From Candidatus Obscuribacteraceae bacterium (GTDB taxonomy: Bacteria; Cyanobacteriota; Vampirovibrionia; Obscuribacterales; Obscuribacteraceae), in assembly GCA_044226015.1 (NCBI GenBank), contig JBGAHS010000001.1:704001-768000 (forward strand): a stretch of DNA of 64,000 nucleotides. Reading direction: 5' to 3'. The translations under genes were made by a program, and so were the position numbers. The number at the start of each line of letters is the position of its first letter. Position 1 is the stretch's first letter. Positions 1 through 64,000 of the stretch are shown here, one piece after another. The notes under the pieces were generated by a model. It did no database searches, had not been told where the DNA came from, and worked only from the letters and a program-made list of their open reading frames with translations.

Positions 1-1
1 G

Positions 2-343
2 CAAGCACCTATCGGAAGTCAGATTGACCCAGCGCTTGCTCAAAAGTTGAACGAGCTCGAAGCAGCCAGAGACCATGAATCAGCAGTTGGCTTGCTGCGT
101 CAAGTTCTCACTCAGAACCTGCAGAATCCAGATATTCACCACAAACTGGCTGTGAATCTGTTGGCTGCAGGCAACGTGACAGAAGCAATCTCTGAGTTCC
201 GAATTGCATCGGCACTTCGCCCAGGCAACAAGGAGTTCGCAATCGACCTTGCAAGAGCAATGGAAATACACAAACGTTCCCAGGAAAGCGCGAATGAAGA
301 GCAAGTTCCAGCAGCATCAGGAAAAGAGGTAGCCGTTAAATGA
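2..343 (+). CDS. TPR-repeat protein, C-terminal part (5'-partial)
   Basis: Frame is open to the window edge; TPR-like helices (NPDIHHKLAVNLLAAGNVTEAISEFRIASALRP); stop overlaps the next start (ATGA at 340-343). Confidence 0.75.
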   Translation, partial: QAPIGSQIDPALAQKLNELEAARDHESAVGLLRQVLTQNLQNPDIHHKLAVNLLAAGNVTEAISEFRIASALRPGNKEFAIDLARAMEIHKRSQESANEEQVPAASGKEVAVK

Positions 344-3300
344 GCTTCTATTTCCAACCCCCAGATCTAGCTGAATTCCCGAGACGTTCGTACAGAAAGT
401 TTCTCGAAGAAACAATTGGCAAGCTTTTCACTGAAATTTCGCCAATTGGCAGTGAGTTCAACAACCGTTTCGAAATCTCTTTCATCGGCACCGATGGAAA
501 GGCTCACTGGAAGTTCGAAGACTACGGCATCGACTCCGGCTACCCAACATCGGCTGAACATGCTCGCAAATCTAACATGACGCATGCTCGCAGATTGCTC
601 ATGGACATCTGGCTTCGCGATACTCAGACTGGCGTACTGAGAAAGACCACCGCTTACATGGGTGACGTTCCAGTAATTACCGACCGCGGAACCTTCGTCA
701 TCAACGGTTCTGAGCGTGTCGTCCTTGGACAGTTGGTTCGTGCTCCTGGCGTATACTTCTCCAACCCAGACAATCAAATCTACAAAGCTTTGATTCTTGG
801 TGAACTTGGCGCTCCAATTTCTTTTGAACTCGACCTCGAGACCGGAACAGGCAAAACCAGCCGCGCTAAGTGCCGCATCAAGTTGCCAAAGCGTGGATGG
901 GTTTCAGCTGTAACCGTTTTGACAGCAATGGGCGTTGATTGGGATACATTGCAAAAGCGCATCTTCCCTTTGCTCAACAAGCATCGCATTGAGTACAAAC
1001 AACTCAACGCTTCCGAAGCCCTCTCAACCCTGGGCAGAGCCTGGAAGCCAGACGGTGCCGGCGGCGCAGGTGCTGGTTCTTCAGCACTTCAAGAAATCAC
1101 AGACCGTCGTCGTTATTCACTCGGTGATCTCGGTCGTCGTCGCTTCAACCGCAAACTAGACTCTGAAATTCAATCACTTCAGCTCACCAAAGAAGACATT
1201 CTTCTTGTTGTTGAATACTTGCTCAACCTGCCACTCGGCAATGGTACGACCGACAACATCGACAGCCTTGAAAATCGTCACCTTCGTGGAATTGGCGATG
1301 TTCTGACCAAAGCTGTTCGTCCAGCGCTTGCGCAGATGGTTCGTTCAGTTCGCACAAGACTCGAACTGCATGAAGATGATGAAGAAATCGGCAGCCCACA
1401 GGACTTTCTTGATGTTCGTCCTTTCGCAAATGCAATCAACAAGTTCTTCTCGGGCAATCCGTTGGTTCAATATCTCGACCAGCAAAACCCACTTTCTGAA
1501 CTTTCACATCGCCGCCGTATCACATCTTTCGGACCTGGCGGTATTGACCCGAACGCTGCACCGACAGAGATGCGCGACGTGCATCCAAGTCAGATTGGTC
1601 GCGTTTGCCTCGTAGAATCTCCTGAAGGTAAGAACTGCGGTATGGTGTCTTATATGGCAACATTCTGCCGCATCGATAACGACGGTTTCATGACCGTTCC
1701 TTACCGCCGTGTTGTTGATGGTGTAATGACAGATGCTGTCGATTACCTCACACCAGCTGACGACAAAAAATACACACTTGCACCACCCGATACCAAAGTT
1801 GATGGCATTCGCATTTGTGGACCAACAGTTTATGCTCGCCGTGGAGAAAGCTTCTATAACGTCGAACCGAGAGAAGTCGACTATATAGGAATTGCTCCAC
1901 AAGGTTTCCTCTCCGTCGGTTCCGGATTGATTCCTTTCCTCGAGCATGATGATGCCAACCGCGCTTTGATGGGCGGCGGCATGATGCGTCAAACTCTGCC
2001 TTTAATCAAGCCAGAGCGTCCACGCGTCGGAACCGGCATGGAAAAGATTGTTGCTAAGTCTTCTGGTCACTCAATCACCGCAAGACGCGCTGGCACAATC
2101 ACCAAGGTTACTGGCAAAGAAATTAGAGTGACACAGGCGTCTGGCGAATCGCGCACTTATCCTCTAATCCGCTATGACAGAACCAACCAGAACACCATTC
2201 TCGACCAGCGTCCAGCTGTGAAAGTTGGTGACAAAGTCGAAGCCGGACAAATCATCGCTGATGGACCTGGCATCGAAAAAGGCGAACTGGCACTCGGACG
2301 CAATCTCCTCGTAGCTTTCATTCCATGGAATGGACAGAACTATGAAGATGCTATCGTTGTCCGCCGTGGTTTGGTTCGTGACCACAAGCTAAGCCACATC
2401 GAAATCGAGAAGCACACAATCGGCGTTCACCAGACATTGCGTGGACCAGAAATCTTGACTCCAGAGCTTCCGAATATTTCTTCGAAAGATCTTGAGCATC
2501 TCGACGAGCGTGGCATCGCAAAGGTCGGCGCTTATGTTGAGCCTGGCGACATCCTGGTCTCTAAGCTTTCACCAAAAGAAGCTAAAGCAATGAGCGCTGA
2601 AGAAGAATTGCTTCAAGCAATCTTCGGAAAAGTCGCAGAAGAAATGGCTGACACCAGCTTGCGTGTTCCACACGGCTCTGGCGGTCGCGTCATCGATGTG
2701 CGCATCTTCACCCCGGAAACAACTCCAGAGTTGAAAGCTGGATTGATTTGCGAAATCGAAGTGCTCATCGCAAGACTCTGCCCGGTAGAAGTTGGCGATA
2801 AGCTCGCTGGACGCCACGGAAACAAGGGTATCGTTTCCATCATCGTTCCAGACGAAGACATGCCATATTTGCCAGACGGCACCCCTGTTGATATTTGCTT
2901 GAACCCACTGGGCGTTCCAAGCCGTATGAACATCGGACAGGTACTTGATACTCAGCTCGGTCTCTACTCGCAAATTCTCAACCGCTACTATCGCATTCAT
3001 CAATTCGATGAATCGTTGAGCCCAGATGCTTCGTTCAAACTAGTCAACGATGCACTTGCTGATGCTCGCAAAGTTCCAGGTTATGAGTGGATTGGCGAAA
3101 ACGGCAAAACAACACTTTATGACGGCAAGACTGGCGAGCCATTTGATCGTCCAGTTCTGGTCGGTCGCCAGTACATGCTGAAACTGAATCAATTGGTTCT
3201 GCACAAAATTAATGCTCGCTGCGGACTGGGTGGTCCATACGCTGCTGTAACCCAGCAACCCGTTGGTGGTAAAGCGAATCACGGCGGTCAGCGCATGGGT

Positions 3301-4179
3301 GAAATGGAAGTTTGGGCAATTCAAGCATACGGTGCTTCCCATATCCTTCACGAAATGATGACTGTAAAATCTGATGATGTAGAGGGACGTCACCAGATTT
3401 ATTCAGACATGGTACAAGGCAAAGAACTTACATCCGGAAAGAGAACCGCTGCGTTCGACGGACTTTGCTGCGAAATTCGTGGACTGGGTCTGGAAGTCAC
3501 TCTGGGCAAAGTTCTCGATGTCGAAGAGCCAATCGAGTCCAAAGCCTGCACCAAGAAGGGCAATGTCAAAACGAAGTCACTGGAAGAAGAATATCAAGTC
3601 AGCCATGTCGATCAACTCGAAGAAGACGGCAAGAAGATGGTCGAAATTCCAGCTGGCGATTATGAACCATTGATTCGTCCAACCGCTGAACCAGTTCTTG
3701 TTTCACTCGGAATGGGCAGAAATGCAAACAAAGTTCAATTTGATATGTCGGAAGAACCACTTATCGACGACATCGATGAAAACACTGAGTTGCAGCTGAT
3801 CGATGATTTCATCAGTGCCGAAACCGACGACATTATCGCTGCGCTCGGCAACGACAAGCCTGTTCAACCAGAAGCACCATGTTTGCGTAACATTGGACTC
3901 GATGATGTCGAGGACGAAGCCGAAGACATCTTCAGTATCAGTTCAATTATCAGAGCTGAAGCTGGCGACACTTCGATTCAAGGAACCGATGCTGCAAGAG
4001 CCGCAGTGCGTGCCGCTCAAAAGAGTCTCTGGGGTGATGATAAAAAAGATGAGCTGAGCTTTCCATCGTTCAGCGAACTCTCTTCACTTTCGCAACAACT
4101 TTCACAGCTCCTCGTTGGCGAACCCGAAAACGAGTTCAAGCCAGCAAATAATGAGCTGACGATTCTCACCAAGGAGTAA
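340..4179 (+). CDS. rpoB: Divergent DNA-directed RNA polymerase beta subunit (RpoB paralog) with acidic C-terminal extension
   Basis: Colinear beta motifs: GTFVINGSERV, DQQNPLSELSHRRR, PFLEHDDANRALMG, NYEDAI, GDKLAGRHGNKG, NPLGVPSRMNIGQ, GGQRMGEMEVWA, TVKSDD; no rpoC downstream. Confidence 0.95.
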   Translation: MSFYFQPPDLAEFPRRSYRKFLEETIGKLFTEISPIGSEFNNRFEISFIGTDGKAHWKFEDYGIDSGYPTSAEHARKSNMTHARRLLMDIWLRDTQTGVLRKTTAYMGDVPVITDRGTFVINGSERVVLGQLVRAPGVYFSNPDNQIYKALILGELGAPISFELDLETGTGKTSRAKCRIKLPKRGWVSAVTVLTAMGVDWDTLQKRIFPLLNKHRIEYKQLNASEALSTLGRAWKPDGAGGAGAGSSALQEITDRRRYSLGDLGRRRFNRKLDSEIQSLQLTKEDILLVVEYLLNLPLGNGTTDNIDSLENRHLRGIGDVLTKAVRPALAQMVRSVRTRLELHEDDEEIGSPQDFLDVRPFANAINKFFSGNPLVQYLDQQNPLSELSHRRRITSFGPGGIDPNAAPTEMRDVHPSQIGRVCLVESPEGKNCGMVSYMATFCRIDNDGFMTVPYRRVVDGVMTDAVDYLTPADDKKYTLAPPDTKVDGIRICGPTVYARRGESFYNVEPREVDYIGIAPQGFLSVGSGLIPFLEHDDANRALMGGGMMRQTLPLIKPERPRVGTGMEKIVAKSSGHSITARRAGTITKVTGKEIRVTQASGESRTYPLIRYDRTNQNTILDQRPAVKVGDKVEAGQIIADGPGIEKGELALGRNLLVAFIPWNGQNYEDAIVVRRGLVRDHKLSHIEIEKHTIGVHQTLRGPEILTPELPNISSKDLEHLDERGIAKVGAYVEPGDILVSKLSPKEAKAMSAEEELLQAIFGKVAEEMADTSLRVPHGSGGRVIDVRIFTPETTPELKAGLICEIEVLIARLCPVEVGDKLAGRHGNKGIVSIIVPDEDMPYLPDGTPVDICLNPLGVPSRMNIGQVLDTQLGLYSQILNRYYRIHQFDESLSPDASFKLVNDALADARKVPGYEWIGENGKTTLYDGKTGEPFDRPVLVGRQYMLKLNQLVLHKINARCGLGGPYAAVTQQPVGGKANHGGQRMGEMEVWAIQAYGASHILHEMMTVKSDDVEGRHQIYSDMVQGKELTSGKRTAAFDGLCCEIRGLGLEVTLGKVLDVEEPIESKACTKKGNVKTKSLEEEYQVSHVDQLEEDGKKMVEIPAGDYEPLIRPTAEPVLVSLGMGRNANKVQFDMSEEPLIDDIDENTELQLIDDFISAETDDIIAALGNDKPVQPEAPCLRNIGLDDVEDEAEDIFSISSIIRAEAGDTSIQGTDAARAAVRAAQKSLWGDDKKDELSFPSFSELSSLSQQLSQLLVGEPENEFKPANNELTILTKE

Positions 4180-4185
4180 CTTAGA

Positions 4186-5901
4186 ATGGCAGATGCACCA
4201 AAAAAGAAAGGAAGGTTTGTGAGACTGACGAGTCTCACGATGCTGACTGCATCCGCATTAATGACTGTGGCACCTGCAGCACTCGCTGACTACGCCGAAT
4301 GTTTAGGTGGACCGCGGCAAACAGATACTCTGAGAAATCCATTAGTTCCGGGCGCACCAAGCGGTTTGCCCGGACAAGCCGTTACAGGGTCCAGACCGCC
4401 AGCTGTCGGTGATGGTTCATGTCCTGCTCCCTTGATTCAAGGTGATGGCAACGGTCCAACCCGTGTCACAAGCGGTTATGCAGATCGCGGACATGGCAGT
4501 ATTTTCCAGGCCGGTGGCAGCCAGGGCGCTAAGGTTCCTTATGGCTACATCGGTGGTGCGGGTCGCTATCCGACATCTGCTGGTCGTCAGCAAGGTATGT
4601 ACGATTACGGTCAGGGTGCGCGTTACGGCAAAAATACTTATGAAGCCGGCGCAAGCAATCTTGGTCAAACAACATATGAGTCCGGAATGGAATTGTATGG
4701 ACAACGCAAGTATGACGCTGGTCAAGGCATGTATGGACAGACCATTTACCAGGGCAATGGTGGTGGCTATGGTCAACGCACCTACGAAATGGGCGGACAA
4801 ATAGCTGGTCAATCTACCTATGAAAGCGGCATGGGAAATTATGGTAACCGCAGCTATGACTACGGTCAGGGACTTGCTGGACAGGGCACCTACCAGAGTG
4901 GAGCCGGCAATTATGGTCAAAGAACTTATGAAAACGGATCTGAGTTAAGCGGCTCGTCTATGTATGACAATGGCGCTGGAAATGGCGGCATGCGCAAATA
5001 CGATAATGGCGGCGGCAACACTGGCTCGCGTATGTTCGACAATGGTCAGGGCAATGGCGGCACTCAGTATTATTCTGGTAAAGGTCGCGGCGGTCAGATG
5101 ACTTACGACAATGGCCAGGGTAATGGCGGAAAAAAGCTTGGTGATGGTGGCGCCGGAAATGGTGGCACCCGTAGCAATGATTTTGGAACAGAGGCCAACG
5201 GCAGCAGAATCAACAATGATGGTGGCACGCGCACAGGTGCGCAGGGTGTCTACAATGCTGGTGGACCACGTTCAAATGCAGACCAGTCGAATGATAATGT
5301 ATTTGCCCATGACAGACAGGGCAACAACTATGATTTCCAGGGTCCGCTTCCAACAGTTCGTACATTCTGTCGTTATTTAGTTATTCTCGGTGTTGTTGCC
5401 GCCTGCGTTTGGGTAGGCATGGCAGCCATCGGCGTTGTGATGGGTAATCGCAATGGAGTTGAAAGAGTTGTCGGAGCGATTGCAGGTCTTCTGCTATTGC
5501 TTGCAGGCTACACCATCTGGAAGATTGTCCAGATGAATACGTTCAAGGCCAATACCACTGGTGTCTGGTCAATGACTCGCGGAATGGCTCAGCCCAAACC
5601 ACAAAATGGACCAGTTAATCCTCCGCAGAACTTCGCTCCTCCAGAAGACCCAGGTCAGACTCCAGCAGCACCTGGACCAGGAGCCAACCAACAAGAGCAA
5701 CGTCAACGTACTGGTCCTCAAAACTACCGTCCAACGCAGGGTCAGACACCACGTGAAATTCAAGGTCCCTACAACTATCGTCCACAAGGTGGCTACACCG
5801 GTCACCCACAAGGTCCAAACAGAGTCGGCAGCTATGACATTCCTCCTGCCAATATCGTGCCTGAACCGCCCGAAATGCCTGTAATCAACCCGAATAGATA
5901 G
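4186..5901 (+). CDS. Exported/membrane protein with Gly/Tyr/Asn-rich 12-aa repeats, a two-TM pilin-like hairpin and a Pro/Gln-rich tail
   Basis: Signal-peptide-like N-terminus (KKKGRF...APAALA); YxxGxxxxGxxx repeats; two hydrophobic helices at about 5365-5525. Confidence 0.8.
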   Translation: MADAPKKKGRFVRLTSLTMLTASALMTVAPAALADYAECLGGPRQTDTLRNPLVPGAPSGLPGQAVTGSRPPAVGDGSCPAPLIQGDGNGPTRVTSGYADRGHGSIFQAGGSQGAKVPYGYIGGAGRYPTSAGRQQGMYDYGQGARYGKNTYEAGASNLGQTTYESGMELYGQRKYDAGQGMYGQTIYQGNGGGYGQRTYEMGGQIAGQSTYESGMGNYGNRSYDYGQGLAGQGTYQSGAGNYGQRTYENGSELSGSSMYDNGAGNGGMRKYDNGGGNTGSRMFDNGQGNGGTQYYSGKGRGGQMTYDNGQGNGGKKLGDGGAGNGGTRSNDFGTEANGSRINNDGGTRTGAQGVYNAGGPRSNADQSNDNVFAHDRQGNNYDFQGPLPTVRTFCRYLVILGVVAACVWVGMAAIGVVMGNRNGVERVVGAIAGLLLLLAGYTIWKIVQMNTFKANTTGVWSMTRGMAQPKPQNGPVNPPQNFAPPEDPGQTPAAPGPGANQQEQRQRTGPQNYRPTQGQTPREIQGPYNYRPQGGYTGHPQGPNRVGSYDIPPANIVPEPPEMPVINPNR

Positions 5902-5987
5902 AGATTAGAGCTAGTTCAGGAAAGAAAAAATCAGTATTAGAGACGGTTTTCACGCTATTCGAGAAAGAAAATAAACGGTACAACAAT

Positions 5988-6722
5988 ATGGTAATCGAGA
6001 TACAAGCAGGAAAAATGGCAATGAGCATGGCACTTGCCGCCGTGATACTCTCCGCCATTGCTCCAGCGGGCGCTACGCAACCTCGTAGTGAAGTCCGTGA
6101 GGATCGATTCGACAGAAGCACACCGCCACCCGCGCCAACGCGGGCACCACTGACGGGAAATGTATACTCTGTTCGCACCAATCCGCAGCCTGTTCTCAAC
6201 GTGCCTCATCCTGAGGTCTCAAAGCAAAGCACACCACAAGAATGGTTCAATGCGCTGGACACATATGTGGGCTTTTACAGACCAACCGACAAGGATAAGT
6301 ACGTCATAAATACCCCATTTAACGATGAGGTAGAGAAGGTAAATGCCTTCTGCAAAACTGTCGCTGGCGTTGCGCATAAATATCGAGCATTGGCCAAAAA
6401 CCTAAAAGCTATGCCGATTTCGACAAATCTTCCTGACCAACAAAAGGTCAAAGAATATAGAGATTTGCTCGCTAATTGGTACGACGACTCTGCGGTTGTT
6501 TATGAGGACATGATTCGTCCCAGACCAGCAGCAAAAACAAAAGAAGAACTGCAAGGCATGATTGGTTCCATCAGGGACAGATCAGAAAGCTTGAAGTCAA
6601 ATCTGGAACTTCTGCAAAAAATGGATTCAGACATCAGACTCTCTTGCCATGTAGACCCACCCAAATACGATGACATGATTCGCAAATATGCTGGCGAAGC
6701 TGGCTACGCAGGTCATCGCTAG
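5988..6722 (+). CDS. Secreted hypothetical protein (helical)
   Basis: 244-aa ORF with a signal-like N-terminus; true start may be an internal Met. Confidence 0.7.
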   Translation: MVIEIQAGKMAMSMALAAVILSAIAPAGATQPRSEVREDRFDRSTPPPAPTRAPLTGNVYSVRTNPQPVLNVPHPEVSKQSTPQEWFNALDTYVGFYRPTDKDKYVINTPFNDEVEKVNAFCKTVAGVAHKYRALAKNLKAMPISTNLPDQQKVKEYRDLLANWYDDSAVVYEDMIRPRPAAKTKEELQGMIGSIRDRSESLKSNLELLQKMDSDIRLSCHVDPPKYDDMIRKYAGEAGYAGHR

Positions 6723-6794
6723 CTCCTCCCCACTCTCTCCAATTCCCACACTTCAGGCTAATTTTTTGCCTAAAAAACAGAGGACTCCACCATC

Positions 6795-7571
6795 ATGGCC
6801 ATCCAATTAAGCGAGCGAGATATGATGATCTTCAAGTTCATTGAAGAGCACCAGGTACTTCTCGAAAAGCATATTGCCTGGTTCATTTCCTGCGATGAAA
6901 AGCCAGTCTTGATTCGCGATAGACTCAGGAAACTTTTTTACCTCGACTATCTTCTTTGTCAACGTCACGCAGGCAAATTGCCCTGGTGGACAACTCCGAC
7001 AAAGCCGCTAGTCTATATGCTCTCGCCCATGGCGCGTGGTATGGTAGCAAGTTCAGAGTGCGAGATGGACCTATCAGATACTGATGTTCAGCGCCACTTG
7101 CTTGAAGTAGCAAATTTGCGCATGATATTTTTGACAGACCAGAAAGCTGGACTCATCACCGAGTTTCACTGGACAACTGTACCGAGCGTGAGTTCACTGG
7201 CAACTATTTGTGCGACAGTTTCTTTCAACAGAAACGGCAGAGTTCATAGAGCCGCTGTGATCAACAACTTTGGCATCGCCGCAGACAGCGCGCGTGAGGC
7301 TGCAGAAAAAGCTATCGCAGATGGAAGCTCAGATATGATCTGGATAATTTCTTCTGATGAAGCTCAGCAAGAAACTCTGCAACAAGCTCTTAGCAGTTCG
7401 AATATTGCAAACAGAATTGCATTCACTACTCACCAGGAAATATACAAAGCTGGTGTTGTTAAAGCAAAATGGCAGAGTGCAAGCAAAGCTTATGCTCCCG
7501 TTATTGCCGAATCTGTCGTCGTGGCACACACCAATATGGCTTGGAATCCAAGCATGGCAACTCCAGCCTGA
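6795..7571 (+). CDS. wHTH protein, Replic_Relax (replication-relaxation)-like
   Basis: LSERDMMIFKFIEEHQVL...IRDRLRKLFYLDYL and HLLEVANLR resemble the Replic_Relax N-terminus; GAGG RBS upstream. Confidence 0.55.
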   Translation: MAIQLSERDMMIFKFIEEHQVLLEKHIAWFISCDEKPVLIRDRLRKLFYLDYLLCQRHAGKLPWWTTPTKPLVYMLSPMARGMVASSECEMDLSDTDVQRHLLEVANLRMIFLTDQKAGLITEFHWTTVPSVSSLATICATVSFNRNGRVHRAAVINNFGIAADSAREAAEKAIADGSSDMIWIISSDEAQQETLQQALSSSNIANRIAFTTHQEIYKAGVVKAKWQSASKAYAPVIAESVVVAHTNMAWNPSMATPA

Positions 7572-7624
7572 GCGAGATCGGCTGAAATCCTTTCCAGCAC
7601 TATGTTGGAACCCTGAGTATATTG

Positions 7625-7654
7625 AAAGAGCGATGTATCCCATCGCTCTTTTTT
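7625..7654 (+). terminator. Intrinsic terminator
   Basis: AAAGAGCGATG-tatcc-CATCGCTCTTT followed by TTT. Confidence 0.75.
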
Positions 7655-7672
7655 GCTAAGATTGCCAATAAC

Positions 7673-9187
7673 ATGGATCATAATCGGGAAATTGAGGCAG
7701 ATGAGGTTCGCGGCGAGACCGTCGTGAGCCCTCCTGAGGATCTGGCAAAGGTCGAGCACTCTGCTTCTCAGCCAAGTGCTGTAGATGCCAGAGCAAACAC
7801 CGATAGATCTGGTCAAAAACTTTCTGAAGAACTTCTAGACGCCCCCCTTGTACATGGTGGGCTCTGGAAAGCGATCTGGCTAATGTCCTGGCCGCTTTTA
7901 ATCAGCACTGTTGCCACGTCCATTGTTGGAGCAATTGATGTCCAGGTTTCCGGCTACCTGGGCAAAGAAGCGCAGGCTGCTGTGGGCATCGCAGAGCACG
8001 TGCTTTTCCTCTTTATGGTGTTCATCTTCTCTGTCAGTGTAGGCACCACGGCCATTGTTTCACGAGAGTTCGGCGAGGGAAATCTTGCTGGTACCATTGA
8101 TGGTGCCAGTCAATCGATTCAGCTTTCAGTTAGCAGTGGGTTTGTTCTTGCCTTAGCTGCCCTTTGTTTTGCCCATGTTTTGTTGCCATTCTTGAGCAAA
8201 GACCCTGAGATAATTCAGCTAGGCTCTACCTATCTGTCTATATTTAGCCTTTACATGGTACCTTTCAGTTTAATTTGCATTATCAATTCAGCCTTTCGTG
8301 CAATTGGTGATTCCAAAACGCCTCTATTTATTGTTCTGTTCGAGGTGATTGCCAACATTTTTGGTGACTATGCGGTTGTGTTGTGGAACTGGCCGGTTCC
8401 AGGTTTAGGTTTACGTGGTATCGCTGGGGCTGCGGTTGTATCCGCATTTATAGCTGCAGTGGTATCACTGGTGATGATTCGCCGATCACCTTTGCGTGAG
8501 GCACTGACATTGAATCGCCTCGGAAAATTTGATTGGAGCTGGCAAAAACGAATCTTGAAGATAGGCTTGCCTTCTGCAATTCAGCGGCTCGGCTGGGCGG
8601 GTAGCGTCTTTGCAGTTTTCTTCATTCTGGCTCAATTAAAAGAAAGTACTGCTGCTCTGGCCTCATGGACTATTGGAATGAGAATTGAGGCTTTACTTTT
8701 CATGCCACTAATGGCTTTTTCGCTTGCGGTCTCATCGATAGTAGGGCAAAATCTTGGTGCAGGTAAGCCAGAAAGAGCAATAAAAGCTGGTTGGAACGTC
8801 ACTCTCATTGGAGTGATTTCCATGTTTATTCTAGCCGCTGGCATGTATTTGCTGGCAGATCCTATTGCGCATTCCATGAGTCAAGATGCAAAAACAATTT
8901 CATTTGCGGCAGATTACATGCGAATAAATGCCATGGGCGAGCCATTCCTTGCCGTAGCTATGGTACTCATGGGTGCTATGCAAGGTGCTGGTGATACGAA
9001 GATTCCAATGTGGATTTCCTTGTTCTGCAATTGGGTGGTGCGTTTGCCTCTTGCCTGGTGGCTGGCGCTTAATTGCAAGCTAGAAACAAATGGTGTCTGG
9101 TACGCGATGATCAGTTCTGTCTTAGCCTGCGCGATTCTCTGTACTGTCAGATATCAATCGAAGCAGTGGCTCAAGGTGAAAATTTGA
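7673..9187 (+). CDS. MATE family efflux transporter
   Basis: Many TM helices; FRAIGDSKTPL, VGQNLGAG and MQGAGDTK motifs; ATG at 7673 preferred over the ORF-track start inside the terminator. Confidence 0.93.
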   Translation: MDHNREIEADEVRGETVVSPPEDLAKVEHSASQPSAVDARANTDRSGQKLSEELLDAPLVHGGLWKAIWLMSWPLLISTVATSIVGAIDVQVSGYLGKEAQAAVGIAEHVLFLFMVFIFSVSVGTTAIVSREFGEGNLAGTIDGASQSIQLSVSSGFVLALAALCFAHVLLPFLSKDPEIIQLGSTYLSIFSLYMVPFSLICIINSAFRAIGDSKTPLFIVLFEVIANIFGDYAVVLWNWPVPGLGLRGIAGAAVVSAFIAAVVSLVMIRRSPLREALTLNRLGKFDWSWQKRILKIGLPSAIQRLGWAGSVFAVFFILAQLKESTAALASWTIGMRIEALLFMPLMAFSLAVSSIVGQNLGAGKPERAIKAGWNVTLIGVISMFILAAGMYLLADPIAHSMSQDAKTISFAADYMRINAMGEPFLAVAMVLMGAMQGAGDTKIPMWISLFCNWVVRLPLAWWLALNCKLETNGVWYAMISSVLACAILCTVRYQSKQWLKVKI

Positions 9188-11168
9188 GCTTTTGCTCATT
9201 CAGAAAAGCGCGGATGTCAGAGACCTCTTTGCGGTGCATGTCATCAAATTCTGCCGGTTTTTCTTTCACCCATTTTTCGGCTCCTTGTAAGTACATTTCT
9301 GCTTCGCTTATTTTGTTGTTTGCCACCAGCAGGCGCACTAATTTGCCGGCAATATTTGATGCGCTGCCAGGACTTGCTACGGTTGGCGGCAATTGCTCAA
9401 TTTGTTGGAACGCTGTTTTCAATTCATCAACAGCATCCTCTGATTTACCAGCGCGGAAGGATATTTCACTCAAAGTATCTAACAAGTTGATTTTGTCTAT
9501 TCCTTCTGTTTTTGGATCTTTGTTGATGGTGGCAATCTCCTTCTTTGTAGCGAGATAGAGTTTATCGAACTCATGGAATTTCTTGAAATGCAATTCTGTC
9601 TCTAGTTCCGCAAGATGAAGTACTGCGGTGTCGACCTGACGGTCAGCCCCGCTCTCTAACTCTACGTAGTGTTTTACAGCCTCGAGAAATCTTCTGCTTT
9701 TGAATTCTGTCTTGTCCGAGAGAAGATCTAGAGTTGTGGAATGAATTTGCCATGCCATGCTATGCAGGCTGCCCTCACTGCCAACAATCGTCACAAGGTG
9801 GTATGAAATTTCTGAGCCCTCACCTTGCTTAAAGAACTCGTTATCATAATTCATCATGATAAAAACTTGACCAGGGTCGAAGCTTCCTTTTTTCGGAGTC
9901 AGACCCTCAACGATGCTGCTGACGCCTCTGAGAATAGCGAGGTCTTGATGAGCAAATTCATTGCTTTTATGATTATTTGGATACTCTGTTCCTAACAAAT
10001 TATATGCTTTGGCTGCAAGTGCGAGAGCCTGTTCTTCCTTTCCTTCCTCTTTCGCGCGATGTGCATCAGTAACATACTGTTTTGCTCGAGCTATTGTAGA
10101 CTCGCGGACATTCCTTTTTATTCTAACGGCAGGCAGCTGGTCGTTAGTCGTATGTGAGGTAAAGAAGATTGAGAGCCCAATCACTGTTATTAACACGATG
10201 CAAATTGCAGCAATGAAGGCCCACTGCTTTTCATTTCGTTTTGCCGCGCGGACCTTAGGTGCTTTATCCAGTGTGATGTCGTTCAAAACCTGGTTCAGTT
10301 TCTCAGCAAAAACTTGAGCTGATGCTGGACGATCAGCTGGGAGTTTTGCCAATCCCCACAATAAAAGTTTGGACAGTTCTATCGGTACTTCCATACGGCT
10401 GCTGAACTCTGCGGCTGTTGGAACTGGTGAATTGACGTGCATGAGCATGGTATCAAAGGCAGAGTCACCTTTAAATGGAGCTTCGCCTGAAAGAGCCATG
10501 TACATTACACAGCAAAGAGAGTAAATGTCTGACCTTCCATCGATGCTGGAGTTCTGACATTGTTCTGGGCTCATGAAAGAAGGGCTACCAACGACAGTTC
10601 CTGTGCGTGTCAGGTTCAAGGATTTTTCGTCGTAGAGTTTTGCTATTCCGAAATCCAAAAGCTTTACTATAGGTTTATCTGGATTTTCAGAATTCTCGCA
10701 AATCATTATGTTTGCTGGCTTGATGTCTCTATGCACAATGCCTGCAGCATGTGCTTTTTGTAGTGCTGAAAGTAATGGAATAAAGATGCTTTGAAAACGA
10801 CGAAATGTGAGAGGCGCATTCTTTGCGATTTCGTCAGATAGCGGAACACCATCCAGGTATTCGAAAATCAAATAGGGCTCTTCATTTTTAGTTAGCCCGT
10901 ACGCGAGTGTTTTGACTATTACCGGGTCGTCCATCGCTGAGCACAACTTTGCTTCTTGATGAAACCTGTCAATTCCGTTTGAGCCAGCCAGAGTAGCTTT
11001 AGAGAGTACTTTTACGGCCACGATTCGATCAAGCCTGCGTTGCCTGGCCTTGAACACTTGAGCCATGCCGCCTCTACCAATAGGCTCAATTATTTCGATT
11101 TCCGGAATGCTGGGAAAATCAGCTTGTACTGGTTTTAGCTCAGGATTTGATTCGTCCTGATGATTCAT
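9171..11168 (-). CDS. Hanks-type Ser/Thr protein kinase with TM helix and helical extracytoplasmic domain
   Basis: IGRGGMAQVF, VAVK, HRDIKPANI, DFG, MSPEQ, DIYSL motifs, then a TM helix; start may extend to 11237. Confidence 0.93.
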   Translation of the reverse strand: MNHQDESNPELKPVQADFPSIPEIEIIEPIGRGGMAQVFKARQRRLDRIVAVKVLSKATLAGSNGIDRFHQEAKLCSAMDDPVIVKTLAYGLTKNEEPYLIFEYLDGVPLSDEIAKNAPLTFRRFQSIFIPLLSALQKAHAAGIVHRDIKPANIMICENSENPDKPIVKLLDFGIAKLYDEKSLNLTRTGTVVGSPSFMSPEQCQNSSIDGRSDIYSLCCVMYMALSGEAPFKGDSAFDTMLMHVNSPVPTAAEFSSRMEVPIELSKLLLWGLAKLPADRPASAQVFAEKLNQVLNDITLDKAPKVRAAKRNEKQWAFIAAICIVLITVIGLSIFFTSHTTNDQLPAVRIKRNVRESTIARAKQYVTDAHRAKEEGKEEQALALAAKAYNLLGTEYPNNHKSNEFAHQDLAILRGVSSIVEGLTPKKGSFDPGQVFIMMNYDNEFFKQGEGSEISYHLVTIVGSEGSLHSMAWQIHSTTLDLLSDKTEFKSRRFLEAVKHYVELESGADRQVDTAVLHLAELETELHFKKFHEFDKLYLATKKEIATINKDPKTEGIDKINLLDTLSEISFRAGKSEDAVDELKTAFQQIEQLPPTVASPGSASNIAGKLVRLLVANNKISEAEMYLQGAEKWVKEKPAEFDDMHRKEVSDIRAFLNEQKLKFSP

Positions 11169-11417
11169 AGCCCAACCTCTCTCGCAAAATTTGCGACTCA
11201 CTCTAGACTGTTGGGGGGTAATATCTTCTATTCCCAATCCAACATTCGATTCACATGAATTGGATAAAACTAACCATTCTTTGAGTAAGCCAAAACTCTG
11301 GTTGTTTCCCTTCTCAAAACAAGGGCAGCATCATTACTTGCAAATTAAAAGTGAATGGCACCTGGACCGGGAAGGGTAGTGCCATTCACTTTGTATCAGA
11401 ATCTATAATTACTGAAC

Positions 11418-12155
11418 TTAGTTGCCTTTGAGAGCTTTGCCGGTGGCTTCAAGCCCTTGCTTGAGTGCATTTTTGTCCATTTGCATCATTCCGCCGCCAC
11501 CGTGCTCAATAGCATTATTGAGTTCCTTGGCGCCATTCATTATGCCTCCACCCCACTGGTGGAATCGTCTGCCGAAATGGATGCCTTGTCCATCACGTTG
11601 AATAGTTGTGAAGCCGTTTTCGTCGAAGCTGACTTTCGAGCCATCTTTGAATTCAACGCTCGTTTCGCCGTACTTATCTGTGGAAACCTTGTTTACGTCA
11701 CCTTTTATGGTATTGCTTCCATCTGGGTTGATAGAGATGCTATCGCCATTTGGTGTGAATAGAGTTTGCTTGCCGTCTTCACGTACAATAAAGTCTCCGG
11801 TAGGAAGCTTTTCGACTCCGTCTTTTGGCTTGAAGAAATCCTTGAGCTGATCGTGCATCTCATTCATGCCATTCTTATCAGTGATATTCTTGATGGCATC
11901 GATAATCTTCTTGTCGTCATGTATGGCGTTTATGCCTTCATGCTTTTCATTTTTTGCTCCGTCTTGAATACTCATCGATGGTAATGCGTCTGCTGCGGCC
12001 TTGCCTACGGACTTGGCCATTTCGCTCACTGTGGAAGCTGCGCCGGTGCTGGCAGAACGCAACGCTTCTTCTGCTAACGCAGATTTTGGTGACTCTTTTG
12101 CTTCAACTTGTTCTGATGGTTTTTTCTCAACAACTTCTTGTTTCTCTGCAGCCAT
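11418..12155 (-). CDS. Hypothetical protein with beta-hairpin (xxDG/NG) repeats
   Basis: 245-aa ORF; GGAG RBS upstream. Confidence 0.7.
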   Translation of the reverse strand: MAAEKQEVVEKKPSEQVEAKESPKSALAEEALRSASTGAASTVSEMAKSVGKAAADALPSMSIQDGAKNEKHEGINAIHDDKKIIDAIKNITDKNGMNEMHDQLKDFFKPKDGVEKLPTGDFIVREDGKQTLFTPNGDSISINPDGSNTIKGDVNKVSTDKYGETSVEFKDGSKVSFDENGFTTIQRDGQGIHFGRRFHQWGGGIMNGAKELNNAIEHGGGGMMQMDKNALKQGLEATGKALKGN

Positions 12156-12437
12156 GATAATGCGCTCCTTCCAATTTTCCTGGTACGTTCCAAGCCTTAA
12201 TTAGTCCGTACAACTTTTGGTTAGAATCAATTTGCAACCAACTCATCGATTCGTGACCCTTGATGAAATGATTATGCTTTTTGCAAACTTCGAAAACTAG
12301 TCGACCCTCCGTATTCCTCTTGCGCAAATCCGCAAACCTAATGCTGGTGTGTCTTTGCGTATTTGGGCTTGCACAATTGTGCAGTGCTTCATCGTATTTG
12401 CCGCTTTGACTCGTCGTGCTTTTAGCTTATATTTAGG

Positions 12438-13310
12438 ATGGCTGGCAAGATGGTAGATTGTGTGGTTGAATCAAGCGAAAAAAGCAGTGAAGATGGCGTC
12501 GAGCGCCAGGTTGCTCAGTCTGGCTCGGAGAACCTTTTACGTGATGCACAGGGGCAGCGATTTGGTAATCGCGAACTAGATGCTGCTGTAGCTGAAATTC
12601 AGCGGCAGGAATCTTACAAGGGTGCCGTTAAGACTGAAGCTGATGCCGAGATAAATTGGAATCAGTCTATAGGTAATGCGAAATCGCTAAGTGCTGCAGA
12701 CATAAAAAGCCGCTTGAATGACAATAATCTTTCTCCCCAAGCAAAGGGATTTTTGCAATTCCTGGACGATAACTTTTCAAACCTTGCAGGTGCTGTAAGC
12801 AAGGATGCATCTCATGTGAGCAAAGCTGATTTGATGGCGATTGGTGGAATGAATTCTGTTTCCCCTGAACGAATCGATGCAGGTGCCAAGTTCTTGAAGG
12901 ACCATTTTTTTGAACTCTCGGGACTCGATGATAAAGTAAGCGCCCAGCGAATTGACAGGCTTATTTACGACCATTCCTTTCAGCTGTTTTCAAAAGAAAC
13001 GCAAGATCGTCTTTATGATATTGCGAACGTGGTCAAAAGTTCGGACCAGAGTCCGCAAAGTTTTGAGCAGGGTAAACGAGTTCGCTCAGGTTTGACCAGA
13101 GACGACGCGAATACGCTGCAAGCGCAAGAATTGAGCGATAACCTTCGCATTCAGGCTTTGCAGAAAGCACTTTACGGTGCAAAGCTGCAGCGCTTTGATG
13201 GGAAAACACTCGGTGGTGATTCCAGCTCGCAATACAATGCAGCTGCGCAAAGATATCGTGAGCTACAGAAGAAGGGGCTGGATAGTTTCCTCGCTGCTCA
13301 AGATAGATAA
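12438..13310 (+). CDS. Hypothetical protein
   Basis: 290-aa ORF with natural composition. Confidence 0.7.
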   Translation: MAGKMVDCVVESSEKSSEDGVERQVAQSGSENLLRDAQGQRFGNRELDAAVAEIQRQESYKGAVKTEADAEINWNQSIGNAKSLSAADIKSRLNDNNLSPQAKGFLQFLDDNFSNLAGAVSKDASHVSKADLMAIGGMNSVSPERIDAGAKFLKDHFFELSGLDDKVSAQRIDRLIYDHSFQLFSKETQDRLYDIANVVKSSDQSPQSFEQGKRVRSGLTRDDANTLQAQELSDNLRIQALQKALYGAKLQRFDGKTLGGDSSSQYNAAAQRYRELQKKGLDSFLAAQDR

Positions 13311-13409
13311 CAATAATTAGAAATGAATATTGGCCATTTAGTTCGCCGCGATGTCGCTAAGTCAGGGCTCCTGTTTACAGTCGTGAGAATTTCTGCTTTT
13401 GCTGTCTGC

Positions 13410-14723
13410 TTAGCGGTAGCCCGGTCTAGGTATGGTTTTTGATGGTGTGCGCGGTGGGAGAATAACTCTTTCGACCTCTCCTGAACGTTCTGAGAAGGCA
13501 CCATTGGCGGTATTAGTGCTGGCATTGAACTGGCAATTAAAGCTTACTATCTGGCGTTGTGAATTTGGAGGGAAGTCGAGCACAGAATTGCCATTCAAAG
13601 AGGCAACTGCATCTAGCAGGTTCTTCTTAAAATCAGGTGCCTGAGTACTGACTCGCAAAATCTGTGCTTCTATTGTTTTGTTTCTTCTGACTGTTATGCG
13701 CAGGGTTGCTATTCCAAGTTGACGTCCGCGTGCCGCCCAGTTTCTATACATCGCATTGCTGACCTTTTGATACCACGCATCCCACAAAATTGACTGATCA
13801 ACAGGGCGCAGCGGAATGCCCCAACCCAGGTTTGTATTCATGTTGATGGGTCTTATAGGAGGAATCGAGCCAGGTAGCCTTCTGGTGTAGAAATTGGGGT
13901 CTACAGCCAGGTTGTTCTGGGGTAAGTCCCAATTTCCCCAATCTGCCTGACCTTGAATACGATTAGCTCTTCTGTAGCCCGGCATGTTCCCTTGCCAGCC
14001 ACCATATGCGGTGTTATAGCCCCAGTAGTAACCATACCAGTTGTCTCTTCCCCGACCCCACCTGTAGGGGATGCCTACGGTCCAGTAGTTGCCAACCCTC
14101 CAACCGTTTCCGATAGACCAACCATTGCCTACTGACCACCTGTACTCGGGCACTGTCTTTGTCCGCCACTGTCTTATTGAGCCCAGGCGGCTGAAATCTT
14201 GTCTGGGAGTCATTGCTTTCAGAGGCAACTGAAAGTTTTCTGCTTTCAACGAATTGTCTAAATTGCTGCCGTTCAAGTTGCTATTGTCAGCCTGTCCCTG
14301 CAAAATCGAGCTGTAATCAGAGCCTGGGAGGACACGCACAGATTTGCCGAACAAGTCCGGAAAAGAGCGCTTCAAATGATTCATCAAATCTTGTCGTTCG
14401 ACTTTCCCTTGTAGTTTGCTGCGATCGTAGAGCCCGTCACCGAATAACATGTCTTGAGATTCGTATTTTTGGTCTTGCAGAGCATTCCTTTCCAGGCTCG
14501 AACTGAAGCGAGGAACTTTTTTTTCTTCAGGGTCGGCTTCCTCATTTTGTTCAACTTTGCCCTCTAGCTGATCTCTGATCGAAGGCGTTGAACCGACGAT
14601 GAGGTCATCTGCGCGACTCGCCGTAGCGCTTAGAAGTCCAGTGAAAAGAAGCAATGAAAGCTCAATTGGTCGGCGAACGTGCCAAGCTGAAAACCTGTGA
14701 TGAAGGCAGATCGGGCGTATCAT
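13410..14723 (-). CDS. Exported protein with C-terminal TonB_C/TolA-like domain
   Basis: Signal-like segment; WDAWYQKVSNAMYRNW...LDFPPNSQRQ. Confidence 0.65.
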   Translation of the reverse strand: MIRPICLHHRFSAWHVRRPIELSLLLFTGLLSATASRADDLIVGSTPSIRDQLEGKVEQNEEADPEEKKVPRFSSSLERNALQDQKYESQDMLFGDGLYDRSKLQGKVERQDLMNHLKRSFPDLFGKSVRVLPGSDYSSILQGQADNSNLNGSNLDNSLKAENFQLPLKAMTPRQDFSRLGSIRQWRTKTVPEYRWSVGNGWSIGNGWRVGNYWTVGIPYRWGRGRDNWYGYYWGYNTAYGGWQGNMPGYRRANRIQGQADWGNWDLPQNNLAVDPNFYTRRLPGSIPPIRPINMNTNLGWGIPLRPVDQSILWDAWYQKVSNAMYRNWAARGRQLGIATLRITVRRNKTIEAQILRVSTQAPDFKKNLLDAVASLNGNSVLDFPPNSQRQIVSFNCQFNASTNTANGAFSERSGEVERVILPPRTPSKTIPRPGYR

Positions 14724-14733
14724 GCGCAGCTCC

Positions 14734-15414
14734 TCAACGTGGGGCAGTCACACGTTCGTAATCACCATGCTTCCATGAATAACCTTGTGGACCGTCGTTG
14801 CGGTCAGTGTAAGTAAATTTCGTTGTAAGGCTAACTTCTCCACGCTGTGACTTTATGGGAAAGCTAAGCGCTAGTGGATCTAGCAGCTGCAATGTTTTTC
14901 CAACGGCGTGTTCGAACATCTGTTTTTGATTTGGTGAAAACTGTTCATCAGGGGCAACGTGGAAATCCTTCAGTTGAAAATCGATGTCACCGCTTCGGCT
15001 GATTTTTAAGTCTACACTGGCGTCTCCCGGTATATTGCCGCATTCAAGCCAGTTATGATAAATGGCACTACAAAGACTCTTGTGCCAGTGTTCCCACTCT
15101 ACAACCAGTTCTTTGTCTGAGCCATCAGCACTGCCTTGCAGCGACTTTGCAAAACTATCAAATGTAGATTTGTCCAGCATTCCCGCCACAGAGTTTGCTA
15201 AGGCGTTATTTGCGCTTGTTTTTTTCTTCACCGAGTTTGGTATCATTTCCATCGCGTCACCAACCGGGCGGCTTGGTAGAGCTGGACGAGTTACGCGCTT
15301 AGCAGTGTTCTTCTGTTCAATGCGTCCTTGCAGCGGTTCATCGGCCTGGCACGAGAGCATGCTTAAATAAGCGCAAGTCGATAGGGCTAATAGTTTGACG
15401 AGCTGTCGCTTCAT
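14734..15414 (-). CDS. Exported protein with TonB_C/TolA-like domain
   Basis: Signal peptide; WEHWHKSLCSAIYHNW...LSFPIKSQRG. Confidence 0.65.
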   Translation of the reverse strand: MKRQLVKLLALSTCAYLSMLSCQADEPLQGRIEQKNTAKRVTRPALPSRPVGDAMEMIPNSVKKKTSANNALANSVAGMLDKSTFDSFAKSLQGSADGSDKELVVEWEHWHKSLCSAIYHNWLECGNIPGDASVDLKISRSGDIDFQLKDFHVAPDEQFSPNQKQMFEHAVGKTLQLLDPLALSFPIKSQRGEVSLTTKFTYTDRNDGPQGYSWKHGDYERVTAPR

Positions 15415-16412
15415 CGAATCCAGCCTCCCACCCCGACATTGTTTGTAGCTTCTCCTCCAGCCATAGGATGCACCTGGTTGAGTGCTATTTTGGCTGAGTC
15501 AATGAGCGCCTCATCTTGTGCGACCTGAATTTCTTGATCTAGTTCAATGAGCGCTCTGCGGTAAGTCTCGTCGGTGGGTTCCAGATAGATGGCCATCTTC
15601 AAATGATATGCGGACCACTCGAAGACTTTTAGCGCTCGTAGCGATTGCCCCAGTGCAAAATGCACCTTTGGCTCGTTTGGAAATACTTTTACGAGTTGGT
15701 TCAGCTGCTTTGCTGCCTCGTAATAATCGCCGTTTTGAAACGCGAGTTTAGCTCTTTGTCCAGCATCCACGAGGTTATCTTGCCGTTTGTTTTCTCTTGC
15801 CTCGGCATCGATGCGCATTTTAAGTTGAACGTCTGTAATTGCTTTCTGAAAGTCTCTGTCAGTGGGTTTCAAGGCTAAAGCGTCTTTGTAATAAGACAGT
15901 GCTCGGTTAAGGTCGTTATGCCATTCTGCGATTGCACCCAGGTTGTACTTTGCGTCTGCATTCTTCGGGGTAAGTTGCAGTACTTTCTTGAAGAGCTTTT
16001 CTGCTTCGTCATACCTCTGCCCATTAAACGCTGATACGCCTTTTTCAAAAAACTCAAGTGCGTCCTCTTCGATGGATAGGTCCTCGAATGGTTTCAGTTT
16101 TTGATATCCCTTAGTCATCGGTGCTTTTGACATTCGAGGACCTGTTGCAGCATAAGTGCATTGAGAACTCAAAATAAGAATTACCAGAGACAGCGCGACT
16201 GCCGCATAGCTTGATGAAAATTGAACCTGTTTAGCCAAGACCTTATCCTCCGTCTTGAACATGCCCAGTTTCAAGCAGGAATATCTCCCTGAACCAAATA
16301 TCTTTGCAAGCTGTAAAGCATTGCCAGGGTTGAATAGTTTGCTGTCGGATACTTTTATGCTGCGCCAGGGGATCTGGCGGCAGAAAATCTGCCAGCAGAT
16401 GTGCCAGAACAC
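15411..16412 (-). CDS. TPR-repeat protein
   Basis: TPR motifs (PKNADAKYNLGAI, PNEPKVHFALGQSL); true start probably downstream, near 16262. Confidence 0.85.
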   Translation of the reverse strand: MFWHICWQIFCRQIPWRSIKVSDSKLFNPGNALQLAKIFGSGRYSCLKLGMFKTEDKVLAKQVQFSSSYAAVALSLVILILSSQCTYAATGPRMSKAPMTKGYQKLKPFEDLSIEEDALEFFEKGVSAFNGQRYDEAEKLFKKVLQLTPKNADAKYNLGAIAEWHNDLNRALSYYKDALALKPTDRDFQKAITDVQLKMRIDAEARENKRQDNLVDAGQRAKLAFQNGDYYEAAKQLNQLVKVFPNEPKVHFALGQSLRALKVFEWSAYHLKMAIYLEPTDETYRRALIELDQEIQVAQDEALIDSAKIALNQVHPMAGGEATNNVGVGGWIR

Positions 16413-16430
16413 ACGCCAGAATAAGCGCAG

Positions 16431-18146
16431 TCAGGAGCTGGCTTCATCCTTGCTGAGTAAGCGAACTCGGCGAATCATGTCTTGACCCACTGAAAGCTGC
16501 CGAATCAAACGGGAAGCGTGAGAGCTGGCTTCTGGAGGATGGAAATCGAATGAATACACGCCTTGCGGCAGGGTGAGAGTGCAACGTCCCTCGTCGGAGG
16601 TGAAAACAGGCATGGCGATTTCTTCGATATGACCAAGGTCTTGAATCGGTTGCTGCACTAGCTCGTAGGCCTCGAAACTTACCTGGCAATTTGGAATCGG
16701 CTCGTCATTTTCGGAGACGACTTCAAAATTAACCAGGCACACGTCTTCGATGAGCAAGTCAGCAGTCACCTTCGCTCCAGCAACGTCGATTAAATGCCCC
16801 GTTGATGCCTGATTGTTCAAAACCAGCCAATATTTGCCTTCGAGCAATCTAAATTCGTATGAACCGTCATCGCCTGTGATACCAACCCAGACCGGACGAC
16901 GTTTTGCCGCCTGGCTGTCGAAGGCACCGTCATTGGTGGCAAAGAGTGAGAGTTGAACACCTGGGCGAGGTTCTTTGGAAGAATCTTGAACAGTGCCTGT
17001 AAGTAGCACTCCTTCCTCCATATCCACATTGTGTTCGGTATCCTGATCAAGAATGATGGTGCCCTTGCATGGCGCCAGATCCATCGAGGCTACTGTTCCT
17101 AGCGAGTCAGGTTGCGCGGCGACCACTACATCATAGGTTCCACCAGGCAACGAGAAGTGGTAATAGCCTTCTTCGTCGCTGTGAGTAATTGAGTCGAGAT
17201 TGTTTACTCCAATTACATTCACCGATGCGTTCGGAACAGCTTTCCCTTTGTGAAGCACTTTTCCGGTCAGTTTATAGCCAGTATCAAGCGAGTAATTTCG
17301 AACTCTGTCGTGGTCAACAAAAATTGCTGAAAGCGACTTCTCGGCCAGGTGCGAATCTTCTGGTGGCAGCAAGCGAATAGAGTAGTTTCCTTCCTGCAAG
17401 AGGCATTCGAAACTTCCATCTTTCACAGTGATTGTATTTACTGTCATTGCAATTTCTCTTGCAAAAACATTTTCTGGACGATCATTGCAGGTGACAATGA
17501 CCTTCACTTCGTCCATCGGGTGCCCTTCTTTGTTAGTTATCTTGCCTTTGAAGCTAATCAGGGAAGGAAGGGTAATGTCGTGCTGGCAGTCTTTGCTCAG
17601 GTCGACAACCTGGAAGAAGGGGCAAAGGAAGGGAACATCGCGCTTCTTTCCTTTAACTACAGGACCGTCATACTCAACATGTTTGAGGGCAAGGTAATAC
17701 TTTCCTCGGGGCAAGCCGAGGCTGAAGTTTCCACTTTCGTCTAGTTTTTGTGTAACGCGAATGACGTGAGGTTCGATTCCAAAAACAAGAAGCTCTGCAT
17801 CTCTGACGCTTTTGCTGTTAGCGTCTCTTACAGTGCCCTGGAGAATAACTCCTGTATTCAAGATGACATCGAAGTTTGTGTTGCTTGTGACTTTTATTGC
17901 TTCTATCGACTGACGAGAAAAGCGTGTGTTTTCGCTTGGAATAATTTCCAGGCAGTAGATGCCTTTGCGAACGTCAAAGCTGAATACACCTTTATTACCA
18001 GTTACTTGTTCGCAAAGAAAGTGTTTGACCAGCGAACCGCTCTGGTGCCAGTAGTCGTAGAGTCTCACTATGGCGTTAGTTACTGGCAAGCCCTGGCTTG
18101 TGACGCTTCCGCCCAAATTGAAAGAAAGCTCTCTGGTGACGACCAT
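16431..18146 (-). CDS. Protein of tandem carboxypeptidase-regulatory-like (prealbumin-fold) beta domains
   Basis: About six repeats of GxVxxxxxxPVxxAxV...T+xxGx(F/Y)xFxLxxGxY. Confidence 0.8.
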   Translation of the reverse strand: MVVTRELSFNLGGSVTSQGLPVTNAIVRLYDYWHQSGSLVKHFLCEQVTGNKGVFSFDVRKGIYCLEIIPSENTRFSRQSIEAIKVTSNTNFDVILNTGVILQGTVRDANSKSVRDAELLVFGIEPHVIRVTQKLDESGNFSLGLPRGKYYLALKHVEYDGPVVKGKKRDVPFLCPFFQVVDLSKDCQHDITLPSLISFKGKITNKEGHPMDEVKVIVTCNDRPENVFAREIAMTVNTITVKDGSFECLLQEGNYSIRLLPPEDSHLAEKSLSAIFVDHDRVRNYSLDTGYKLTGKVLHKGKAVPNASVNVIGVNNLDSITHSDEEGYYHFSLPGGTYDVVVAAQPDSLGTVASMDLAPCKGTIILDQDTEHNVDMEEGVLLTGTVQDSSKEPRPGVQLSLFATNDGAFDSQAAKRRPVWVGITGDDGSYEFRLLEGKYWLVLNNQASTGHLIDVAGAKVTADLLIEDVCLVNFEVVSENDEPIPNCQVSFEAYELVQQPIQDLGHIEEIAMPVFTSDEGRCTLTLPQGVYSFDFHPPEASSHASRLIRQLSVGQDMIRRVRLLSKDEASS

Positions 18147-18229
18147 GAATCCAGCCTCGTTTGGAATTCCAATGCCTCGAATTGTATTATGCTGAGCCTG
18201 AAAGGTTCAAGCCTGCATGTCTTTATGGT

Positions 18230-19615
18230 TTAGATGTTCTTACTTTGACACTGGGCCTCTCGGACAGATTCGAAGCCCAGGTACTTTAGCCCCGCAGCAA
18301 CCGTAGCAAAAGAGCCTGCCCCAATTCTCAAAAGCTCTGGTACCTCACGCTCTGCAGCTTCGAATGCCGCCTGAATATTCTTATATTCAGAAGCTAATGC
18401 CCCCAATTGGCGTGCCTTCTCGATGATCTTGGCAGCCGGTACCACCGGACGCCTGCCGATGGCTTGAGAGGCGTAAACTCGGTCGCCAGGCTGAATGAGC
18501 GCCGATAAAATCTTTTCGAAATGTTTTGACTGATAGAAGGAAAGAATGAATGCTCGGTCTTTGTTTGGAAATAATTCATCAAGTGAGTTACGCAAAGCGG
18601 CAGCGCCGGCTTCATTGTGGGCTCCATCTAGAACCAGATTTTTGTGTTCGAAAAATTGCATGCGTCCAGGCCAGAAGAAAGAGTTCAATGCTCTATCGAA
18701 TTGAGGCAAGACTTCTTTGCCTAGCTTCAGTTCCCATAAACCGAGCAAAACTGCTGCTACCGCTGCATTATGGCGCTGATAGCCTTTTCGATTACTTATT
18801 AGCTCGAATAGGGATATTGTTGTTCCTTCTGAACCTGCTCTCATTATTTGAGCATAGCTTAATGCTCGAAACCGTTCATTCAGAGCATTCATCAGCGTTT
18901 GTTCTTCAGAGCTCGCTGTTCCACTGTGTAATTCGAGTTTTTCGTTGACGATGATGACTGGAGCGTTTTTCTTTCTGGACTCATCAAGAATCACTTCCAG
19001 AGCGCTTCCTGTGCAAGCCGTCACCAGTGGTACGCCGCATTTTATGATGCCCGATTTCTCGCGTGCGATTTCTTCGACTGTTGAGCCAAGTATGTGGGTG
19101 TGGTCGAGGCTTATGCTCACGATGGCTGTGGCTACAGGCGAATGCAAAACTGTGGTGGCATCGAATTGTCCACCTAAGCCGACCTCGAATACACCAACTT
19201 CCACTTCGTTTTTTGCAAAGTGAATAAAGGCGATAGCAGTAATCAGTTCAAACCATGTCAGAATACCGTGCTCAGGATGGCGCTTCCCGAAGCTTTCGGA
19301 GAGCATTCTCAGTTCAGAACATATTTCAGCGAAGTCATCATCGCTGATGGCATTTCCATCAAGCTCAACTCTTTCGTTGTACGAAATCAAATGTGGACCT
19401 GTGTATCTGCCGCATTTTATGCCGGACTGTCGGAATGACTCGGCAAGCATGCAAACAACTGAGCCCTTACCATTTGTGCCTGCAATATGAAGACTGGCGT
19501 AAGAGTCTTGCAAATTTCTCAGTTCTTCCATAAACAGCTCGAAGCGCTCTAAGCCCGGCCGGACAAGCGTTGGCGAGAGGCTGTCTATGTACGCGATTGA
19601 TTCTTCGTGATTCAT
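18230..19615 (-). CDS. folC: Folylpolyglutamate synthase/dihydrofolate synthase
   Basis: HIAGTNGKGS, GPHLISYNER, EVGLGGQFDAT, DHTHILG, LDGAHN. Confidence 0.95.
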   Translation of the reverse strand: MNHEESIAYIDSLSPTLVRPGLERFELFMEELRNLQDSYASLHIAGTNGKGSVVCMLAESFRQSGIKCGRYTGPHLISYNERVELDGNAISDDDFAEICSELRMLSESFGKRHPEHGILTWFELITAIAFIHFAKNEVEVGVFEVGLGGQFDATTVLHSPVATAIVSISLDHTHILGSTVEEIAREKSGIIKCGVPLVTACTGSALEVILDESRKKNAPVIIVNEKLELHSGTASSEEQTLMNALNERFRALSYAQIMRAGSEGTTISLFELISNRKGYQRHNAAVAAVLLGLWELKLGKEVLPQFDRALNSFFWPGRMQFFEHKNLVLDGAHNEAGAAALRNSLDELFPNKDRAFILSFYQSKHFEKILSALIQPGDRVYASQAIGRRPVVPAAKIIEKARQLGALASEYKNIQAAFEAAEREVPELLRIGAGSFATVAAGLKYLGFESVREAQCQSKNI

Positions 19616-19664
19616 ATTGCTTTGGTCGAATTATATAATGAAGAGCCCCTGAGGAGATTTCGGT

Positions 19665-20201
19665 TTGGCACTCTATACACGGAAGCATCTTGTCGCTTCA
19701 GAGAGAATTTTTGAAGGCAGCATTTTCAACGTGCGCAAGGACACTTTGCGGCTCAGTGAGAACGCTAAGGACCTCACCCGGGAAGTTGTTGAACACAATG
19801 GCGGCGTTGTTATTGCTTGTCAACCAGAGCCTGGAAAAGTAATTTTGATTAAGCAATATCGCTATCCAATTGATGAAGAGCTCTACGAATTGCCAGCAGG
19901 CAGAGTTGAACTTGGAGAGGACCGTTTCATTGCGGCAAAGCGTGAATTGACAGAAGAGACTGGCTACATCGCCGCCAAGTGGAATGAGCTGGGGCACATG
20001 TATTCCGCGCCTGGCTTCTGTTCTGAGCTACTTTCCTTTTATCATGCTACTCAATTGGCCTGGAGTGGCAAAGACCTGGATGAGGATGAGGAAACCGACG
20101 TGCATGTAGTCGAGCTCGAAGAAGCCTGGTCCTGGGTTCGCACAGGTAAGATTCGTGATTGCAAGACCGTTGCTGGTTTAGGAATGCTATTACACCCGTA
20201 G
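19665..20201 (+). CDS. NUDIX hydrolase, ADP-ribose pyrophosphatase-like
   Basis: QYRYP, ELPAG, AAKRELTEETG Nudix box, SAPGF. Confidence 0.92.
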   Translation: MALYTRKHLVASERIFEGSIFNVRKDTLRLSENAKDLTREVVEHNGGVVIACQPEPGKVILIKQYRYPIDEELYELPAGRVELGEDRFIAAKRELTEETGYIAAKWNELGHMYSAPGFCSELLSFYHATQLAWSGKDLDEDEETDVHVVELEEAWSWVRTGKIRDCKTVAGLGMLLHP

Positions 20202-20316
20202 TCTTGACATCGACAGATAACGATCTGTTAAAGCGCTGTGACAGAGCGGTTTGGATCGAAGCACCCTGAAAAAGGTCTGCTATACTTTCCCATGTTCAAT
20301 CTGAAGAGGCGTCAAA

Positions 20317-20568
20317 ATGGGCAAAAAGGAATCCAACTCCGAAATGAGCTTACCAGTTCTGGGAATGCTGATTGTTGCACCACTGGGAGCTATTGTAGTC
20401 GGTGCTCAGATGGAAGTTGTTAAGGTCTGGCCTTTGCCAGTGTCAATCGCTCCATACTTCGGTGCTGAAGTTGGCGTCTGGTGGGGATTGATTGTAGGTG
20501 CTCTCGTAGGACTGTTTGTTGGCTACATTGCTGATGAAAGGCACTACGACGACACAGTTTACAAATAA
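20317..20568 (+). CDS. Small two-TM membrane protein
   Basis: 83-aa hydrophobic ORF with GAGG RBS and a downstream terminator. Confidence 0.7.
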   Translation: MGKKESNSEMSLPVLGMLIVAPLGAIVVGAQMEVVKVWPLPVSIAPYFGAEVGVWWGLIVGALVGLFVGYIADERHYDDTVYK

Positions 20569-20597
20569 GCAGCTGTATCAAAAACATTGAAAATCAG

Positions 20598-20625
20598 GGC
20601 ACAAAGACTGTTCTTTGTGCCTTTT
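20598..20625 (+). terminator. Intrinsic terminator
   Basis: GGCACAAAGA-ctgt-TCTTTGTGCC then TTTT. Confidence 0.7.
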
Positions 20626-20793
20626 AGTTTGTTGTTCCTTTTAAACATTATTTGTGGAATTTCGTGCCAGCTGTCTGATTTAAGAAGCGTCCGACGCGCT
20701 AATATATGCAGATTGCATTGCTAAGCACTGTTTTCAAGCAGCTGCGTTTGCGTGTGTATTCGGTTCAGTTTCGGTTTTACCGGAGGACAAGGA

Positions 20794-22605
20794 ATGAAAG
20801 TGGCGGATAAAGGTGCGGCTGATCTTAAAGAAGGCGTGTTCAGAGCGTCAGGCAGTTCCACCCGCGTGCCAGGCGGCGTGCGGAAGGAAGTTATCAAAAA
20901 GTATCCGGTAAAAGCTAATCTCGAAGATTACGATGCAACTTATGCAAGCTTTTCTTGGGACGATGCGAAGAAAGACATAAGCTGGTTTGCAGATGGCAAA
21001 ATCAACGCCGCTTTCAACGCATGTGATCGCCACATGAATGACGGACGTAGAAACAAAGTTGCTCTTTATTCGGTTGATGCAAACAACCATATGGAGACAT
21101 TTACTTTCCAGGACATCTACTATCTTTCAAATCGTCTTGGGAATGCTTTGAAAAATCTGGGAGTTGTTAAAGGCGACCGAGTATTCATCTTTATGCCTAG
21201 AGTTCCAGAACTCTACATCTCGACGATGGCAATCGCAAAAATCGGCGCGGTAATTGGACCACTATTTTCCGCTTTCGGACCTGACGCGCTGCGCGACAGA
21301 TTGCAGGACAGTGGCGCCAAGATTGTAATTACGACAGAAGATCTCAAGCCAAAACTTGATGAGATTCGCGATCAGTTGCAAGACCTGGAATACGTTATTG
21401 TGGTGCGCAACGAAGGCGAGTTGAAACCGGGAGACCTTTCTTTTGAAGAGTTGATGGTCAACTCTTCAGAGCATCTTGCTCCGACTCACGTAAGCCCTGA
21501 AGACCCTCTCTATTTGCTCTACACTTCAGGAACGACAGGAAAAGCAAAAGGCATTTTGCACGTTCATAATGATATTGTCGGTCTGCATGCAACTACTAAG
21601 TGGGTCTTGGATCTTAGAGAAGATGATGTGTACTGGTGCACCGCAGACCCTGGTTGGGTCACTGGCACCGCATATGGTATCTTCGGACCATGGTCTAATG
21701 GTGCCTCTGTGGTGGCGTATGAAGGTCGCTTCGATGCGGCTGGCTGGTATCAATTGATCGACAGATTAAAGGTCACCGTTTGGTACACTGCACCTACTGC
21801 CCTTCGCATGCTCATGAAAGCAGGCGATGATGAAGTGCATAGACATTCACTTGAAAGTTTGCGTCACATCTTGAGCGTGGGCGAGCCATTGAATCCTGAA
21901 GTTATTCGATGGGCATACAAACTTTATGGATTGCCCGTGCACGACAACTGGTGGCAAACTGAAACAGGCATGCAGCTTGTTTCCAACCTTCCTTGTTTGC
22001 CGATTAAGCCAGGCTCGATGGGCAAGCCCCTGCCAGGCGTTCATGTGACAGTTGTAGATGATGACGGCAACGAACTTGCTCCTGGACAGCTAGGAAGACT
22101 GGTTGTGCGTCCAGGCTGGCCATCTATGCTTCGTCAAGTTTGGAGAAACGAAGAGAAGTTCAAAGAGTATTTCAAGATTGATGGATGGTACTTCAGTGGC
22201 GACAATGCTTGGCGTGACGAAGATGGCTATCTCTGGTTTGTTGGACGTGCTGACGATGTAATCAATACAGCAGGACACAGAGTCGGACCATTTGAAGTCG
22301 AGTCAGCGCTAGTTGAGCACGAAGCGGTAGCTGAGGCAGGCGTAATCGGCAAGCCAGATGAAGAGCGCGGCGAAATCATCAAAGCGTTTATCGTACTTGC
22401 AAATGGCGTACAAAACTCGCCAAAGCTTCTTGAAGAGGTCAGAGACTTCACAAAGAGAAGGCTTGCAGCACACGCTTACCCGCGTGAAATCGAAGTTCGT
22501 GATAGTTTGCCAAAAACTAGAAGCGGCAAAATCATGCGTCGCTTGCTGAAAGCATGGGAGCTTGGTCTTCCTGTTGGTGACACGTCTTCACTCGATGAAG
22601 AATAG
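20794..22605 (+). CDS. acsA: Acetate--CoA ligase (acetyl-CoA synthetase)
   Basis: YTSGTTGKAKG, WCTADPGWVTG, DNWWQTETG, LPKTRSGKIMRR; GGAGG RBS before ATG 20794. Confidence 0.93.
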   Translation: MKVADKGAADLKEGVFRASGSSTRVPGGVRKEVIKKYPVKANLEDYDATYASFSWDDAKKDISWFADGKINAAFNACDRHMNDGRRNKVALYSVDANNHMETFTFQDIYYLSNRLGNALKNLGVVKGDRVFIFMPRVPELYISTMAIAKIGAVIGPLFSAFGPDALRDRLQDSGAKIVITTEDLKPKLDEIRDQLQDLEYVIVVRNEGELKPGDLSFEELMVNSSEHLAPTHVSPEDPLYLLYTSGTTGKAKGILHVHNDIVGLHATTKWVLDLREDDVYWCTADPGWVTGTAYGIFGPWSNGASVVAYEGRFDAAGWYQLIDRLKVTVWYTAPTALRMLMKAGDDEVHRHSLESLRHILSVGEPLNPEVIRWAYKLYGLPVHDNWWQTETGMQLVSNLPCLPIKPGSMGKPLPGVHVTVVDDDGNELAPGQLGRLVVRPGWPSMLRQVWRNEEKFKEYFKIDGWYFSGDNAWRDEDGYLWFVGRADDVINTAGHRVGPFEVESALVEHEAVAEAGVIGKPDEERGEIIKAFIVLANGVQNSPKLLEEVRDFTKRRLAAHAYPREIEVRDSLPKTRSGKIMRRLLKAWELGLPVGDTSSLDEE

Positions 22606-22624
22606 TTAGAGAGGAAGCATCAAA

Positions 22625-22882
22625 ATGGAAAGTGATAACAAAAGAGATTTGATGGCTGCGATCATCATTTCTGGAGTTATGGTCGACAAAGTAAGATGGC
22701 TTGGCGAACACAAGCGCAGTGGTTCTACAGAACGTTTGGAAGGGCTGTTAGATGATTCCTTCCGCGATCTGATTTGCGGCTCTTACATACTTGTCGATGA
22801 AATGCTCAAGCGCCGTGAGGTGCCGGCTCCGAGAATTGAGAAGAAACTCACTTCGGCACCAGACCCAACCGGCAAATCCTAA
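22625..22882 (+). CDS. Hypothetical protein
   Basis: 85-aa ORF with GAGG RBS directly after acsA. Confidence 0.6.
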   Translation: MESDNKRDLMAAIIISGVMVDKVRWLGEHKRSGSTERLEGLLDDSFRDLICGSYILVDEMLKRREVPAPRIEKKLTSAPDPTGKS

Positions 22883-22961
22883 ACGAGTTCAAAGGGCACC
22901 AAGGGATAAATCCATCCGGGTTTTGAAGCTTGGAAGCTCTATTGCAACGACAACACAATTG

Positions 22962-22991
22962 CGGCTCGTCAACAATGACGAGCCGTTTTTT
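22962..22991 (+). terminator. Intrinsic terminator
   Basis: CGGCTCGTCA-acaa-TGACGAGCCG then T6. Confidence 0.75.
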
Positions 22992-23176
22992 CTTGCCTGT
23001 GAGCGCCAGCTCAATGACGAGCCGTTTTTTATTGCCTGTGAGCGCCAGCTTAGGATCGGGGGGTGCCACCCTCGGAAAGGGGGGTGCCAGCTTCGGATCG
23101 GGGGGTGCCAGCTTCGGATCGGGGGGTGCCAGCTTCGGATCGTGGAGCAGCAGCTTCGGATTGGGAGCGCTGCTAT
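22973..23176. repeat. Composite tandem repeat: 2 x 39 bp plus about 6 x 21 bp G-rich units
   Basis: 39-mer at 22973-23011 and 23012-23050; consensus TCGGATCGGGGGGTGCCAGCT units from 23051. Confidence 0.9.
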
Positions 23177-23193
23177 CCTGCCAGCTTCTGAGG

Positions 23194-25353
23194 CTATTTA
23201 TCGGTTTCGGTCGGCGTGTTCTCGGCGTCTGCTGTTGGCTCGGTAATAGACGAAGGACCTGCTTCTGCTTCAAGAAGCGCCGTGCTATCTGCTGGTGATT
23301 TGCCCGTTGCTACCTTGTAGAGAATAATTCCCATAAGAGCATAGAATCCCACTCCCAAGAGTTGATAGCCATCTTCACCGAGCGCACGTATAAGTGGCTT
23401 TTCCATACTTATTTTTTCAAGGAAAGAGTAGATCTCCGGCGGTATTGATAGTAGTGCCACAACGACTCCTGCTAAGGCTCCGCCCGCAACCAGTCCTGTG
23501 GCGAACAAGCTGCCTGCTCCCAGCTCATCATCAGCGTGACTGTGTGCTGCATTCGTTTTCTTTGTGCGCATATCGACTATCTTCCTGACGCATCCGCCAA
23601 CAAATATAGGCAGAGTTGTTGAAATAGGGAGGTATGCGCCTACTGCAAAGTTCAATGAATTCACGCCGCAAAGTTCCATTGTCATTGACAGGCAAACGCC
23701 AATCAATACGAAGTTCCAGTCAAGATTAAACGACAACATCCCTTTAATTAGTGTCGCCATTAGAGTGCCTTGTGGCGCGGGGAATTTGTCACTTCCTATG
23801 GCATGCTGAATGCCTGCTGCCACCATATCTGGTGAAGGATGATCGAGAAGCTTTACTGTAAGTCCTATTATTACTGATGAGATTATGGCGCCAATAAACA
23901 AACAAATTTGCTGATATTTTGGTGTGGCGCCAACTATATAACCCGTCTTCAAGTCTTGTGATGTGGCACCGCCGTTTGCTGCAGCAATACATACTATTCC
24001 TCCAACAGCGAGCACCATTGGTTCACAAAGCTTTCCTGTTAAACCAAATGCAATAAATACCAGTGATGTTGCCATCAGAGTCGCAATTGTCATGCCAGAA
24101 ACTGGGTTTGAGCTCGAACCGATCAGTCCAACAATTCTGCTTGATACTGTCACAAAGAAGAAGCCAAAAATAACAACCAGAATCCCAATGAGACCCTTTT
24201 GAAGGAAACTTTCTCCAGGAATTTGGGGAAGAATAGCGATCAGTGCCATCAACGCAAGTGAGCCGTAGAGGACAGTATTCATCGATAAGTCGTTTTCCGT
24301 GCGAGAGCGTTCTACGACAGTTCCATCCGGCGCTTTCTTGAATAAAGCTAAATTCTCTTTGAAAGAACTAACGATTGTAGGAATCGTTTTAAGCAGAGTC
24401 ATGAAGCCGCCAGCAGCTACTGCACCAGCACCGATCTGGCGAATGTAAGCCTTGTAGACTGCGTCCGCGGTGTTGGCGAACGTGTGGCTATCTGGTTGCC
24501 ATCCGCCTGGTCCTCCTGCTGTGCTCAAATCTGCAAGATATCCTAATTTGACTAGCTGTGCTGCTATCGTATCCATCGGTACAAGACCAGCAAGTAGAGG
24601 TATCATTCCGAGCCAGGCTAGTACGCCTCCAGCGACCAGAATTCCAGCTATGCGGAAGCCGATGATGTAACCTACGCCCATGTATTCTGGTGTGATTTCA
24701 CCACTTACGGTGGCAGACGGGAGAAACTTGTTGGCTTGAGCAGTCACATACTTAGGTGATTCCGCGATAACCCTGAAAACGTGTTGCAATGCGGCGTAGA
24801 GCACCGCGAATCCAAGTCCCTGGTAGGCTGTCTTTGCAAATTCTCCACCCTTGTCACCCGCAATTAGAACTGAGCCACAAGCCGTTCCCTCGGGATATGG
24901 AAGATTGCCGTGCTCTTTGACAATCAATGATCTGCGCAGCGGAATCATCATTAGAGTTCCGAGCAATCCACCCAAAACTGCTAAAGTGAATATTGTCCAA
25001 TATTCGAAATAATGAGCGCCCACACTCTGCCCATTGTCTATTGAAAGGAAGAGAAAGCCCGGTAGTGTGAAAACTACACCTGACGCAATCGACTCTCCGG
25101 CCGATGCCGTGGTTTGGATGATGTTGTTTTCAAGAATTGTTGTTTTTAAGAAGCGCTGACCAATTGAAATTGCCAACACCGCAACTGGAATTGATGCAGA
25201 AACAGTCAATCCTGCTTTCAGCGCGAGATAGACGGTCGCTGCTCCGAAGAGGAGACCGAACATTCCGCCAAGAATTATCGAAAGCGGCGTGAACTCCTTC
25301 ATTTTTGATTCCGGAGCTATGTATGGTTTGAAGTCAAGATTGCTTTCTGTCAT
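23194..25353 (-). CDS. Oligopeptide transporter, OPT family
   Basis: YLALKAGLTVSASIP, ENNIIQT, LPYPEGTA, SNPVSGMTI, SQDLKTG, APQGTLM. Confidence 0.93.
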   Translation of the reverse strand: MTESNLDFKPYIAPESKMKEFTPLSIILGGMFGLLFGAATVYLALKAGLTVSASIPVAVLAISIGQRFLKTTILENNIIQTTASAGESIASGVVFTLPGFLFLSIDNGQSVGAHYFEYWTIFTLAVLGGLLGTLMMIPLRRSLIVKEHGNLPYPEGTACGSVLIAGDKGGEFAKTAYQGLGFAVLYAALQHVFRVIAESPKYVTAQANKFLPSATVSGEITPEYMGVGYIIGFRIAGILVAGGVLAWLGMIPLLAGLVPMDTIAAQLVKLGYLADLSTAGGPGGWQPDSHTFANTADAVYKAYIRQIGAGAVAAGGFMTLLKTIPTIVSSFKENLALFKKAPDGTVVERSRTENDLSMNTVLYGSLALMALIAILPQIPGESFLQKGLIGILVVIFGFFFVTVSSRIVGLIGSSSNPVSGMTIATLMATSLVFIAFGLTGKLCEPMVLAVGGIVCIAAANGGATSQDLKTGYIVGATPKYQQICLFIGAIISSVIIGLTVKLLDHPSPDMVAAGIQHAIGSDKFPAPQGTLMATLIKGMLSFNLDWNFVLIGVCLSMTMELCGVNSLNFAVGAYLPISTTLPIFVGGCVRKIVDMRTKKTNAAHSHADDELGAGSLFATGLVAGGALAGVVVALLSIPPEIYSFLEKISMEKPLIRALGEDGYQLLGVGFYALMGIILYKVATGKSPADSTALLEAEAGPSSITEPTADAENTPTETDK

Positions 25354-25496
25354 TTGAAAATCGCCCGAAGAATAGGCGTTTGATCATACCATCGGCAGTC
25401 TCTTAAGTGCTAAGCTGGTACTGTGTTATGAGCCCTCAGGATCTGACATAAAAAATAATCTGAGGCGATTGCTAAGTTCTCAATTGGATAATCACT

Positions 25497-26960
25497 ATGC
25501 TTTCTATTGTTGAAACGAGCGTTAGAAGAACAATCCTTTTTTTCATCACCACAGTTTGTTTGTTGTTCACTACTTTTACCTCAACTCCTGCTATGCCAGA
25601 TCAAAACGAACAGAGCAAGATAGAAGCAGAACTAAAAAAGGTTCTATCTAACTCCTGGAAAATAAGCGGCGTAAATTCTGGCGTCACGCCAGCTGACTGG
25701 TGGACAGATTCTCCCAATTCTGGGGTGTGCTTTGATTTGAGCAATGGTAAAGAACAGGCAAAAATCTATTTCTTGCCGCTTGATTGGATTGGCATCCGCA
25801 AAAAGCAAAATGCAAAATCGACTCACTACACCGAAGGTGTCTTGTGCGGTGAAAAATACAAATTAATCGCGGACAATGCAGATCAGAAGCTTGTGGACGC
25901 TCTCTATAATCTCTTCAACCGCAGCTTCAGCACTCCTTCGCTGGTAAATTCCGGGTTCACGCGGTCGCAGCAGATTTTTAAAGGAAAAGAAACAGCCGCC
26001 GAAAAGAAAGCTGAGCAGTTGGTGAAAGAGCATTGCAAGACTCCCGACGAATTGGATGAAGCGGCGCATTCGCTAGTGGTTCTCGGGGTTCCAGCAAGGT
26101 CAGTTTTTGTGCGAGCTGTACACGAAACTAAAAATGATCGCACTTTCTTGATTTCCAGTTTAGGTTATTTTGATGATAAGACATGCGTTGACGCTTTGTG
26201 TAAGGTCTTGTTGAATCCAGGTTTTTCAGACCATGAGCGCTACTATGCAACAATGGCGCTGCGCTCACACTACGATGAGTCGATTTACGCAGCGCTGTCG
26301 AAGGCAATAAAGTCCTGCAACGATTCCGAAGCGCTTTCGGGAATCTTGAAGGAACTTTCTAAATTCAGAAACCCTGCAGTCTGTGCGGACGTTATGGCTG
26401 CGTACAAGCGCATGAGCAACAAGTATTATCAACAGACTGCGATTCAAACTATGGCTGCTTGTAATTGCAAGGAAGCTATTCCCATGTTGCAAGAAATTGT
26501 AGATAAAAATAAGGCTGAGTCTGCTAAACAAAACAAGAGTACTGAACCGCAAGTTCGTGTGGCATCGGTCAGTGCGATGCCCGGAGGTATTCCCTTTCAG
26601 GCTGCAGAGCTTGCGCTTCTTCGCTTGAATGCAGATTGGGGAAAAAGTGGCAAACAGCTGCGCCTATTTTTGTTGCCACCTGATGATGCGCAGATAGGCA
26701 AGAAAATGACACTGACCATTTATGTCGAGAACATAGGCAAAGCTGAGCTTCCATCGTGGAGTTATCCCGTTGGGCTAAAGCTCGACGGAAAGCCAATAAA
26801 CATAATGGATGAGGGCGGGCGTTCTTACAAGATAGCACCAGGTGCGGTGCACGCTATTTATTGGGACTTATCGAAAGATGTTAGAAGCAAGGGTCAACAT
26901 AAGCTTGAATATTCCATTGATGACGCAGTCGCAAAGCCTGCTACATTCAGTGTGAAATAG
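25497..26960 (+). CDS. Exported HEAT-repeat-like protein with C-terminal Ig-like domain
   Basis: Signal peptide; helical repeats; LTIYVENIG beta domain. Confidence 0.65.
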   Translation: MLSIVETSVRRTILFFITTVCLLFTTFTSTPAMPDQNEQSKIEAELKKVLSNSWKISGVNSGVTPADWWTDSPNSGVCFDLSNGKEQAKIYFLPLDWIGIRKKQNAKSTHYTEGVLCGEKYKLIADNADQKLVDALYNLFNRSFSTPSLVNSGFTRSQQIFKGKETAAEKKAEQLVKEHCKTPDELDEAAHSLVVLGVPARSVFVRAVHETKNDRTFLISSLGYFDDKTCVDALCKVLLNPGFSDHERYYATMALRSHYDESIYAALSKAIKSCNDSEALSGILKELSKFRNPAVCADVMAAYKRMSNKYYQQTAIQTMAACNCKEAIPMLQEIVDKNKAESAKQNKSTEPQVRVASVSAMPGGIPFQAAELALLRLNADWGKSGKQLRLFLLPPDDAQIGKKMTLTIYVENIGKAELPSWSYPVGLKLDGKPINIMDEGGRSYKIAPGAVHAIYWDLSKDVRSKGQHKLEYSIDDAVAKPATFSVK

Positions 26961-26997
26961 CCGTTGCGATCTAATGTGTAGAGATTCAGAGGTAAGC

Positions 26998-27372
26998 GTG
27001 GCTGTGATTCAAAAAGTTGGAGCCGTAATCTGGCGAAGTGGCAAGGTCGAGGAAATGCTGCGATTTTATCGCTTGCTTGGTATTCCGTTGGACCACGATT
27101 CACATGAAGGTGAAGGTCATACTCGCCACTACGAGGCTGATATCGGTGGTGTGCATTACGCACTTTTTGAACGCCAGCAAAATTCAAATCTGGATGCTGG
27201 TGCATTTGACGTCACCATGTTGGGATTCCAGGTTAGCGATTTGACTGAATTGGTTAGTAAACTTGAGCAAATCAATACCAGATTCAAAATCAAGATAGAA
27301 GACACTCCGTGGGGTAAGAGGGTGGTCGTTTTCGATCCTGACGGCAGACCGGTAGAGCTTTACCAGCCCTGA
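26998..27372 (+). CDS. VOC/glyoxalase family protein
   Basis: FYRLLG, GFQVSDL, TPWGKRVVVFDPDGRPVEL. Confidence 0.9.
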   Translation: MAVIQKVGAVIWRSGKVEEMLRFYRLLGIPLDHDSHEGEGHTRHYEADIGGVHYALFERQQNSNLDAGAFDVTMLGFQVSDLTELVSKLEQINTRFKIKIEDTPWGKRVVVFDPDGRPVELYQP

Positions 27373-27496
27373 GGATGCCCAGCTTTCTTGCATTGAGTTC
27401 ATAAAAATAAGACAGCCCAGCACTTCGATTAATTTGTTGGCTGCCAAACAATTCGTTTGCCTTGACTGCCTTTCCAAATGCACTGTGTGAAAGCTA

Positions 27497-28210
27497 ATGA
27501 TGTACTATTTTGATATGAGGAAGCCGAGTTTTCATTTTTTAGTTCTACTCATTTTCTTGATGTGCTGCTCTGCAGCCAATGCGCAGTTTCGTGTTTTTGT
27601 TGGAGATAAGCCACCCGAGGAAGGTGATGATCGACCAAAGCAACAAGAACTAGTGAAGCAAGAAGCAAAAATGGACACATATGACCCGGCGTCTGAGTTT
27701 CCTGCCCTGAAAAAGCCTTTGAAACCAGGTGAGACACTGTCCGGAAACATCGCTGAACATGAGTTGGCAATTGATTGGGATGGATGGCGAAATAAGTTTG
27801 CAAAAACGGTGAAAGACCGAATGTTTTCAAACGCCTATGAAGCCCTCAGCGTAAAAAATGGAGCCATAACCTGGTATCACTGCGAGGTGACTCGCGATAA
27901 GCAGTTAAAAAATGTTCGCATTATCAGGTCATCGGGTGATTTTTGGTACGACAATGCTGTGATTAAGGCCATCAACAAAGTAGATGGAGACCCAATTCTC
28001 GAGTTTCCTAAGGGGTCGATCAGAACAGAAGTTGCCACAGATATTGGCATTCAATTTGGAAAAGGCCAGAGAGGAGAGTTGCGGTTTAATGACGTTGAGT
28101 ACAGACCGTTGACCCCAGAGGAAGCTAGCAGTAAACAAAAGGAATCTGAGCAGGCGCCTCAAGAGCCTGTCTCAAGAAAGAAAAGACGCGGACATCACTC
28201 TGACGATTGA
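27497..28210 (+). CDS. Exported TonB_C/TolA-like domain protein
   Basis: Signal peptide; WDGWRNKF...RSSGDFWYDNAVIKAI...LEFPKGS. Confidence 0.75.
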   Translation: MMYYFDMRKPSFHFLVLLIFLMCCSAANAQFRVFVGDKPPEEGDDRPKQQELVKQEAKMDTYDPASEFPALKKPLKPGETLSGNIAEHELAIDWDGWRNKFAKTVKDRMFSNAYEALSVKNGAITWYHCEVTRDKQLKNVRIIRSSGDFWYDNAVIKAINKVDGDPILEFPKGSIRTEVATDIGIQFGKGQRGELRFNDVEYRPLTPEEASSKQKESEQAPQEPVSRKKRRGHHSDD

Positions 28211-28626
28211 ATTGGCGAACAAGGTTCTTACGCTTCTGGAGATCTGTTTGTGGCACCATATCTGGTGTCTTGAGTTTCGTGCAGTTTTTGCCCACAACGT
28301 TTTGTGTTGGACTTTAATCAAATGAAAAGTCTTGAGACGAAAGGCGGTCTATCTGGGGTCTAAGGCTATTCTGGTCTGACGCGTATGTCTTTTGTATATA
28401 CCCGTGCGTTTGATCTTCCGTTTAGTTAAAGAAATAGGCTTCGACTGGTGAGATAATCAAGGAATCTGCGAAATACCGCCTCTGGCGGTGTTCTCGAAAA
28501 ATTTTCACTGACAGATACCAGAGCTTTCCAGCTTTTTGGGATTGTTTTGAACTTTTTGCACGAGATTTGCGTCATAGAAGAGGGTTAGAAAAGGTTTGCC
28601 AAGAGGCAAGCGCTTGCGGAGTTCGA

Positions 28627-30033
28627 ATGGAAAGAGAGAAAGAGAAAAATTTCAGACGCTTTCGACGCGACCGGGAAGAGGATGCTCCCGAATCGATAGA
28701 AACCAATCTTGAGAGAATTCCACCGCAATCCATCGAGGCGGAGCAGGCCGTTCTTGGTTCGTTGTTAGTCAACCCCGAAACTATTTCGAAAATCGTTGAC
28801 ATCATCAAGCCCGAGAATTTTTATCGCAAAGCGCACCAGATAATTTGTACGTCAATTATCGAACTTTTCGAAAAGGGTGAACCTGTTGATCTTGTAACTC
28901 TGCCGAGTTATTTGAAGGATCAGCAGAAGCTTGAGATTGTTGGCGGAAGGCAATATTTGACTGACCTGGCAATGTCTATTGCCACCACTGCAAACGTTGA
29001 GTACTACGCCAAGACAATCAATGAAAAAGCACTTCTGCGAAACCTTATCAAAGCCGGTACTGAAATTGTTCAAACATGTTTTGATGAGCCTGACGCCGAA
29101 GTCGCAGTTGATAAAGCTGAGCGTCTCGTATTCGGCATCTCCGAAAATCGTGCCATGCAACAGCTCACGCCAATTCGTGATGTAGTAAATGATTCATTTG
29201 CCAAAATCGAACAGCGATATGAGCAAAGAGACGCTCTTTCTGGCTTATCCACTGGCTTTTACGATCTCGATGAAATGACCTCAGGCTGGAACCGATCTGA
29301 CCTTGTGATTGTTGCTGCTCGTCCGTCCATGGGAAAAACAGCTTTCACCTTGAATGTTGCGCAGCATGCAGCTGTTGAATGCAACGCTCCCGTTGCCTTA
29401 TTCAGTCTTGAAATGTCAAAGGAACAGCTCGTTCAACGTCTTCTTTGTTCTGAGGCACGCATCGATGCGAATAAATTGCGCTCGGGTTTCCTGCAAACAA
29501 ATGACTGGACTGCCCTGGCAAATGCCATGGGACGATTGGGTGAGGCCCCGCTCTATATCGATGACTCTCCGGTGGTTGGCGTTCTCGATATCCGAGCAAA
29601 GTGCCGCCGACTGAAAGCCGAATTGAAAGACTTGGGCTTGATCATCATCGATTACATTCAGCTGATGACTGGTAAGAAATCGACTGATAACCGACAGCAA
29701 GAAGTTTCTGAAATCTCTCGCGGTCTCAAGCAGCTCGCAAGAGAACTACATGTTCCGGTAATTGCTTTGTCGCAGCTGTCTCGGGCTGTGGAATCTCGTC
29801 AGAATAAAAGACCTATGCTTTCTGACTTGAGAGAATCTGGAAGTATCGAGCAAGACGCCGACATCGTTATGTTCATCTACCGTGATGACTACTACAATCC
29901 TGAAAGCGAACAAAGAGGCGAAGCAGAAATCATTATCGCTAAACAGCGTAACGGTCCGGTTGGAACTTGTGAGTTGCTCTATCAGGCTAGCATCACGAGG
30001 TTCTTAAATAAGGCTGCTCACGTCACTGGCTAA
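28627..30033 (+). CDS. dnaB: Replicative DNA helicase
   Basis: PPQSIEAEQAVLG, AARPSMGKT, FSLEM, IDYIQL, LSQLSR, DLRESGSIEQDAD, KQRNGP; no intein. Confidence 0.97.
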   Translation: MEREKEKNFRRFRRDREEDAPESIETNLERIPPQSIEAEQAVLGSLLVNPETISKIVDIIKPENFYRKAHQIICTSIIELFEKGEPVDLVTLPSYLKDQQKLEIVGGRQYLTDLAMSIATTANVEYYAKTINEKALLRNLIKAGTEIVQTCFDEPDAEVAVDKAERLVFGISENRAMQQLTPIRDVVNDSFAKIEQRYEQRDALSGLSTGFYDLDEMTSGWNRSDLVIVAARPSMGKTAFTLNVAQHAAVECNAPVALFSLEMSKEQLVQRLLCSEARIDANKLRSGFLQTNDWTALANAMGRLGEAPLYIDDSPVVGVLDIRAKCRRLKAELKDLGLIIIDYIQLMTGKKSTDNRQQEVSEISRGLKQLARELHVPVIALSQLSRAVESRQNKRPMLSDLRESGSIEQDADIVMFIYRDDYYNPESEQRGEAEIIIAKQRNGPVGTCELLYQASITRFLNKAAHVTG

Positions 30034-30112
30034 TCTGGTATTACGAGCTGGTGTTTATTTCCTGTGGGTTTGGGGCGTATAATCGCTATAGTCGGGAATT
30101 TACAGGTGCCCT

Positions 30113-30814
30113 GTGAAACTAACAGCCATGATTAAATCTGTTGCGGCAAGCGCTGCTGTGCTCTCATTTTTCATTGGCAGCAGTAACCCTGCTGATTCAC
30201 AAAATAACCGAGACCAGTTTGTTCGTTTGCAAACAACGAAGGGTCCCATTGTAATTCGAGTTTTCTACAGCATGGTGCCCTACACAGCTGGTAATTTTCT
30301 TGATCTGGTCGAAGCTGGTTTCTACAGCGGGTTGACCTGGCATCGAGTCGAGAACTGGGTAATTCAGGGTGGCGACCCCAATGGTAATGGCTCGGGAAAC
30401 GCGACCGACCCCGCTACTGGTGCGCCAAAGTTCTTGAAACTGGAAATTAACCGCACTTTGAACCACAATGCGCCTGGCACTGTGGCAATGGCTAGAAGCA
30501 ACGACCCAAATAGTGCAAGTTGCCAGTTCTATATTACCAAGTCGCCTGCACCGCAGCTAAATGGACAGTATGCTGTGTTTGGAAAAGTTGTTGACGGCAT
30601 GAATGCTGTATACGCTATTCGCAGGGGAGATCAAATTTTGTCTGCAGAGATTCTCAACACTGGAGGCGGAAACGGTGGTTCTAGCGCAAGCTCCGGCGGT
30701 TCTTCGGGCGGTTCTAGCGGAGGCTCTGCTTCCGGTAGTTCAGGTCGCAACTATTATGAAAGTAATGAAGCGCCCCGAGACAAGTCGGGAAAGCCTAAGG
30801 ACTCAGGATTTTAG
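30113..30814 (+). CDS. Exported cyclophilin-type peptidyl-prolyl isomerase
   Basis: FYSGLTWHRV, IQGGDP, VAMAR, QFYIT, YAVFGKV; Gly/Ser tail. Confidence 0.93.
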   Translation: MKLTAMIKSVAASAAVLSFFIGSSNPADSQNNRDQFVRLQTTKGPIVIRVFYSMVPYTAGNFLDLVEAGFYSGLTWHRVENWVIQGGDPNGNGSGNATDPATGAPKFLKLEINRTLNHNAPGTVAMARSNDPNSASCQFYITKSPAPQLNGQYAVFGKVVDGMNAVYAIRRGDQILSAEILNTGGGNGGSSASSGGSSGGSSGGSASGSSGRNYYESNEAPRDKSGKPKDSGF

Positions 30815-30937
30815 ATTCATTTCGCGGCAACAAAGTAATTTTAAAAGTCACAATTTACAGGGCGCACCAGAAAATTCTATTCTGATCAATTATTATTCTG
30901 GCATCGAGTTTTTTAACCTGTGCCGAGGAGAGAGGCT

Positions 30938-32179
30938 ATGAGCATTGTTTTCACAGCGGAAGAGCTCGAAACTCTTCTTTCTCATCGCATTTTGTTTTTT
31001 GCAGATCGCGTAATTTTTGATGCCCAGCCACCCCTGTCCAGTGAGGACCTTGCTGCTGTTGAGGCTAAATGCTCTGGCAAGATTCCCCCGGCGCTATCTA
31101 CGCTCTGGTCGAAGACTGCTGGTGGCAGCATTGCATATAATCTGAAGATTGACCTCAACGATCGTGAAGAGGCTATCAGTTGGACAGAACTCTTCTACAC
31201 TGGCAGTAAGCACTACAAAGATTTGAATGCCTGGATAGATCATGAATTGGAGCTTTCCAAAGATGCCGCTGAAGAGAATGGCACAAAATGGAGTGGCAAA
31301 TTAGACTATCTTCCATTCGGCGGGTTCGAATATTGCGACCGCATTTATGCTGTTGTAACTCCTGGAGCCAACTATGGGAAAATCGTTGCCTGGAAGCAGG
31401 GGCTGCCCCCTGCTTGGACAGATTGCCTTCATGAGGACATCAGCGTTGGCTTTGCGAACGACCTTTACGAGGCATTCACTGAATTGTACGTAGAAGAAGA
31501 CCCGCGCGACAAGAATGCAAGATACGCTATGGGCAAAGAACTCATGGAATATTTGAATGAATGCGTTGAGGCAGGGCTATCCCGTGAACTTGCTGATAAG
31601 GTCGTTGCCTACTTCTGTCAGGCTATGATTGATTGGAAAAGCGCACTAGAGAATGGCGATATTTCAAGAAAAATGGCGGTGGCAAAGGCAGCTTTGCGCC
31701 ATGCAATTTTTCGATCAGATTGTGCCTTAATTCGACAGCTGGCGTCCGCCGGGGTTCCCCTGAACAAAGCTATTGAGGGCAATGCTCTTGCTACAGACCT
31801 CGCGCTAAAGTCGTCGAAGTTTGAAGCTGTAGATGTTCTAGTTGAGGTCGGCGCTAAAGTTCGCAGCGATATTTTGCGTCACGTAAGCGCCGAGATTCCT
31901 GCTGCCACGACAAAGAAATTGTTGGACAAAGGCGCGATACCTGATGCTGAGCAGATAGTTAATTGTGTTGCTTGCGGTTCGTTTGAAAGTGCACGGCTTA
32001 TGATTGCTGCATCTTCGCAGGAGGACCTGAAGAAGTCTTTTGAGGAATCAAAAGCTGATTGGCTTGAAACCTACGAGAGGGGTCTTAAGAGAGTTCGGGC
32101 AAAAGAGCTTGCTCACTACCTTGGTGAGGCAGGGCTAGTAGCGCGTATTGCTAATCTCAATAATTTTGAGTGCTTGTGA
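30938..32179 (+). CDS. SMI1/KNR4 (SUKH)-like protein with ankyrin-like C-terminal repeats
   Basis: PPLSSEDLAAVEAKCSGKIPPALSTLW, YLPFGG, GKIVAW; VDVLVEVGA and KKLLDKGA ankyrin-like segments. Confidence 0.7.
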   Translation: MSIVFTAEELETLLSHRILFFADRVIFDAQPPLSSEDLAAVEAKCSGKIPPALSTLWSKTAGGSIAYNLKIDLNDREEAISWTELFYTGSKHYKDLNAWIDHELELSKDAAEENGTKWSGKLDYLPFGGFEYCDRIYAVVTPGANYGKIVAWKQGLPPAWTDCLHEDISVGFANDLYEAFTELYVEEDPRDKNARYAMGKELMEYLNECVEAGLSRELADKVVAYFCQAMIDWKSALENGDISRKMAVAKAALRHAIFRSDCALIRQLASAGVPLNKAIEGNALATDLALKSSKFEAVDVLVEVGAKVRSDILRHVSAEIPAATTKKLLDKGAIPDAEQIVNCVACGSFESARLMIAASSQEDLKKSFEESKADWLETYERGLKRVRAKELAHYLGEAGLVARIANLNNFECL

Positions 32180-32204
32180 AGTTTGAACTAGCTGACTTTG
32201 CACA

Positions 32205-33701
32205 CTAACCGGCAGGAATCCAAATTACATCTTGGGTTGTATGTCCAACTTGTACTTGTTTGCTGAATTCCAGTGTGTTGGTGTCCAAAATTCCTACAGT
32301 GTCTGTTTGTTGGCTGGTCACGATGAGATGTCCACCATCTGGTGTCAAACATATTGAATGGGGGAAATCAACATCGAGTGGCAATTTCACTTCGTTGATT
32401 TTTTGCAAGTTGCTTGTGTCGTAGATAACAATGCTGTTGTCTCGCCCAAGAGCCACATAGAGTTTCTTGCCGTCAGCGCTGATCGCAACACCCGTTGGAG
32501 AATTTCCAGTCTTGATATTGTTCAAGACAATACGTTTTGTCAGGTCAACGACAGAAACTGTGTTTGAATGGCGATTGCTTACGTAAGCAGTTTTTTCTGT
32601 TGGATGAACTACCATACATGTTGGAACATCTCCCAGTTTTACTGCACCAACAACTCTCTGGTTGTAGGCTGCAATTATCGCTAGCTGCGAGGCTGTCACG
32701 CTAAGTAGCGTGACAAAGGCACCGTCTGCGGTGACTGACATTCGCGCAGGACCAATAGGTACTTTTGTTTTCGCCAGAATTTTTCCGGTTTCTGTTTCGA
32801 TGGCGGCAACTTCAGAGCTTCCGCTCAGGGAGACAAAAATCAAAGTGCCGTTTGGTAAAGTGACTATTCCTCGTGGTGCTGTATTTGGTGGCAGGTCTAC
32901 CTGACCCAGGAAGCGTCTCGATATCGGGTCGAGCATCAAAATTCTATTTTTCGCCTGGTCAGTAACATAAATGCGTCCGTCGACGAAGCTCATGCTCGAT
33001 GGCGTTCCCTGCGTTGGAAACTCAGCTATCTTGCTGAAGTTCTTCGCATCCATGAGAATTATGCTGCCATCTCTTATTGAGACCATAGCGAACATTCCGT
33101 CGCCGCTATATTGCTGCTGCTGTACGTGTTCTTTTTTCTTGAACTCCGGTTTCATCAATGCCACGTCTTCCATAATAGGTACAGACGTGAGGTCGCCGCG
33201 CATTGGTTTCATCGAATAAGGTAAGACAAAACCCTGGGGCACAATCAAATCTTCTGGCAGCTTGCTCGTCAGAAGCTTTTTCTTGATTGCATCAGGCAGG
33301 GCGTCCGGCAACTTCAGGGTGACGCTGCTGTCTTTCTTCTCAGTGCGGATATGCGCCCAGCCATTTTCATAAATCAAAAGCACCGGGTCGTCAGAGTCTT
33401 TTGGCCATTTCAGTATGCCTTCTGCTTTGGTTCGCTTTGGAGGATTTGACCCCGGTATCAAAGGCAGCATGAAACTGTGATCTGGAAGTTCTACACTTCC
33501 ATCAAGCCTCTGAATGCCTGCTGGAAAAACGGTCTCTAGCGTCTTCTTTATGTCGGCGCTGAGGCGGGTCGCCATCGCGGGGCAGCTGAGAAGCGAGAGA
33601 ATCAGAATCAAGGCGCTAGCAAGGCGCATTCGCGAAGCACACGAAAATGAGTGAGGCTTCGAATGACTCAATTTAGACCCTGTTCGTTTGGCTTCCAACA
33701 C
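32205..33701 (-). CDS. Exported YVTN/YncE-like beta-propeller protein
   Basis: IYVTD, AYVSN...NTVSVVD, P-x-G-x-A-I-S-x-D-G repeats; signal-like N-terminus. Confidence 0.85.
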   Translation of the reverse strand: MLEAKRTGSKLSHSKPHSFSCASRMRLASALILILSLLSCPAMATRLSADIKKTLETVFPAGIQRLDGSVELPDHSFMLPLIPGSNPPKRTKAEGILKWPKDSDDPVLLIYENGWAHIRTEKKDSSVTLKLPDALPDAIKKKLLTSKLPEDLIVPQGFVLPYSMKPMRGDLTSVPIMEDVALMKPEFKKKEHVQQQQYSGDGMFAMVSIRDGSIILMDAKNFSKIAEFPTQGTPSSMSFVDGRIYVTDQAKNRILMLDPISRRFLGQVDLPPNTAPRGIVTLPNGTLIFVSLSGSSEVAAIETETGKILAKTKVPIGPARMSVTADGAFVTLLSVTASQLAIIAAYNQRVVGAVKLGDVPTCMVVHPTEKTAYVSNRHSNTVSVVDLTKRIVLNNIKTGNSPTGVAISADGKKLYVALGRDNSIVIYDTSNLQKINEVKLPLDVDFPHSICLTPDGGHLIVTSQQTDTVGILDTNTLEFSKQVQVGHTTQDVIWIPAG

Positions 33702-33712
33702 AATGCTCTCGC

Positions 33713-34951
33713 TTACTCACCGTTAGCGTGTTTGCCTTTGAATACTCCGGCTATTGCATCGAATATTGAATGATGCTCTTTCTGGTCTTTGTCTTTGTCC
33801 TTGTCTTTCGAGTTCTCAGGGCTTGGCTGAGGGCGCTCGCTTTCGGGCACTGTGAGTTGTTCGCCACGCAATTCAGCGAGTTTGCGGTACAACTCTTTTT
33901 CTTCGTCAGAGAGTTTTGATGGCGTTTCAATGACTAGAACTACTTGCTGGATGCCTCTTCTTTCAGGGTTACTCAGTTGCGGAACGCCTTCGCCTTTCAT
34001 GGTGAGGACTGTTCCGAAGTTCGTACCTGCGGGAATCTTGAGCAAGCGCTTACCGCCTACGGTGTCAACGAGCATGTCGCCACCGATGGCAGCCATAGAC
34101 ATGCTGATTGGTTGTTTCAATAAAATTGTGGTGCCTTCGCGCTGGAATTTTTCATGTGCGCGAACATTTAGAATTACATACAAGTCGCCGGTTGGAGCGC
34201 CGCGTTTGCCACTGTCGCCTTCTCCAGTTACTCGAATGCGAGAGCCATTGTCCACCCCTGCTGGAATTTTCAATTCCAGAGTGCGGTCTTTTCGTTGAAG
34301 TCCCTTTCCAGCGCAATCTCCGCAAGGTTTTTCAACTTTAACGCCTTCCCCTGCGCAATTTGGACAGGGGACGATTTGCGAGAAATGACCAATAAATGTT
34401 GATGTTGTCTGTCGGACTTGCCCGTGCCCGCCGCAGCCAGTACATGTTACGGGCTCGCATCCTGCTGCACCGCCAGAGCCCTTACAGGTTTCACAGGTGC
34501 GGAGGTGTTTGATGTGGATTTTTTTCTCTACGCCAAAGACTGCTTCAAGAAATTGAATTTCCATGTCATAGCGAAGATCTGAGCCCCTTTGTGGACCAGA
34601 ACGCCGTTGACCGCCGCCGCGCATGCCGCCGCTGAAGAAGTACTCGAATATTTCGCCAAGATCGGAGAATGCGCTCATGTCGAATTCTTGACCGAACCCG
34701 CCGCCTGCTCCTGCGCCGCCTCTCTTTAGCCCGTCTTCGCCATAACGGTCGTAGAGGGCTTTCTTGTTCTCGTCGGAGAGCACTTCATATGAAGCTACAA
34801 GTTGCTTAAACTTGGCTTCATCGCCTGTCTCCTGGTTATCTGGGTGAAGTTCAGCCGCTTTCTTTCTGAAGGCTTTTTTGATTTCTTCAGGTGTTGCGCT
34901 CTTCGAAACCCCGAGGATATCGTAATAGTCTCCGGTTGCCATTTTGTTCAC
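33713..34951 (-). CDS. dnaJ: Chaperone DnaJ (class A)
   Basis: DYYDILGV, HPD, G/F region, four CxxCxGxG motifs. Confidence 0.96.
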   Translation of the reverse strand: MNKMATGDYYDILGVSKSATPEEIKKAFRKKAAELHPDNQETGDEAKFKQLVASYEVLSDENKKALYDRYGEDGLKRGGAGAGGGFGQEFDMSAFSDLGEIFEYFFSGGMRGGGQRRSGPQRGSDLRYDMEIQFLEAVFGVEKKIHIKHLRTCETCKGSGGAAGCEPVTCTGCGGHGQVRQTTSTFIGHFSQIVPCPNCAGEGVKVEKPCGDCAGKGLQRKDRTLELKIPAGVDNGSRIRVTGEGDSGKRGAPTGDLYVILNVRAHEKFQREGTTILLKQPISMSMAAIGGDMLVDTVGGKRLLKIPAGTNFGTVLTMKGEGVPQLSNPERRGIQQVVLVIETPSKLSDEEKELYRKLAELRGEQLTVPESERPQPSPENSKDKDKDKDQKEHHSIFDAIAGVFKGKHANGE

Positions 34952-35038
34952 GTGATTCCTACTTAAAGTAAGGTGCAGTCTCCACTAACCTTTCAGTTTA
35001 GCTAGAAACTTCAGTTTTCACCAACAAGAATATTTAAG

Positions 35039-36808
35039 TTACTCGGCCGTATCAGCTGCCGCTGCTCTTCCACTGCTGTAGAGTACACGTCCAACTTCGA
35101 GCAGGGCAGCGTCAAGCTGATCTACCAACTGCTTCAAATCTGGCGCATCTCCGGCTTCGAGCGCTGCTTTCAAAACGTCTAAGTTGCGTTTTACCATGTC
35201 GAGGAAATCTTGATCGACGACTCCGCTGTACTTTGTTAAAGTTCTCTCGGCTTCGGCTACCAGTGTTTCTGCCTTCATCTTCGCAGCAATGGTTTCTTTC
35301 TGAATTCTGTCTTGTTCCGCGAATTCCGAAGCTTCCTGTTCCATTTTTTCAACGTCAGATCTGGACAGACCAGAACTTCTTCGAATGGTAACAGAATGTT
35401 TGTTGCCTGAAGCTGCGTCCTTTGCGCTTACGTGCACGATGCCGTCAGCGTCGATGTCGAATGTAACATCAATTTTCGGAACGCCGCGTGGTGCACGCGG
35501 AATGCCATCAAGAGTGAACTTCGCAAGAGACTTGTTGAATTTAGCGAGTTCACGTTCACCCTGCAAGCAGTGGACTTCGACGTGAGACTGACCGTCTTCT
35601 GTCGTTGTGAAAGACATGCTTCTGCTGGTAGGAACGGTGGTATTACGTTCGATAATTTTGGTGAACAAGCCGCCAGCCGTTTCAATTCCGAGTGAAAGCG
35701 GAGTAACGTCGAGAAGCAATATCTCTTGAGTTTCTCCGGTGAGAATTGAGGCTTGAATAGCGGCTCCTAAAGCGACCGCTTCATCAGGGTTTACTGATTT
35801 GACTGGGTCTTTCTGGAAGAAACGCTTAATCGCGTCCTGTACTGCCGGAATTCTTGTTGAACCGCCAACCAGCAACACATGCTCGATTTGCTCGGCGCTG
35901 AGTCCGGAGTCAGCAATTGCTTGTTGAACCGGTTCCATCGTACCCTCTACCAGGTGCGCGCTCAGTTCATTGAACTTCGCCCGTGTTAGAGCAGCCTGGA
36001 AGTGTTTTGGTCCGCTTGCGTCTGCCGTCAGGAATGGCAAATGGATTTCGCTAACCATGGCTGAGGACAACTCAATTTTTGATTTTTCCGCAGTTTCCTT
36101 AAGTCTTTGAATAGCCATAAGGTCATTTGAAATGTCGATATCGTTTGCTTTTTGAAACTCAAGCTTCATCCAGTCGATGATAGCCTGGTCGAAGTCGTCT
36201 CCGCCCAATCTGTTGTTTCCAGCGGTTGCTTTAACTTCGAAAACACCTTCAGTAATATCGAGAATGCTTACGTCAAACGTGCCACCACCAAGGTCATAAA
36301 CAAGAATTGTGCCATTTTGCTCGAGCTTATCCAGACCATAGGCAAGTGATGATGCCGTAGGCTCGTTAATGATACGCAGAACATCGAGCCCGGCTATTTG
36401 TCCGGCGTCTCTGGTTGCTTGTCGCTGCGAGTCATTGAAATAAGCTGGAACTGTAATAACCGCTTTAGTAATTGTTTCGCCGATGTAAGCTTCCGCATCA
36501 ACCTTCAGTTTCTGCAAAATCATTGCGGAAATTTGCTCAGGTGTGTATGCGTTGCCGTCAATAGTAATACGATAGTTGGTGCCCATTTCTCGCTTGATTG
36601 AGAGAATGGTTCTTCCCGGATTTGTCACAGCCTGACGTTTTGCCAGGTGACCAACTATGCGCTCTCCCGTTCGCGTGAAACCCACTACGGATGGTGTCGT
36701 TCTCGAACCTTCCGCATTTGGAATAACTTCTGGCTTTCCGCCTTCCATCACCGCTACGCAAGAATATGTAGTACCAAGGTCAATTCCAATTACTTTTTCA
36801 GTGGTCAT
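35039..36808 (-). CDS. dnaK: Chaperone DnaK (Hsp70)
   Basis: [42 protein letters not shown]. Confidence 0.97.
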
Positions 36809-36832
36809 TTGACGCCCTTCTGCTCGTGAGCT

Positions 36833-37741
36833 TTATGTGATGTCGTCCATGTCGCCTAAATCGAATATGCGAGAGCCTTCTTCTGTTTCCCCGGCAAGGG
36901 ATTTTTGAGCTGCTTTCGCCAATTCGTCGTCGTTTTTCGTGCTTTTAGATTCCGTAGAGCTGCTGGATGCTGTGGTGCTTTCGCTGGAAGCTGAGCTTGA
37001 ATTGCTCTGCTCTGCGCTCTTTGTCTGCTCTGGGGCAGCAGCGGGAGCTGGCTCTTGTACCGGAGCTGGTGCCGGAGCCGGAGCTTCTTTTTGAAGCGCT
37101 TCAACTGGTGGCATGTCCATCTTGGTATTAAGTGCAACGTTGACCAGCGCAGGCCGAATTACTCTTTCTCCCAACATGTAGCCACCGCGCAGTTCATGCA
37201 TGATGGTTTGGTCTGGAAGTGTTTCGGATTCAATTTGCTGAACCGGTTCGTGATAACGAGGGTCAAACAAAACACCACCGCTGGTATTAAGTCTCTTCAA
37301 TCCAGCTTGCTCCAAACACTGCATAATGCGTGTTGAAATCAACTGGAAGCTCTCTAGAAGCTTCTCTGTTGGAGTATCTTTGTTGAGATACATCTGAGCT
37401 CGATCGAGGTCGTCCAGCGCGGGAATAATCGCTTCGGCAGCTTTGCGAACGCCAGCATTCGCAAACTCTTCCTTGTCGCGTTCCATACGCCTGCGGAAAT
37501 TATCGAAATCTGCCGCCAGACGCTTGTACAAGTTTTCAAATTCAGTTGCTTTTTGTTCGAGCATTGCAACCTGTTGTTCAAGCTCTTTTACTCGGCGAGA
37601 ATCGGTTCCCCCTTCCGATGAAGAAGAACCTGCAGATTCATCTCCTGCATACATGGCTCTGAAAAATGCTTTGGCAGCATCCATTCGTGTGCCTTTTTCC
37701 TCTTCACTTTTCTCGTCTTTGTTTTCGTCGTCGTCTGGCAT
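36833..37741 (-). CDS. grpE: Nucleotide exchange factor GrpE with long C-terminal extension
   Basis: RLAADFDNFRRR, LDDLDRA, FDPRYHEPV, GYMLGERVIRPALVNV; AGGAGG upstream of ATG 37741. Confidence 0.92.
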   Translation of the reverse strand: MPDDDENKDEKSEEEKGTRMDAAKAFFRAMYAGDESAGSSSSEGGTDSRRVKELEQQVAMLEQKATEFENLYKRLAADFDNFRRRMERDKEEFANAGVRKAAEAIIPALDDLDRAQMYLNKDTPTEKLLESFQLISTRIMQCLEQAGLKRLNTSGGVLFDPRYHEPVQQIESETLPDQTIMHELRGGYMLGERVIRPALVNVALNTKMDMPPVEALQKEAPAPAPAPVQEPAPAAAPEQTKSAEQSNSSSASSESTTASSSSTESKSTKNDDELAKAAQKSLAGETEEGSRIFDLGDMDDIT

Positions 37742-38039
37742 CGTAGCCCCGTTTCCTCCTAATTCGACCATGCCCATTGCCTAGCGGTTGTTACCAGCTA
37801 AGTTAGAGCATATAAGGATAACCATAGAAGATCTCTTGGCAACGCCAGATAAACCTCAAGGGAAATCCCCACATTACTAATTTTATGCTAGTCGCTAACA
37901 AAGCTCATTAGCTTTGGCTTTTTCCAACAAAGTTAGTAATATTAAATGCGATCAAACTCGTGTCACCTTGGCAATCGACCAGGGAATCTTCACTTTTGGG
38001 ATGGAAAAAATGTTTGCAACAAAGCAAGAAAAGACTGGC

Positions 38040-39098
38040 ATGTACTACGATTTGAACGCCAGATTGGTTGTCTATGCGCCAAATGCGCTCGGTAAAGACA
38101 GCTCTAAGACCGCTGAAGGTGTGCTGCGCTACGCCCAGAACCCGGTTGTGGCAGTAATCGACGCCAGCAAAGCTGGCAAGTCGATCAAAGACGTGACTGG
38201 TATTCCCTGCGACGCCCCAATAGTTTCCAGTCTAGATGAGGCTCTGAAGCTGAAGCCTGATGCTTTGCTACTCGGCACTGCATGGTCTGGTGGCGCGCTG
38301 CCTGACGAATGGAAGCCCGACCTGCTGAAAGCTATCGATAACGGACTCGACATAGTTAATGGCTTGCACGACTTCCTGGCGGACGACCCGCAACTTGCAG
38401 AAGCCGCAAAGAAGAAGAATGTTCGTTTGATTGATGTGCGTCGACCCCCAGAGAAGCTTCCTGTTGGAACCCGTGCAGCTGCTGCCAGCAAGGCTTTTGT
38501 TGTGTTGACAGTGGGAAGCGACTGCTCTGTTGGTAAGATGACCACCTCTCTTGAAATCGCCAAGGTCGCTAGAGCTCGCAGTAAGTCCGCCGGATTTGTT
38601 GCAACGGGTCAAACCGGAATAATGATTTGCGGAACTGGCATAGCGATTGACCGTGTTATTGGCGATTTTATGTCTGGCGCAGTTGAGCAACTCGTGTTGG
38701 ATGCTGCTAAGGACAATGAATACGTTCTCGTTGAGGGACAGGGATCGATTGTGCACCCTAGCTTTTCGGGAGTTACCCTTGCCTTGATGCATGGTTCCTG
38801 CCCACAGGGGTTGATTCTCTGTCATAACGCAAGACGTAGCCAAATCAAAGGTCTTGAGCCAATCGATCTCTTGCCTTTGAAAGAACTGGTTTCGATTTAC
38901 GAGCGTATGTGTTCTTATCTGCGTCCCACTAAAGTTCTTGGTGTTGCGTTTAATACCTTTGGTATGTCAGACAAAGAAGCAGAAGATGCAATCAATAAGG
39001 CTCAAAATGAGCTTGGGTTACCTGTTTGCGACCCTGTAAGGCAAGGCGCAGAAGTGTTGTTTGATGCAATTCAAAACTACAAGGAGTCGATGAAGTGA
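38040..39098 (+). CDS. DUF1611 P-loop protein (DgcN-like N-acetyltransferase)
   Basis: NGLHDFL, TVGSDCSVGKMTT, ATGQTGI, DFMSGAVE, VEGQGS, LMHGS; start uncertain (38001/38010/38040). Confidence 0.88.
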   Translation: MYYDLNARLVVYAPNALGKDSSKTAEGVLRYAQNPVVAVIDASKAGKSIKDVTGIPCDAPIVSSLDEALKLKPDALLLGTAWSGGALPDEWKPDLLKAIDNGLDIVNGLHDFLADDPQLAEAAKKKNVRLIDVRRPPEKLPVGTRAAAASKAFVVLTVGSDCSVGKMTTSLEIAKVARARSKSAGFVATGQTGIMICGTGIAIDRVIGDFMSGAVEQLVLDAAKDNEYVLVEGQGSIVHPSFSGVTLALMHGSCPQGLILCHNARRSQIKGLEPIDLLPLKELVSIYERMCSYLRPTKVLGVAFNTFGMSDKEAEDAINKAQNELGLPVCDPVRQGAEVLFDAIQNYKESMK

Positions 39099-40153
39099 GC
39101 ACTGTAGAGAGCAAGGCGAAGTTGTCATTCTCATTCGAAGTTCTGAACCTCAGAACCAAGCATCCATTTGGAATCTCCTATGGAAGCTCTTCTGACAGCC
39201 ATAATGTACTGGTGAAAATGAACTACGGTGATGTTGAAGGGCTCGGTGAAGCATCTCCGGCGTCTTACCATTCTGAGTCCATCCCCACAGTTATGGCGGT
39301 TCTTGAGGACTTGCAGAAGCGCGATATTCTTGGTGACGATCCATTTGCAATTCAGGAAGTTTGCAGAAGGATGGATAAGGCGATTGCAGGAAATTATGCT
39401 GCGAAGTCAGCCATTGAAATGGCCATGCAAGATATCAGCGGGAAATTACTGGGCAAGCCACTTTTTCAGATACTTGGTTTAAGTGGTTTGGCTGCGCCGA
39501 TTACCGATTTCACCATCGGCATTGATAATCTCGAAATGGTTGAACGTAAGACAAAAGAAGCTGTCGATGCCGGTTTCAAGGTACTTAAGGTTAAACAGGG
39601 AACAAACTACGACAGAGACATCATCAAATGTATTCGCAAACACGCGCCAAATATACCGTTGCGTGTAGATGCAAATGGAGCCTGGACGCCGAAACAGGCA
39701 GTCGAGATGTCCAAGTTCTTAGCCGATAACGATGTTCAGTTCATTGAGCAGCCGGTGCCGAAGTTTGCTCATCTCGAAGAATGGCGATATGTGAAAGAAC
39801 ATGGAGCTTTGCCGATTTTTGCCGATGAAAGCTGCTGCCGTGCCGTTGATGCTGCCAGGCTGGCTAATGTGGTTGATGGGGTTGTTGTTAAACTCGCGAA
39901 GACCGGCGGTATTTCAGAGGCTCTGCGCCTGATTCACACAGCTAGAGCGCACAATCTCAAAATTATGTTCGGCTGCATGATCGAATCTTCCATTGGAATA
40001 AGCGCTGCTGCTCATCTGGCTTCGCTCGTGGATTATCTGGACCTCGATGGCGCAATGTTGCTTGATAACGACCCTTATGAAGGCGCTGTTTACCGTGATG
40101 GATTGATGGTTCCATCAGATAAACCTGGGTTGGGAGTCACTTTGCGCAGATAG
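39095..40153 (+). CDS. Enolase-superfamily dipeptide epimerase / N-acetyl-D-Glu racemase (DgcA-like)
   Basis: KVK, DAN, EQP, ADES, KLAKTGG, GCMIE, DLDG; GTGA overlap with the DUF1611 gene. Confidence 0.9.
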   Translation: MSTVESKAKLSFSFEVLNLRTKHPFGISYGSSSDSHNVLVKMNYGDVEGLGEASPASYHSESIPTVMAVLEDLQKRDILGDDPFAIQEVCRRMDKAIAGNYAAKSAIEMAMQDISGKLLGKPLFQILGLSGLAAPITDFTIGIDNLEMVERKTKEAVDAGFKVLKVKQGTNYDRDIIKCIRKHAPNIPLRVDANGAWTPKQAVEMSKFLADNDVQFIEQPVPKFAHLEEWRYVKEHGALPIFADESCCRAVDAARLANVVDGVVVKLAKTGGISEALRLIHTARAHNLKIMFGCMIESSIGISAAAHLASLVDYLDLDGAMLLDNDPYEGAVYRDGLMVPSDKPGLGVTLRR

Positions 40154-40232
40154 GCAAATAAATCGAGCAAGGGAGCGCACTTTGCGGCTGCGCTTAGTGC
40201 TCAACACTTCGACGCACATGGAGTTTGTCTTG

Positions 40233-40262
40233 AAGACCTGGTTCTTAAAGCCAGGTCTTTTT
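40233..40262 (+). terminator. Intrinsic terminator
   Basis: AAGACCTGGTT-cttaa-AGCCAGGTCTT (one G-U pair) then TTT. Confidence 0.7.
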
Positions 40263-40302
40263 GCTCTGCGGATTCAGGCGAGTCCAGGACGCAAATCCCC
40301 TT

Positions 40303-40566
40303 GGCGAATCCAGTCCGCGAATCCACGCGAATCCAGTCCGCGAACGCGAATCCAGTCCGCGAATCCACGCGAATCCAGTCCGCGAATCCACGCGAATCCA
40401 GTCCGCGAATCCAGTCGCGAATCCACGCGAATCCATCCGCGAATCCAGTCGCGAATCCAGTCGCGAATCCACGCGAATCCAGTCCGCGAATCCAGTCCGC
40501 GAATCCAGTCCGCCAATCCAGTCCGCGAATCCACGCGAATCCAACCGCGAATCCACGCGAGTCTCA
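40303..40566. repeat. Minisatellite of about 22 CGCGAATCCA units with 0-3 nt variable linkers
   Basis: Read directly; lies between convergent genes. Confidence 0.95.
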
Positions 40567-40587
40567 GCTCGAATTACAAGCGGAGCT

Positions 40588-42132
40588 TTACGAAAAGTCA
40601 GTGCTGAAAACGTCTTGCGGCTGAATCCACTCGGACGCCACGAGCGTATCAAGCAGTGGAATCGAGTTTTCTCTCATTTCTTGCATCGCTAATTCAAACT
40701 GGGCAACTGTGAGTTTGCCTGCTGACACTAGCTTCTGAGCAAAGAAGATTGAGTCGAGTTCTTCTTTTGAGAGCAACCCTTTATCTACCAGATAATGACC
40801 AATTTCGCGTTCGTCCTTAGAGTCCTTGTGCTTTTCAATCGCTTCTGAAAGCTCTCCAATTCTTATCAATGTAGAGAACTTCAGCATTTCCTTCAACGGC
40901 ATCATCTTTTGCTTTGCAGCCGTTTCCGCACTTGGTCCGCTGCCGTCGGCAGGGCCGAAGAGCACAAGGTCATATTGAAGACGAGCATTTGGAAACTTCA
41001 GAACGTCATGAGCGAGGCACAGAGCTGCGACCAGCTCTTGGAATTGCCACTCATCCATTGTTTTATTCGCAAGTTTCTTGTTGAGCTTACGAATCTTCCT
41101 CAGGAACGACTTGTGAAGTTCTTCAAACGAAGCTGTGGATGGGATGGCAAGTATTTCATAGAAAGTATATTGCTCAAGCTTTTCGCGCAATTCATCAGCG
41201 GTTAGCTGACGCTTTGGTTTCGGCTTTGGCGCTGGAGCTGGCGGCGGGGCTACTCCTCCCGATGATGGTTCTGCTTTTGTGCTTCTATCGCTGAAAAGCA
41301 TGTCCACAGTCGAGCTGGGTTGGCTGCCCGCAGCCGGTGCACCTGTTGCGTTTGCCCCCGGTGTCTCAACCTGTCCAACAACTGATTCGAATGAGTCTGC
41401 CAGCTTCTGCTGTTTCTTTCTCTCTTCTGCTCTGGCTTTTGCGAACGCCAGTGTGTCGCCTGCAGACCAGCCACCAGCAAGGGCTTTCGGTGCGTTTGGT
41501 TTATCTAAAAGCTTATTAGGCGAAGCTTCTGCCGCTTCATCCAATTTAAGCAAAACACTTGCCGTTGCAGTTGAGCGGTCTTTCTGGCGAGCTTCTGCTT
41601 TAGCCATCATTTCGCTCAGCTGTCCCATTTTTTCGTTTGCTTGCAACATGCCATCCATGTCGCCCGCCTCAAGGCACTTCTGCATTCTTGAAGCGAGTTC
41701 AGCAAGTTGCTTTTCTAAAACTGAAATTTCTGGAACGTCGTCATCAGCCGGTTTCGCTGCTTCCACCGGCTTCTCAGCTGGTTTTTCTGCCGGCACTTTT
41801 TCTTCAGGGCTTGTCGCAGGAGCTGCGGGCTGCACAATCTTGTGCTGACCTGTACCGCTTCCCGCGCCGTCGCCCGGCTGCACAATCTTGTGCTGGCCAG
41901 TGCCGCCTCCGATTGAACCTGTCTGCCGATTTGGCACATAAAATCTTGAGAACACCGTTGGCGGACCACCGGTCCACGCAGCCGTGAGAGCTGCAACCAA
42001 CTGGCACATCCTGTTGTGTGCTTGCATCAATCCAGCAAAATCTTTAGCCTCAACAGCGCGGCGAAATTCCTGCTCCGCCCTCTCGAGCCCTTGTTCGATA
42101 TTGCTTATCTGTTCCCTATCTGGTCCAGACAT
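40588..42132 (-). CDS. Multidomain protein: two UVR-like hairpins, HPD-less J-like domain and MshEN-like C-terminus
   Basis: TFYEILAIPSTAS...AHDVLKFPNARLQYD; EIGHYLVDKGLLSKEELDSIFFAQ; ATG 42132 preferred. Confidence 0.65.
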   Translation of the reverse strand: MSGPDREQISNIEQGLERAEQEFRRAVEAKDFAGLMQAHNRMCQLVAALTAAWTGGPPTVFSRFYVPNRQTGSIGGGTGQHKIVQPGDGAGSGTGQHKIVQPAAPATSPEEKVPAEKPAEKPVEAAKPADDDVPEISVLEKQLAELASRMQKCLEAGDMDGMLQANEKMGQLSEMMAKAEARQKDRSTATASVLLKLDEAAEASPNKLLDKPNAPKALAGGWSAGDTLAFAKARAEERKKQQKLADSFESVVGQVETPGANATGAPAAGSQPSSTVDMLFSDRSTKAEPSSGGVAPPPAPAPKPKPKRQLTADELREKLEQYTFYEILAIPSTASFEELHKSFLRKIRKLNKKLANKTMDEWQFQELVAALCLAHDVLKFPNARLQYDLVLFGPADGSGPSAETAAKQKMMPLKEMLKFSTLIRIGELSEAIEKHKDSKDEREIGHYLVDKGLLSKEELDSIFFAQKLVSAGKLTVAQFELAMQEMRENSIPLLDTLVASEWIQPQDVFSTDFS

Positions 42133-42536
42133 CTGTGTCTCTACTTCCGCAACCTTTCCCCCGGTTAGGCGAAATTGAGTAATTTGCAACTGTCAAAAAG
42201 TACCTGCCAATAGCTAGCTACCGTTTCCCCCATGGAGATTATTCCTTTCTCCATAGGAATATAACTGTTTGGGAAAATTAATCTGTGCAAAGATCAAAAT
42301 CTTTACGCTCTTAACAAAACACTCTTTCTCAGTCAAGAAGCCCTCCAGCTTTCGCTTCTCGCTCAGACTAAATTTGACATAATTCAAGCGCTACTTGCAT
42401 TTTTCGAGTGTCTTTCAAGCTGATCTACGCTGGTATTGCCCATGGTGAGCGACTTCTTGATTTGCAATGAATTACTTTTGAGTTGTTTTTGAGCCATAGC
42501 AAAGCTCTATAATTGATTAGAACTTGAGGAAGTATT

Positions 42537-43190
42537 TTGGACGAAACCGCCGAATTAACGGTAAGAACCCGGCATAGCCAGGTGCAAGAATCGCTAGAAG
42601 CCTTTATCAGGGGGCTTCCGCGCGGTACGCATTTGACCGCTCCTGAGGTTTTCCGCCTGGCAAAAGAAAAGGGGCTAAAGGTAAGTCTTTCGACTGTTTA
42701 TAGAACTCTGAATAGTCTTTCCAGTCAGGGACAGGTTCAAGCACTCTCAGGTGAGCACGGTCGGCGTTATGAGGCTTCAGATGGTGAGCACGAACATGAC
42801 CACCTCATCTGCGTGAAGTGTGGCTTGACCATCGAGTTTGAGGATGACTTGATACGTGGGTTCGGCAAAAATGTTGCCGACAGAAAAGGTTATGAGTACA
42901 AACACTCACGATTTGATATTTTGGGAATTTGCCAGCAATGCCGTGTTCAAGGTGAAGATCATCAAATTGATGCTGCTATCTCAAGTATAGAGAAGGTTCT
43001 CATTGCTTGTGAAACGGCTACGCAAAAGCTTGAACAAGCGCTTGAACAGCTTCAACTGCGCAAGGAAAGCAAAGCAAAAGAACTCATTGAAGCTGCACTT
43101 CCTGTCTTGCAAGATTCGTGCCGTGATTTGGAAGATTGCCTGAATCCGGTCGAGACTGATGTAGATGACGAGCTTGACGAGGGCGAATAG
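42537..43190 (+). CDS. Fur-family transcriptional regulator with C-terminal helical extension
   Basis: HLTAPEV, SLSTVYRTL, HEHDHLICVKCG, GICQQC. Confidence 0.92.
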   Translation: MDETAELTVRTRHSQVQESLEAFIRGLPRGTHLTAPEVFRLAKEKGLKVSLSTVYRTLNSLSSQGQVQALSGEHGRRYEASDGEHEHDHLICVKCGLTIEFEDDLIRGFGKNVADRKGYEYKHSRFDILGICQQCRVQGEDHQIDAAISSIEKVLIACETATQKLEQALEQLQLRKESKAKELIEAALPVLQDSCRDLEDCLNPVETDVDDELDEGE

Positions 43191-43311
43191 CTCGCTTCCT
43201 CTGCTTGCTCTTATCTCCGGAAATTTGAGAAATCTGCAATGAGATTCCGCAAGATCAAATCGTGATTCCTTTTCGTGGATGGTGTCTTTCTTTAGTGCTT
43301 GCTTTGAACAA

Positions 43312-44382
43312 TCAGCTCTTTGAAGCGAGTGATTGTTCAATCAATCTCTTGCGTGACTCAGCCAGTTCCATCTCAGACTTCACGATAATTTCTTCCATAT
43401 AGGAATGTGGAACTCTGCGTTTGCGGTTTATTTCTGCGCGCTTTTGCAGCATCTTTGGCATAAGGCAGAGCGCATTCCATGTGCCGTGCAGCCAGGGAAT
43501 TACTTGACCTCCGCGAACTATCACCACGGCAAAATAGTATGCCTGCCAGTAAATAATTTGAGGCATGAACTTGAATAGCAGTGCCAGCGGAATATTCTTT
43601 ACTATGGTATTCCAATTGTTTTGTGCTGACAGTCGAACAACCAGTGGATGGTAGCCACTGCCTGTGGTGCCACAGCCGAGGTGGTACATGATAGCGCTTG
43701 GAACATAAAGGCATTTGTAGCCAGCGCTTTGTGCGCGCAAGCCTATGTCAACATCTTCGAGATAGGCGAAGTAATCGTCATCGAATAATCCTATATCGTC
43801 CAGCATCGAGCGACGATATACTGCTGCGCCACCACATGGACCGAGGATGTAGCGCTGTTCGTTGAATTGTCCAAAATCTTTCTCGCGATGCCCGATTCTT
43901 CCAGGCAAACCTCCGCGACGGTAGCCATCACCTGCTCCATCCAGCAGAGCATGGTCATCGTACGCAAGCATCTTGCAGCCTGTCGAGCCAATCTCGGGAT
44001 GTTCTTTCAAGACGCGAATCATTTCGCTAATCCATTTTTCATCAACTACAGTGTCGTTATTCAGCAGCGCGACGTATTCACCATCACAAGCGCGAATGCC
44101 AGCATTTACTGCCGGGGCGAATCCTGTGTTGACAGGAAATTTAACGAGACGCACTTGGGGGTAGTTCTCTTCCAGAAACTCAACAGAACCATCTTTAGAG
44201 CCATTATCGACAATGACTACTTCAACTTGTGGATAATTGCTCGCCAACAATGAGTCGAGGCAGCCTTTGAGGAATTTCTTGCCATTCCAATTTGGGATGA
44301 TTACACTGACCAATCCCTTTTTCACGGCTGAATTACTTTCTGCACCGGGTTGAGGTTCTTTGACTTGCATCTGAATATTCAT
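43312..44382 (-). CDS. Glycosyltransferase family 2
   Basis: VSVIIPNWNG, VDNGSKDGS, LLNND, FAYLEDVD. Confidence 0.93.
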   Translation of the reverse strand: MNIQMQVKEPQPGAESNSAVKKGLVSVIIPNWNGKKFLKGCLDSLLASNYPQVEVVIVDNGSKDGSVEFLEENYPQVRLVKFPVNTGFAPAVNAGIRACDGEYVALLNNDTVVDEKWISEMIRVLKEHPEIGSTGCKMLAYDDHALLDGAGDGYRRGGLPGRIGHREKDFGQFNEQRYILGPCGGAAVYRRSMLDDIGLFDDDYFAYLEDVDIGLRAQSAGYKCLYVPSAIMYHLGCGTTGSGYHPLVVRLSAQNNWNTIVKNIPLALLFKFMPQIIYWQAYYFAVVIVRGGQVIPWLHGTWNALCLMPKMLQKRAEINRKRRVPHSYMEEIIVKSEMELAESRKRLIEQSLASKS

Positions 44383-44602
44383 GTCTCTGCAGGTTGTCGG
44401 GAGCGCTTAGGAGAGCATGTTATCCTAAGCCATATGTAAACATAATTATGGCTGGCTAACGTAAGTATCCAAAGTTCCAGTCCCGACTAACCCCCGGCGT
44501 CCTTTAAGCCTCCAAAATTGGCACTTTTGGGTCTTGCGTCTTGAAATTTCATGCTATTCTGAGCCGAAACATTATTTCTGTAGAGCTTGGAGATAACTAA
44601 GC

Positions 44603-45952
44603 TTGTCGAATTTCCGACGCCGCGTACTTCTCATTACCCTTGAGCCGATTTCAAAAAAAATGGCGGGGCCGGCTATTCGCTGCGTAGAAATTGGAAAACA
44701 ACTTGCGACTGAGCATGAGGTCACTGTCTTTTCACCTCAGGCAACAGATTTCAAAGACTCGTCAGAAGTTTGCGCCAACCCCAACTTCAAGCTTTTTTGC
44801 AAAGCTGGAAAGTCGCAGCTCTATCGCCTGGCGCAAAATCAAGACATCATTTTTGTCCAAGCCAATGTGCTCAAGCCTTACCCTGGCTTGACTGAACTCG
44901 GCAAGTACCTGGTGGTCGACCTTTATGATCCCTTCCTGCTGGCGGTTTTGGCTCAGTTCGAGGTTGACAGCGCCAGCGCGAATGCAAGTTATCGCCTCAT
45001 GCATCAAGTCTTGAAAAAGCACATGGTCAATGCTGATTTTTCTGTTTGCGCTTCTGAGAAGCAATTAGATTATTGGTTTGGGCGCTTTTGTGCAATTGGT
45101 CGGCTTACTCCTGAGATGTATGGCTTTGACCGCAGTTTCCGTAAGTTGATTGACGTAGTACCATTTGGTTTGCCGGACAGCGAACCAAAGCGCACCGAGG
45201 GCGGTATCAAAGGTAAAGTCGCCGGAATAGAGAAAGATGATTTCTTATTGCTCTGGGGCGGCGGAATTTGGGAATGGTTTGACCCTCTTACAATTATCAG
45301 TGCAGTGGCGAAACTTGCAGATCGCTATCCTAAACTGAAACTTTACTTCATGGGGTACCAGTCACCAAACCCGCAAGTTGGTCTGATGCAAATGGCTGTG
45401 AAAGCCAGAGAACTTGCCGAATCAAGCGGAGTTTTGAACAAGAATGTATTCTTTTCTGATTCATGGACTGCGTATGATGAACGAGTGAACTGCTTGCTAG
45501 ATGCAGATGTCGCAGTGTCGGCACATTTTGATTTGCCTGAAACCCGCTTCTCTTTCCGCACAAGAATATTGGACTATCTCTGGGCTGGCTTGCCGATCAT
45601 CACCACAACGGGCGATCAGTTGGCAGATCAAATTGATAGAACTGGGGCGGGGCTGGCTGTTTCTTATCAGGATGTGGACCAATTTGCCAATGCAATTGAG
45701 GCTCTCATGACAGACAGTGAAAAATTGCAGCGTTGTGCTGCAGCTTCGAAGAAACTCTCAGAGTCCTATAAGTGGAGCAAGGCTGTTCAGCCACTTCTCA
45801 ATTTCTGCAATGACCCATATCATTCGCCCGCATATCGGAAAATCAAAATGCCAAATCTACTTGAGCGTGCGCAAGCTGTGTACGAACGTGGTGGCAAAGA
45901 CTTGATTGTGCGCCGTTCCCGCGAGCTCTTGAAAGACGTTCTCAAAGGCTAA
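44603..45952 (+). CDS. Glycosyltransferase family 4
   Basis: MAGPAIR, WGGGIWEWFDP, FRTRILDYLWAGLPII. Confidence 0.88.
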   Translation: MSNFRRRVLLITLEPISKKMAGPAIRCVEIGKQLATEHEVTVFSPQATDFKDSSEVCANPNFKLFCKAGKSQLYRLAQNQDIIFVQANVLKPYPGLTELGKYLVVDLYDPFLLAVLAQFEVDSASANASYRLMHQVLKKHMVNADFSVCASEKQLDYWFGRFCAIGRLTPEMYGFDRSFRKLIDVVPFGLPDSEPKRTEGGIKGKVAGIEKDDFLLLWGGGIWEWFDPLTIISAVAKLADRYPKLKLYFMGYQSPNPQVGLMQMAVKARELAESSGVLNKNVFFSDSWTAYDERVNCLLDADVAVSAHFDLPETRFSFRTRILDYLWAGLPIITTTGDQLADQIDRTGAGLAVSYQDVDQFANAIEALMTDSEKLQRCAAASKKLSESYKWSKAVQPLLNFCNDPYHSPAYRKIKMPNLLERAQAVYERGGKDLIVRRSRELLKDVLKG

Positions 45953-46144
45953 TTTCTGTTTGTTGTCCAAATAATTTTCGACTGCTCAGTAGAAAGCCAG
46001 TCGGTTTCCTGTTTTCGCACCACAAGTTTGCCCGCAATTCCCTTCATCACAGATCGAAAGCGCTGAAAATCCCTCTCCGAGCCTGACGAGGACGATGATG
46101 CCGACACCTAATACAATAAAAAAGACTCCCGCTTACGAAATGCC

Positions 46145-46400
46145 GGTATAGCAAATGTACTGATGAAAGAAGCTGGCGCTGTCGAGGTTCTTGAGTTTGT
46201 TCGCAGACTTACTTTCTCAATCTTGATCAGCAATGCAGATATGCATTTGAAAAATTGGTCTCTCTTATACCAGGATCCTCAAAAACCAATTCTCTCTCCA
46301 GCTTATGATTTTGTCTCAACTATAGGGTATGTGGATGATTTTGATCTTGGCTTAAGTCTTGCAAAAGAAAAGGACATGCGCAAAATCGACAAATCACACT
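46145..46400 (+). pseudogene. HipA-family kinase toxin C-terminal remnant
   Basis: EFVRRLTFSILISNADMHLKNWSLLY...LSPAYDFVST; no N-terminal domain, in-frame stop about 50 nt upstream of ATG 46163, no hipB. Confidence 0.8.
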
Positions 46401-46495
46401 GTAATAGTATTTTGTTCGAGACCGCTGCTTCATCCTGGTGCAGTTATGCATGGACAGGCTTGCCGATGCCACGAGAGGCGCTTGTGTTCTTGCAG

Positions 46496-48908
46496 TGGCA
46501 CTGGGCAGCTCAATCTCGCTACAGCATTCGGCTACGACGACATTGGAAATGCGACGAGCGTAACGGATCCGAACGAAAATACCACGAGCTTTGATTTTGA
46601 TAACGAGCGCAGAATGATTCAGCAGACGGATCCCTCACCGTTTGGCTTTGTTACTAACTGGAATTACGATGAAAACGGGTGGAGAATCGCCTTAGAAAAG
46701 CAGACTGGTGATGAGGCAAATCCATTTCAAACATGGCAATGGATCTACCAGGAAAATGGCTCGGTAAAATCGACAATTGACCCAGCGAACAATGCCACCA
46801 CTTTTGAATACAACACAAATAACTGGTTAACAAAACGAACTGATGCTGAGAATCGAGTCTGGTCCTACAGCTACGATGAACTAGGCAGAATCAGCACCGT
46901 GACCGACCCGCTTTTGCAGATTTCTGAGACTCGGACTTACACAGAAAATGGTTTGCTTGCCTCGCTCACAGACGCAAACTTCAACACGACAAGCTATGAG
47001 TTTGACGGTTTCGACCGGCTGGACAAAAGAATCTATCCAGATGGCACGTTCGAACAGAATTCTGTTTATGACGAAAATGGGAATGTGCTCACCTATGTCA
47101 CGCGTGCTGGCAGCGATAGCGACCCACCGAGTCCTGGCGACATAATCGTGAGTACCTTTGACCCGCTCAACCGGCTGGATACGAAGCAGTCAGGAACATT
47201 GGCATTGCAGACCATGACCTATGATTTGGCAGGTAGATTGTTGAATATCAACACGCCGACCGACCCTGATGACCCTACCAGTGGTGACTACGGCTACGAT
47301 TACGATTCGGCAGGAAGGCTGATAGAGCAGACCATGCCCGATGCTAAGGCTGTCGGTTACGAACTGGACGACAACGGCAATAGGACGAAGCTAATTTATC
47401 CAGATGGATATTATGCATCTTATTTTTACGATGAGTTGAATCGGCTTACGGACATCAAGCTCAACGGAAGCAGCACGGCAGCTGTCCATTTTGATTACGA
47501 TGATCTCTCCAGGCGAACTCTAGTTACCTATGAGAATGGCTGCACATGCGACTATGCCTACGCAATTAATGATGATTTGACTGCACTGAATCAAGAGTTC
47601 ACCGGAAGCGCTGTGAATTATGGTTACAGTTACAACAAAGTGCACCAGGCGATTGCCATGTCTTGCAGTAACAAGGCTTTCGTTTGGACTCCAGTTGCAT
47701 CTGCCACCACGGTGTATTCCGCTGCGAACAACCTTAATCAGTACCCCTCAGTTGCGGGCACCGGATATTCTTACAACAAAAATGGCTGCTTGACGGGAGG
47801 TCCATTCTCAGCAGCTTTTGATGTGCTCAATCGGATGACTCAAGTCGTGCTTGGTGGAACGACTAACGACTACATTCTTGACCCGATGAATAGGCAGGCT
47901 CGCAAAACAAGCAACTCTGCTGAGACTAATTTCCTATATGACGGGCAGCAGATGATTGCCGAATTTGATGACGGAGATGCGCTCGTAAACCGCTTCATCA
48001 GGGGTAATCGGGCAGACGAGATCTTCATCAAGATTTCTGGCTCTACCAAGACTTACCTGCACCATGATAGGCTGAGATCTGTGATTGCTTGCACGGATGA
48101 CACTGGAGCTGTCTTGAACCGGTACAAATATGGACCATTTGGAGAGACGGCAAACCTTACAGGAACGCCGTTTGGCTATACTGGGCAACGCTACGATTCT
48201 GAAGTGGGATTGTACAATTACAAGGCTCGGATTTACTCACCAGCGATTGGTCGGTTCTTTCAGCCAGATCCGATAGGCACTACTGGTGGTATTAACCTTT
48301 ATGCTTATACAGGAAATGATGCTTTGAATTTGACTGATTCTACAGGATTGGCGGCGGGGTTCGGTGGGGACTATCGGGACGATTCTTCACCTATCGCTCT
48401 TACTATTGTTCAAATGCCCTCCTTATTGGCCGGAACCTTGACAGAAGAGCAAATACTGACCGTTCTGCTTGCATCTCTGCTACCTAGCAACGCCAGGAAG
48501 GTAAATCGCCATTTGACGGAGCGGCAGCAAGCTGAAGAAATCATGGCTTATGCCAGGTTAGAGATTCAGAACGCAACAATGAGAGGCGAACGATTAAACA
48601 CGGTTGGTTACCTGGGAGGAGAGTTAAATAATGCATTGATAGAGTTTGGATTGACACAGTGTGAAGCATGTAACGGCCAAGCTGATACTATTGGCAGCAG
48701 GTTGATTGACAAATACATAAATTCCTTCGACCCCAATTTCAAGGACTGGATAGTAAATACTCGAATGCTACCAATCATTAATGCTCATAGCTGGACTGAA
48801 GTGGTGAATACGAAATCTGGTGCAATCATAACTGTAGATCCATGGGCTGGCACTTTTGAGTATGATCCATTTCCAATGCGGAATATACCAATATGGGATA
48901 AGAAATGA
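46496..48908 (+). CDS. 5'-truncated (orphan) Rhs core plus C-terminal toxin, copy A
   Basis: YD repeats; YTGQRYDSEVGLYNYKARIYSPAIGRFFQPDPIG; DNA similarity to copy C starts abruptly at ~46496 (matches ~52256). Confidence 0.85.
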
Positions 48909-48924
48909 TCTATGAGGATGAGTC

Positions 48925-49413
48925 GTGCAAAATCGTAACCAAAACAACTGCAAGCAGCTTAGATTTGGTCCTGTAGTGTGGCTGATTCTATTGGGACTAG
49001 GTGCATATGTTCATTTCTCTCCATTCAACGATAGACCAGATGGCCAAACCTTGATTAAGCGTTCACAAGTCCTTAACCAAATGAGGGATTGGCAGCTTGC
49101 AGCTATAGAATATTCCGAATCCCACGATGGCTTGTTTCCAAAATCAGCAATGGATCTTAGGGGCTATTTTCATAAGCCAGAGCCAATAAATCCTTTCACA
49201 AAAGAGCCACAATGGCCAACAGACGGACGCATCAAATCTTTATCGGAGGCAAGAGAACGGACCGGTGAGTTTGTTGGAATTGGCGTAGTCGAATACAGTG
49301 TCATTCTTGATAGCAAAGGTCGTCCAACAAGTTTTGGAATACGCGGCGGAGATAAGGATGGAAAAGTACTCCTGGGACCTGCCGGAAAAACTACTTTTGT
49401 ATTTTCGAACTAA
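48925..49413 (+). CDS. Membrane-anchored protein with pilin/pseudopilin-like globular part; candidate immunity protein
   Basis: Directly downstream of Rhs A; one TM; QLAAIEYSESHDGLFP...NPFT. Confidence 0.6.
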   Translation: MQNRNQNNCKQLRFGPVVWLILLGLGAYVHFSPFNDRPDGQTLIKRSQVLNQMRDWQLAAIEYSESHDGLFPKSAMDLRGYFHKPEPINPFTKEPQWPTDGRIKSLSEARERTGEFVGIGVVEYSVILDSKGRPTSFGIRGGDKDGKVLLGPAGKTTFVFSN

Positions 49414-49438
49414 TAACTAATTGGTGGGCGAAAAATAC

Positions 49439-50965
49439 AATATCAACACGCCGACCGATCCTGATGACCCTACCAGTGGTGACTATGGCTACGATTATGA
49501 TTCGGCAGGAAGGCTGATAGAGCTGAGCATGCCCGATGCTAAGGCTGTCGGTTACGAACTGGACGACAACGGCAATAGGACGAAGCTAATTTATCCAGAT
49601 GGATATTATGCATCTTATTTTTACGATGAGTTGAATCGGCTTACGGACATCAAGCTCAACGGAAGCAGCACGGCAGCTGTCCATTTTGATTACGATGATC
49701 TCTCCAGGCGAACTCTAGTTACCTATGAGAATGGCTGCACATGCGACTATGCCTACGCAATTAATGATGATTTGACTGCACTGAATCAAGAGTTCACCGG
49801 AAGCGCTGTGAATTATGGTTACAGTTACAACAAAGTGCACCAGGCGATTGCCATGTCTTGCAGTAACAAGGCTTTCGTTTGGACTCCAGTTGCATCTGCC
49901 ACCACGGTGTATTCCGCTGCGAACAACCTTAATCAGTACCCCTCAGTTGCGGGCACCGGATATTCTTACAACAAAAATGGCTGCTTGACGGGAGGTCCAT
50001 TCTCAGCAGCTTTTGATGTGCTCAATCGGATGACTCAAGTCGTGCTTGGTGGAACGACTAACGACTACATTCTTGACCCGGTCGACAGGCAAGCTCGCAA
50101 AACAAGCAACACAGCCGAAACTAATTTCTCGTATGACGGGCAGCAGATGATTGCCGAATTTGATGACGGAGATGCGCTCGTAAGCCGCTTCATCAGAGGC
50201 AATCGGGCAGACGAGATCCTCATCAAAATTTCTGGCTCTACCAAGACTTACCTGCACCATGATAGGCTAGGATCAGTGATTGCTCAGACGGATGATTCAG
50301 GTGCTGTGTTAAATCGCTACAAGTATGGACCTTTCGGAGAAACGCCTAGCCTGACGGGGACGCCGTTCGGCTACACAGGGCAGCGCTATGATTCTGAAGT
50401 GGGTTTGTACAACTACAAGGCTAGGATATATTCACCTGCGATAGGAAGATTCCTGCAACCAGATCCGATTGGATTCAGTGCCGGTGATATGAATCTCTAT
50501 ACTTATGTTGGAAATGATGCTGTTAACATGATTGACTCAGCAGGACTGACGGTGGGTGCAGGAGGAAACTACAAAGCTCCGAGTTCGCCGATTGCCGGTG
50601 GAGGCTATCAACTTCCCATAGTTCCTCCTACGCCTCCACAAGACCAATCGGGACAGAATCAGGCTCAGCCGCAAAAGCCAGATCTAGTTGCTATGCGCGA
50701 TGAGGATTCGCGTGGTTATTATCAAAAACGAGACACCCCATACGGCCGAGCCGTTGATACAAACAATCAAGTTTACGGTTCAACCCCAGGACATCCAGGC
50801 AGATTCTACCAGTCACCAATAGCCCCAGGAGATCCCGGAAATACTTCTCCACCACCGCCTATTCGACCTGGAGCGACTCCGGATTACTGGGACTGGGGAA
50901 ATCCTTATTCAGACACCGATCAGCGAAGACAATACCGGTACAATCTACAGATTAGGTTCGCCTAA
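49439..50965 (+). CDS. 5'-truncated (orphan) Rhs core plus Pro-rich C-terminal tip, copy B
   Basis: Similarity to A and C begins abruptly at AATATCAACACGCCG; GRFLQPDPIG core motif. Confidence 0.85.
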   Translation, partial: NINTPTDPDDPTSGDYGYDYDSAGRLIELSMPDAKAVGYELDDNGNRTKLIYPDGYYASYFYDELNRLTDIKLNGSSTAAVHFDYDDLSRRTLVTYENGCTCDYAYAINDDLTALNQEFTGSAVNYGYSYNKVHQAIAMSCSNKAFVWTPVASATTVYSAANNLNQYPSVAGTGYSYNKNGCLTGGPFSAAFDVLNRMTQVVLGGTTNDYILDPVDRQARKTSNTAETNFSYDGQQMIAEFDDGDALVSRFIRGNRADEILIKISGSTKTYLHHDRLGSVIAQTDDSGAVLNRYKYGPFGETPSLTGTPFGYTGQRYDSEVGLYNYKARIYSPAIGRFLQPDPIGFSAGDMNLYTYVGNDAVNMIDSAGLTVGAGGNYKAPSSPIAGGGYQLPIVPPTPPQDQSGQNQAQPQKPDLVAMRDEDSRGYYQKRDTPYGRAVDTNNQVYGSTPGHPGRFYQSPIAPGDPGNTSPPPPIRPGATPDYWDWGNPYSDTDQRRQYRYNLQIRFA

Positions 50966-50967
50966 GT

Positions 50968-51144
50968 TCAATTCGCAAGTGCGCGGGGCCCGTTCCAACG
51001 AGGATCGCACACATAGTCGCTCATAATGTAATGGCAGCTGCCAGCTAATAGATACTTGCTTTCAAAAATAGACCCAAAGCCCAAAAAACAAAAAAAAGCT
51101 ATCACGACAAATGGCCAGAACCGGACTATTTCTGAATGACGCAT
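50968..51144 (-). CDS. Small 58-aa membrane protein (not in ORF track)
   Basis: Manual translation MRHSEIVRFWPFVVIAFFCFLGFGSIFESKYLLAGSCHYIMSDYVCDPRWNGPRALAN*; stop lies 2 nt from the Rhs B stop. Confidence 0.45.
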   Translation of the reverse strand: MRHSEIVRFWPFVVIAFFCFLGFGSIFESKYLLAGSCHYIMSDYVCDPRWNGPRALAN

Positions 51145-51260
51145 CTTATCTCATCTCTTACATAAATAAGAGCATTATACAAAATTTTACCAGATGAGCA
51201 ATCGTAACTCTACGTCTTTATCGTCGATACCAAACGCCAGGTGATGCCCTTCTCTCGACT

Positions 51261-54200
51261 TTTGGCGAAACGCCGGATTTGACAGAGACGACGTTTGGCT
51301 ATGTCAATATGGATGGAACGATAACCTTCCAGAATCCGCAGAAACAAACATGGAATTTCAATACCGATGGAACGATCCACACTTACGTGGATCCAGCTGG
51401 AGTGACAGTCACCTGGACATATTCATCTGGCAAGCTCACTTCGGTTAGTAACGGACTGGGCCGAACCCTTACGCTAAGCTATACAGGCGACCGGCTGAGT
51501 TCTGTGACAGATGGCAATGATCGCTCAGTTTCTTTTGAGCTGGACCCCGACAAGAATCTAGTCGCTTTCACTGATACTGAAGACAACACGATAAGCTATC
51601 AGTATTCAGCACCGGGGCTCTTGTCTCAGATCTTCTTGCCTGCGAATCCGACTGTGGCGGTGATGACCAACACCTATGATTCATTGAATCGAGTGAAAAC
51701 GCAATCTGGTTCAAACACGGGCACCTCAGAATATTTCTTTGCTGGTTCGCGCTCGGAGGAAGTGGATCCCTTAGGCAACAGCCATGTGATGTACAACAAT
51801 GAGCTGGGGTCGGTAGTTCGTTCAATCAATGCTTTGGAGCAAGAGACGAGCTTTGAGTTTGATGGGCTGAACCGCCAGACTAAGGTGACCTTGCCTGAAG
51901 GCAACTACACGGAAATGACCTATGATGACAATAACAACGTTCTCACGATAACCAATGTCGCAAAGCCTGGCAGTGGGCTGAGTAACATTGTGCAGACAAT
52001 GGAGTACGACCCGGACTAGAATAAACAATCTTCTTACACAGATGGCAATGGAAACACAACGACATTCGAATATGACGAGACTCAAGGGACTCTGCTCACG
52101 ATAAGCAGACCTGAAGTAGACTCGGAAACTCCGATCGTGACTTTCACCTACAACGCTAGAGGGCAGGTTCTCACACGGACAGATGAAACTGGAATAGTCG
52201 ATAAATTTGAATATGATACTGCCACCGAAGTGCTGCAGAATTCAATTCATGACTTTGGCACTGGGCAGCTCAATCTCACTACAGCATTCGACTACGACGA
52301 CATTGGAAATGCGACGAGCGTAACGGATCCGAACGGAAATACCACGAGCTTTGATTTTGATAACGAGCGCAGAATGATTCAGCAGACGGATCCCTCACCG
52401 TTTGGCTTTGTCACTAACTGGAATTACGATGAAAATGGGTGGAGAATCGCCTTTGAAAAGCAGACCGGTGATGAGGCAAAGCCCTTTCAAACATGGCAAT
52501 GGATCTACCAGGAGAATGGCTCTGTAAAATCGACAATTGACCCAGCGAACAATGCCACCACTTTTGAATACAACACAAATAACTGGTTAACAAAACGAAC
52601 TGATGCTGAGAATCGAGTCTGGTCCTACGGCTACGATGAACTAGGCAGAATCAGCACCGTGACCGACCCGCTTTTGCAGGTTTCAGAAACACGCACCTAC
52701 ACAGAGAACGGCTTGCTTGCCTCGCTAACAGACGCAAACTCCAACACGACAAGCTATGAGTTTGACGGTTTCGACCGCCTGGACAAGAGAATCTATCCAG
52801 ATGGCACGTTCGAACAGAATTCTGTTTATGACGAAAATGGGAATGTGCTCACCTATGTCACGCGTGCTGGCAGTGTAGATATGTCGCCGAGCCCTGGCGA
52901 CATAATTGTGAGCACCTTTGACCCGCTCAACAGGCTGAGCACGAAGCAGCCGGGATTGCTAGCTCTGCAGACCATGACCTATGATTTGGCCGGTAGATTG
53001 TTGAATATCAACACGCCGACCGACCCTGATGACCCTACCAGTGGTGACTATGGCTACGATTATGATTCTGCAGGAAGGCTGATTGAGCAGAGCATGCCTG
53101 ATGCGAAGGCTGTCGCTTACGAACTGGACGACAACGGCAACAGGACGAAGCTGATTTATCCAGATGGATATTATGCATCTTATTTTTACGATGAGTTGAA
53201 TCGCCTTACGGACATCAAGCTCAACGGAAGCGGCGCGGCAGCTGTCCATTTTGACTACGATGATCTCTCCAGGCGAACTCTTGTCACTTATGAGAATGGC
53301 TGCACGTGCGACTATGCCTATGCAATCAATGATGATTTGACGGCACTGAATCAAGAGTTCACCGGAAGCGCTGTGAACTTCGCTTACAGCTACAACAAAG
53401 TGCACCAGGCGATTGCCATGTCTTGCAGCAACAAGGCTTTCGTTTGGACTCCAGGTGCATCTGCCACCACTGTGTATTCCGCTGCGAACAACCTCAATCA
53501 GTACCGCTCAGTTGCGGGCACCGGATATTCTTACAACAAAAATGGCTGCTTGACAGGCGGACCTTTCACTAGTGCCAGCTACGATGTTTTGAATCGAATG
53601 ACGCAAGTCACCGCAGGCAGTGTCACTAACGATTACATCTACGATCCGACCAACAGGCAAGCGCAAAAATCATCTAATGGTGTTGCGACTAGCTTCCTTT
53701 ACGACGGACAGCAAATGATTGAGGAATACGATAACGAAGGACTGCTTGCGAATCGCTACATTCGCGGCAACCGTCTCGACGAGATTTTTATCAAGATTTC
53801 TGGCTCTACCAAGACTTACCTGCACCATGATAGGCTAGGATCAGTGATTGCTCAGACTGATGATTCAGGTGCTGTCTTGAACCGGTACAAATACGGACCA
53901 TTCGGAGAGACGCCAAGCTTGACGGGAACGCCGTTTGGCTATACCGGGCAACGCTATGATTCTGAAGTGAACTTGTACAACTACAAGGCAAGGATGTATT
54001 CGCCCAGAATAGGCAGATTTCCTCAACCAGATCCCATTGGTACTGCTGGCGGTATTAATCTTTATGCGTACGTGAACAACGATGCTGTAAATTTAATGGA
54101 TTCGGAGGGGCTTTTAGCCGGGACCGGTGGAAACGACTCTCCACACGGATCCCCCATTGCGCCATACGGAAGAGACGCCCTATTGGCTTACGATGGAGCT

Positions 54201-54614
54201 TCTTCACAACCGGATAGAAATAACAATCGGTTACAGCCGTCCGTTCGCTATTCACCAAACTTTTCCAACAAGGGGACGGTGCCAAGATACTATGATTCCA
54301 ATGCTCCTGAAGGAAAAATCGATGTTGGTTCTGGCAACTGGTCAAGAGATGTGCGTGGACAAATCCTGTACCACACTGATCCACGTACCGGTGATATTGA
54401 CATTATTCAAGACAGGAGTGGTGCTGATAAGCGAAGAAATTATCAAGGACCACCGGCAATGGTGCCTTATGAACAACCGCTAGGACCACCACTTCCTAAG
54501 CAGCAACGATTCCTCATCGATCAACCTGTAATGAATCTCAATCCCTTTAGAGGAATTTCCACTGAGCAAAGTATTCCTTCAACAATCTACGGTCATATTA
54601 GAAATTGGGTATGA
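51261..54614 (+). pseudogene. Rhs protein copy C: 5'-truncated, with an in-frame TAG at 52017-52019
   Basis: ORFs 51279-52019 and 52137-54614 share a frame; the intervening codons read NKQSSYTDGNGNTTTFEYD; core motif GRFPQPDPIG. Confidence 0.85.
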
Positions 54615-54648
54615 AGCAGCTTCAATAAACCTTAGTTGGCTTGGCTCA

Positions 54649-55116
54649 TTATTCAATTCGTTTTGGATACGAATCAGCATCTCCTACATAGCGATGGAAA
54701 TCCGATGAAGTCAGATTTTTTTTCCTCGGAATAAATTTGTCCGTTTTGTTAACTGCCTCTGTCCCGCAGAGACTGACTAACTGTTTTCGTATTGAGAATA
54801 GTCTGGAAAAATTGGAGGAGTCCCGATTCTCGTGCAAGGCTAGAATTCTTGACACCCAATCTTTTCGATCAGGGATATTTTCGATATCTGCAATAGAATT
54901 TAGAGAGGATTTGTAATCACTGTATATGGAGTATAGGAGGCGGACCTCTTCAGCTTGCTGAGGTTTGCTGCTCGTAAGTTGTCTCATCCCTTTACTTAAA
55001 ATCCGTAGCGATGGTTCCACATTGTCTTTGCCAGCACATGGTGAGAAAGATGCTCCATATATTGCTGTGTAAATCATCAGTTTATAGGCAAAACGCATAG
55101 AGTTATTCACTTTCAT
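54649..55116 (-). CDS. Hypothetical exported protein convergent with Rhs C
   Basis: 155-aa AT-rich ORF with GAGG RBS and signal-like N-terminus. Confidence 0.6.
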   Translation of the reverse strand: MKVNNSMRFAYKLMIYTAIYGASFSPCAGKDNVEPSLRILSKGMRQLTSSKPQQAEEVRLLYSIYSDYKSSLNSIADIENIPDRKDWVSRILALHENRDSSNFSRLFSIRKQLVSLCGTEAVNKTDKFIPRKKNLTSSDFHRYVGDADSYPKRIE

Positions 55117-55372
55117 ACCTCTTTTCTCCAGTATATCCCTGAAACGTCCAGACCAATAGCGTTTATTCTCCGTAATTTTGCCCTTTTAAAGTATATTTTT
55201 TTGATTTATCTTCGTCTGATTTTATCCATTGGATGAGCACTGAATGCATGCTCTCGGCGAAAGTTTTGTCTCCCACCCCAGATGGACGTAAGCCATGTTC
55301 ATGCAGCTTGGAAGGCTAATGCGTGCATTTTTGCACAGTTTATTCCTGCTAATTCTCCTTTAGATTATTGAC

Positions 55373-55657
55373 ATGGGGATTGCAGGAATTGCTGAGAGGG
55401 TTGAACAAATGATTGAGAATGAAGCCGATTTGGCCAAAAATATTCAAACGCTTCGTGATACCTGCGGTGAATTTAAGCAGAGTGATGAAGCGTGCTTTAA
55501 AGCCATGAACGAAGTAATGGAGTTCATGAAAAAAGAAGGACCCCTGCAAACGCAAATCCGCGAAAGAGATCTTATCTCCGTCGACAAAAATTCGATCAGC
55601 TTTCCAACAACGCTTTACCCGGGCGGCACTCTATCGCGCGGCATTGAGAAGAAGTAA
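55373..55657 (+). CDS. Small hypothetical protein
   Basis: 94-aa ORF whose stop abuts the stop of the convergent TPR gene. Confidence 0.45.
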   Translation: MGIAGIAERVEQMIENEADLAKNIQTLRDTCGEFKQSDEACFKAMNEVMEFMKKEGPLQTQIRERDLISVDKNSISFPTTLYPGGTLSRGIEKK

Positions 55658-56869
55658 CTAAAAGTTTTTCTGCTTCTCAGTAGCTTTGTTTAACCACTCC
55701 TGGCAATCAGGAAATTTGTGTTCCATTGCATCGCACTTCATGCAGTCACCAAATTGTTTGATTGAATTTTTCAGAGAATCAAGCGCGAAATAATACCTGC
55801 CGAGCCAGAAATGAACTGCCGCATCATACGGGTTCTTCTCCAGTGCTTTGGCTAGATTGTTCAGGCAACCTGAATAGTCTTTGTCTTCGAAGTTGAGAAT
55901 TCCAAGATTCAGATAAGCGTCATAGCTTGATGGGTCGAGATCCAAAACCTTCTCCAACTCTTCTTTGCACTTTGTTTTGTCGCCTTTCTCTTTTGCGATC
56001 AAAGCAAGTTTGCAAAGCACAACAGGGTCTTTCGAATTCACCGCTAAAGCTTTCTTGTAAAAATCGACTGCTTTGTCCAGGTCTCCTGCGTCCTTTGAAA
56101 TATCGCCAACCCGCCAGAAGCAGTCTGTTCTTGCAGGGTCTTCTTTCAATACTTGTTCGAATTGTTGAATCGCTTCATCGTTTTTTTTCTCAAATTGCAA
56201 CACGCAAGCGAGGTTGAATCGCGCTTCAATAAATTTTGGTTTTAGCTCAAGCGCCTTTTTGTATTCGGTTTCAGCCTTCTCAAGGTCTTGCAATTGTTGC
56301 GAACAAAATGCAAGGTTGTTGTGCGCTTCAGCATAGTCGGGGTCTTTTTCTACGATTTGGTCGAGCAGTTCTGCTGCTTCTTTGTATTTGCCTAAACGTT
56401 GATAGCTGGCTGCGACCCAGTTTTCTATTGCCGTGTTGTTATTGCTCAGTTCGAGTGCCTTTTGAAAGGTTGCTAGCGCTTCCTGATACTTACTTTTTTT
56501 GAAAAGCTCAACGCCCTGATTGAGAAGTGTCGAGCAAGCTGGGTCGAGAGGTTTTGACTCAACTCGAGAGCCACCAGGGTGGCTGGGTGTTGGTCCTGTG
56601 CTTCCCGCGGTGCCGCTGGCTGACCCCGCAGCTCCTGCTGCTGACCCCGCAGCTCCTGCTGCTGCTCCTGCTGTTGACCCCGCAGCTACTCCTGCTGCTG
56701 TCGTGGAGCTTGCAGCTGCCGCCGGTTTAGCGGTGCCCGCTGCCGAAGCTGCTGGTTTTGTTCCAGCTGCCGCTGCTGCGTCTGCTGCATTCGCCTGCAG
56801 ATGGTTTGCCTGTGAGAGCAAAGAAATTACTGATGCTAACAATATCTTCTTACTATTGATTCGCTTCAT
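55658..56869 (-). CDS. Exported TPR-repeat protein with Ala/Gly linker
   Basis: Signal peptide from MKRINSKK; about eight TPRs (AEAHNNLA, EARFNLA, DAYLNLG). Confidence 0.9.
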   Translation of the reverse strand: MKRINSKKILLASVISLLSQANHLQANAADAAAAAGTKPAASAAGTAKPAAAASSTTAAGVAAGSTAGAAAGAAGSAAGAAGSASGTAGSTGPTPSHPGGSRVESKPLDPACSTLLNQGVELFKKSKYQEALATFQKALELSNNNTAIENWVAASYQRLGKYKEAAELLDQIVEKDPDYAEAHNNLAFCSQQLQDLEKAETEYKKALELKPKFIEARFNLACVLQFEKKNDEAIQQFEQVLKEDPARTDCFWRVGDISKDAGDLDKAVDFYKKALAVNSKDPVVLCKLALIAKEKGDKTKCKEELEKVLDLDPSSYDAYLNLGILNFEDKDYSGCLNNLAKALEKNPYDAAVHFWLGRYYFALDSLKNSIKQFGDCMKCDAMEHKFPDCQEWLNKATEKQKNF

Positions 56870-57135
56870 GCTTGTCTTTCTCTCCTCCGCGCTAACTGGT
56901 TCGCGCTTGCATTCGCTGACACAATTCGTTTGCAACGCGTTAATAAACAGACATTTCCAGCAAGCTGGATGTTCCTTTATTTAGTTTCCACAAAAGTACC
57001 CTTGGCATGCCACGGCAGTCACGGTATGTCGATTTATTAAGATGGGATCCCCTACGCTCGGAGGTTTAGGGTAGGCTTCATAAAATACAGAGCGCGACCC
57101 GAATTCGTCCGGGTCCGACGATCTTATCTAAGGCA

Positions 57136-58032
57136 ATGGATGCCCTGATTTTGAACCCACGAGAAGACGGAACATACAGCAGTCCTGCGCACCTGACTTC
57201 AGAAACTTGGGTGGATTTCGAATTGCGGGCGGCTTTGAGCTTGCTTCGAACGATGGAATCTGAGCTCAAGAAGCTAAAGTTGCGCCTCATCAAAGAACGT
57301 GTGCACAAGTCTCGGGTCTCGCTTCGTCGCTGGTACTCGATTTGGGGCTTTCTGGCTGAGGATGGTTGGGAAGAAAAGAAGTTCAAAAAGAAGGTGTTGA
57401 CGCCCCTGCGCGAGTTTTTGCGTGAGCTTGGGCAACTGCGAGACTGCGATGTCAACATGGAAACGAGCGAAAAGCTCGATTGCGATGTGGCTACGCTGGA
57501 AGAGTTTCAAGCAGAGCGGAAGGTTTTGAAGGCTCGAATAGAAAAGTCGCTAGCAGAGCTCGACCCGCCTAAGCTCTGTTCTCAGATAGAGAATTACCTC
57601 TTAGAAAAGGCTGAAGACCTTCGAGAACAGATGAATTTGTCTCCAAACGCTGACCATAGCGCCTTTTCGCATTTCGATGTCTATCTTGCCGCTCATGAAG
57701 AGGTCGTAAGGAAGCTGGTAGAGCGAGCTTCCACGCCTGAGTCATTGCACAAGCTGCGGCTGGCGATTAAAAAGTGGCGATACTTATTGACTGAATGTAT
57801 GGGCTTGACCAATCTTGAGCTGGTTAAAGCGCAGACTCTCCTGGGCGAAATTCATGATTTTGACCGGCTTGAGCCAACGCTTGAAATGCAAAACGACTCG
57901 TCAGGTGCACTTTTGCGATTGAGACTGCAACGAGACAGTCTGGTAAGAGAGTTTGAAGAGCTTAAAAACAGTCTTCCTTTCGGTTTGCGACCTGGAAACA
58001 TTTCCTATCCAGCAGCTCTGGAAAATCGCTAG
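57136..58032 (+). CDS. CHAD domain protein
   Basis: VHKSRVSLRR, LGQLRDCDV, LHKLRLAIKKWRY, QTLLGEIHD. Confidence 0.88.
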   Translation: MDALILNPREDGTYSSPAHLTSETWVDFELRAALSLLRTMESELKKLKLRLIKERVHKSRVSLRRWYSIWGFLAEDGWEEKKFKKKVLTPLREFLRELGQLRDCDVNMETSEKLDCDVATLEEFQAERKVLKARIEKSLAELDPPKLCSQIENYLLEKAEDLREQMNLSPNADHSAFSHFDVYLAAHEEVVRKLVERASTPESLHKLRLAIKKWRYLLTECMGLTNLELVKAQTLLGEIHDFDRLEPTLEMQNDSSGALLRLRLQRDSLVREFEELKNSLPFGLRPGNISYPAALENR

Positions 58033-58217
58033 TTTTAGATGATTAATTTCAAATGTCCATATTTAGAACTAAGGCGCTCTGAGAACTTAGAATTGAGAAT
58101 GACAGATGTGGATATATACTTGATAGCATCTGTTTTTTAGCAAAACTGTGTTCTTGCCTGTCACGGCAAGAATTAAGTCTTCGGCTCAAAGAGTCGAGAC
58201 AGAGGTGAGAGGACACA

Positions 58218-59222
58218 ATGGCCATACGCAAGAAGGTGACAATTTTGGGATCTGGCGCTGCTGGACTGACTGCAGCCATTTATGCTGCAAGAGCTAGCCT
58301 TGAGCCCCTGGTCATTCAAGGCTTGCAGACTGGTGGTCAATTGACAATCACCACAGATGTCGAGAACTTCCCAGGTTTTCCTAACGGAATACTCGGACCA
58401 ACTCTGATGGAAGAGATGCTGAAGCAAGCGGAGCGTTTCGGCACGCAATTCATTTATGACAACGCTGAGTCGGTAGACCTTTCGCAGCGCCCCTTCGTGA
58501 TTAAGACAAGCGGCGAAGAGATTCACACTGACACACTCATCGTGTGCACTGGTGCCTCGGCAAAATGGCTCGGACTGGAGTCAGAGCAAAAGCTGATGGG
58601 GCATGGCGTTTCTGCCTGTGCTACCTGTGACGCTTTCTTCTTCAAAGAGAAGGAAGTGTTCGTCATTGGCGGCGGCGACACAGCGCTTGAAGAAGCTGTG
58701 TTTTTGACGCGATTTGCGTCGGTGGTAAACCTTGTTCACCGCCGTGATTCATTCCGCGCATCGAAGATTATGGCTGATCGCGCGCAGAATAATCCCAAAA
58801 TCAAATTCTTCCTCAACACAGTCGTAGAAGACATTCTTGATGTGAGCAAGGGCGAAGTTACGGCTATCAGATTGAAAAATTTGAATACGAACAAAGTAGA
58901 GGAATATCCTGCTGATGGTGTGTTTATCGCTATTGGGCACCATCCTAATTCCGATTTGTTCAAGGACCAGCTCAAGCTGAACGCCAATGGTTACATCGAG
59001 ACCGATGGCGTTAAGACCAGCGTGCCTGGTGTGTTCGCCGCTGGCGATGTTCAAGATGAAACTTACAAACAAGCTGTCACCGCTGCTGGTACCGGATGTG
59101 CTGCAGCGCTTGAGGCTCAATGGTATTTAGAGCGTCTGGAAGCTGGCGAAGGCACTCAAAAAAAAACTGAGTTGAGCGATACTGGTAGTCAGCAGAGAGC
59201 CGCAGCAGCAGTGCACGATTAA
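58218..59222 (+). CDS. trxB: Thioredoxin-disulfide reductase
   Basis: GSGAAG, GGQLTITTDVENFPG, CATCD, GGGDTA, HRRDSFRA, FAAGDV. Confidence 0.96.
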   Translation: MAIRKKVTILGSGAAGLTAAIYAARASLEPLVIQGLQTGGQLTITTDVENFPGFPNGILGPTLMEEMLKQAERFGTQFIYDNAESVDLSQRPFVIKTSGEEIHTDTLIVCTGASAKWLGLESEQKLMGHGVSACATCDAFFFKEKEVFVIGGGDTALEEAVFLTRFASVVNLVHRRDSFRASKIMADRAQNNPKIKFFLNTVVEDILDVSKGEVTAIRLKNLNTNKVEEYPADGVFIAIGHHPNSDLFKDQLKLNANGYIETDGVKTSVPGVFAAGDVQDETYKQAVTAAGTGCAAALEAQWYLERLEAGEGTQKKTELSDTGSQQRAAAAVHD

Positions 59223-59237
59223 CGTGCTGGTGGGCTG

Positions 59238-59993
59238 ATGTCGTCAGAACTTCGAGTTGCGAATCCAGATTCGCGTGAGTCTAAGTACTCGCACGATGAA
59301 CGACGCCGCAATGAAATTTGTGCGCATCTCAGGGCGATAGCGGAGAGGCATCCGTGCTCAAGCCATCCTCTTTTTGATTATCTTGAAAAAAATGAACTGA
59401 GCAATCGGCAGGTTGCTGCTTTGTTGCGGAACTATGATGCACACGCTTCTGTGCTGCGAAGATTCCTCTTAAATGCTGCAGCGATTATGCCTGAGTTTGC
59501 GGTGCCATTTGTTCTCGAAAATGTGCGCAATGAATATGGAAACGGCGACTATTCCAAAAATCATCAGGACCAGCTTCGCGACCTGGTTTGGGCAAGTGGA
59601 ATTAGTCGTGATGAGTACTTCTCCTGTAAAATCGAAAAAGGTGTGTCCGATTTCTTGCGCGACGCCGCGAAGTTTTATTCGCCCCGTCGGCACAATCTCG
59701 GCGGCAAGTTCAAGCCTGCTGCTGTAGTTGCTGGAGCTATCTCGGCTACTGAAATTCTTGCTATTAAGGAATTTGCCTTCATTCAAAAACCGTTTTTTAA
59801 GCGCGGGCTAGAGCACCACATATGGTTTCATCATGTATTCATCGAGGCAGAACACACAGATGAATCACTCGAACTTGCACTGTGCTTCATGGATAGTGCC
59901 AACGGAATGAAGTCAGTTGAGCATGGACTGAACGGTGTCTTAGATGCCAATCTTCATTTGTATGATGGACTGCTTTCTTCTCTTGATTTCTAA
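59238..59993 (+). CDS. Heme-oxygenase-like diiron redox protein (PqqC/TenA/CADD superfamily)
   Basis: SHPLF, ENVRNEYG..NH, ATE, WFHHVFIEAEH candidate metal ligands. Confidence 0.75.
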   Translation: MSSELRVANPDSRESKYSHDERRRNEICAHLRAIAERHPCSSHPLFDYLEKNELSNRQVAALLRNYDAHASVLRRFLLNAAAIMPEFAVPFVLENVRNEYGNGDYSKNHQDQLRDLVWASGISRDEYFSCKIEKGVSDFLRDAAKFYSPRRHNLGGKFKPAAVVAGAISATEILAIKEFAFIQKPFFKRGLEHHIWFHHVFIEAEHTDESLELALCFMDSANGMKSVEHGLNGVLDANLHLYDGLLSSLDF

Positions 59994-60028
59994 ATCGACT
60001 ACAGCTTGTATAATGAACAAATCATTGG

Positions 60029-60658
60029 ATGCGAGGTTTCGAAATGGGCAACGGGGTAGTAAAGAGTTTCGTTCTGGTCGCTGCTTTGAGCATGATTGGC
60101 TCCTCGGCGTTCGCTGAAGATGCAGCAATGGCTAAGGGTATGGAGCTGGTAGCCAAGAAATCTTGGGCTGAAGCAATTACTTCATTTGATGAGTCGATTA
60201 AGGCTGATGCAAAAAATTCAGAAGCTTATCTTGAAAGAGCTCTCTGCAATTTCCACCTGGGCAATTACTCGAAGGTGGTCGAAGACTGTAAACAAGTTAC
60301 AGAGCACGATTCGGCGCATGCAGTTTCAAAAAGACAGGCTTACATGATGATGTCTGGCGCATTGAATGCTCAGAACAAGTTCGAGGAAGCTATCGCCAGC
60401 TGCAACAAGGCTCTGGAACTGTCACCAAAAAATTCACTCGTTTATGACGATCGCGGTTTTGCTTATTTGCGATTGAACAAGCTTGAAGAGGCCCTCAAAG
60501 ATAGCAATGACGCGATTAAATATGACCCCAAGCATGCCGGAAGTTATGAGCTTCGCGCTGCGGTCTACAAGGCTCTATCGCTTAGAGATTCGGCTAAGTA
60601 CAAAGAGCTGATGGACGGAAAAAATCCCAACGAAAAGCCCTGGGAAAAGAAAAAGTAA
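60029..60658 (+). CDS. Exported TPR-repeat protein
   Basis: Signal peptide; TPR motifs; start may be 60044. Confidence 0.88.
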   Translation: MRGFEMGNGVVKSFVLVAALSMIGSSAFAEDAAMAKGMELVAKKSWAEAITSFDESIKADAKNSEAYLERALCNFHLGNYSKVVEDCKQVTEHDSAHAVSKRQAYMMMSGALNAQNKFEEAIASCNKALELSPKNSLVYDDRGFAYLRLNKLEEALKDSNDAIKYDPKHAGSYELRAAVYKALSLRDSAKYKELMDGKNPNEKPWEKKK

Positions 60659-60671
60659 GCACTCGTAATTT

Positions 60672-61853
60672 GTGAGCGCTTTAAGAACTGCAATGCTAGT
60701 ACGCCAGTTCTCTCCGCATGGAGGGCTGGAGTTGTACGCCCACAAAGTGGTCGAAGGGCTTCTAGAGCAAGGCTTGCAGGTTACTGTTGTTTGTCAGGAA
60801 AACAACAGCCAGTTTGAGCATCAAAATCTCAAATTTAAGTTGATGCCAGCAGAGAAAAAAGGAAGCAAATTTCAAAGGCTGACGCGGCTGTGCGGACTAA
60901 CAAACCAAGCCATCAAAGAACTGCGCACGAGTACAGATGTGCAGTTGGTGCATTCTCAACATTGCCCAAATGATGACTCAGATGTGGTTACCTTCCACAA
61001 TCACAGCACACAGCGGCTGAACGAAGTCGGCTTATGGTGGGAGGGGGCGCTCAACGATACGAAAAGGCGCTTTGTCAACGCGTATAAGATGCGAGATGAA
61101 CATGATGAGGCGCTTTTGCGTCGAGCCAACTGCTTGATTTTTCCTGCTGAAGTAATGAAGGCTGATTTTTATTCCGCGTTTCCTTTTCTTGCTGGTCCAC
61201 CGCCTAAACCGTATGTGGTGGCACCGCCTGGGGCGGCGATGCAGGAAGAGGCGCCGACGCTATCGGCTCTAAACTCTGCTGAATCGTCCGGTTTTCCTGC
61301 CAATGAACCGTTCTCATTCCTCTTTGTAGGCAGAGGATTTCGCAAGAAAGGATTAGACGTTTTGTTTAGCGCATGCAAATTGCTGAAAACAAAAACATCA
61401 CGTCCGTTCACTCTTTCCATTGCCGGGTTAGCTCAGAAAACTGCGGATACCTTTCGACTGAACCTTCTTGGACTCAACGGAATAGTCAACTATCTCGGCT
61501 TTCAAAAAGATATGAATTCCGTTTACGCCAGGTCTGCTGTCATTATTCTTCCCTCTCGCGTCGAGCCATTTGGAATGGCGCCTGTGCAGGCGATGCAGCA
61601 TGGGCTCGTTCCGATAGTGAGCAGGGTCTGTGGTGTTGCAGAAGTTCTGCACAATGATTTGGATGCACTCATTTTGCAAAATCACCTTGACGCAAATGAG
61701 TTAGCTGATTTGATGTTGAAGATTATGAGCGACCCTGCACTTTTGAAAAGGCTATCAGCGCAAGCCTTACAGACAGCTCGAAATCTAAGCTGGGCGCACA
61801 CTGTTGAGCAAACAATTAAGGCGTATGAGATTGCGCTGAGCTTAAAGAAATAG
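60672..61853 (+). CDS. Glycosyltransferase family 4
   Basis: GGLE, FLFVGRGFRKKG, LPSRVEPFGM. Confidence 0.92.
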   Translation: MSALRTAMLVRQFSPHGGLELYAHKVVEGLLEQGLQVTVVCQENNSQFEHQNLKFKLMPAEKKGSKFQRLTRLCGLTNQAIKELRTSTDVQLVHSQHCPNDDSDVVTFHNHSTQRLNEVGLWWEGALNDTKRRFVNAYKMRDEHDEALLRRANCLIFPAEVMKADFYSAFPFLAGPPPKPYVVAPPGAAMQEEAPTLSALNSAESSGFPANEPFSFLFVGRGFRKKGLDVLFSACKLLKTKTSRPFTLSIAGLAQKTADTFRLNLLGLNGIVNYLGFQKDMNSVYARSAVIILPSRVEPFGMAPVQAMQHGLVPIVSRVCGVAEVLHNDLDALILQNHLDANELADLMLKIMSDPALLKRLSAQALQTARNLSWAHTVEQTIKAYEIALSLKK

Positions 61854-61919
61854 AGTTAAAAGTCCTTGCCGGCAAAATTCGATGTACTTTAGTCAGGTGA
61901 ATAAATAGAGGAACGTTTT

Positions 61920-64000
61920 GTGTCAGAAAGCGATAAAAAGGGGCATTCTCCAGCGACGGCGAGAAAAGCAAACAAACTTGAACATGAAACGAGCACCTAT
62001 CTTTTGCAGCATGCATACAATCCGGTGCAGTGGTATCCGTGGGGACCTGAAGCGTTAGAACGATCTCGAGCGGAAGACAAACCAATCCTTCTATCTATTG
62101 GTTATTCTGCTTGTCACTGGTGTCATGTGATGGAGCACGAATCATTTGAAGACGAAAGCACTGCCGAAATCATGAACACCCACTTCGTCAACATCAAGGT
62201 TGATCGCGAAGAACGTCCTGATCTTGACGAAATTTACATGAAGTCGGTTCAGCTTTTGACTGGTCATGGCGGCTGGCCGATGACTGTGTTTCTGACACCA
62301 GATTTGAAACCATTTTACGCGGGCACCTATTTCCCTCCGCAAGATAAGCATGGAATGCCTTCCTTCAAGAGAATTATGCATGGTGTAATAAACGCCTGGG
62401 CATCTCAACGCTCTGACATTGAGGAGAGTTCTGCCGACATAACCCGGCACATAGATTTGCTTGATAAAACAGCAGCAAGTGACAAAGACTTGAATGATGA
62501 GCTTTTGCTGGCTGCTGTTCAACCTCTGCTCAGGGTTTTCGATAAGACCTGGGGCGGCTTCGGTTCAGCACCGAAGTTTCCGCACACAGCAAGTCTCAGT
62601 TTCGCCATGAGGCAAATGAAGCGGGGGCGGCGAGAACATGTTGCTCAGCATCACGAACTTAGCGAAATGATTGAGACCACTTTGAACCGCATGGCTTGGG
62701 GCGGAATACATGATCAGCTCGGCGGCGGCTTTGCGCGTTATTCGGTAGACCGAAAGTGGTTGATTCCTCACTTTGAAAAAATGCTCTACGACAACGCGCT
62801 TATTCCTAGAAATTTTCTTGATGGCTATCTGATTACGAATAATCATTATTGGTTGGATGTTGCAAGAGACACTCTAGACTTCGTTTTGCGCGAGCTGCTG
62901 ATGCCCGAAGGTGGCTTCTACTGCAGCCTTGATGCAGATAGCGAGGGTGAGGAAGGCAAATATTATGTTTGGAAGCCAGAGGAAATTCATGCCATTCTAG
63001 GTAAAGAAGAAGGCGAGTTTTTCTGCAAGGTTTTTGATGTTAGTGAGCGTGGAAATTTTGAACATGGTAGCAGTGCGCTGAACTTTCCCGAGGGGACGAA
63101 AGCCGCTATGGCTAAGGTCGGAATGGAAGATACTGAATTCTGGACTGTGCTTAATTCAATGAAGTACAAGGTTCTTGAAGCCAGAGAGAAAAGGGTACGA
63201 CCTGGTCGAGACGATAAGATGCTCACCAGCTGGAGCAGCTTGATGATTTCTTGCCTTGTAGAAGGCTACCGCGTAATTGGAGACAAGAAATATTTGGCAG
63301 CAGCTGTTAAAGCTGCCACATTTATTCTCGACAAGCTCTATCAGAATGGGCGGTTGTTGCGCACTTATGGGCGTGGTGTTGCCAAATTGAATGCATATTT
63401 GGAAGATTATGCCTACTTGATTCAAGCATTATTAGATCTGGCTTCATGCGAAGGCAGCGCCCGTTGGTTGTCTACTGCTATCAATTTGAACAATGTCGTT
63501 ATAGAGCATTTCTGGGATAAGGAAAATGTTGGGTTCTTTTTCACAAGCGATGACCATGAAGAACTGATCACTCGTACAAAGCACTTCTTTGATGGATCCA
63601 CACCTTCGGCGACTTCAGTGTCGGCGATGAATCTTTTGCGACTCTCTAGAATTACTGGTGACGAAGAGCTTTTGAATAAGTCTGTGGCTACAATGAAAGC
63701 CTATGCGGCGTACTTTCATAAGGCTCCCGATCAGTTCTCTAACCTGCTTTGCGCAGTCGACTCTTACGTAGCTAAGCCAGTCGAAATAGCAGTCGTTTTT
63801 GATGATGCCACCGCTTCTGGTGCCCATGAATTGCTGCTGGAGCTGCGCAGTTGGTACCTGCCAAACGCTGTGGTCCTGCTTGCAAATAAGTCAGCCGACA
63901 GCTATTCTGCGCTTACCGCGTTGACACCTTTGCTGGCAGACCGAGGGCTGCATGAAGGTAGAGCTAGCGTCTATATATGTGAAAATTTCGCATGCAAGCA
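61920..64000 (+). CDS. Thioredoxin-domain/six-hairpin protein, YyaL/DUF255 family (3'-partial, not in ORF track)
   Basis: Manual translation from GTG 61920: [65 protein letters not shown]. Confidence 0.92.

Follow-up and report, generated by a model that had tools for sequence, protein, structure and literature searches.

A second, order-wide RNA polymerase beta subunit in Obscuribacterales and its possible tie to a conjugation-type secretion programme

In the textbook view, bacteria possess one core RNA polymerase (RNAP), which is steered by sigma factors. Each core holds a single beta subunit, and therefore two betas imply two enzymes. Plant Pol IV and Pol V are specialised polymerases in which the large subunits are duplicated, the rest is shared and residues near the active site are altered; they differ from the case described below in being eukaryotic, in the duplication of both large subunits and in their role in RNA silencing. 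Among bacteria, Nonomuraea gerenzanensis (rpoB(S)/rpoB(R)) and Nocardia farcinica (rpoB2) have two beta genes per genome, as here, and PMC5431353 describes two resulting RNAP forms, the second of which can reprogramme transcription. The bacterial rpoB duplicates treated there are near-identical, rifamycin-resistant copies; what distinguishes rpoB(R) is the loss of six residues together with five substitutions, H526N and S531Y among them. In Francisella, alpha1 and alpha2 are lineage-wide, diverged paralogs of a core subunit, in this respect like the beta of the present study, and both belong to one heterodimer and one enzyme, going by the title of the paper (PMC3294249). The literature searched contained no description of the gene reported here.

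The window, i.e., the whole 64,000-nt stretch of an Obscuribacteraceae genome that was analysed, contains a single unbroken ORF of 1279 aa (positions 340-4179, + strand) for this second beta, hereafter beta2 (Table 1). Pfam Rpb2 domains 1, 2, 3, 45, 6 and 7 are arranged in it in beta order, and its scores exceed the NCBIfam cut-offs (PRK00405, 1068 vs 896 bits; TIGR02013, 1034.9 vs 801.15 bits), all in agreement with the original prediction of a complete beta subunit with ordered segments. The altered near-invariant blocks listed there, NIDSLENRH, CLVESPEGKNCGMV and TAAFDGLCCEIRGL, are likewise all present. Homology to RpoB is limited to residues 1-1060, the remaining ~219 aa forming an acidic tail that measures 117-586 aa among orthologs and contains short recurring motifs (in 36, 30 and 46 of 50 ortholog tails). 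The core shares 40-47% identity with housekeeping RpoB sequences of the class, and orthologous cores are 72-96% identical to one another. An AlphaFold2 model from a 29-sequence alignment reached a pLDDT of 45, too low to use. In domain order, catalytic-side residues and cut-offs passed, beta2 resembles housekeeping RpoB (TIGR02013, PRK00405) of the cyanobacterial type; both are compact, without the inserts of E. coli beta, and the best solved match of beta2 is 8syi_C, presumably cyanobacterial in origin. Unlike housekeeping RpoB, it is a second copy with no rpoC after it, with 119/392 otherwise invariant positions altered in all 23 aligned paralogs, H1237Q, a long tail, and an operon and regulon of its own.

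Table 1. Features of the beta2 operon (positions in the window)
Feature	Position	Strand	Basis or remark
TPR protein, 3' end (696 aa, starts at G000:C11:702253, before the window)	1..343	+	first operon gene
beta2 core, residues 1-1060	340..3519	+	RNA polymerase beta paralog; alignment and profiles
beta2 acidic C-terminal tail, 219 aa	3520..4179	+	alignment
Membrane protein, 571 aa	4186..5901	+	signal-peptide-like start, Gly/Pro-rich region, conserved two-helix hairpin (alignment)
Predicted secreted protein, 244 aa, no known family	5988..6722	+	family searches
Replic_Relax-like protein, last operon gene	6795..7571	+	profile and cluster matches

A second, canonical rpoB-rpoC1-rpoC2 locus, sought in the genome of the window (G000), was found on the same 1.39-Mb contig (G000:C11:1301318-1310545, C11 being the window contig), and its beta is 41.7% identical to beta2. 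The gene order confirms a TPR gene and a membrane gene, with no rpoC, as neighbours of beta2. The missing rplL, previously taken as a sign of paralogy, is not diagnostic because the canonical rpoB also has no rplL beside it. BLASTP and family searches of the genome revealed no second beta', gamma or alpha (one rpoC1, rpoC2 and rpoA each), and a single rpoC1 was present in 5/5 near-complete relatives, which speaks against the suggested pairing with a paralogous beta'. A patchy mobile-element RNAP with its own beta' partner was likewise rejected, given one rpoC1/rpoC2 set and order-wide synteny. No stand-alone CarD was found, the sole match lying inside a 1233-aa frame.

Of the 107 genomes in the order (titled Obscuribacterales), 89 have a beta2 match at 73-100% identity; the 221 genomes from other Vampirovibrionia orders have no ortholog. 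A search of 1.84 billion representatives gave two matches at 79-81%, the others among the best 150 being at most 47% identical. Internal stops were absent from all 90 beta2 matches listed, dN/dS was 0.025-0.088 in the 27 pairs, out of 28, that were not saturated, and among the 26 variant sites listed in the beta2 core 25 were synonymous. These intact frames and ratios bear out the idea of a paralog under its own selection; the two circumstances named as telling against it, a sole rpoB on a normal branch and pseudogenised orthologs, do not hold. On sequence evidence, then, beta2 is an ancient, order-conserved second beta under strong purifying selection. Decay after duplication, contamination or carriage on a mobile element might be suspected from the stem branch, which is very long (3.77 changes per column), from two copies in G013 (8% contamination), from a split at an N-gap in G018 and from operon partners that look like conjugation genes. 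The gene, however, is intact and syntenic order-wide, shares a contig with the canonical rpoB, has host-like GC and a dN/dS below 0.09, and stands alongside canonical rpoB in two single-contig genomes (G041 and G065), so that we regard this explanation as barely credible; intact frames, synteny and dN/dS rule out its pseudogene and contaminant forms. Beta2 may have had its ancient origin on a mobile element.

Residues were compared between the 23 aligned beta2 paralogs and 35 canonical copies plus E. coli. E813, D814, K1065, K1073, R1106, R678, R687, Q688, K1242 and R1269 are retained in 23/23 paralogs; E813/D814 are present in 76/76 beta2 loci, and K1065/K1073 and R1106 in 75/76, the exception fitting a locus cut at residue 716. 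Among canonical-invariant positions, all 23 paralogs retain 72/91 in the catalytic and alpha-binding parts vs 73/183 in the lobe, fork and flap. The paralogs thus preserve the catalytic-side and assembly segments and have a rewritten lobe, fork loop 2, Mfd site and flap, the surface changes comprising W183P, R540P, E541, R542A, IKE to LRK, the flap tip and a rewritten gate loop. This contrast is in part general among divergent RpoBs, the others of which retain a mean of 0.89 in the core and 0.73 at the surface (range 0.52-0.95), compared with 0.86 and 0.52 in beta2. Judged from the alignments, the remodelled surfaces of beta2 are those involved in DNA opening and in contacts with sigma and Mfd. 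According to PMC4499132, W183 makes a stacking contact with the +1 non-template base, and promoter complexes of the W183A mutant are less stable although elongation is not slowed; I117/K118/E119 bind Mfd (PMC3001067). Beta2 retains R151, D446 and R451 of the G+2 pocket, as well as L901, L902, I/V905 and F906, which make up the hydrophobic flap-tip face. H1237, which touches the primer phosphate according to 10.1101/2021.04.06.438613, is Q in all 23 paralogs and H in 122/122 other divergent RpoBs; across the 76 beta2 loci the Q motif occurs in 75 and the canonical H motif in none. Fixed changes adjoin it (D1240L, D1241H, H1244N), and H1237Q could impair initiation.

The segment matching E. coli 509-575 has 22/51 invariant positions changed in all paralogs (including S531T, L533F, I572V and S574Y), and V146L lies outside it. 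Such changes would suit a back-up subunit that resists rifamycins or other RNAP inhibitors, in the manner of actinobacterial rpoB(R)/rpoB2. Nevertheless, H526, D516, Q513 and R529 are kept (H526 together with S531T in 23/23), H526N being central in rpoB(R) according to PMC5431353, the changes are spread over the whole protein, and operon and regulon are secretion-related; we consider a back-up role quite improbable. A near-identical duplicate of the actinobacterial type was rejected outright (41.7% identity; neither H526N nor S531Y). From rpoB(R), beta2 is set apart by ~57% differing residues, the kept H526, S531T, order-wide fixation and its tie to a secretion regulon.

The operon order is fixed (TPR, beta2, membrane protein, secreted protein, Replic_Relax-like protein), and the operon is complete in 66/76 loci, the other 10 ending at contig ends. 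The TPR protein has an N-terminus that looks signal-peptide-like by eye, and its gene runs 4 nt into the start of beta2, an overlap seen in 52/67 orthologous junctions. The membrane protein has no Pfam match, and none of its 26 orthologs matches PF04956 or PF18895; it falls with Atlas pilin-family clusters at 0.80, and its profile matches two proteins of a secretion cluster on contig C10 (E 1e-4 and 7e-3), so that a TrbC/VirB2 pilin-like nature may serve as a lead only. The last operon protein combines a near-invariant N-terminal helical domain with a variable, restriction-nuclease-like C-terminal domain. PF13814 found one of its 30 orthologs at E 0.0043 and none above the cut-off, its Atlas cluster (0.93) is 64% PF13814, and its profile matches the true Replic_Relax gene of the genome (E 1.5e-4). 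The best nuclease rows of a fold search had E 4e-3, and no PDB family was found for it. A predicted complex of beta2 (1-870) with this protein (1-128) scored 0.00, which is evidence neither way.

A tandem box occurs in 59/67 beta2 operon promoters. With a matrix trained on the operon promoters of relatives and then scanned over G000, five sites stood far above the rest: at the operon, at a gene for a 78-aa protein (no family in Pfam, NCBIfam or PDB) and, three times, in the C10 secretion cluster. The box was found at 17/26 VirB4 loci and at 20/20 loci of the other operon of this cluster (37/46 in total), and in control stretches at 0/34 and 0/54 (0/88). The VirB4/VirD4/Replic_Relax cluster is chromosomal and order-wide, with a VirB4 ortholog in 26/28 genomes of the order and 0/13 others, and the regulon includes the coupling protein and the Replic_Relax gene. 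The fixed operon and the motif common to it and the conjugation-type secretion cluster had escaped the original prediction. The tandem form alone was used because the single palindromic box has little specificity (perfect sites number 13 at 4-nt spacing, 9 at 3 and 9 at 5). Among 17 sigma genes there is not one with a strong box, and a generic promoter/terminator scan of positions 1-7800 stayed at chance level. Beside the operon, divergently oriented, lies an order-specific NarL-family regulator (24/27 order relatives, 82-98% identity), and only adjacency and co-distribution suggest its link to the box. The shared motif would at best indicate co-regulation, not transcription of those genes by beta2. 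Two fragmented genomes, G025 and G026 (94% and 88% complete), have VirB4 with tandem boxes and yet no match to beta2 or the last operon gene, and the regulator of G026 has no operon beside it; the operon may have been lost in these two small genomes, and for this reason the secretion cluster may function without beta2.

Single-stranded plasmid DNA is primed by host RNAP. An active beta2 enzyme might serve DNA transfer itself, priming or transcribing single-stranded or relaxase-processed DNA, instead of ordinary duplex promoters, in the donor or after transfer. The loss of non-template and fork loop 2 contacts plus H1237Q, with the chemistry residues in place, would suit such a role, as would the Replic_Relax-like gene of the operon and the coupling protein and Replic_Relax gene of the regulon. 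The retained G+2 pocket and flap-tip face, however, are those expected of a sigma-using duplex enzyme, and no transfer origin or cargo was identified; we find this role unlikely.

In codon use beta2 resembles highly expressed genes: codon adaptation is 0.79 for beta2 and 0.76 for canonical rpoB, and it exceeds that of neighbouring ORFs in 42/43 loci. Against this, the share of C-ending optimal codons is lower in beta2 than in the canonical copy in 16/19 genomes. Two metatranscriptomes from two studies contain pieces of 151-348 nt that match beta2 and the two genes after it at ~95-100% identity (depth 2-10), data that are contigs carrying neither strand nor level, with DNA carry-over possible, and so are not proof of transcription; missing coverage at 7131-9300 was given no weight. 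Comparison with the canonical locus was swamped by rpoB/rpoC of other organisms. High predicted expression, the fixed changes at and around H1237, the long motif-bearing tail and co-regulation with a secretion system could also point to a non-productive or inhibitory beta2 that ties up alpha and beta' within its own cell, so damping housekeeping transcription, or passes through the secretion system into a recipient or prey cell; PMC4451040 proposes use of a conjugative T4SS on prey by a predatory relative. An inert decoy, though, would have no obvious need of the ten residues kept in 23/23, and the canonical beta too has an acidic tail, which leaves this reading rather improbable.

The explanation that we favour, with a probability of about one half, is that beta2 replaces beta in part of the RNAP pool and would thereby form a second enzyme, one that serves a secretion programme of the conjugation type. 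A swap into core RNAP is plausible, in keeping with the retained assembly and catalytic residues and with the codon bias, and both enzymes would share the single alpha, gamma and beta' subunits. The NarL-family regulator would bind the tandem boxes and turn the regulon on, upon which beta2, at core-subunit levels, would compete with beta for alpha and beta'. The beta2 enzyme would polymerise RNA, differ in promoter opening and holding and in sigma engagement, and be less open to Mfd; these altered properties would shift transcription towards the genes of the programme. More tentatively, and a little short of an even chance, Obscuribacterales may have two chromosomal RNAPs, a regulator-controlled beta swap giving an enzyme with a new mode of promoter opening and initiation that is reserved for a domesticated conjugation or secretion programme (mating, DNA exchange or prey contact).

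If true, regulation would act via a core subunit rather than sigma, and bacteria would have a counterpart of the specialised eukaryotic polymerases; a beta of ancient origin, present order-wide, ~43% identical and fixed for changes at near-universal residues would show control by core-subunit exchange. The idea is directly testable because cores differing in beta alone can be reconstituted. Furthermore, beta2 can serve as a mutant made by nature in which W183, fork loop 2, the Mfd site and H1237 are all altered. It is also a pointer to a conjugation-type programme, so far undescribed, in these common and uncultured non-photosynthetic relatives of cyanobacteria. A cautionary point is that rpoB is not single-copy in Obscuribacterales.

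The source genome G000 (8.19 Mb, 92% complete) encodes an intact second RNA polymerase beta subunit, here called beta2, which is under selection, has no second set of partner subunits and lies in a fixed operon behind a shared upstream motif. The window covers G000:C11:704001-768000. In the beta2 protein the Pfam RNA polymerase Rpb2 domains follow one another as they do in beta subunits, and its score exceeds the curated RpoB cut-offs. The original prediction of an orphan, divergent RpoB in a possible alternative polymerase called for a canonical rpoB-rpoC1-rpoC2 locus elsewhere, and one is present (C11:1301318-1310545), holding the sole other RpoB-like gene of the genome, to which beta2 is 41.7% identical over 1067 columns. 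In BLASTP and family searches rpoC1, rpoC2 and rpoA each occurred once in G000, and each of five near-complete relatives, including two assembled as single contigs, had one rpoC1; beta2 is therefore a lone second beta, and the suggested pairing with a paralogous beta' is not supported, no extra rpoC having been found in these searches. In the canonical RpoB of the order the C-terminus is likewise an acidic tail, measuring about 107 aa in G000 (L001:7318-10836), and no rplL lies upstream of its gene there. The genome has 17 matches to sigma-70 region 2, of which nine lie in frames of 326-414 aa with strong scores, and no stand-alone CarD was found in it.

Features of the beta2 system in G000
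Feature	Position	Strand	Remarks
beta2	window 340-4179	+	single open frame, 1279 aa
Tandem box	C11:702189-702222	+	upstream of TPR gene, ~1.8 kb before window
NarL/LuxR-family response regulator	C11:694765-695679	-	L002
78-aa gene	C11:510453-510689	-	L177; stand-alone, behind same tandem box as operon
Conjugation-type cluster	C10:61345-90202	-	L190, L191; three tandem-box promoters; chromosomal, order-wide
Second VirB4/TraC-like gene	C1:182285-205260		L192; adjoins TadE-like genes

Matches to beta2 at 73-100% identity occurred in 89 of the 107 genomes of the order Obscuribacterales; the search listed 90 matches (G013 counted twice), none with an internal stop, and 57 weaker ones lie outside that list. 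By our reading of this table, 36 of the 39 genomes with completeness of 90% or more and contamination of 5% or less carry beta2, and in two of the three others the operon is interrupted at a contig start. For 221 genomes from the other orders of this class (completeness 85% or higher, no more than two candidates scored in each, six without an RpoB match), no listed match exceeded 45% identity or reached the paralog E-value of 0. In other classes of the phylum, 37 of 40 genomes match TIGR02013 as three to four pieces of one gene, as against six pieces in G000. Against 1.84 billion cluster representatives, the best 150 hits comprised two at 79-81% and 148 at no more than 47%, and the named records carrying beta2 are largely Ca. 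Obscuribacterales, Obscuribacter or Melainabacteria. One genome, G013, has two beta2 operons (C21:133938-137438 and C50:9-3758) and extra regulator copies, which may reflect a mixed bin, since its contamination is 8%.

In 66 of 76 loci the full series of TPR, beta2, membrane protein, secreted protein and Replic_Relax-like genes stands in this order; the remaining ten loci run into contig ends, and 56 of the 76 have a divergently oriented NarL-family regulator no more than 7 kb upstream. The membrane protein has in the source genus an expanded Gly/Asn/Tyr-rich repeat region (window 4186-5300), absent from most other genera, and measures 571 aa there versus about 280-390 aa elsewhere. Upstream of the operon stands a pair of imperfect palindromes of 14 bp each (TGGGA-N4-TACGA and TGGGA-N4-CCCCA), spaced 20 bp apart, with a conserved TAAGCT on their 3' side; this tandem box, found in 59 of 67 orthologous loci with upstream DNA, is probably an activator-dependent promoter. 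The exact pattern occurs once or twice per genome in 28 of 31 genomes (reversed control, 0), and of 11 sites inspected, seven precede one conserved 78-aa gene, two the operon and two other genes. The 78-aa protein, a candidate small factor of the regulon, belongs to no known family and has 115 homologs (54-99% identity), those with names being Obscuribacterales/Melainabacteria-type records. The regulator, a candidate master regulator, is present in 24 of the 27 relatives from the order (82-98% identity, against 37% at best outside it) and is conserved more strongly than beta2.

The residues of beta2 were compared in 23 paralogs and 35 canonical copies (E. coli numbering). Of the 392 positions that do not vary across the canonical set and E. 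coli, all paralogs keep 215 and all have changed 119, 78 of them to one fixed residue. Retained are E813, D814, K1065, K1073, R1106, R678, R687, Q688, K1242, R1269 and D1084, together with Q513, D516, H526, R529, R151, D446 and R451. Changes comprise W183P, R540P, E541, R542 and IKE117-119 to LRK; S531T, L533F, I572V and S574Y; R903Q/E908K/K909V at the flap tip; and H1237Q, D1240L, D1241H, H1244N, Q1264N, F1265H and PES1320-1322 to TAA. Of these invariants, 72 of 91 survive in segments 661-830 and 1058-1122, and 73 of 183 in the lobe, fork and flap. A control of 122 other divergent RpoBs leans the same way more weakly (surface mean 0.73, range 0.52-0.95, versus 0.51-0.54 in the paralogs), and all 122 retain H1237. 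For residues and segments other than those whose contacts are cited next, the roles concerned are catalysis, alpha binding and the flap-sigma contact. W183 makes a stacking contact with the +1 base of the non-template strand, and the W183A change makes promoter complexes shorter-lived with elongation speed unaffected (PMC4499132); Mfd binding needs I117, K118 and E119 (PMC3001067); and H1237, K1065 and K1073 contact the primer phosphate (10.1101/2021.04.06.438613). This pattern suggests that a beta2 enzyme could still assemble and polymerise, with altered handling of promoters, initiation and factors. An inhibitory or exported subunit seems unlikely.

The paralogs group as a single clade in a 36-row tree, on a stem of 3.77 changes per column, joining the canonical copies of the phylum (SH-aLRT 97), and because this stem is so long the clade is poorly placed. 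In AU tests of ten fixed placements on 16 rows (the first run with only 2000 replicates), all seven in or beside the phylum stayed possible, a sister relation to the order's own rpoB having p of 0.26 and 0.19, and the three beside outgroups were rejected (p 0.015-0.035). The simplest reading would be that the gene was duplicated within this lineage, changed rapidly for a time and was then conserved; an unsampled donor is possible. The selection of its own that had been proposed for beta2 is borne out: within the genus, where dS is near saturation, dN/dS is 0.025-0.088 in the 27 of 28 pairs that are unsaturated (0.017-0.051 for canonical rpoB), and 25 of 26 variant sites listed from environmental contigs in the beta2 core are synonymous. 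Beside these values, decay or artefact is a highly improbable account.

The second beta is probably well expressed. Its codon adaptation to ribosomal-protein genes (0.79 vs 0.76 for canonical rpoB) exceeds that of 99.7% of 2177 long ORFs; by a simpler index in relatives, beta2 outranks its neighbouring ORFs in 42 of 43 loci and falls short of canonical rpoB in 16 of 19 genomes. From codon usage we read expression as substantial, perhaps conditional, and RNA contigs are only a hint of transcription.

Among systems for comparison are Pol IV/V and, reportedly, Francisella alpha1/alpha2. The closest is the actinobacterial rpoB(S)/rpoB(R) pair, which gives two RNAP forms, five substitutions and a short deletion apart, with H526N central (PMC5431353). 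The likeness would be one of principle, as beta2 lacks the defining features of rpoB(R), and service as an antibiotic back-up strikes us as improbable. No description of the gene appeared in the results of searches of openly licensed PMC and bioRxiv papers, and a subscription paper or a supplement may mention it; passages searched in 10.1101/2020.02.28.969766, PMC4040986 and PMC4451040 hold no mention.

With a box matrix trained solely on the operon promoters of relatives, five tandem sites ranked highest in G000 (25.7-30.8, the next site scoring 19.2): one at the operon, one at the 78-aa gene and three at C10:63-90 kb. The cluster there encodes a TraG/VirB4-type ATPase, a T4SS coupling protein, a Replic_Relax protein, two DUF2225 proteins, and pilin-like and large membrane proteins. 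The box was found at 17 of the 26 VirB4 loci and at all 20 loci of the other operon in the cluster (G000 is included in each count), but at none of 34 canonical rpoB loci and in none of 54 stretches downstream of the beta2 operon. Of 28 genomes from the order, 26 have the VirB4 ortholog, as against none of 13 others. Since kin are not independent, the box, VirB4 and regulator counts show joint inheritance, not repeated association. Profiles of two operon proteins match cluster genes weakly, which suggests that the beta2 operon grew out of conjugation genes. We give a probability slightly above one half, roughly 0.5, to the reading that the regulator would bind the tandem box, beta2 would take the place of beta in the core, and the resulting enzyme would serve the conjugation-type programme. 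A role in single-strand priming or transcription during DNA transfer is doubtful. In the small, fragmented second-family genomes G025 and G026, VirB4 with boxes is kept and neither beta2 nor the last operon gene had a match; in G026 the regulator stands without an operon beside it (L241, G026:C233:24000-40983), and G027, a member of that genus, has the regulator together with the box and the TPR gene. The loss may be real, and in some lineages the cluster thus seems not to depend on beta2. At the second VirB4/TraC-like locus no strong tandem box was found; its gene, 33% identical to the first, has two stops inside the match in G000 and is intact in most relatives.

Follow-up and report, generated by a model that had tools for sequence, protein, structure and literature searches.

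A second RNA polymerase β subunit, encoded with likely exported proteins and a relaxase paralog across the Obscuribacterales, may serve a conjugation-like secretion system

Bacteria are thought to specialise a single RNA polymerase by means of sigma factors, and the rpoB duplicates known so far are nearly identical alleles that confer resistance. Duplicated polymerase subunits with rewired DNA contacts occur in plant Pol IV and Pol V and in the two-subunit RNA polymerases of phages, but the former are eukaryotic and the latter bring their own β′. Here, we describe RpoB2, a β-subunit paralog encoded in the window, a 64,000-nucleotide stretch of a Candidatus Obscuribacteraceae genome (G000). Unlike the multisubunit polymerases of phages and selfish elements, RpoB2 has no partner paralog; if the reading developed below is true, it would amount to the exchange of a core subunit as a regulatory device. 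The closest described cases are rpoB(R) of Nonomuraea and rpoB2 of Nocardia, likewise second chromosomal β genes that share the other core subunits, with changes in the fork and rifamycin regions and a proposed redirection of transcription (PMC5431353). As described there, the actinomycete duplicates depart from the housekeeping copy by about five substitutions and a six-residue deletion and carry H526N and S531Y (PMC5431353), whereas RpoB2 is 41.7% identical to the housekeeping RpoB of the rpoB-rpoC1-rpoC2 operon, keeps H526 in 97 of 97 sequences and has S531T in all 97. RpoB2 further differs from them in being fixed across an order, in an operon that appears tied to a secretion system.

On the transfer side, the last gene of this operon (gene 5) shares its predicted restriction-endonuclease fold, and perhaps an N-terminal winged helix, with the MOB_C relaxases (PF13814; TraX of pAD1, MobC of CloDF13), and the genome's true Replic_Relax gene adjoins VirD4, as in MobC elements (PMC5357655, PMC12857230, PMC6499999). 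Unlike MOB_C proteins, gene 5 scores below Pfam's threshold and is without the catalytic glutamate, and the system here is single-copy, chromosomal and order-wide, whereas MOB_C relaxases reside on plasmids or ICEs. Transfer machinery has become a lineage core trait elsewhere, in the fixed T4SS of Patescibacteria and the chromosomal transfer of Streptomyces and Mycobacterium; the main text of the review describing these does not contain the term 'RNA polymerase', whereas here a relaxase and VirD4 go with a putatively dedicated β (PMC12857230). Vampirovibrio chlorellavorus, of the same class, has a T4SS described as T-type and largely plasmid-borne (PMC4451040), whereas VirB4 of the Obscuribacterales was present in 33 of 33 genomes of the order and matched none of 118 genomes from other orders of the class (E 1e-30). 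RNA polymerase serves conjugation at the single-stranded Frpo promoters, where the ordinary host enzyme is used, with no special subunit (PMC9849209). No account of a second rpoB or of a VirB4/relaxase system in Obscuribacterales or Melainabacteria was found in the main texts of open-access articles.

Table 1. Features of the rpoB2 operon, in window coordinates.
Feature	Position	Length	Strand	Evidence
TPR gene, 3′ end (5′ open)	2-343		+	ORF list
rpoB2	340-4179	1279 aa	+	six Rpb2 Pfam domains
gene 3 (PIL), predicted membrane protein	4186-5901	571 aa	+	alignment, HHalign, hydropathy
gene 4 (SEC), likely exported	5988-6722	244 aa	+	alignment, model
gene 5 (HTH), Replic_Relax paralog	6795-7571	258 aa	+	HHalign, folds, HMM
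intrinsic-terminator-like hairpin	7624-7654		+	fold -16.4 kcal/mol

A sequence-only reading had proposed five co-oriented genes with an ATGA overlap of the TPR gene and rpoB2 at 340-343, further gaps of 6, 86 and 72 bp and a terminator at 7625-7654 (Table 1). All of this is borne out by the ORF list and by the hairpin's 12-pair stem, which is followed by a T-run. This hairpin is absent from the output of a generic scan for promoters and terminators, which gave no excess over shuffles; in a crude search without shuffle control, 30 of 77 relatives have similar hairpins within 150 nt past gene 5. The next gene encodes a MATE transporter (MatE, Pfam) that is not conserved at this position, where neighbours vary. 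Upstream, where the same reading had advised inspecting further genes, the TPR gene itself runs about 1.75 kb beyond the window start, to a full length of 696 aa (start G000:C11:702253; 6253-8343 in locus L002); the TPR label stands, on a gene of which the window holds only the 3′ end.

Comparison of gene neighbourhoods revealed that the paralog's neighbours are kept order-wide, as the operon proposal had implied. The order TPR-RpoB2-gene 3-gene 4-gene 5 recurs in every one of the 65 loci whose upstream sequence extends for 8.5 kb or more; these were drawn from 80 loci picked through gene 5, and exceptions exist outside the 65. At 47 of the 66 junctions inspected, the TPR gene and rpoB2 overlap by 4 nt (in 12, the start was not located). 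Contigs from three RNA libraries match stretches of rpoB2 and genes 3-5 almost exactly, and one of them bridges genes 3 and 4, weak evidence of transcription given possible DNA carry-over; no such contig covers the MATE gene or the TPR gene's 5′ portion, an absence that bears neither way.

RpoB2 is a trait of the Obscuribacterales: at least 89 of 107 genomes of this order encode it, against none of 21 sampled genomes from other orders, and its sequences are 70-91% identical among themselves (n=97). The earlier label of RpoB paralog agrees with both the identity to housekeeping RpoB and the Rpb2 domains PF04561, PF04565, PF10385, PF00562 and PF04560 (PF04563 falls just below cut-off). The protein comprises a core (1-1057) and a poorly conserved, acidic 222-aa tail (22.5% D+E). 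It comes without its own β′ or α: five of five genomes tested have one rpoA, one catalytic rpoC1 and a single PF00623 locus, and rpoC1 and rpoC2 are each single in G000. In the tree, a long stem branch (2.94) is followed by short branches, and dN is about 0.08 with dS near-saturated, both of which we count in favour of a dedicated polymerase. The tree joins RpoB2 to another long branch, so that its donor cannot be read from it; the best sequence matches among solved structures are presumably cyanobacterial, judging by their entry codes. A practical consequence is that rpoB-based marker studies of Obscuribacterales genomes can select the wrong copy.

Kept and changed residues were compared in E. 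coli numbering (97 RpoB2 sequences against canonical RpoB, of which 21 for H1237 and W183). E813, D814, R678, K1065, K1073 and R1106 are unchanged in 97 of 97 sequences, as are D1084, M1085, G1215 and G1218. We take E813, D814, R678 and R1106 to be catalytic and D1084, M1085, G1215 and G1218 to bind α; a catalytic role of K1065 and K1073 is described in the literature. By contrast, at 57 of the 310 positions that are otherwise invariant, RpoB2 has a constant but different residue; the changes affect fork loop 2, switch 3, the flap tip and the bubble contacts, as well as H1237. On sequence comparison, then, the catalytic residues are kept and the surfaces that would contact DNA, sigma and other factors are rewired. 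At the flap tip, which contacts sigma4 (PMC5101437), K900E and R903Q are found in 97 and E908K and K909V in 96 of the 97 sequences, while L901, L902 and F906 are kept. W183 is proline and H1237 glutamine in 97 of 97 RpoB2, against tryptophan and histidine in 21 of 21 canonical sequences. As a natural experiment, RpoB2 lets one ask whether W183, fork loop 2, H1237 and the flap tip are contacts that a polymerase can spare.

These observations suggest to us, with a confidence that stops a little short of belief, that RpoB2 swaps into the single α/β′ set to form a second active RNA polymerase, dedicated to and co-induced with a conjugation-like secretion system. Because H1237 contacts the primer phosphate, its replacement in all 97 sequences counts against this reading, and the changes H1237Q, D1240L, D1241H, H1244N and Q1264N (97/97 each), together with the long acidic tail, would suit a decoy or scaffold without catalytic activity, one that would titrate α/β′ or sigma and so shut down ordinary transcription in the transfer state. 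We consider such a decoy very improbable, as it would not need the other active-site residues, which are invariant in 97 sequences. RpoB2 could also be a spare, antibiotic-resistant or 'stringent-like' β that lies beside envelope genes by accident. Such a role has been described for rpoB duplicates elsewhere (PMC5431353), and the rifamycin pocket has changed (V146L, S512V, S531T, L533F and I572V in 97/97, Q510P in 96/97); however, H526, D516, Q513 and R529 are kept in all 97 sequences, the changes reach the flap, gate loop and switch 3 at 42% identity overall, and a spare β would not explain why the VirB4 cluster has the same upstream motif, so that we give this alternative little chance.

That motif, a conserved and promoter-like TGGG-N6-CCCA-N~24-TAAGCT, lies directly before the TPR gene (C11:702209-702252). 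Its strict form, derived from operon upstream regions, has just two occurrences in 8.19 Mb, one ahead of the rpoB2 operon and one ahead of the genes DUF2225-VirB3-like-VirB4-VirB8-like-VirD4-relaxase. Strict motifs are present in 24 of 28 Obscuribacterales genomes versus 2 of 13 others, with 51 matches versus 6 for a reversed control. In relatives, the inverted repeat precedes the sub-operon heads DUF2225 (10/11), VirB6-like (9/11), u241 (7/8) and PILN2 (4/4), compared with 0-2 of 10-12 for cluster-internal genes and a background of 60/1033. It is through this motif that a chromosomal VirB4/VirD4/relaxase system common to the order comes into view, in the non-photosynthetic sister lineage of the cyanobacteria, and the earlier idea of a dedicated programme for DNA transfer gains from the motif's presence upstream of both loci. 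Within the cluster, which is vertically kept, the relaxase (in 99 of 107 Obscuribacterales genomes) lies beside VirD4 and VirB4; a patchy, ICE-like distribution was not seen, the cluster being single-copy and order-wide with conserved gene order. The GC content is 0.48-0.52, against 0.47 for the contig. A second VirB4 cluster in G000 has no good motif, and its VirB4 reads as two frames.

A NarL/LuxR regulator is encoded in 24 of 26 Obscuribacterales genomes versus 0 of 95 others, and divergently upstream of the operon in 46 of 65 loci. In the mechanism that we propose for the dedicated polymerase, an activator, most likely this regulator, would bind the TGGG-N6-CCCA repeat about 43 bp before the predicted start and turn on both loci. 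The RpoB2 polymerase, whose flap tip is reversed in charge and whose bubble contacts would be weaker, might then pair with a particular sigma factor and/or the putatively nuclease-dead relaxase paralog and transcribe transfer-state genes, possibly including its own operon. None of the 17 sigma factors is convincingly linked to the motif. The shared promoters look conventional, with an activator site and a sigma70-like -10, and the housekeeping polymerase could therefore read them without RpoB2. Operator sequence, candidate regulator and reconstitutable subunits provide testable handles on the lifestyle of this uncultured group.

The co-regulation might instead be historical, an old element having captured rpoB, with RpoB2 now serving a general stress or developmental programme without a mechanistic tie to the secretion system. 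Two genomes, G037 (94% complete) and G038 (88%), in which orthologues of RpoB2, gene 5 and the TPR protein were not found, retain VirB4 and relaxase; this favours the historical reading and counts against a dedicated polymerase. G038 has the regulator in intact DNA without the operon. The inverted repeat by itself is found 31 times in G000, in many cases ahead of unrelated genes. Against this stand the three of those 31 repeats that fall inside the 27-kb cluster, where 0.1 would be expected, the widely kept translational-coupling overlap, and the make-up of the operon, in which all but one of the five genes either count as likely envelope or transfer genes or have paralogs among these; we regard the historical reading as improbable. 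As all genomes concerned are kin, the co-occurrence counts amount to one event rather than many.

Gene 5 aligns to the genome's own Replic_Relax protein over 230 columns (HHalign probability 97.9, E 5e-13), which agrees with the earlier Replic_Relax-like label and, since that protein is the cluster relaxase, with the suggestion of a domesticated mobile-element module. Its own PF13814 scores are below cut-off (no match for the window protein, E 0.0043 in 1 of 25 members, 20 bits against a cut-off of 25.3 for member P0005), with Atlas and HMM links to that family. The C-terminal region adopts a PD-(D/E)xK restriction-endonuclease fold in the model (best match PaqCI, Z 8.2, rmsd 4.3, 122 aligned, followed by other nucleases), a middling Z supported by the alignment to the PF13814-positive paralog; the N-terminal region is modelled with pLDDT 44-60 and has profile matches to two PF13814 proteins at positions 5-112. 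The relaxase itself (C10:63035-63886) scores above cut-off, at 46.8 bits, and has D175 in 12 of 12 rows and E193 in 9 of 12. At E193, gene 5 has asparagine in 24 and serine in one of 25 members; at D175, aspartate is kept in 17 of 25, with cysteine in the window protein. Because the second catalytic acid is replaced, gene 5 is probably a nuclease-dead DNA-binding protein with predicted winged-helix and PD-(D/E)xK folds. The relaxase also lacks the glutamate of the ExD motif in 3 of 12 rows, which we count against a dedicated polymerase. It lies within two ORFs of VirD4 on the same stretch in seven relatives and on a separate stretch in G037, G352, G011 and G309. The gene 5 family was not found in those searched of 250 other genomes of the phylum. 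A complex prediction of RpoB2 1-700 with gene 5 1-240, leaving out the flap and C-terminal parts of RpoB2, scored 0.00 and has no bearing on binding.

A putatively nuclease-dead relaxase paralog co-encoded with RpoB2 raises another possibility, that the RpoB2 polymerase acts on transferred DNA (oriT or ssDNA), recruited by this paralog, and makes primers or early transcripts, as the host polymerase does at Frpo of the F plasmid. In its favour, substitutions that remove contacts to the non-template strand and the bubble have become fixed: W183P, G373D and E374G in 97/97, D199P in 96/97, and R540P and R542A in 92/97. E119K (96/97) lies at a position that we take to be the Mfd/CarD docking motif. 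W183 makes a stacking contact with the non-template base at +1, and the W183A change shortens open-complex half-life five-fold without slowing elongation (PMC4499132). H1237Q at the primer-phosphate site, the precedent of a polymerase on transferred ssDNA (PMC9849209) and a membrane-protein fusion that would place RpoB2 at the envelope are in line with such a role; however, the CRE pocket (R151, D446, R451; 97/97) and the hydrophobic flap-tip anchor are kept, no oriT was identified, and DNA transfer by the cluster is putative, which leaves us inclined to doubt it. We are similarly sceptical of a broader picture in which a conjugation system has been domesticated into a core regulated programme and the dead relaxase would bring the RpoB2 polymerase to transfer origins, or to ssDNA at the membrane channel, where it would prime or transcribe the moving DNA.

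Under the dedicated-polymerase reading, the three envelope proteins of the operon would be accessory parts of the secretion apparatus. The product of gene 3 starts with a signal-like segment; it has a Pro/Gly domain, a Gly/Tyr/Asn repeat tract that varies between lineages and, by alignment and hydropathy, a conserved two-helix membrane hairpin at 393-445. Its Pro/Gly domain is common to two genes of the VirB4/VirD4 cluster (C10:88342/89351 family, HHalign 98.3). The sequence-only reading had called it pilin-like, which the profiles do not support: no Pfam family matched gene 3, none of 25 members matched a Pfam pilin, and HHalign probability to the cluster's VirB2-like family was 0.8. Besides the profiles, the signal-like segment and the hydrophobic hairpin were considered for a VirB2/TrbC pilin, and gene 3 has both. 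Gene 3 is absent from the operon in G326 and G327, a point against a dedicated polymerase. It is fused to RpoB2 in P0127/P0150, on one contig; a weak search of long proteins found no further fusion, nor did the matches listed in 107 genomes contain a fused frame, and two candidates, L175 and L176, have separate genes. The TPR protein, with Pfam TPR families and a hydrophobic, signal-peptide-like N-terminal segment by hydropathy, is likely exported and has a 24%-identical paralog (583 columns) next to the second VirB4 cluster, at C1:205881. Gene 4, also likely exported, is modelled as an all-helical bundle (pLDDT 83) with no clear PDB fold and no informative Atlas match, and has one distant paralog at C10:278579.

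The sequence-only reading proposed that five co-oriented frames at the 5' end of the window (G000:C11:704001-768000, G000 being the host genome and C11 one of its contigs) form one operon. All five are present, as are the ATGA at 340-343 where the first two overlap, the intervals of 6, 86 and 72 bp between the later ones, and the hairpin (7625-7654) after the last. The frames encode a TPR protein (696 amino acids; its gene starts 5' of the window, which carries its end alone), the divergent second RNA polymerase beta subunit RpoB2, a predicted membrane protein (gene 3), a likely exported helical protein (gene 4) and a Replic_Relax relaxase paralog (gene 5). This gene order is kept in all 65 loci with at least 8.5 kb of upstream sequence, out of 80 picked through gene 5, a sample (the best 80 of 90) that is blind to operons without gene 5 and overlaps another sample of relatives. 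One shorter locus has the full five-gene order, and the remaining 14 of the 80 agree up to their contig ends. Three RNA libraries from three studies hold contig pieces near-identical to rpoB2 and genes 3-5, one of which (371 nt, matching window 5756-6117) crosses the gap between genes 3 and 4; because such contigs give no strand and cannot exclude DNA, they are weak evidence of expression.

The operon belongs to the order Obscuribacterales. RpoB2 shares 41.7% identity with the housekeeping RpoB of the same genome, whose rpoB-rpoC1-rpoC2 operon lies 600 kb off on the same contig. Among 61 relatives compared, a second RpoB (69-89% identity) is confined to the order, and each of the 21 genomes from other orders yielded a single RpoB match, at 41-44%. 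RpoB2 occurs in at least 89 of the order's 107 genomes, counted as distinct genomes among the matches listed, and in the protein collection its clade is tight (70-91% identity, next matches at most 47%). A search of 250 further genomes from the phylum found no member of the gene 5 family; titles of the family's best 80 of 90 records mostly name Obscuribacterales, Obscuribacter or Melainabacteria, some being uncultured or discordant. Two of five stretches examined (genomes G326 and G327) carry the operon without gene 3, and in G019 and G309 a gene 3 homologue sits at another site. In G037 and G038 we found no orthologue of RpoB2, gene 5 or the TPR protein; G038 has the operon's neighbouring regulator with the operon itself absent beside it. 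One genome with 8% contamination, G013, has two RpoB2 loci (contigs C21 and C50), each with the upstream motif described below, reflecting a duplication or a mixed bin. The MATE and kinase-like genes 3' of the operon are kept at this place in close relatives only.

Coordinates of features related to the operon (G000, host genome; C, its contigs; L, DNA stretches)
Feature	Position	Remarks
VirB4/VirD4/Replic_Relax cluster	G000:C10:63035-90202 (L261, L005)	Replic_Relax, VirD4, VirB4 by Pfam
Second VirB4 cluster	G000:C1:171194-209615 (L292, L293)	three VirB6-like, TadE/TadG-like, TPR genes
NarL/LuxR response regulator	L001:10765-11679 = G000:C11:694765-695679	79-93% conserved, order-specific
Further TraG/VirD4-type match	G000:C2:5367-5705	70-kb contig, possible plasmid or mobile element
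Further TraG/VirD4-type match	G000:C12:329923-330264	
MATE transporter gene	window 7622-9187	3' of operon
Ser/Thr-kinase-like gene	window 9171-11237	convergent, follows MATE gene
Further high-scoring motif sites	G000:C1:4659(-), C1:937509(+), C1:822302(-), C9:339532(-), C3:223149(-)	before large uncharacterised proteins, an L,D-transpeptidase (YkuD)

Several operon products have relatives in two VirB4 clusters elsewhere in the genome. The cluster on contig C10 is chromosomal and order-wide, and its gene order is retained in the relatives fetched. Its VirB4 occurs in 33/33 genomes of the order versus 0/118 other genomes of the class (E 1e-30), and its relaxase is matched in 99 of 107 order genomes. 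The VirB2-, VirB3-, VirB6- and VirB8-like genes have no Pfam match and are so labelled by size, hydrophobicity and position alone; the VirB2-like protein (142 aa) is 81-90% identical across the order. PF13814 comprises MobC relaxases that occur with VirD4 (PMC5357655) and combine a winged helix with a restriction-endonuclease active site (PMC12857230, PMC6499999). Gene 5 has weak links to PF13814 and aligns end to end with the C10 relaxase (HHalign probability 97.9); its model has a restriction-endonuclease fold with a low-confidence N-terminal helical part, and asparagine replaces the relaxase's catalytic glutamate in 24 of 25 sequences. At its N terminus, the gene 3 product has a domain matching the two genes that head the C10 cluster (HHalign probability 98.3), and it ends in a conserved membrane hairpin. 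The TPR protein, which like the products of genes 3 and 4 begins with a hydrophobic, signal-like segment (judged by hydropathy and alignment), has a 24%-identical paralog adjoining the second cluster, whose order-wide VirB4 paralog is split into two frames (699 + 193 aa) in G000.

A shared upstream motif further links the operon to the C10 cluster. In 57 of 65 loci, a TGGG-N6-CCCA inverted repeat followed 18-27 nt on by TAAGCT precedes the TPR gene (mismatches allowed). A strict motif, built from these TPR-upstream regions alone, finds two sites in G000: one before the rpoB2 operon and one at C10:81406, at the head of a DUF2225 gene. Another copy of DUF2225 lies directly 5' of VirB3-like-VirB4 and has its own repeat at C10:71849. 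In relatives, the repeat precedes the heads of the C10 sub-operons (DUF2225 10/11, VirB6-like 9/11, u241 7/8, PILN2 4/4) and rarely internal genes (relaxase 1/11, VirD4 1/10, VirB3-like 2/11, VirB2-like 0/10, u224 0/10, PILN1 1/12); the background frequency is 60/1033. The strict pattern occurs in 24/28 genomes of the order versus 2/13 others, with 51 matches versus 6 for a reversed control; no good site was found in the second VirB4 cluster of G000. The spacing fits a predicted activator site overlapping the -35 element of a sigma70-type promoter, and the motif resembles the DosR operator. Its likeliest candidate binder is the adjacent NarL/LuxR regulator. The gene for this regulator lies divergently upstream of the operon in 46 of 65 loci, and some 6.5 kb farther away in G000; LmeA-like and GerMN genes usually come after it, and the regulator's side of the intergenic region bears another conserved motif, ATTGTAACA. 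Genes at the further motif sites are possibly more regulon members or secretion substrates.

Our preferred reading is that the operon serves a domesticated conjugation-like system as its accessory and regulatory module and would be induced with it through one operator; that RpoB2 serves a programme unlinked to the secretion system appears improbable. Literature searches found no description of the operon or the C10 cluster, and the matched passages of PMC4040986 and 10.1101/2020.02.28.969766 mention neither RpoB2 nor the VirB4 cluster. The Vampirovibrio T4SS (PMC4451040) is T-type, unlike the Obscuribacterales cluster. By our membership tests, RpoB2 falls outside the known duplicate rpoB genes (PMC5431353); a role as a resistance spare has only a slim chance of being correct.

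Upon aligning 97 RpoB2 sequences to E. coli RpoB (whose numbering we use), we found E813, D814, R678, Q688, K1065, K1073 and R1106 unchanged, and D1084, M1085, G1215, G1218 and the CRE-pocket residues R151, D446 and R451 retained. The alignment has 310 columns that are invariant or almost invariant across 31 canonical sequences; RpoB2 keeps the canonical residue in 201 of them, varies in 52 and is fixed to a different residue in 57. Fixed or near-fixed replacements include W183P, D199P, G373D, E374G, R540P, R542A and G544P; K900E, R903Q, E908K and K909V in the flap tip; and H1237Q, D1241H, H1244N, Q1264N, F1265H and E119K. The aligned positions include those that serve in metal and NTP binding, alpha binding, the gate loop and Mfd/CarD docking. 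Other roles follow 10.1101/2021.04.06.438613 (K1065, K1073 and H1237, at the primer phosphate), PMC4499132 (W183, D446 and fork loop 2) and PMC5101437 (flap tip). In the RpoB tree, the RpoB2 stem measures 2.94 changes per column and branches within the clade are short, the root position being a long-branch join; comparing rpoB2 with two congeneric relatives gives a dN of about 0.085 and a near-saturated dS. We tentatively suggest, at not quite even chances, that RpoB2 forms a second active polymerase for the transfer-system state. Such an enzyme would have to share alpha and beta-prime, because all five genomes compared have a single rpoA and a single catalytic rpoC1. The main rival, a polymerase that works on transfer DNA in opened or single-stranded form, fits both the loss of bubble contacts and the presence of a relaxase-like partner encoded by gene 5, and we consider it rather unlikely; that RpoB2 is a decoy is the least probable reading.

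On one 13,316-bp contig (P0127/P0150), RpoB2, without its acidic tail, reads in frame into the complete gene 3 product, a predicted membrane protein; this apparent fusion is basal in the RpoB2 tree, and no second case was found. Another divergent RpoB pair (P0136 and P0138; 1063 aa), on a long branch with altered fork loop 2, is distinct from RpoB2. G000 encodes 17 sigma-70 family genes, nine of 320-410 aa, any of which could provide the partner of RpoB2.
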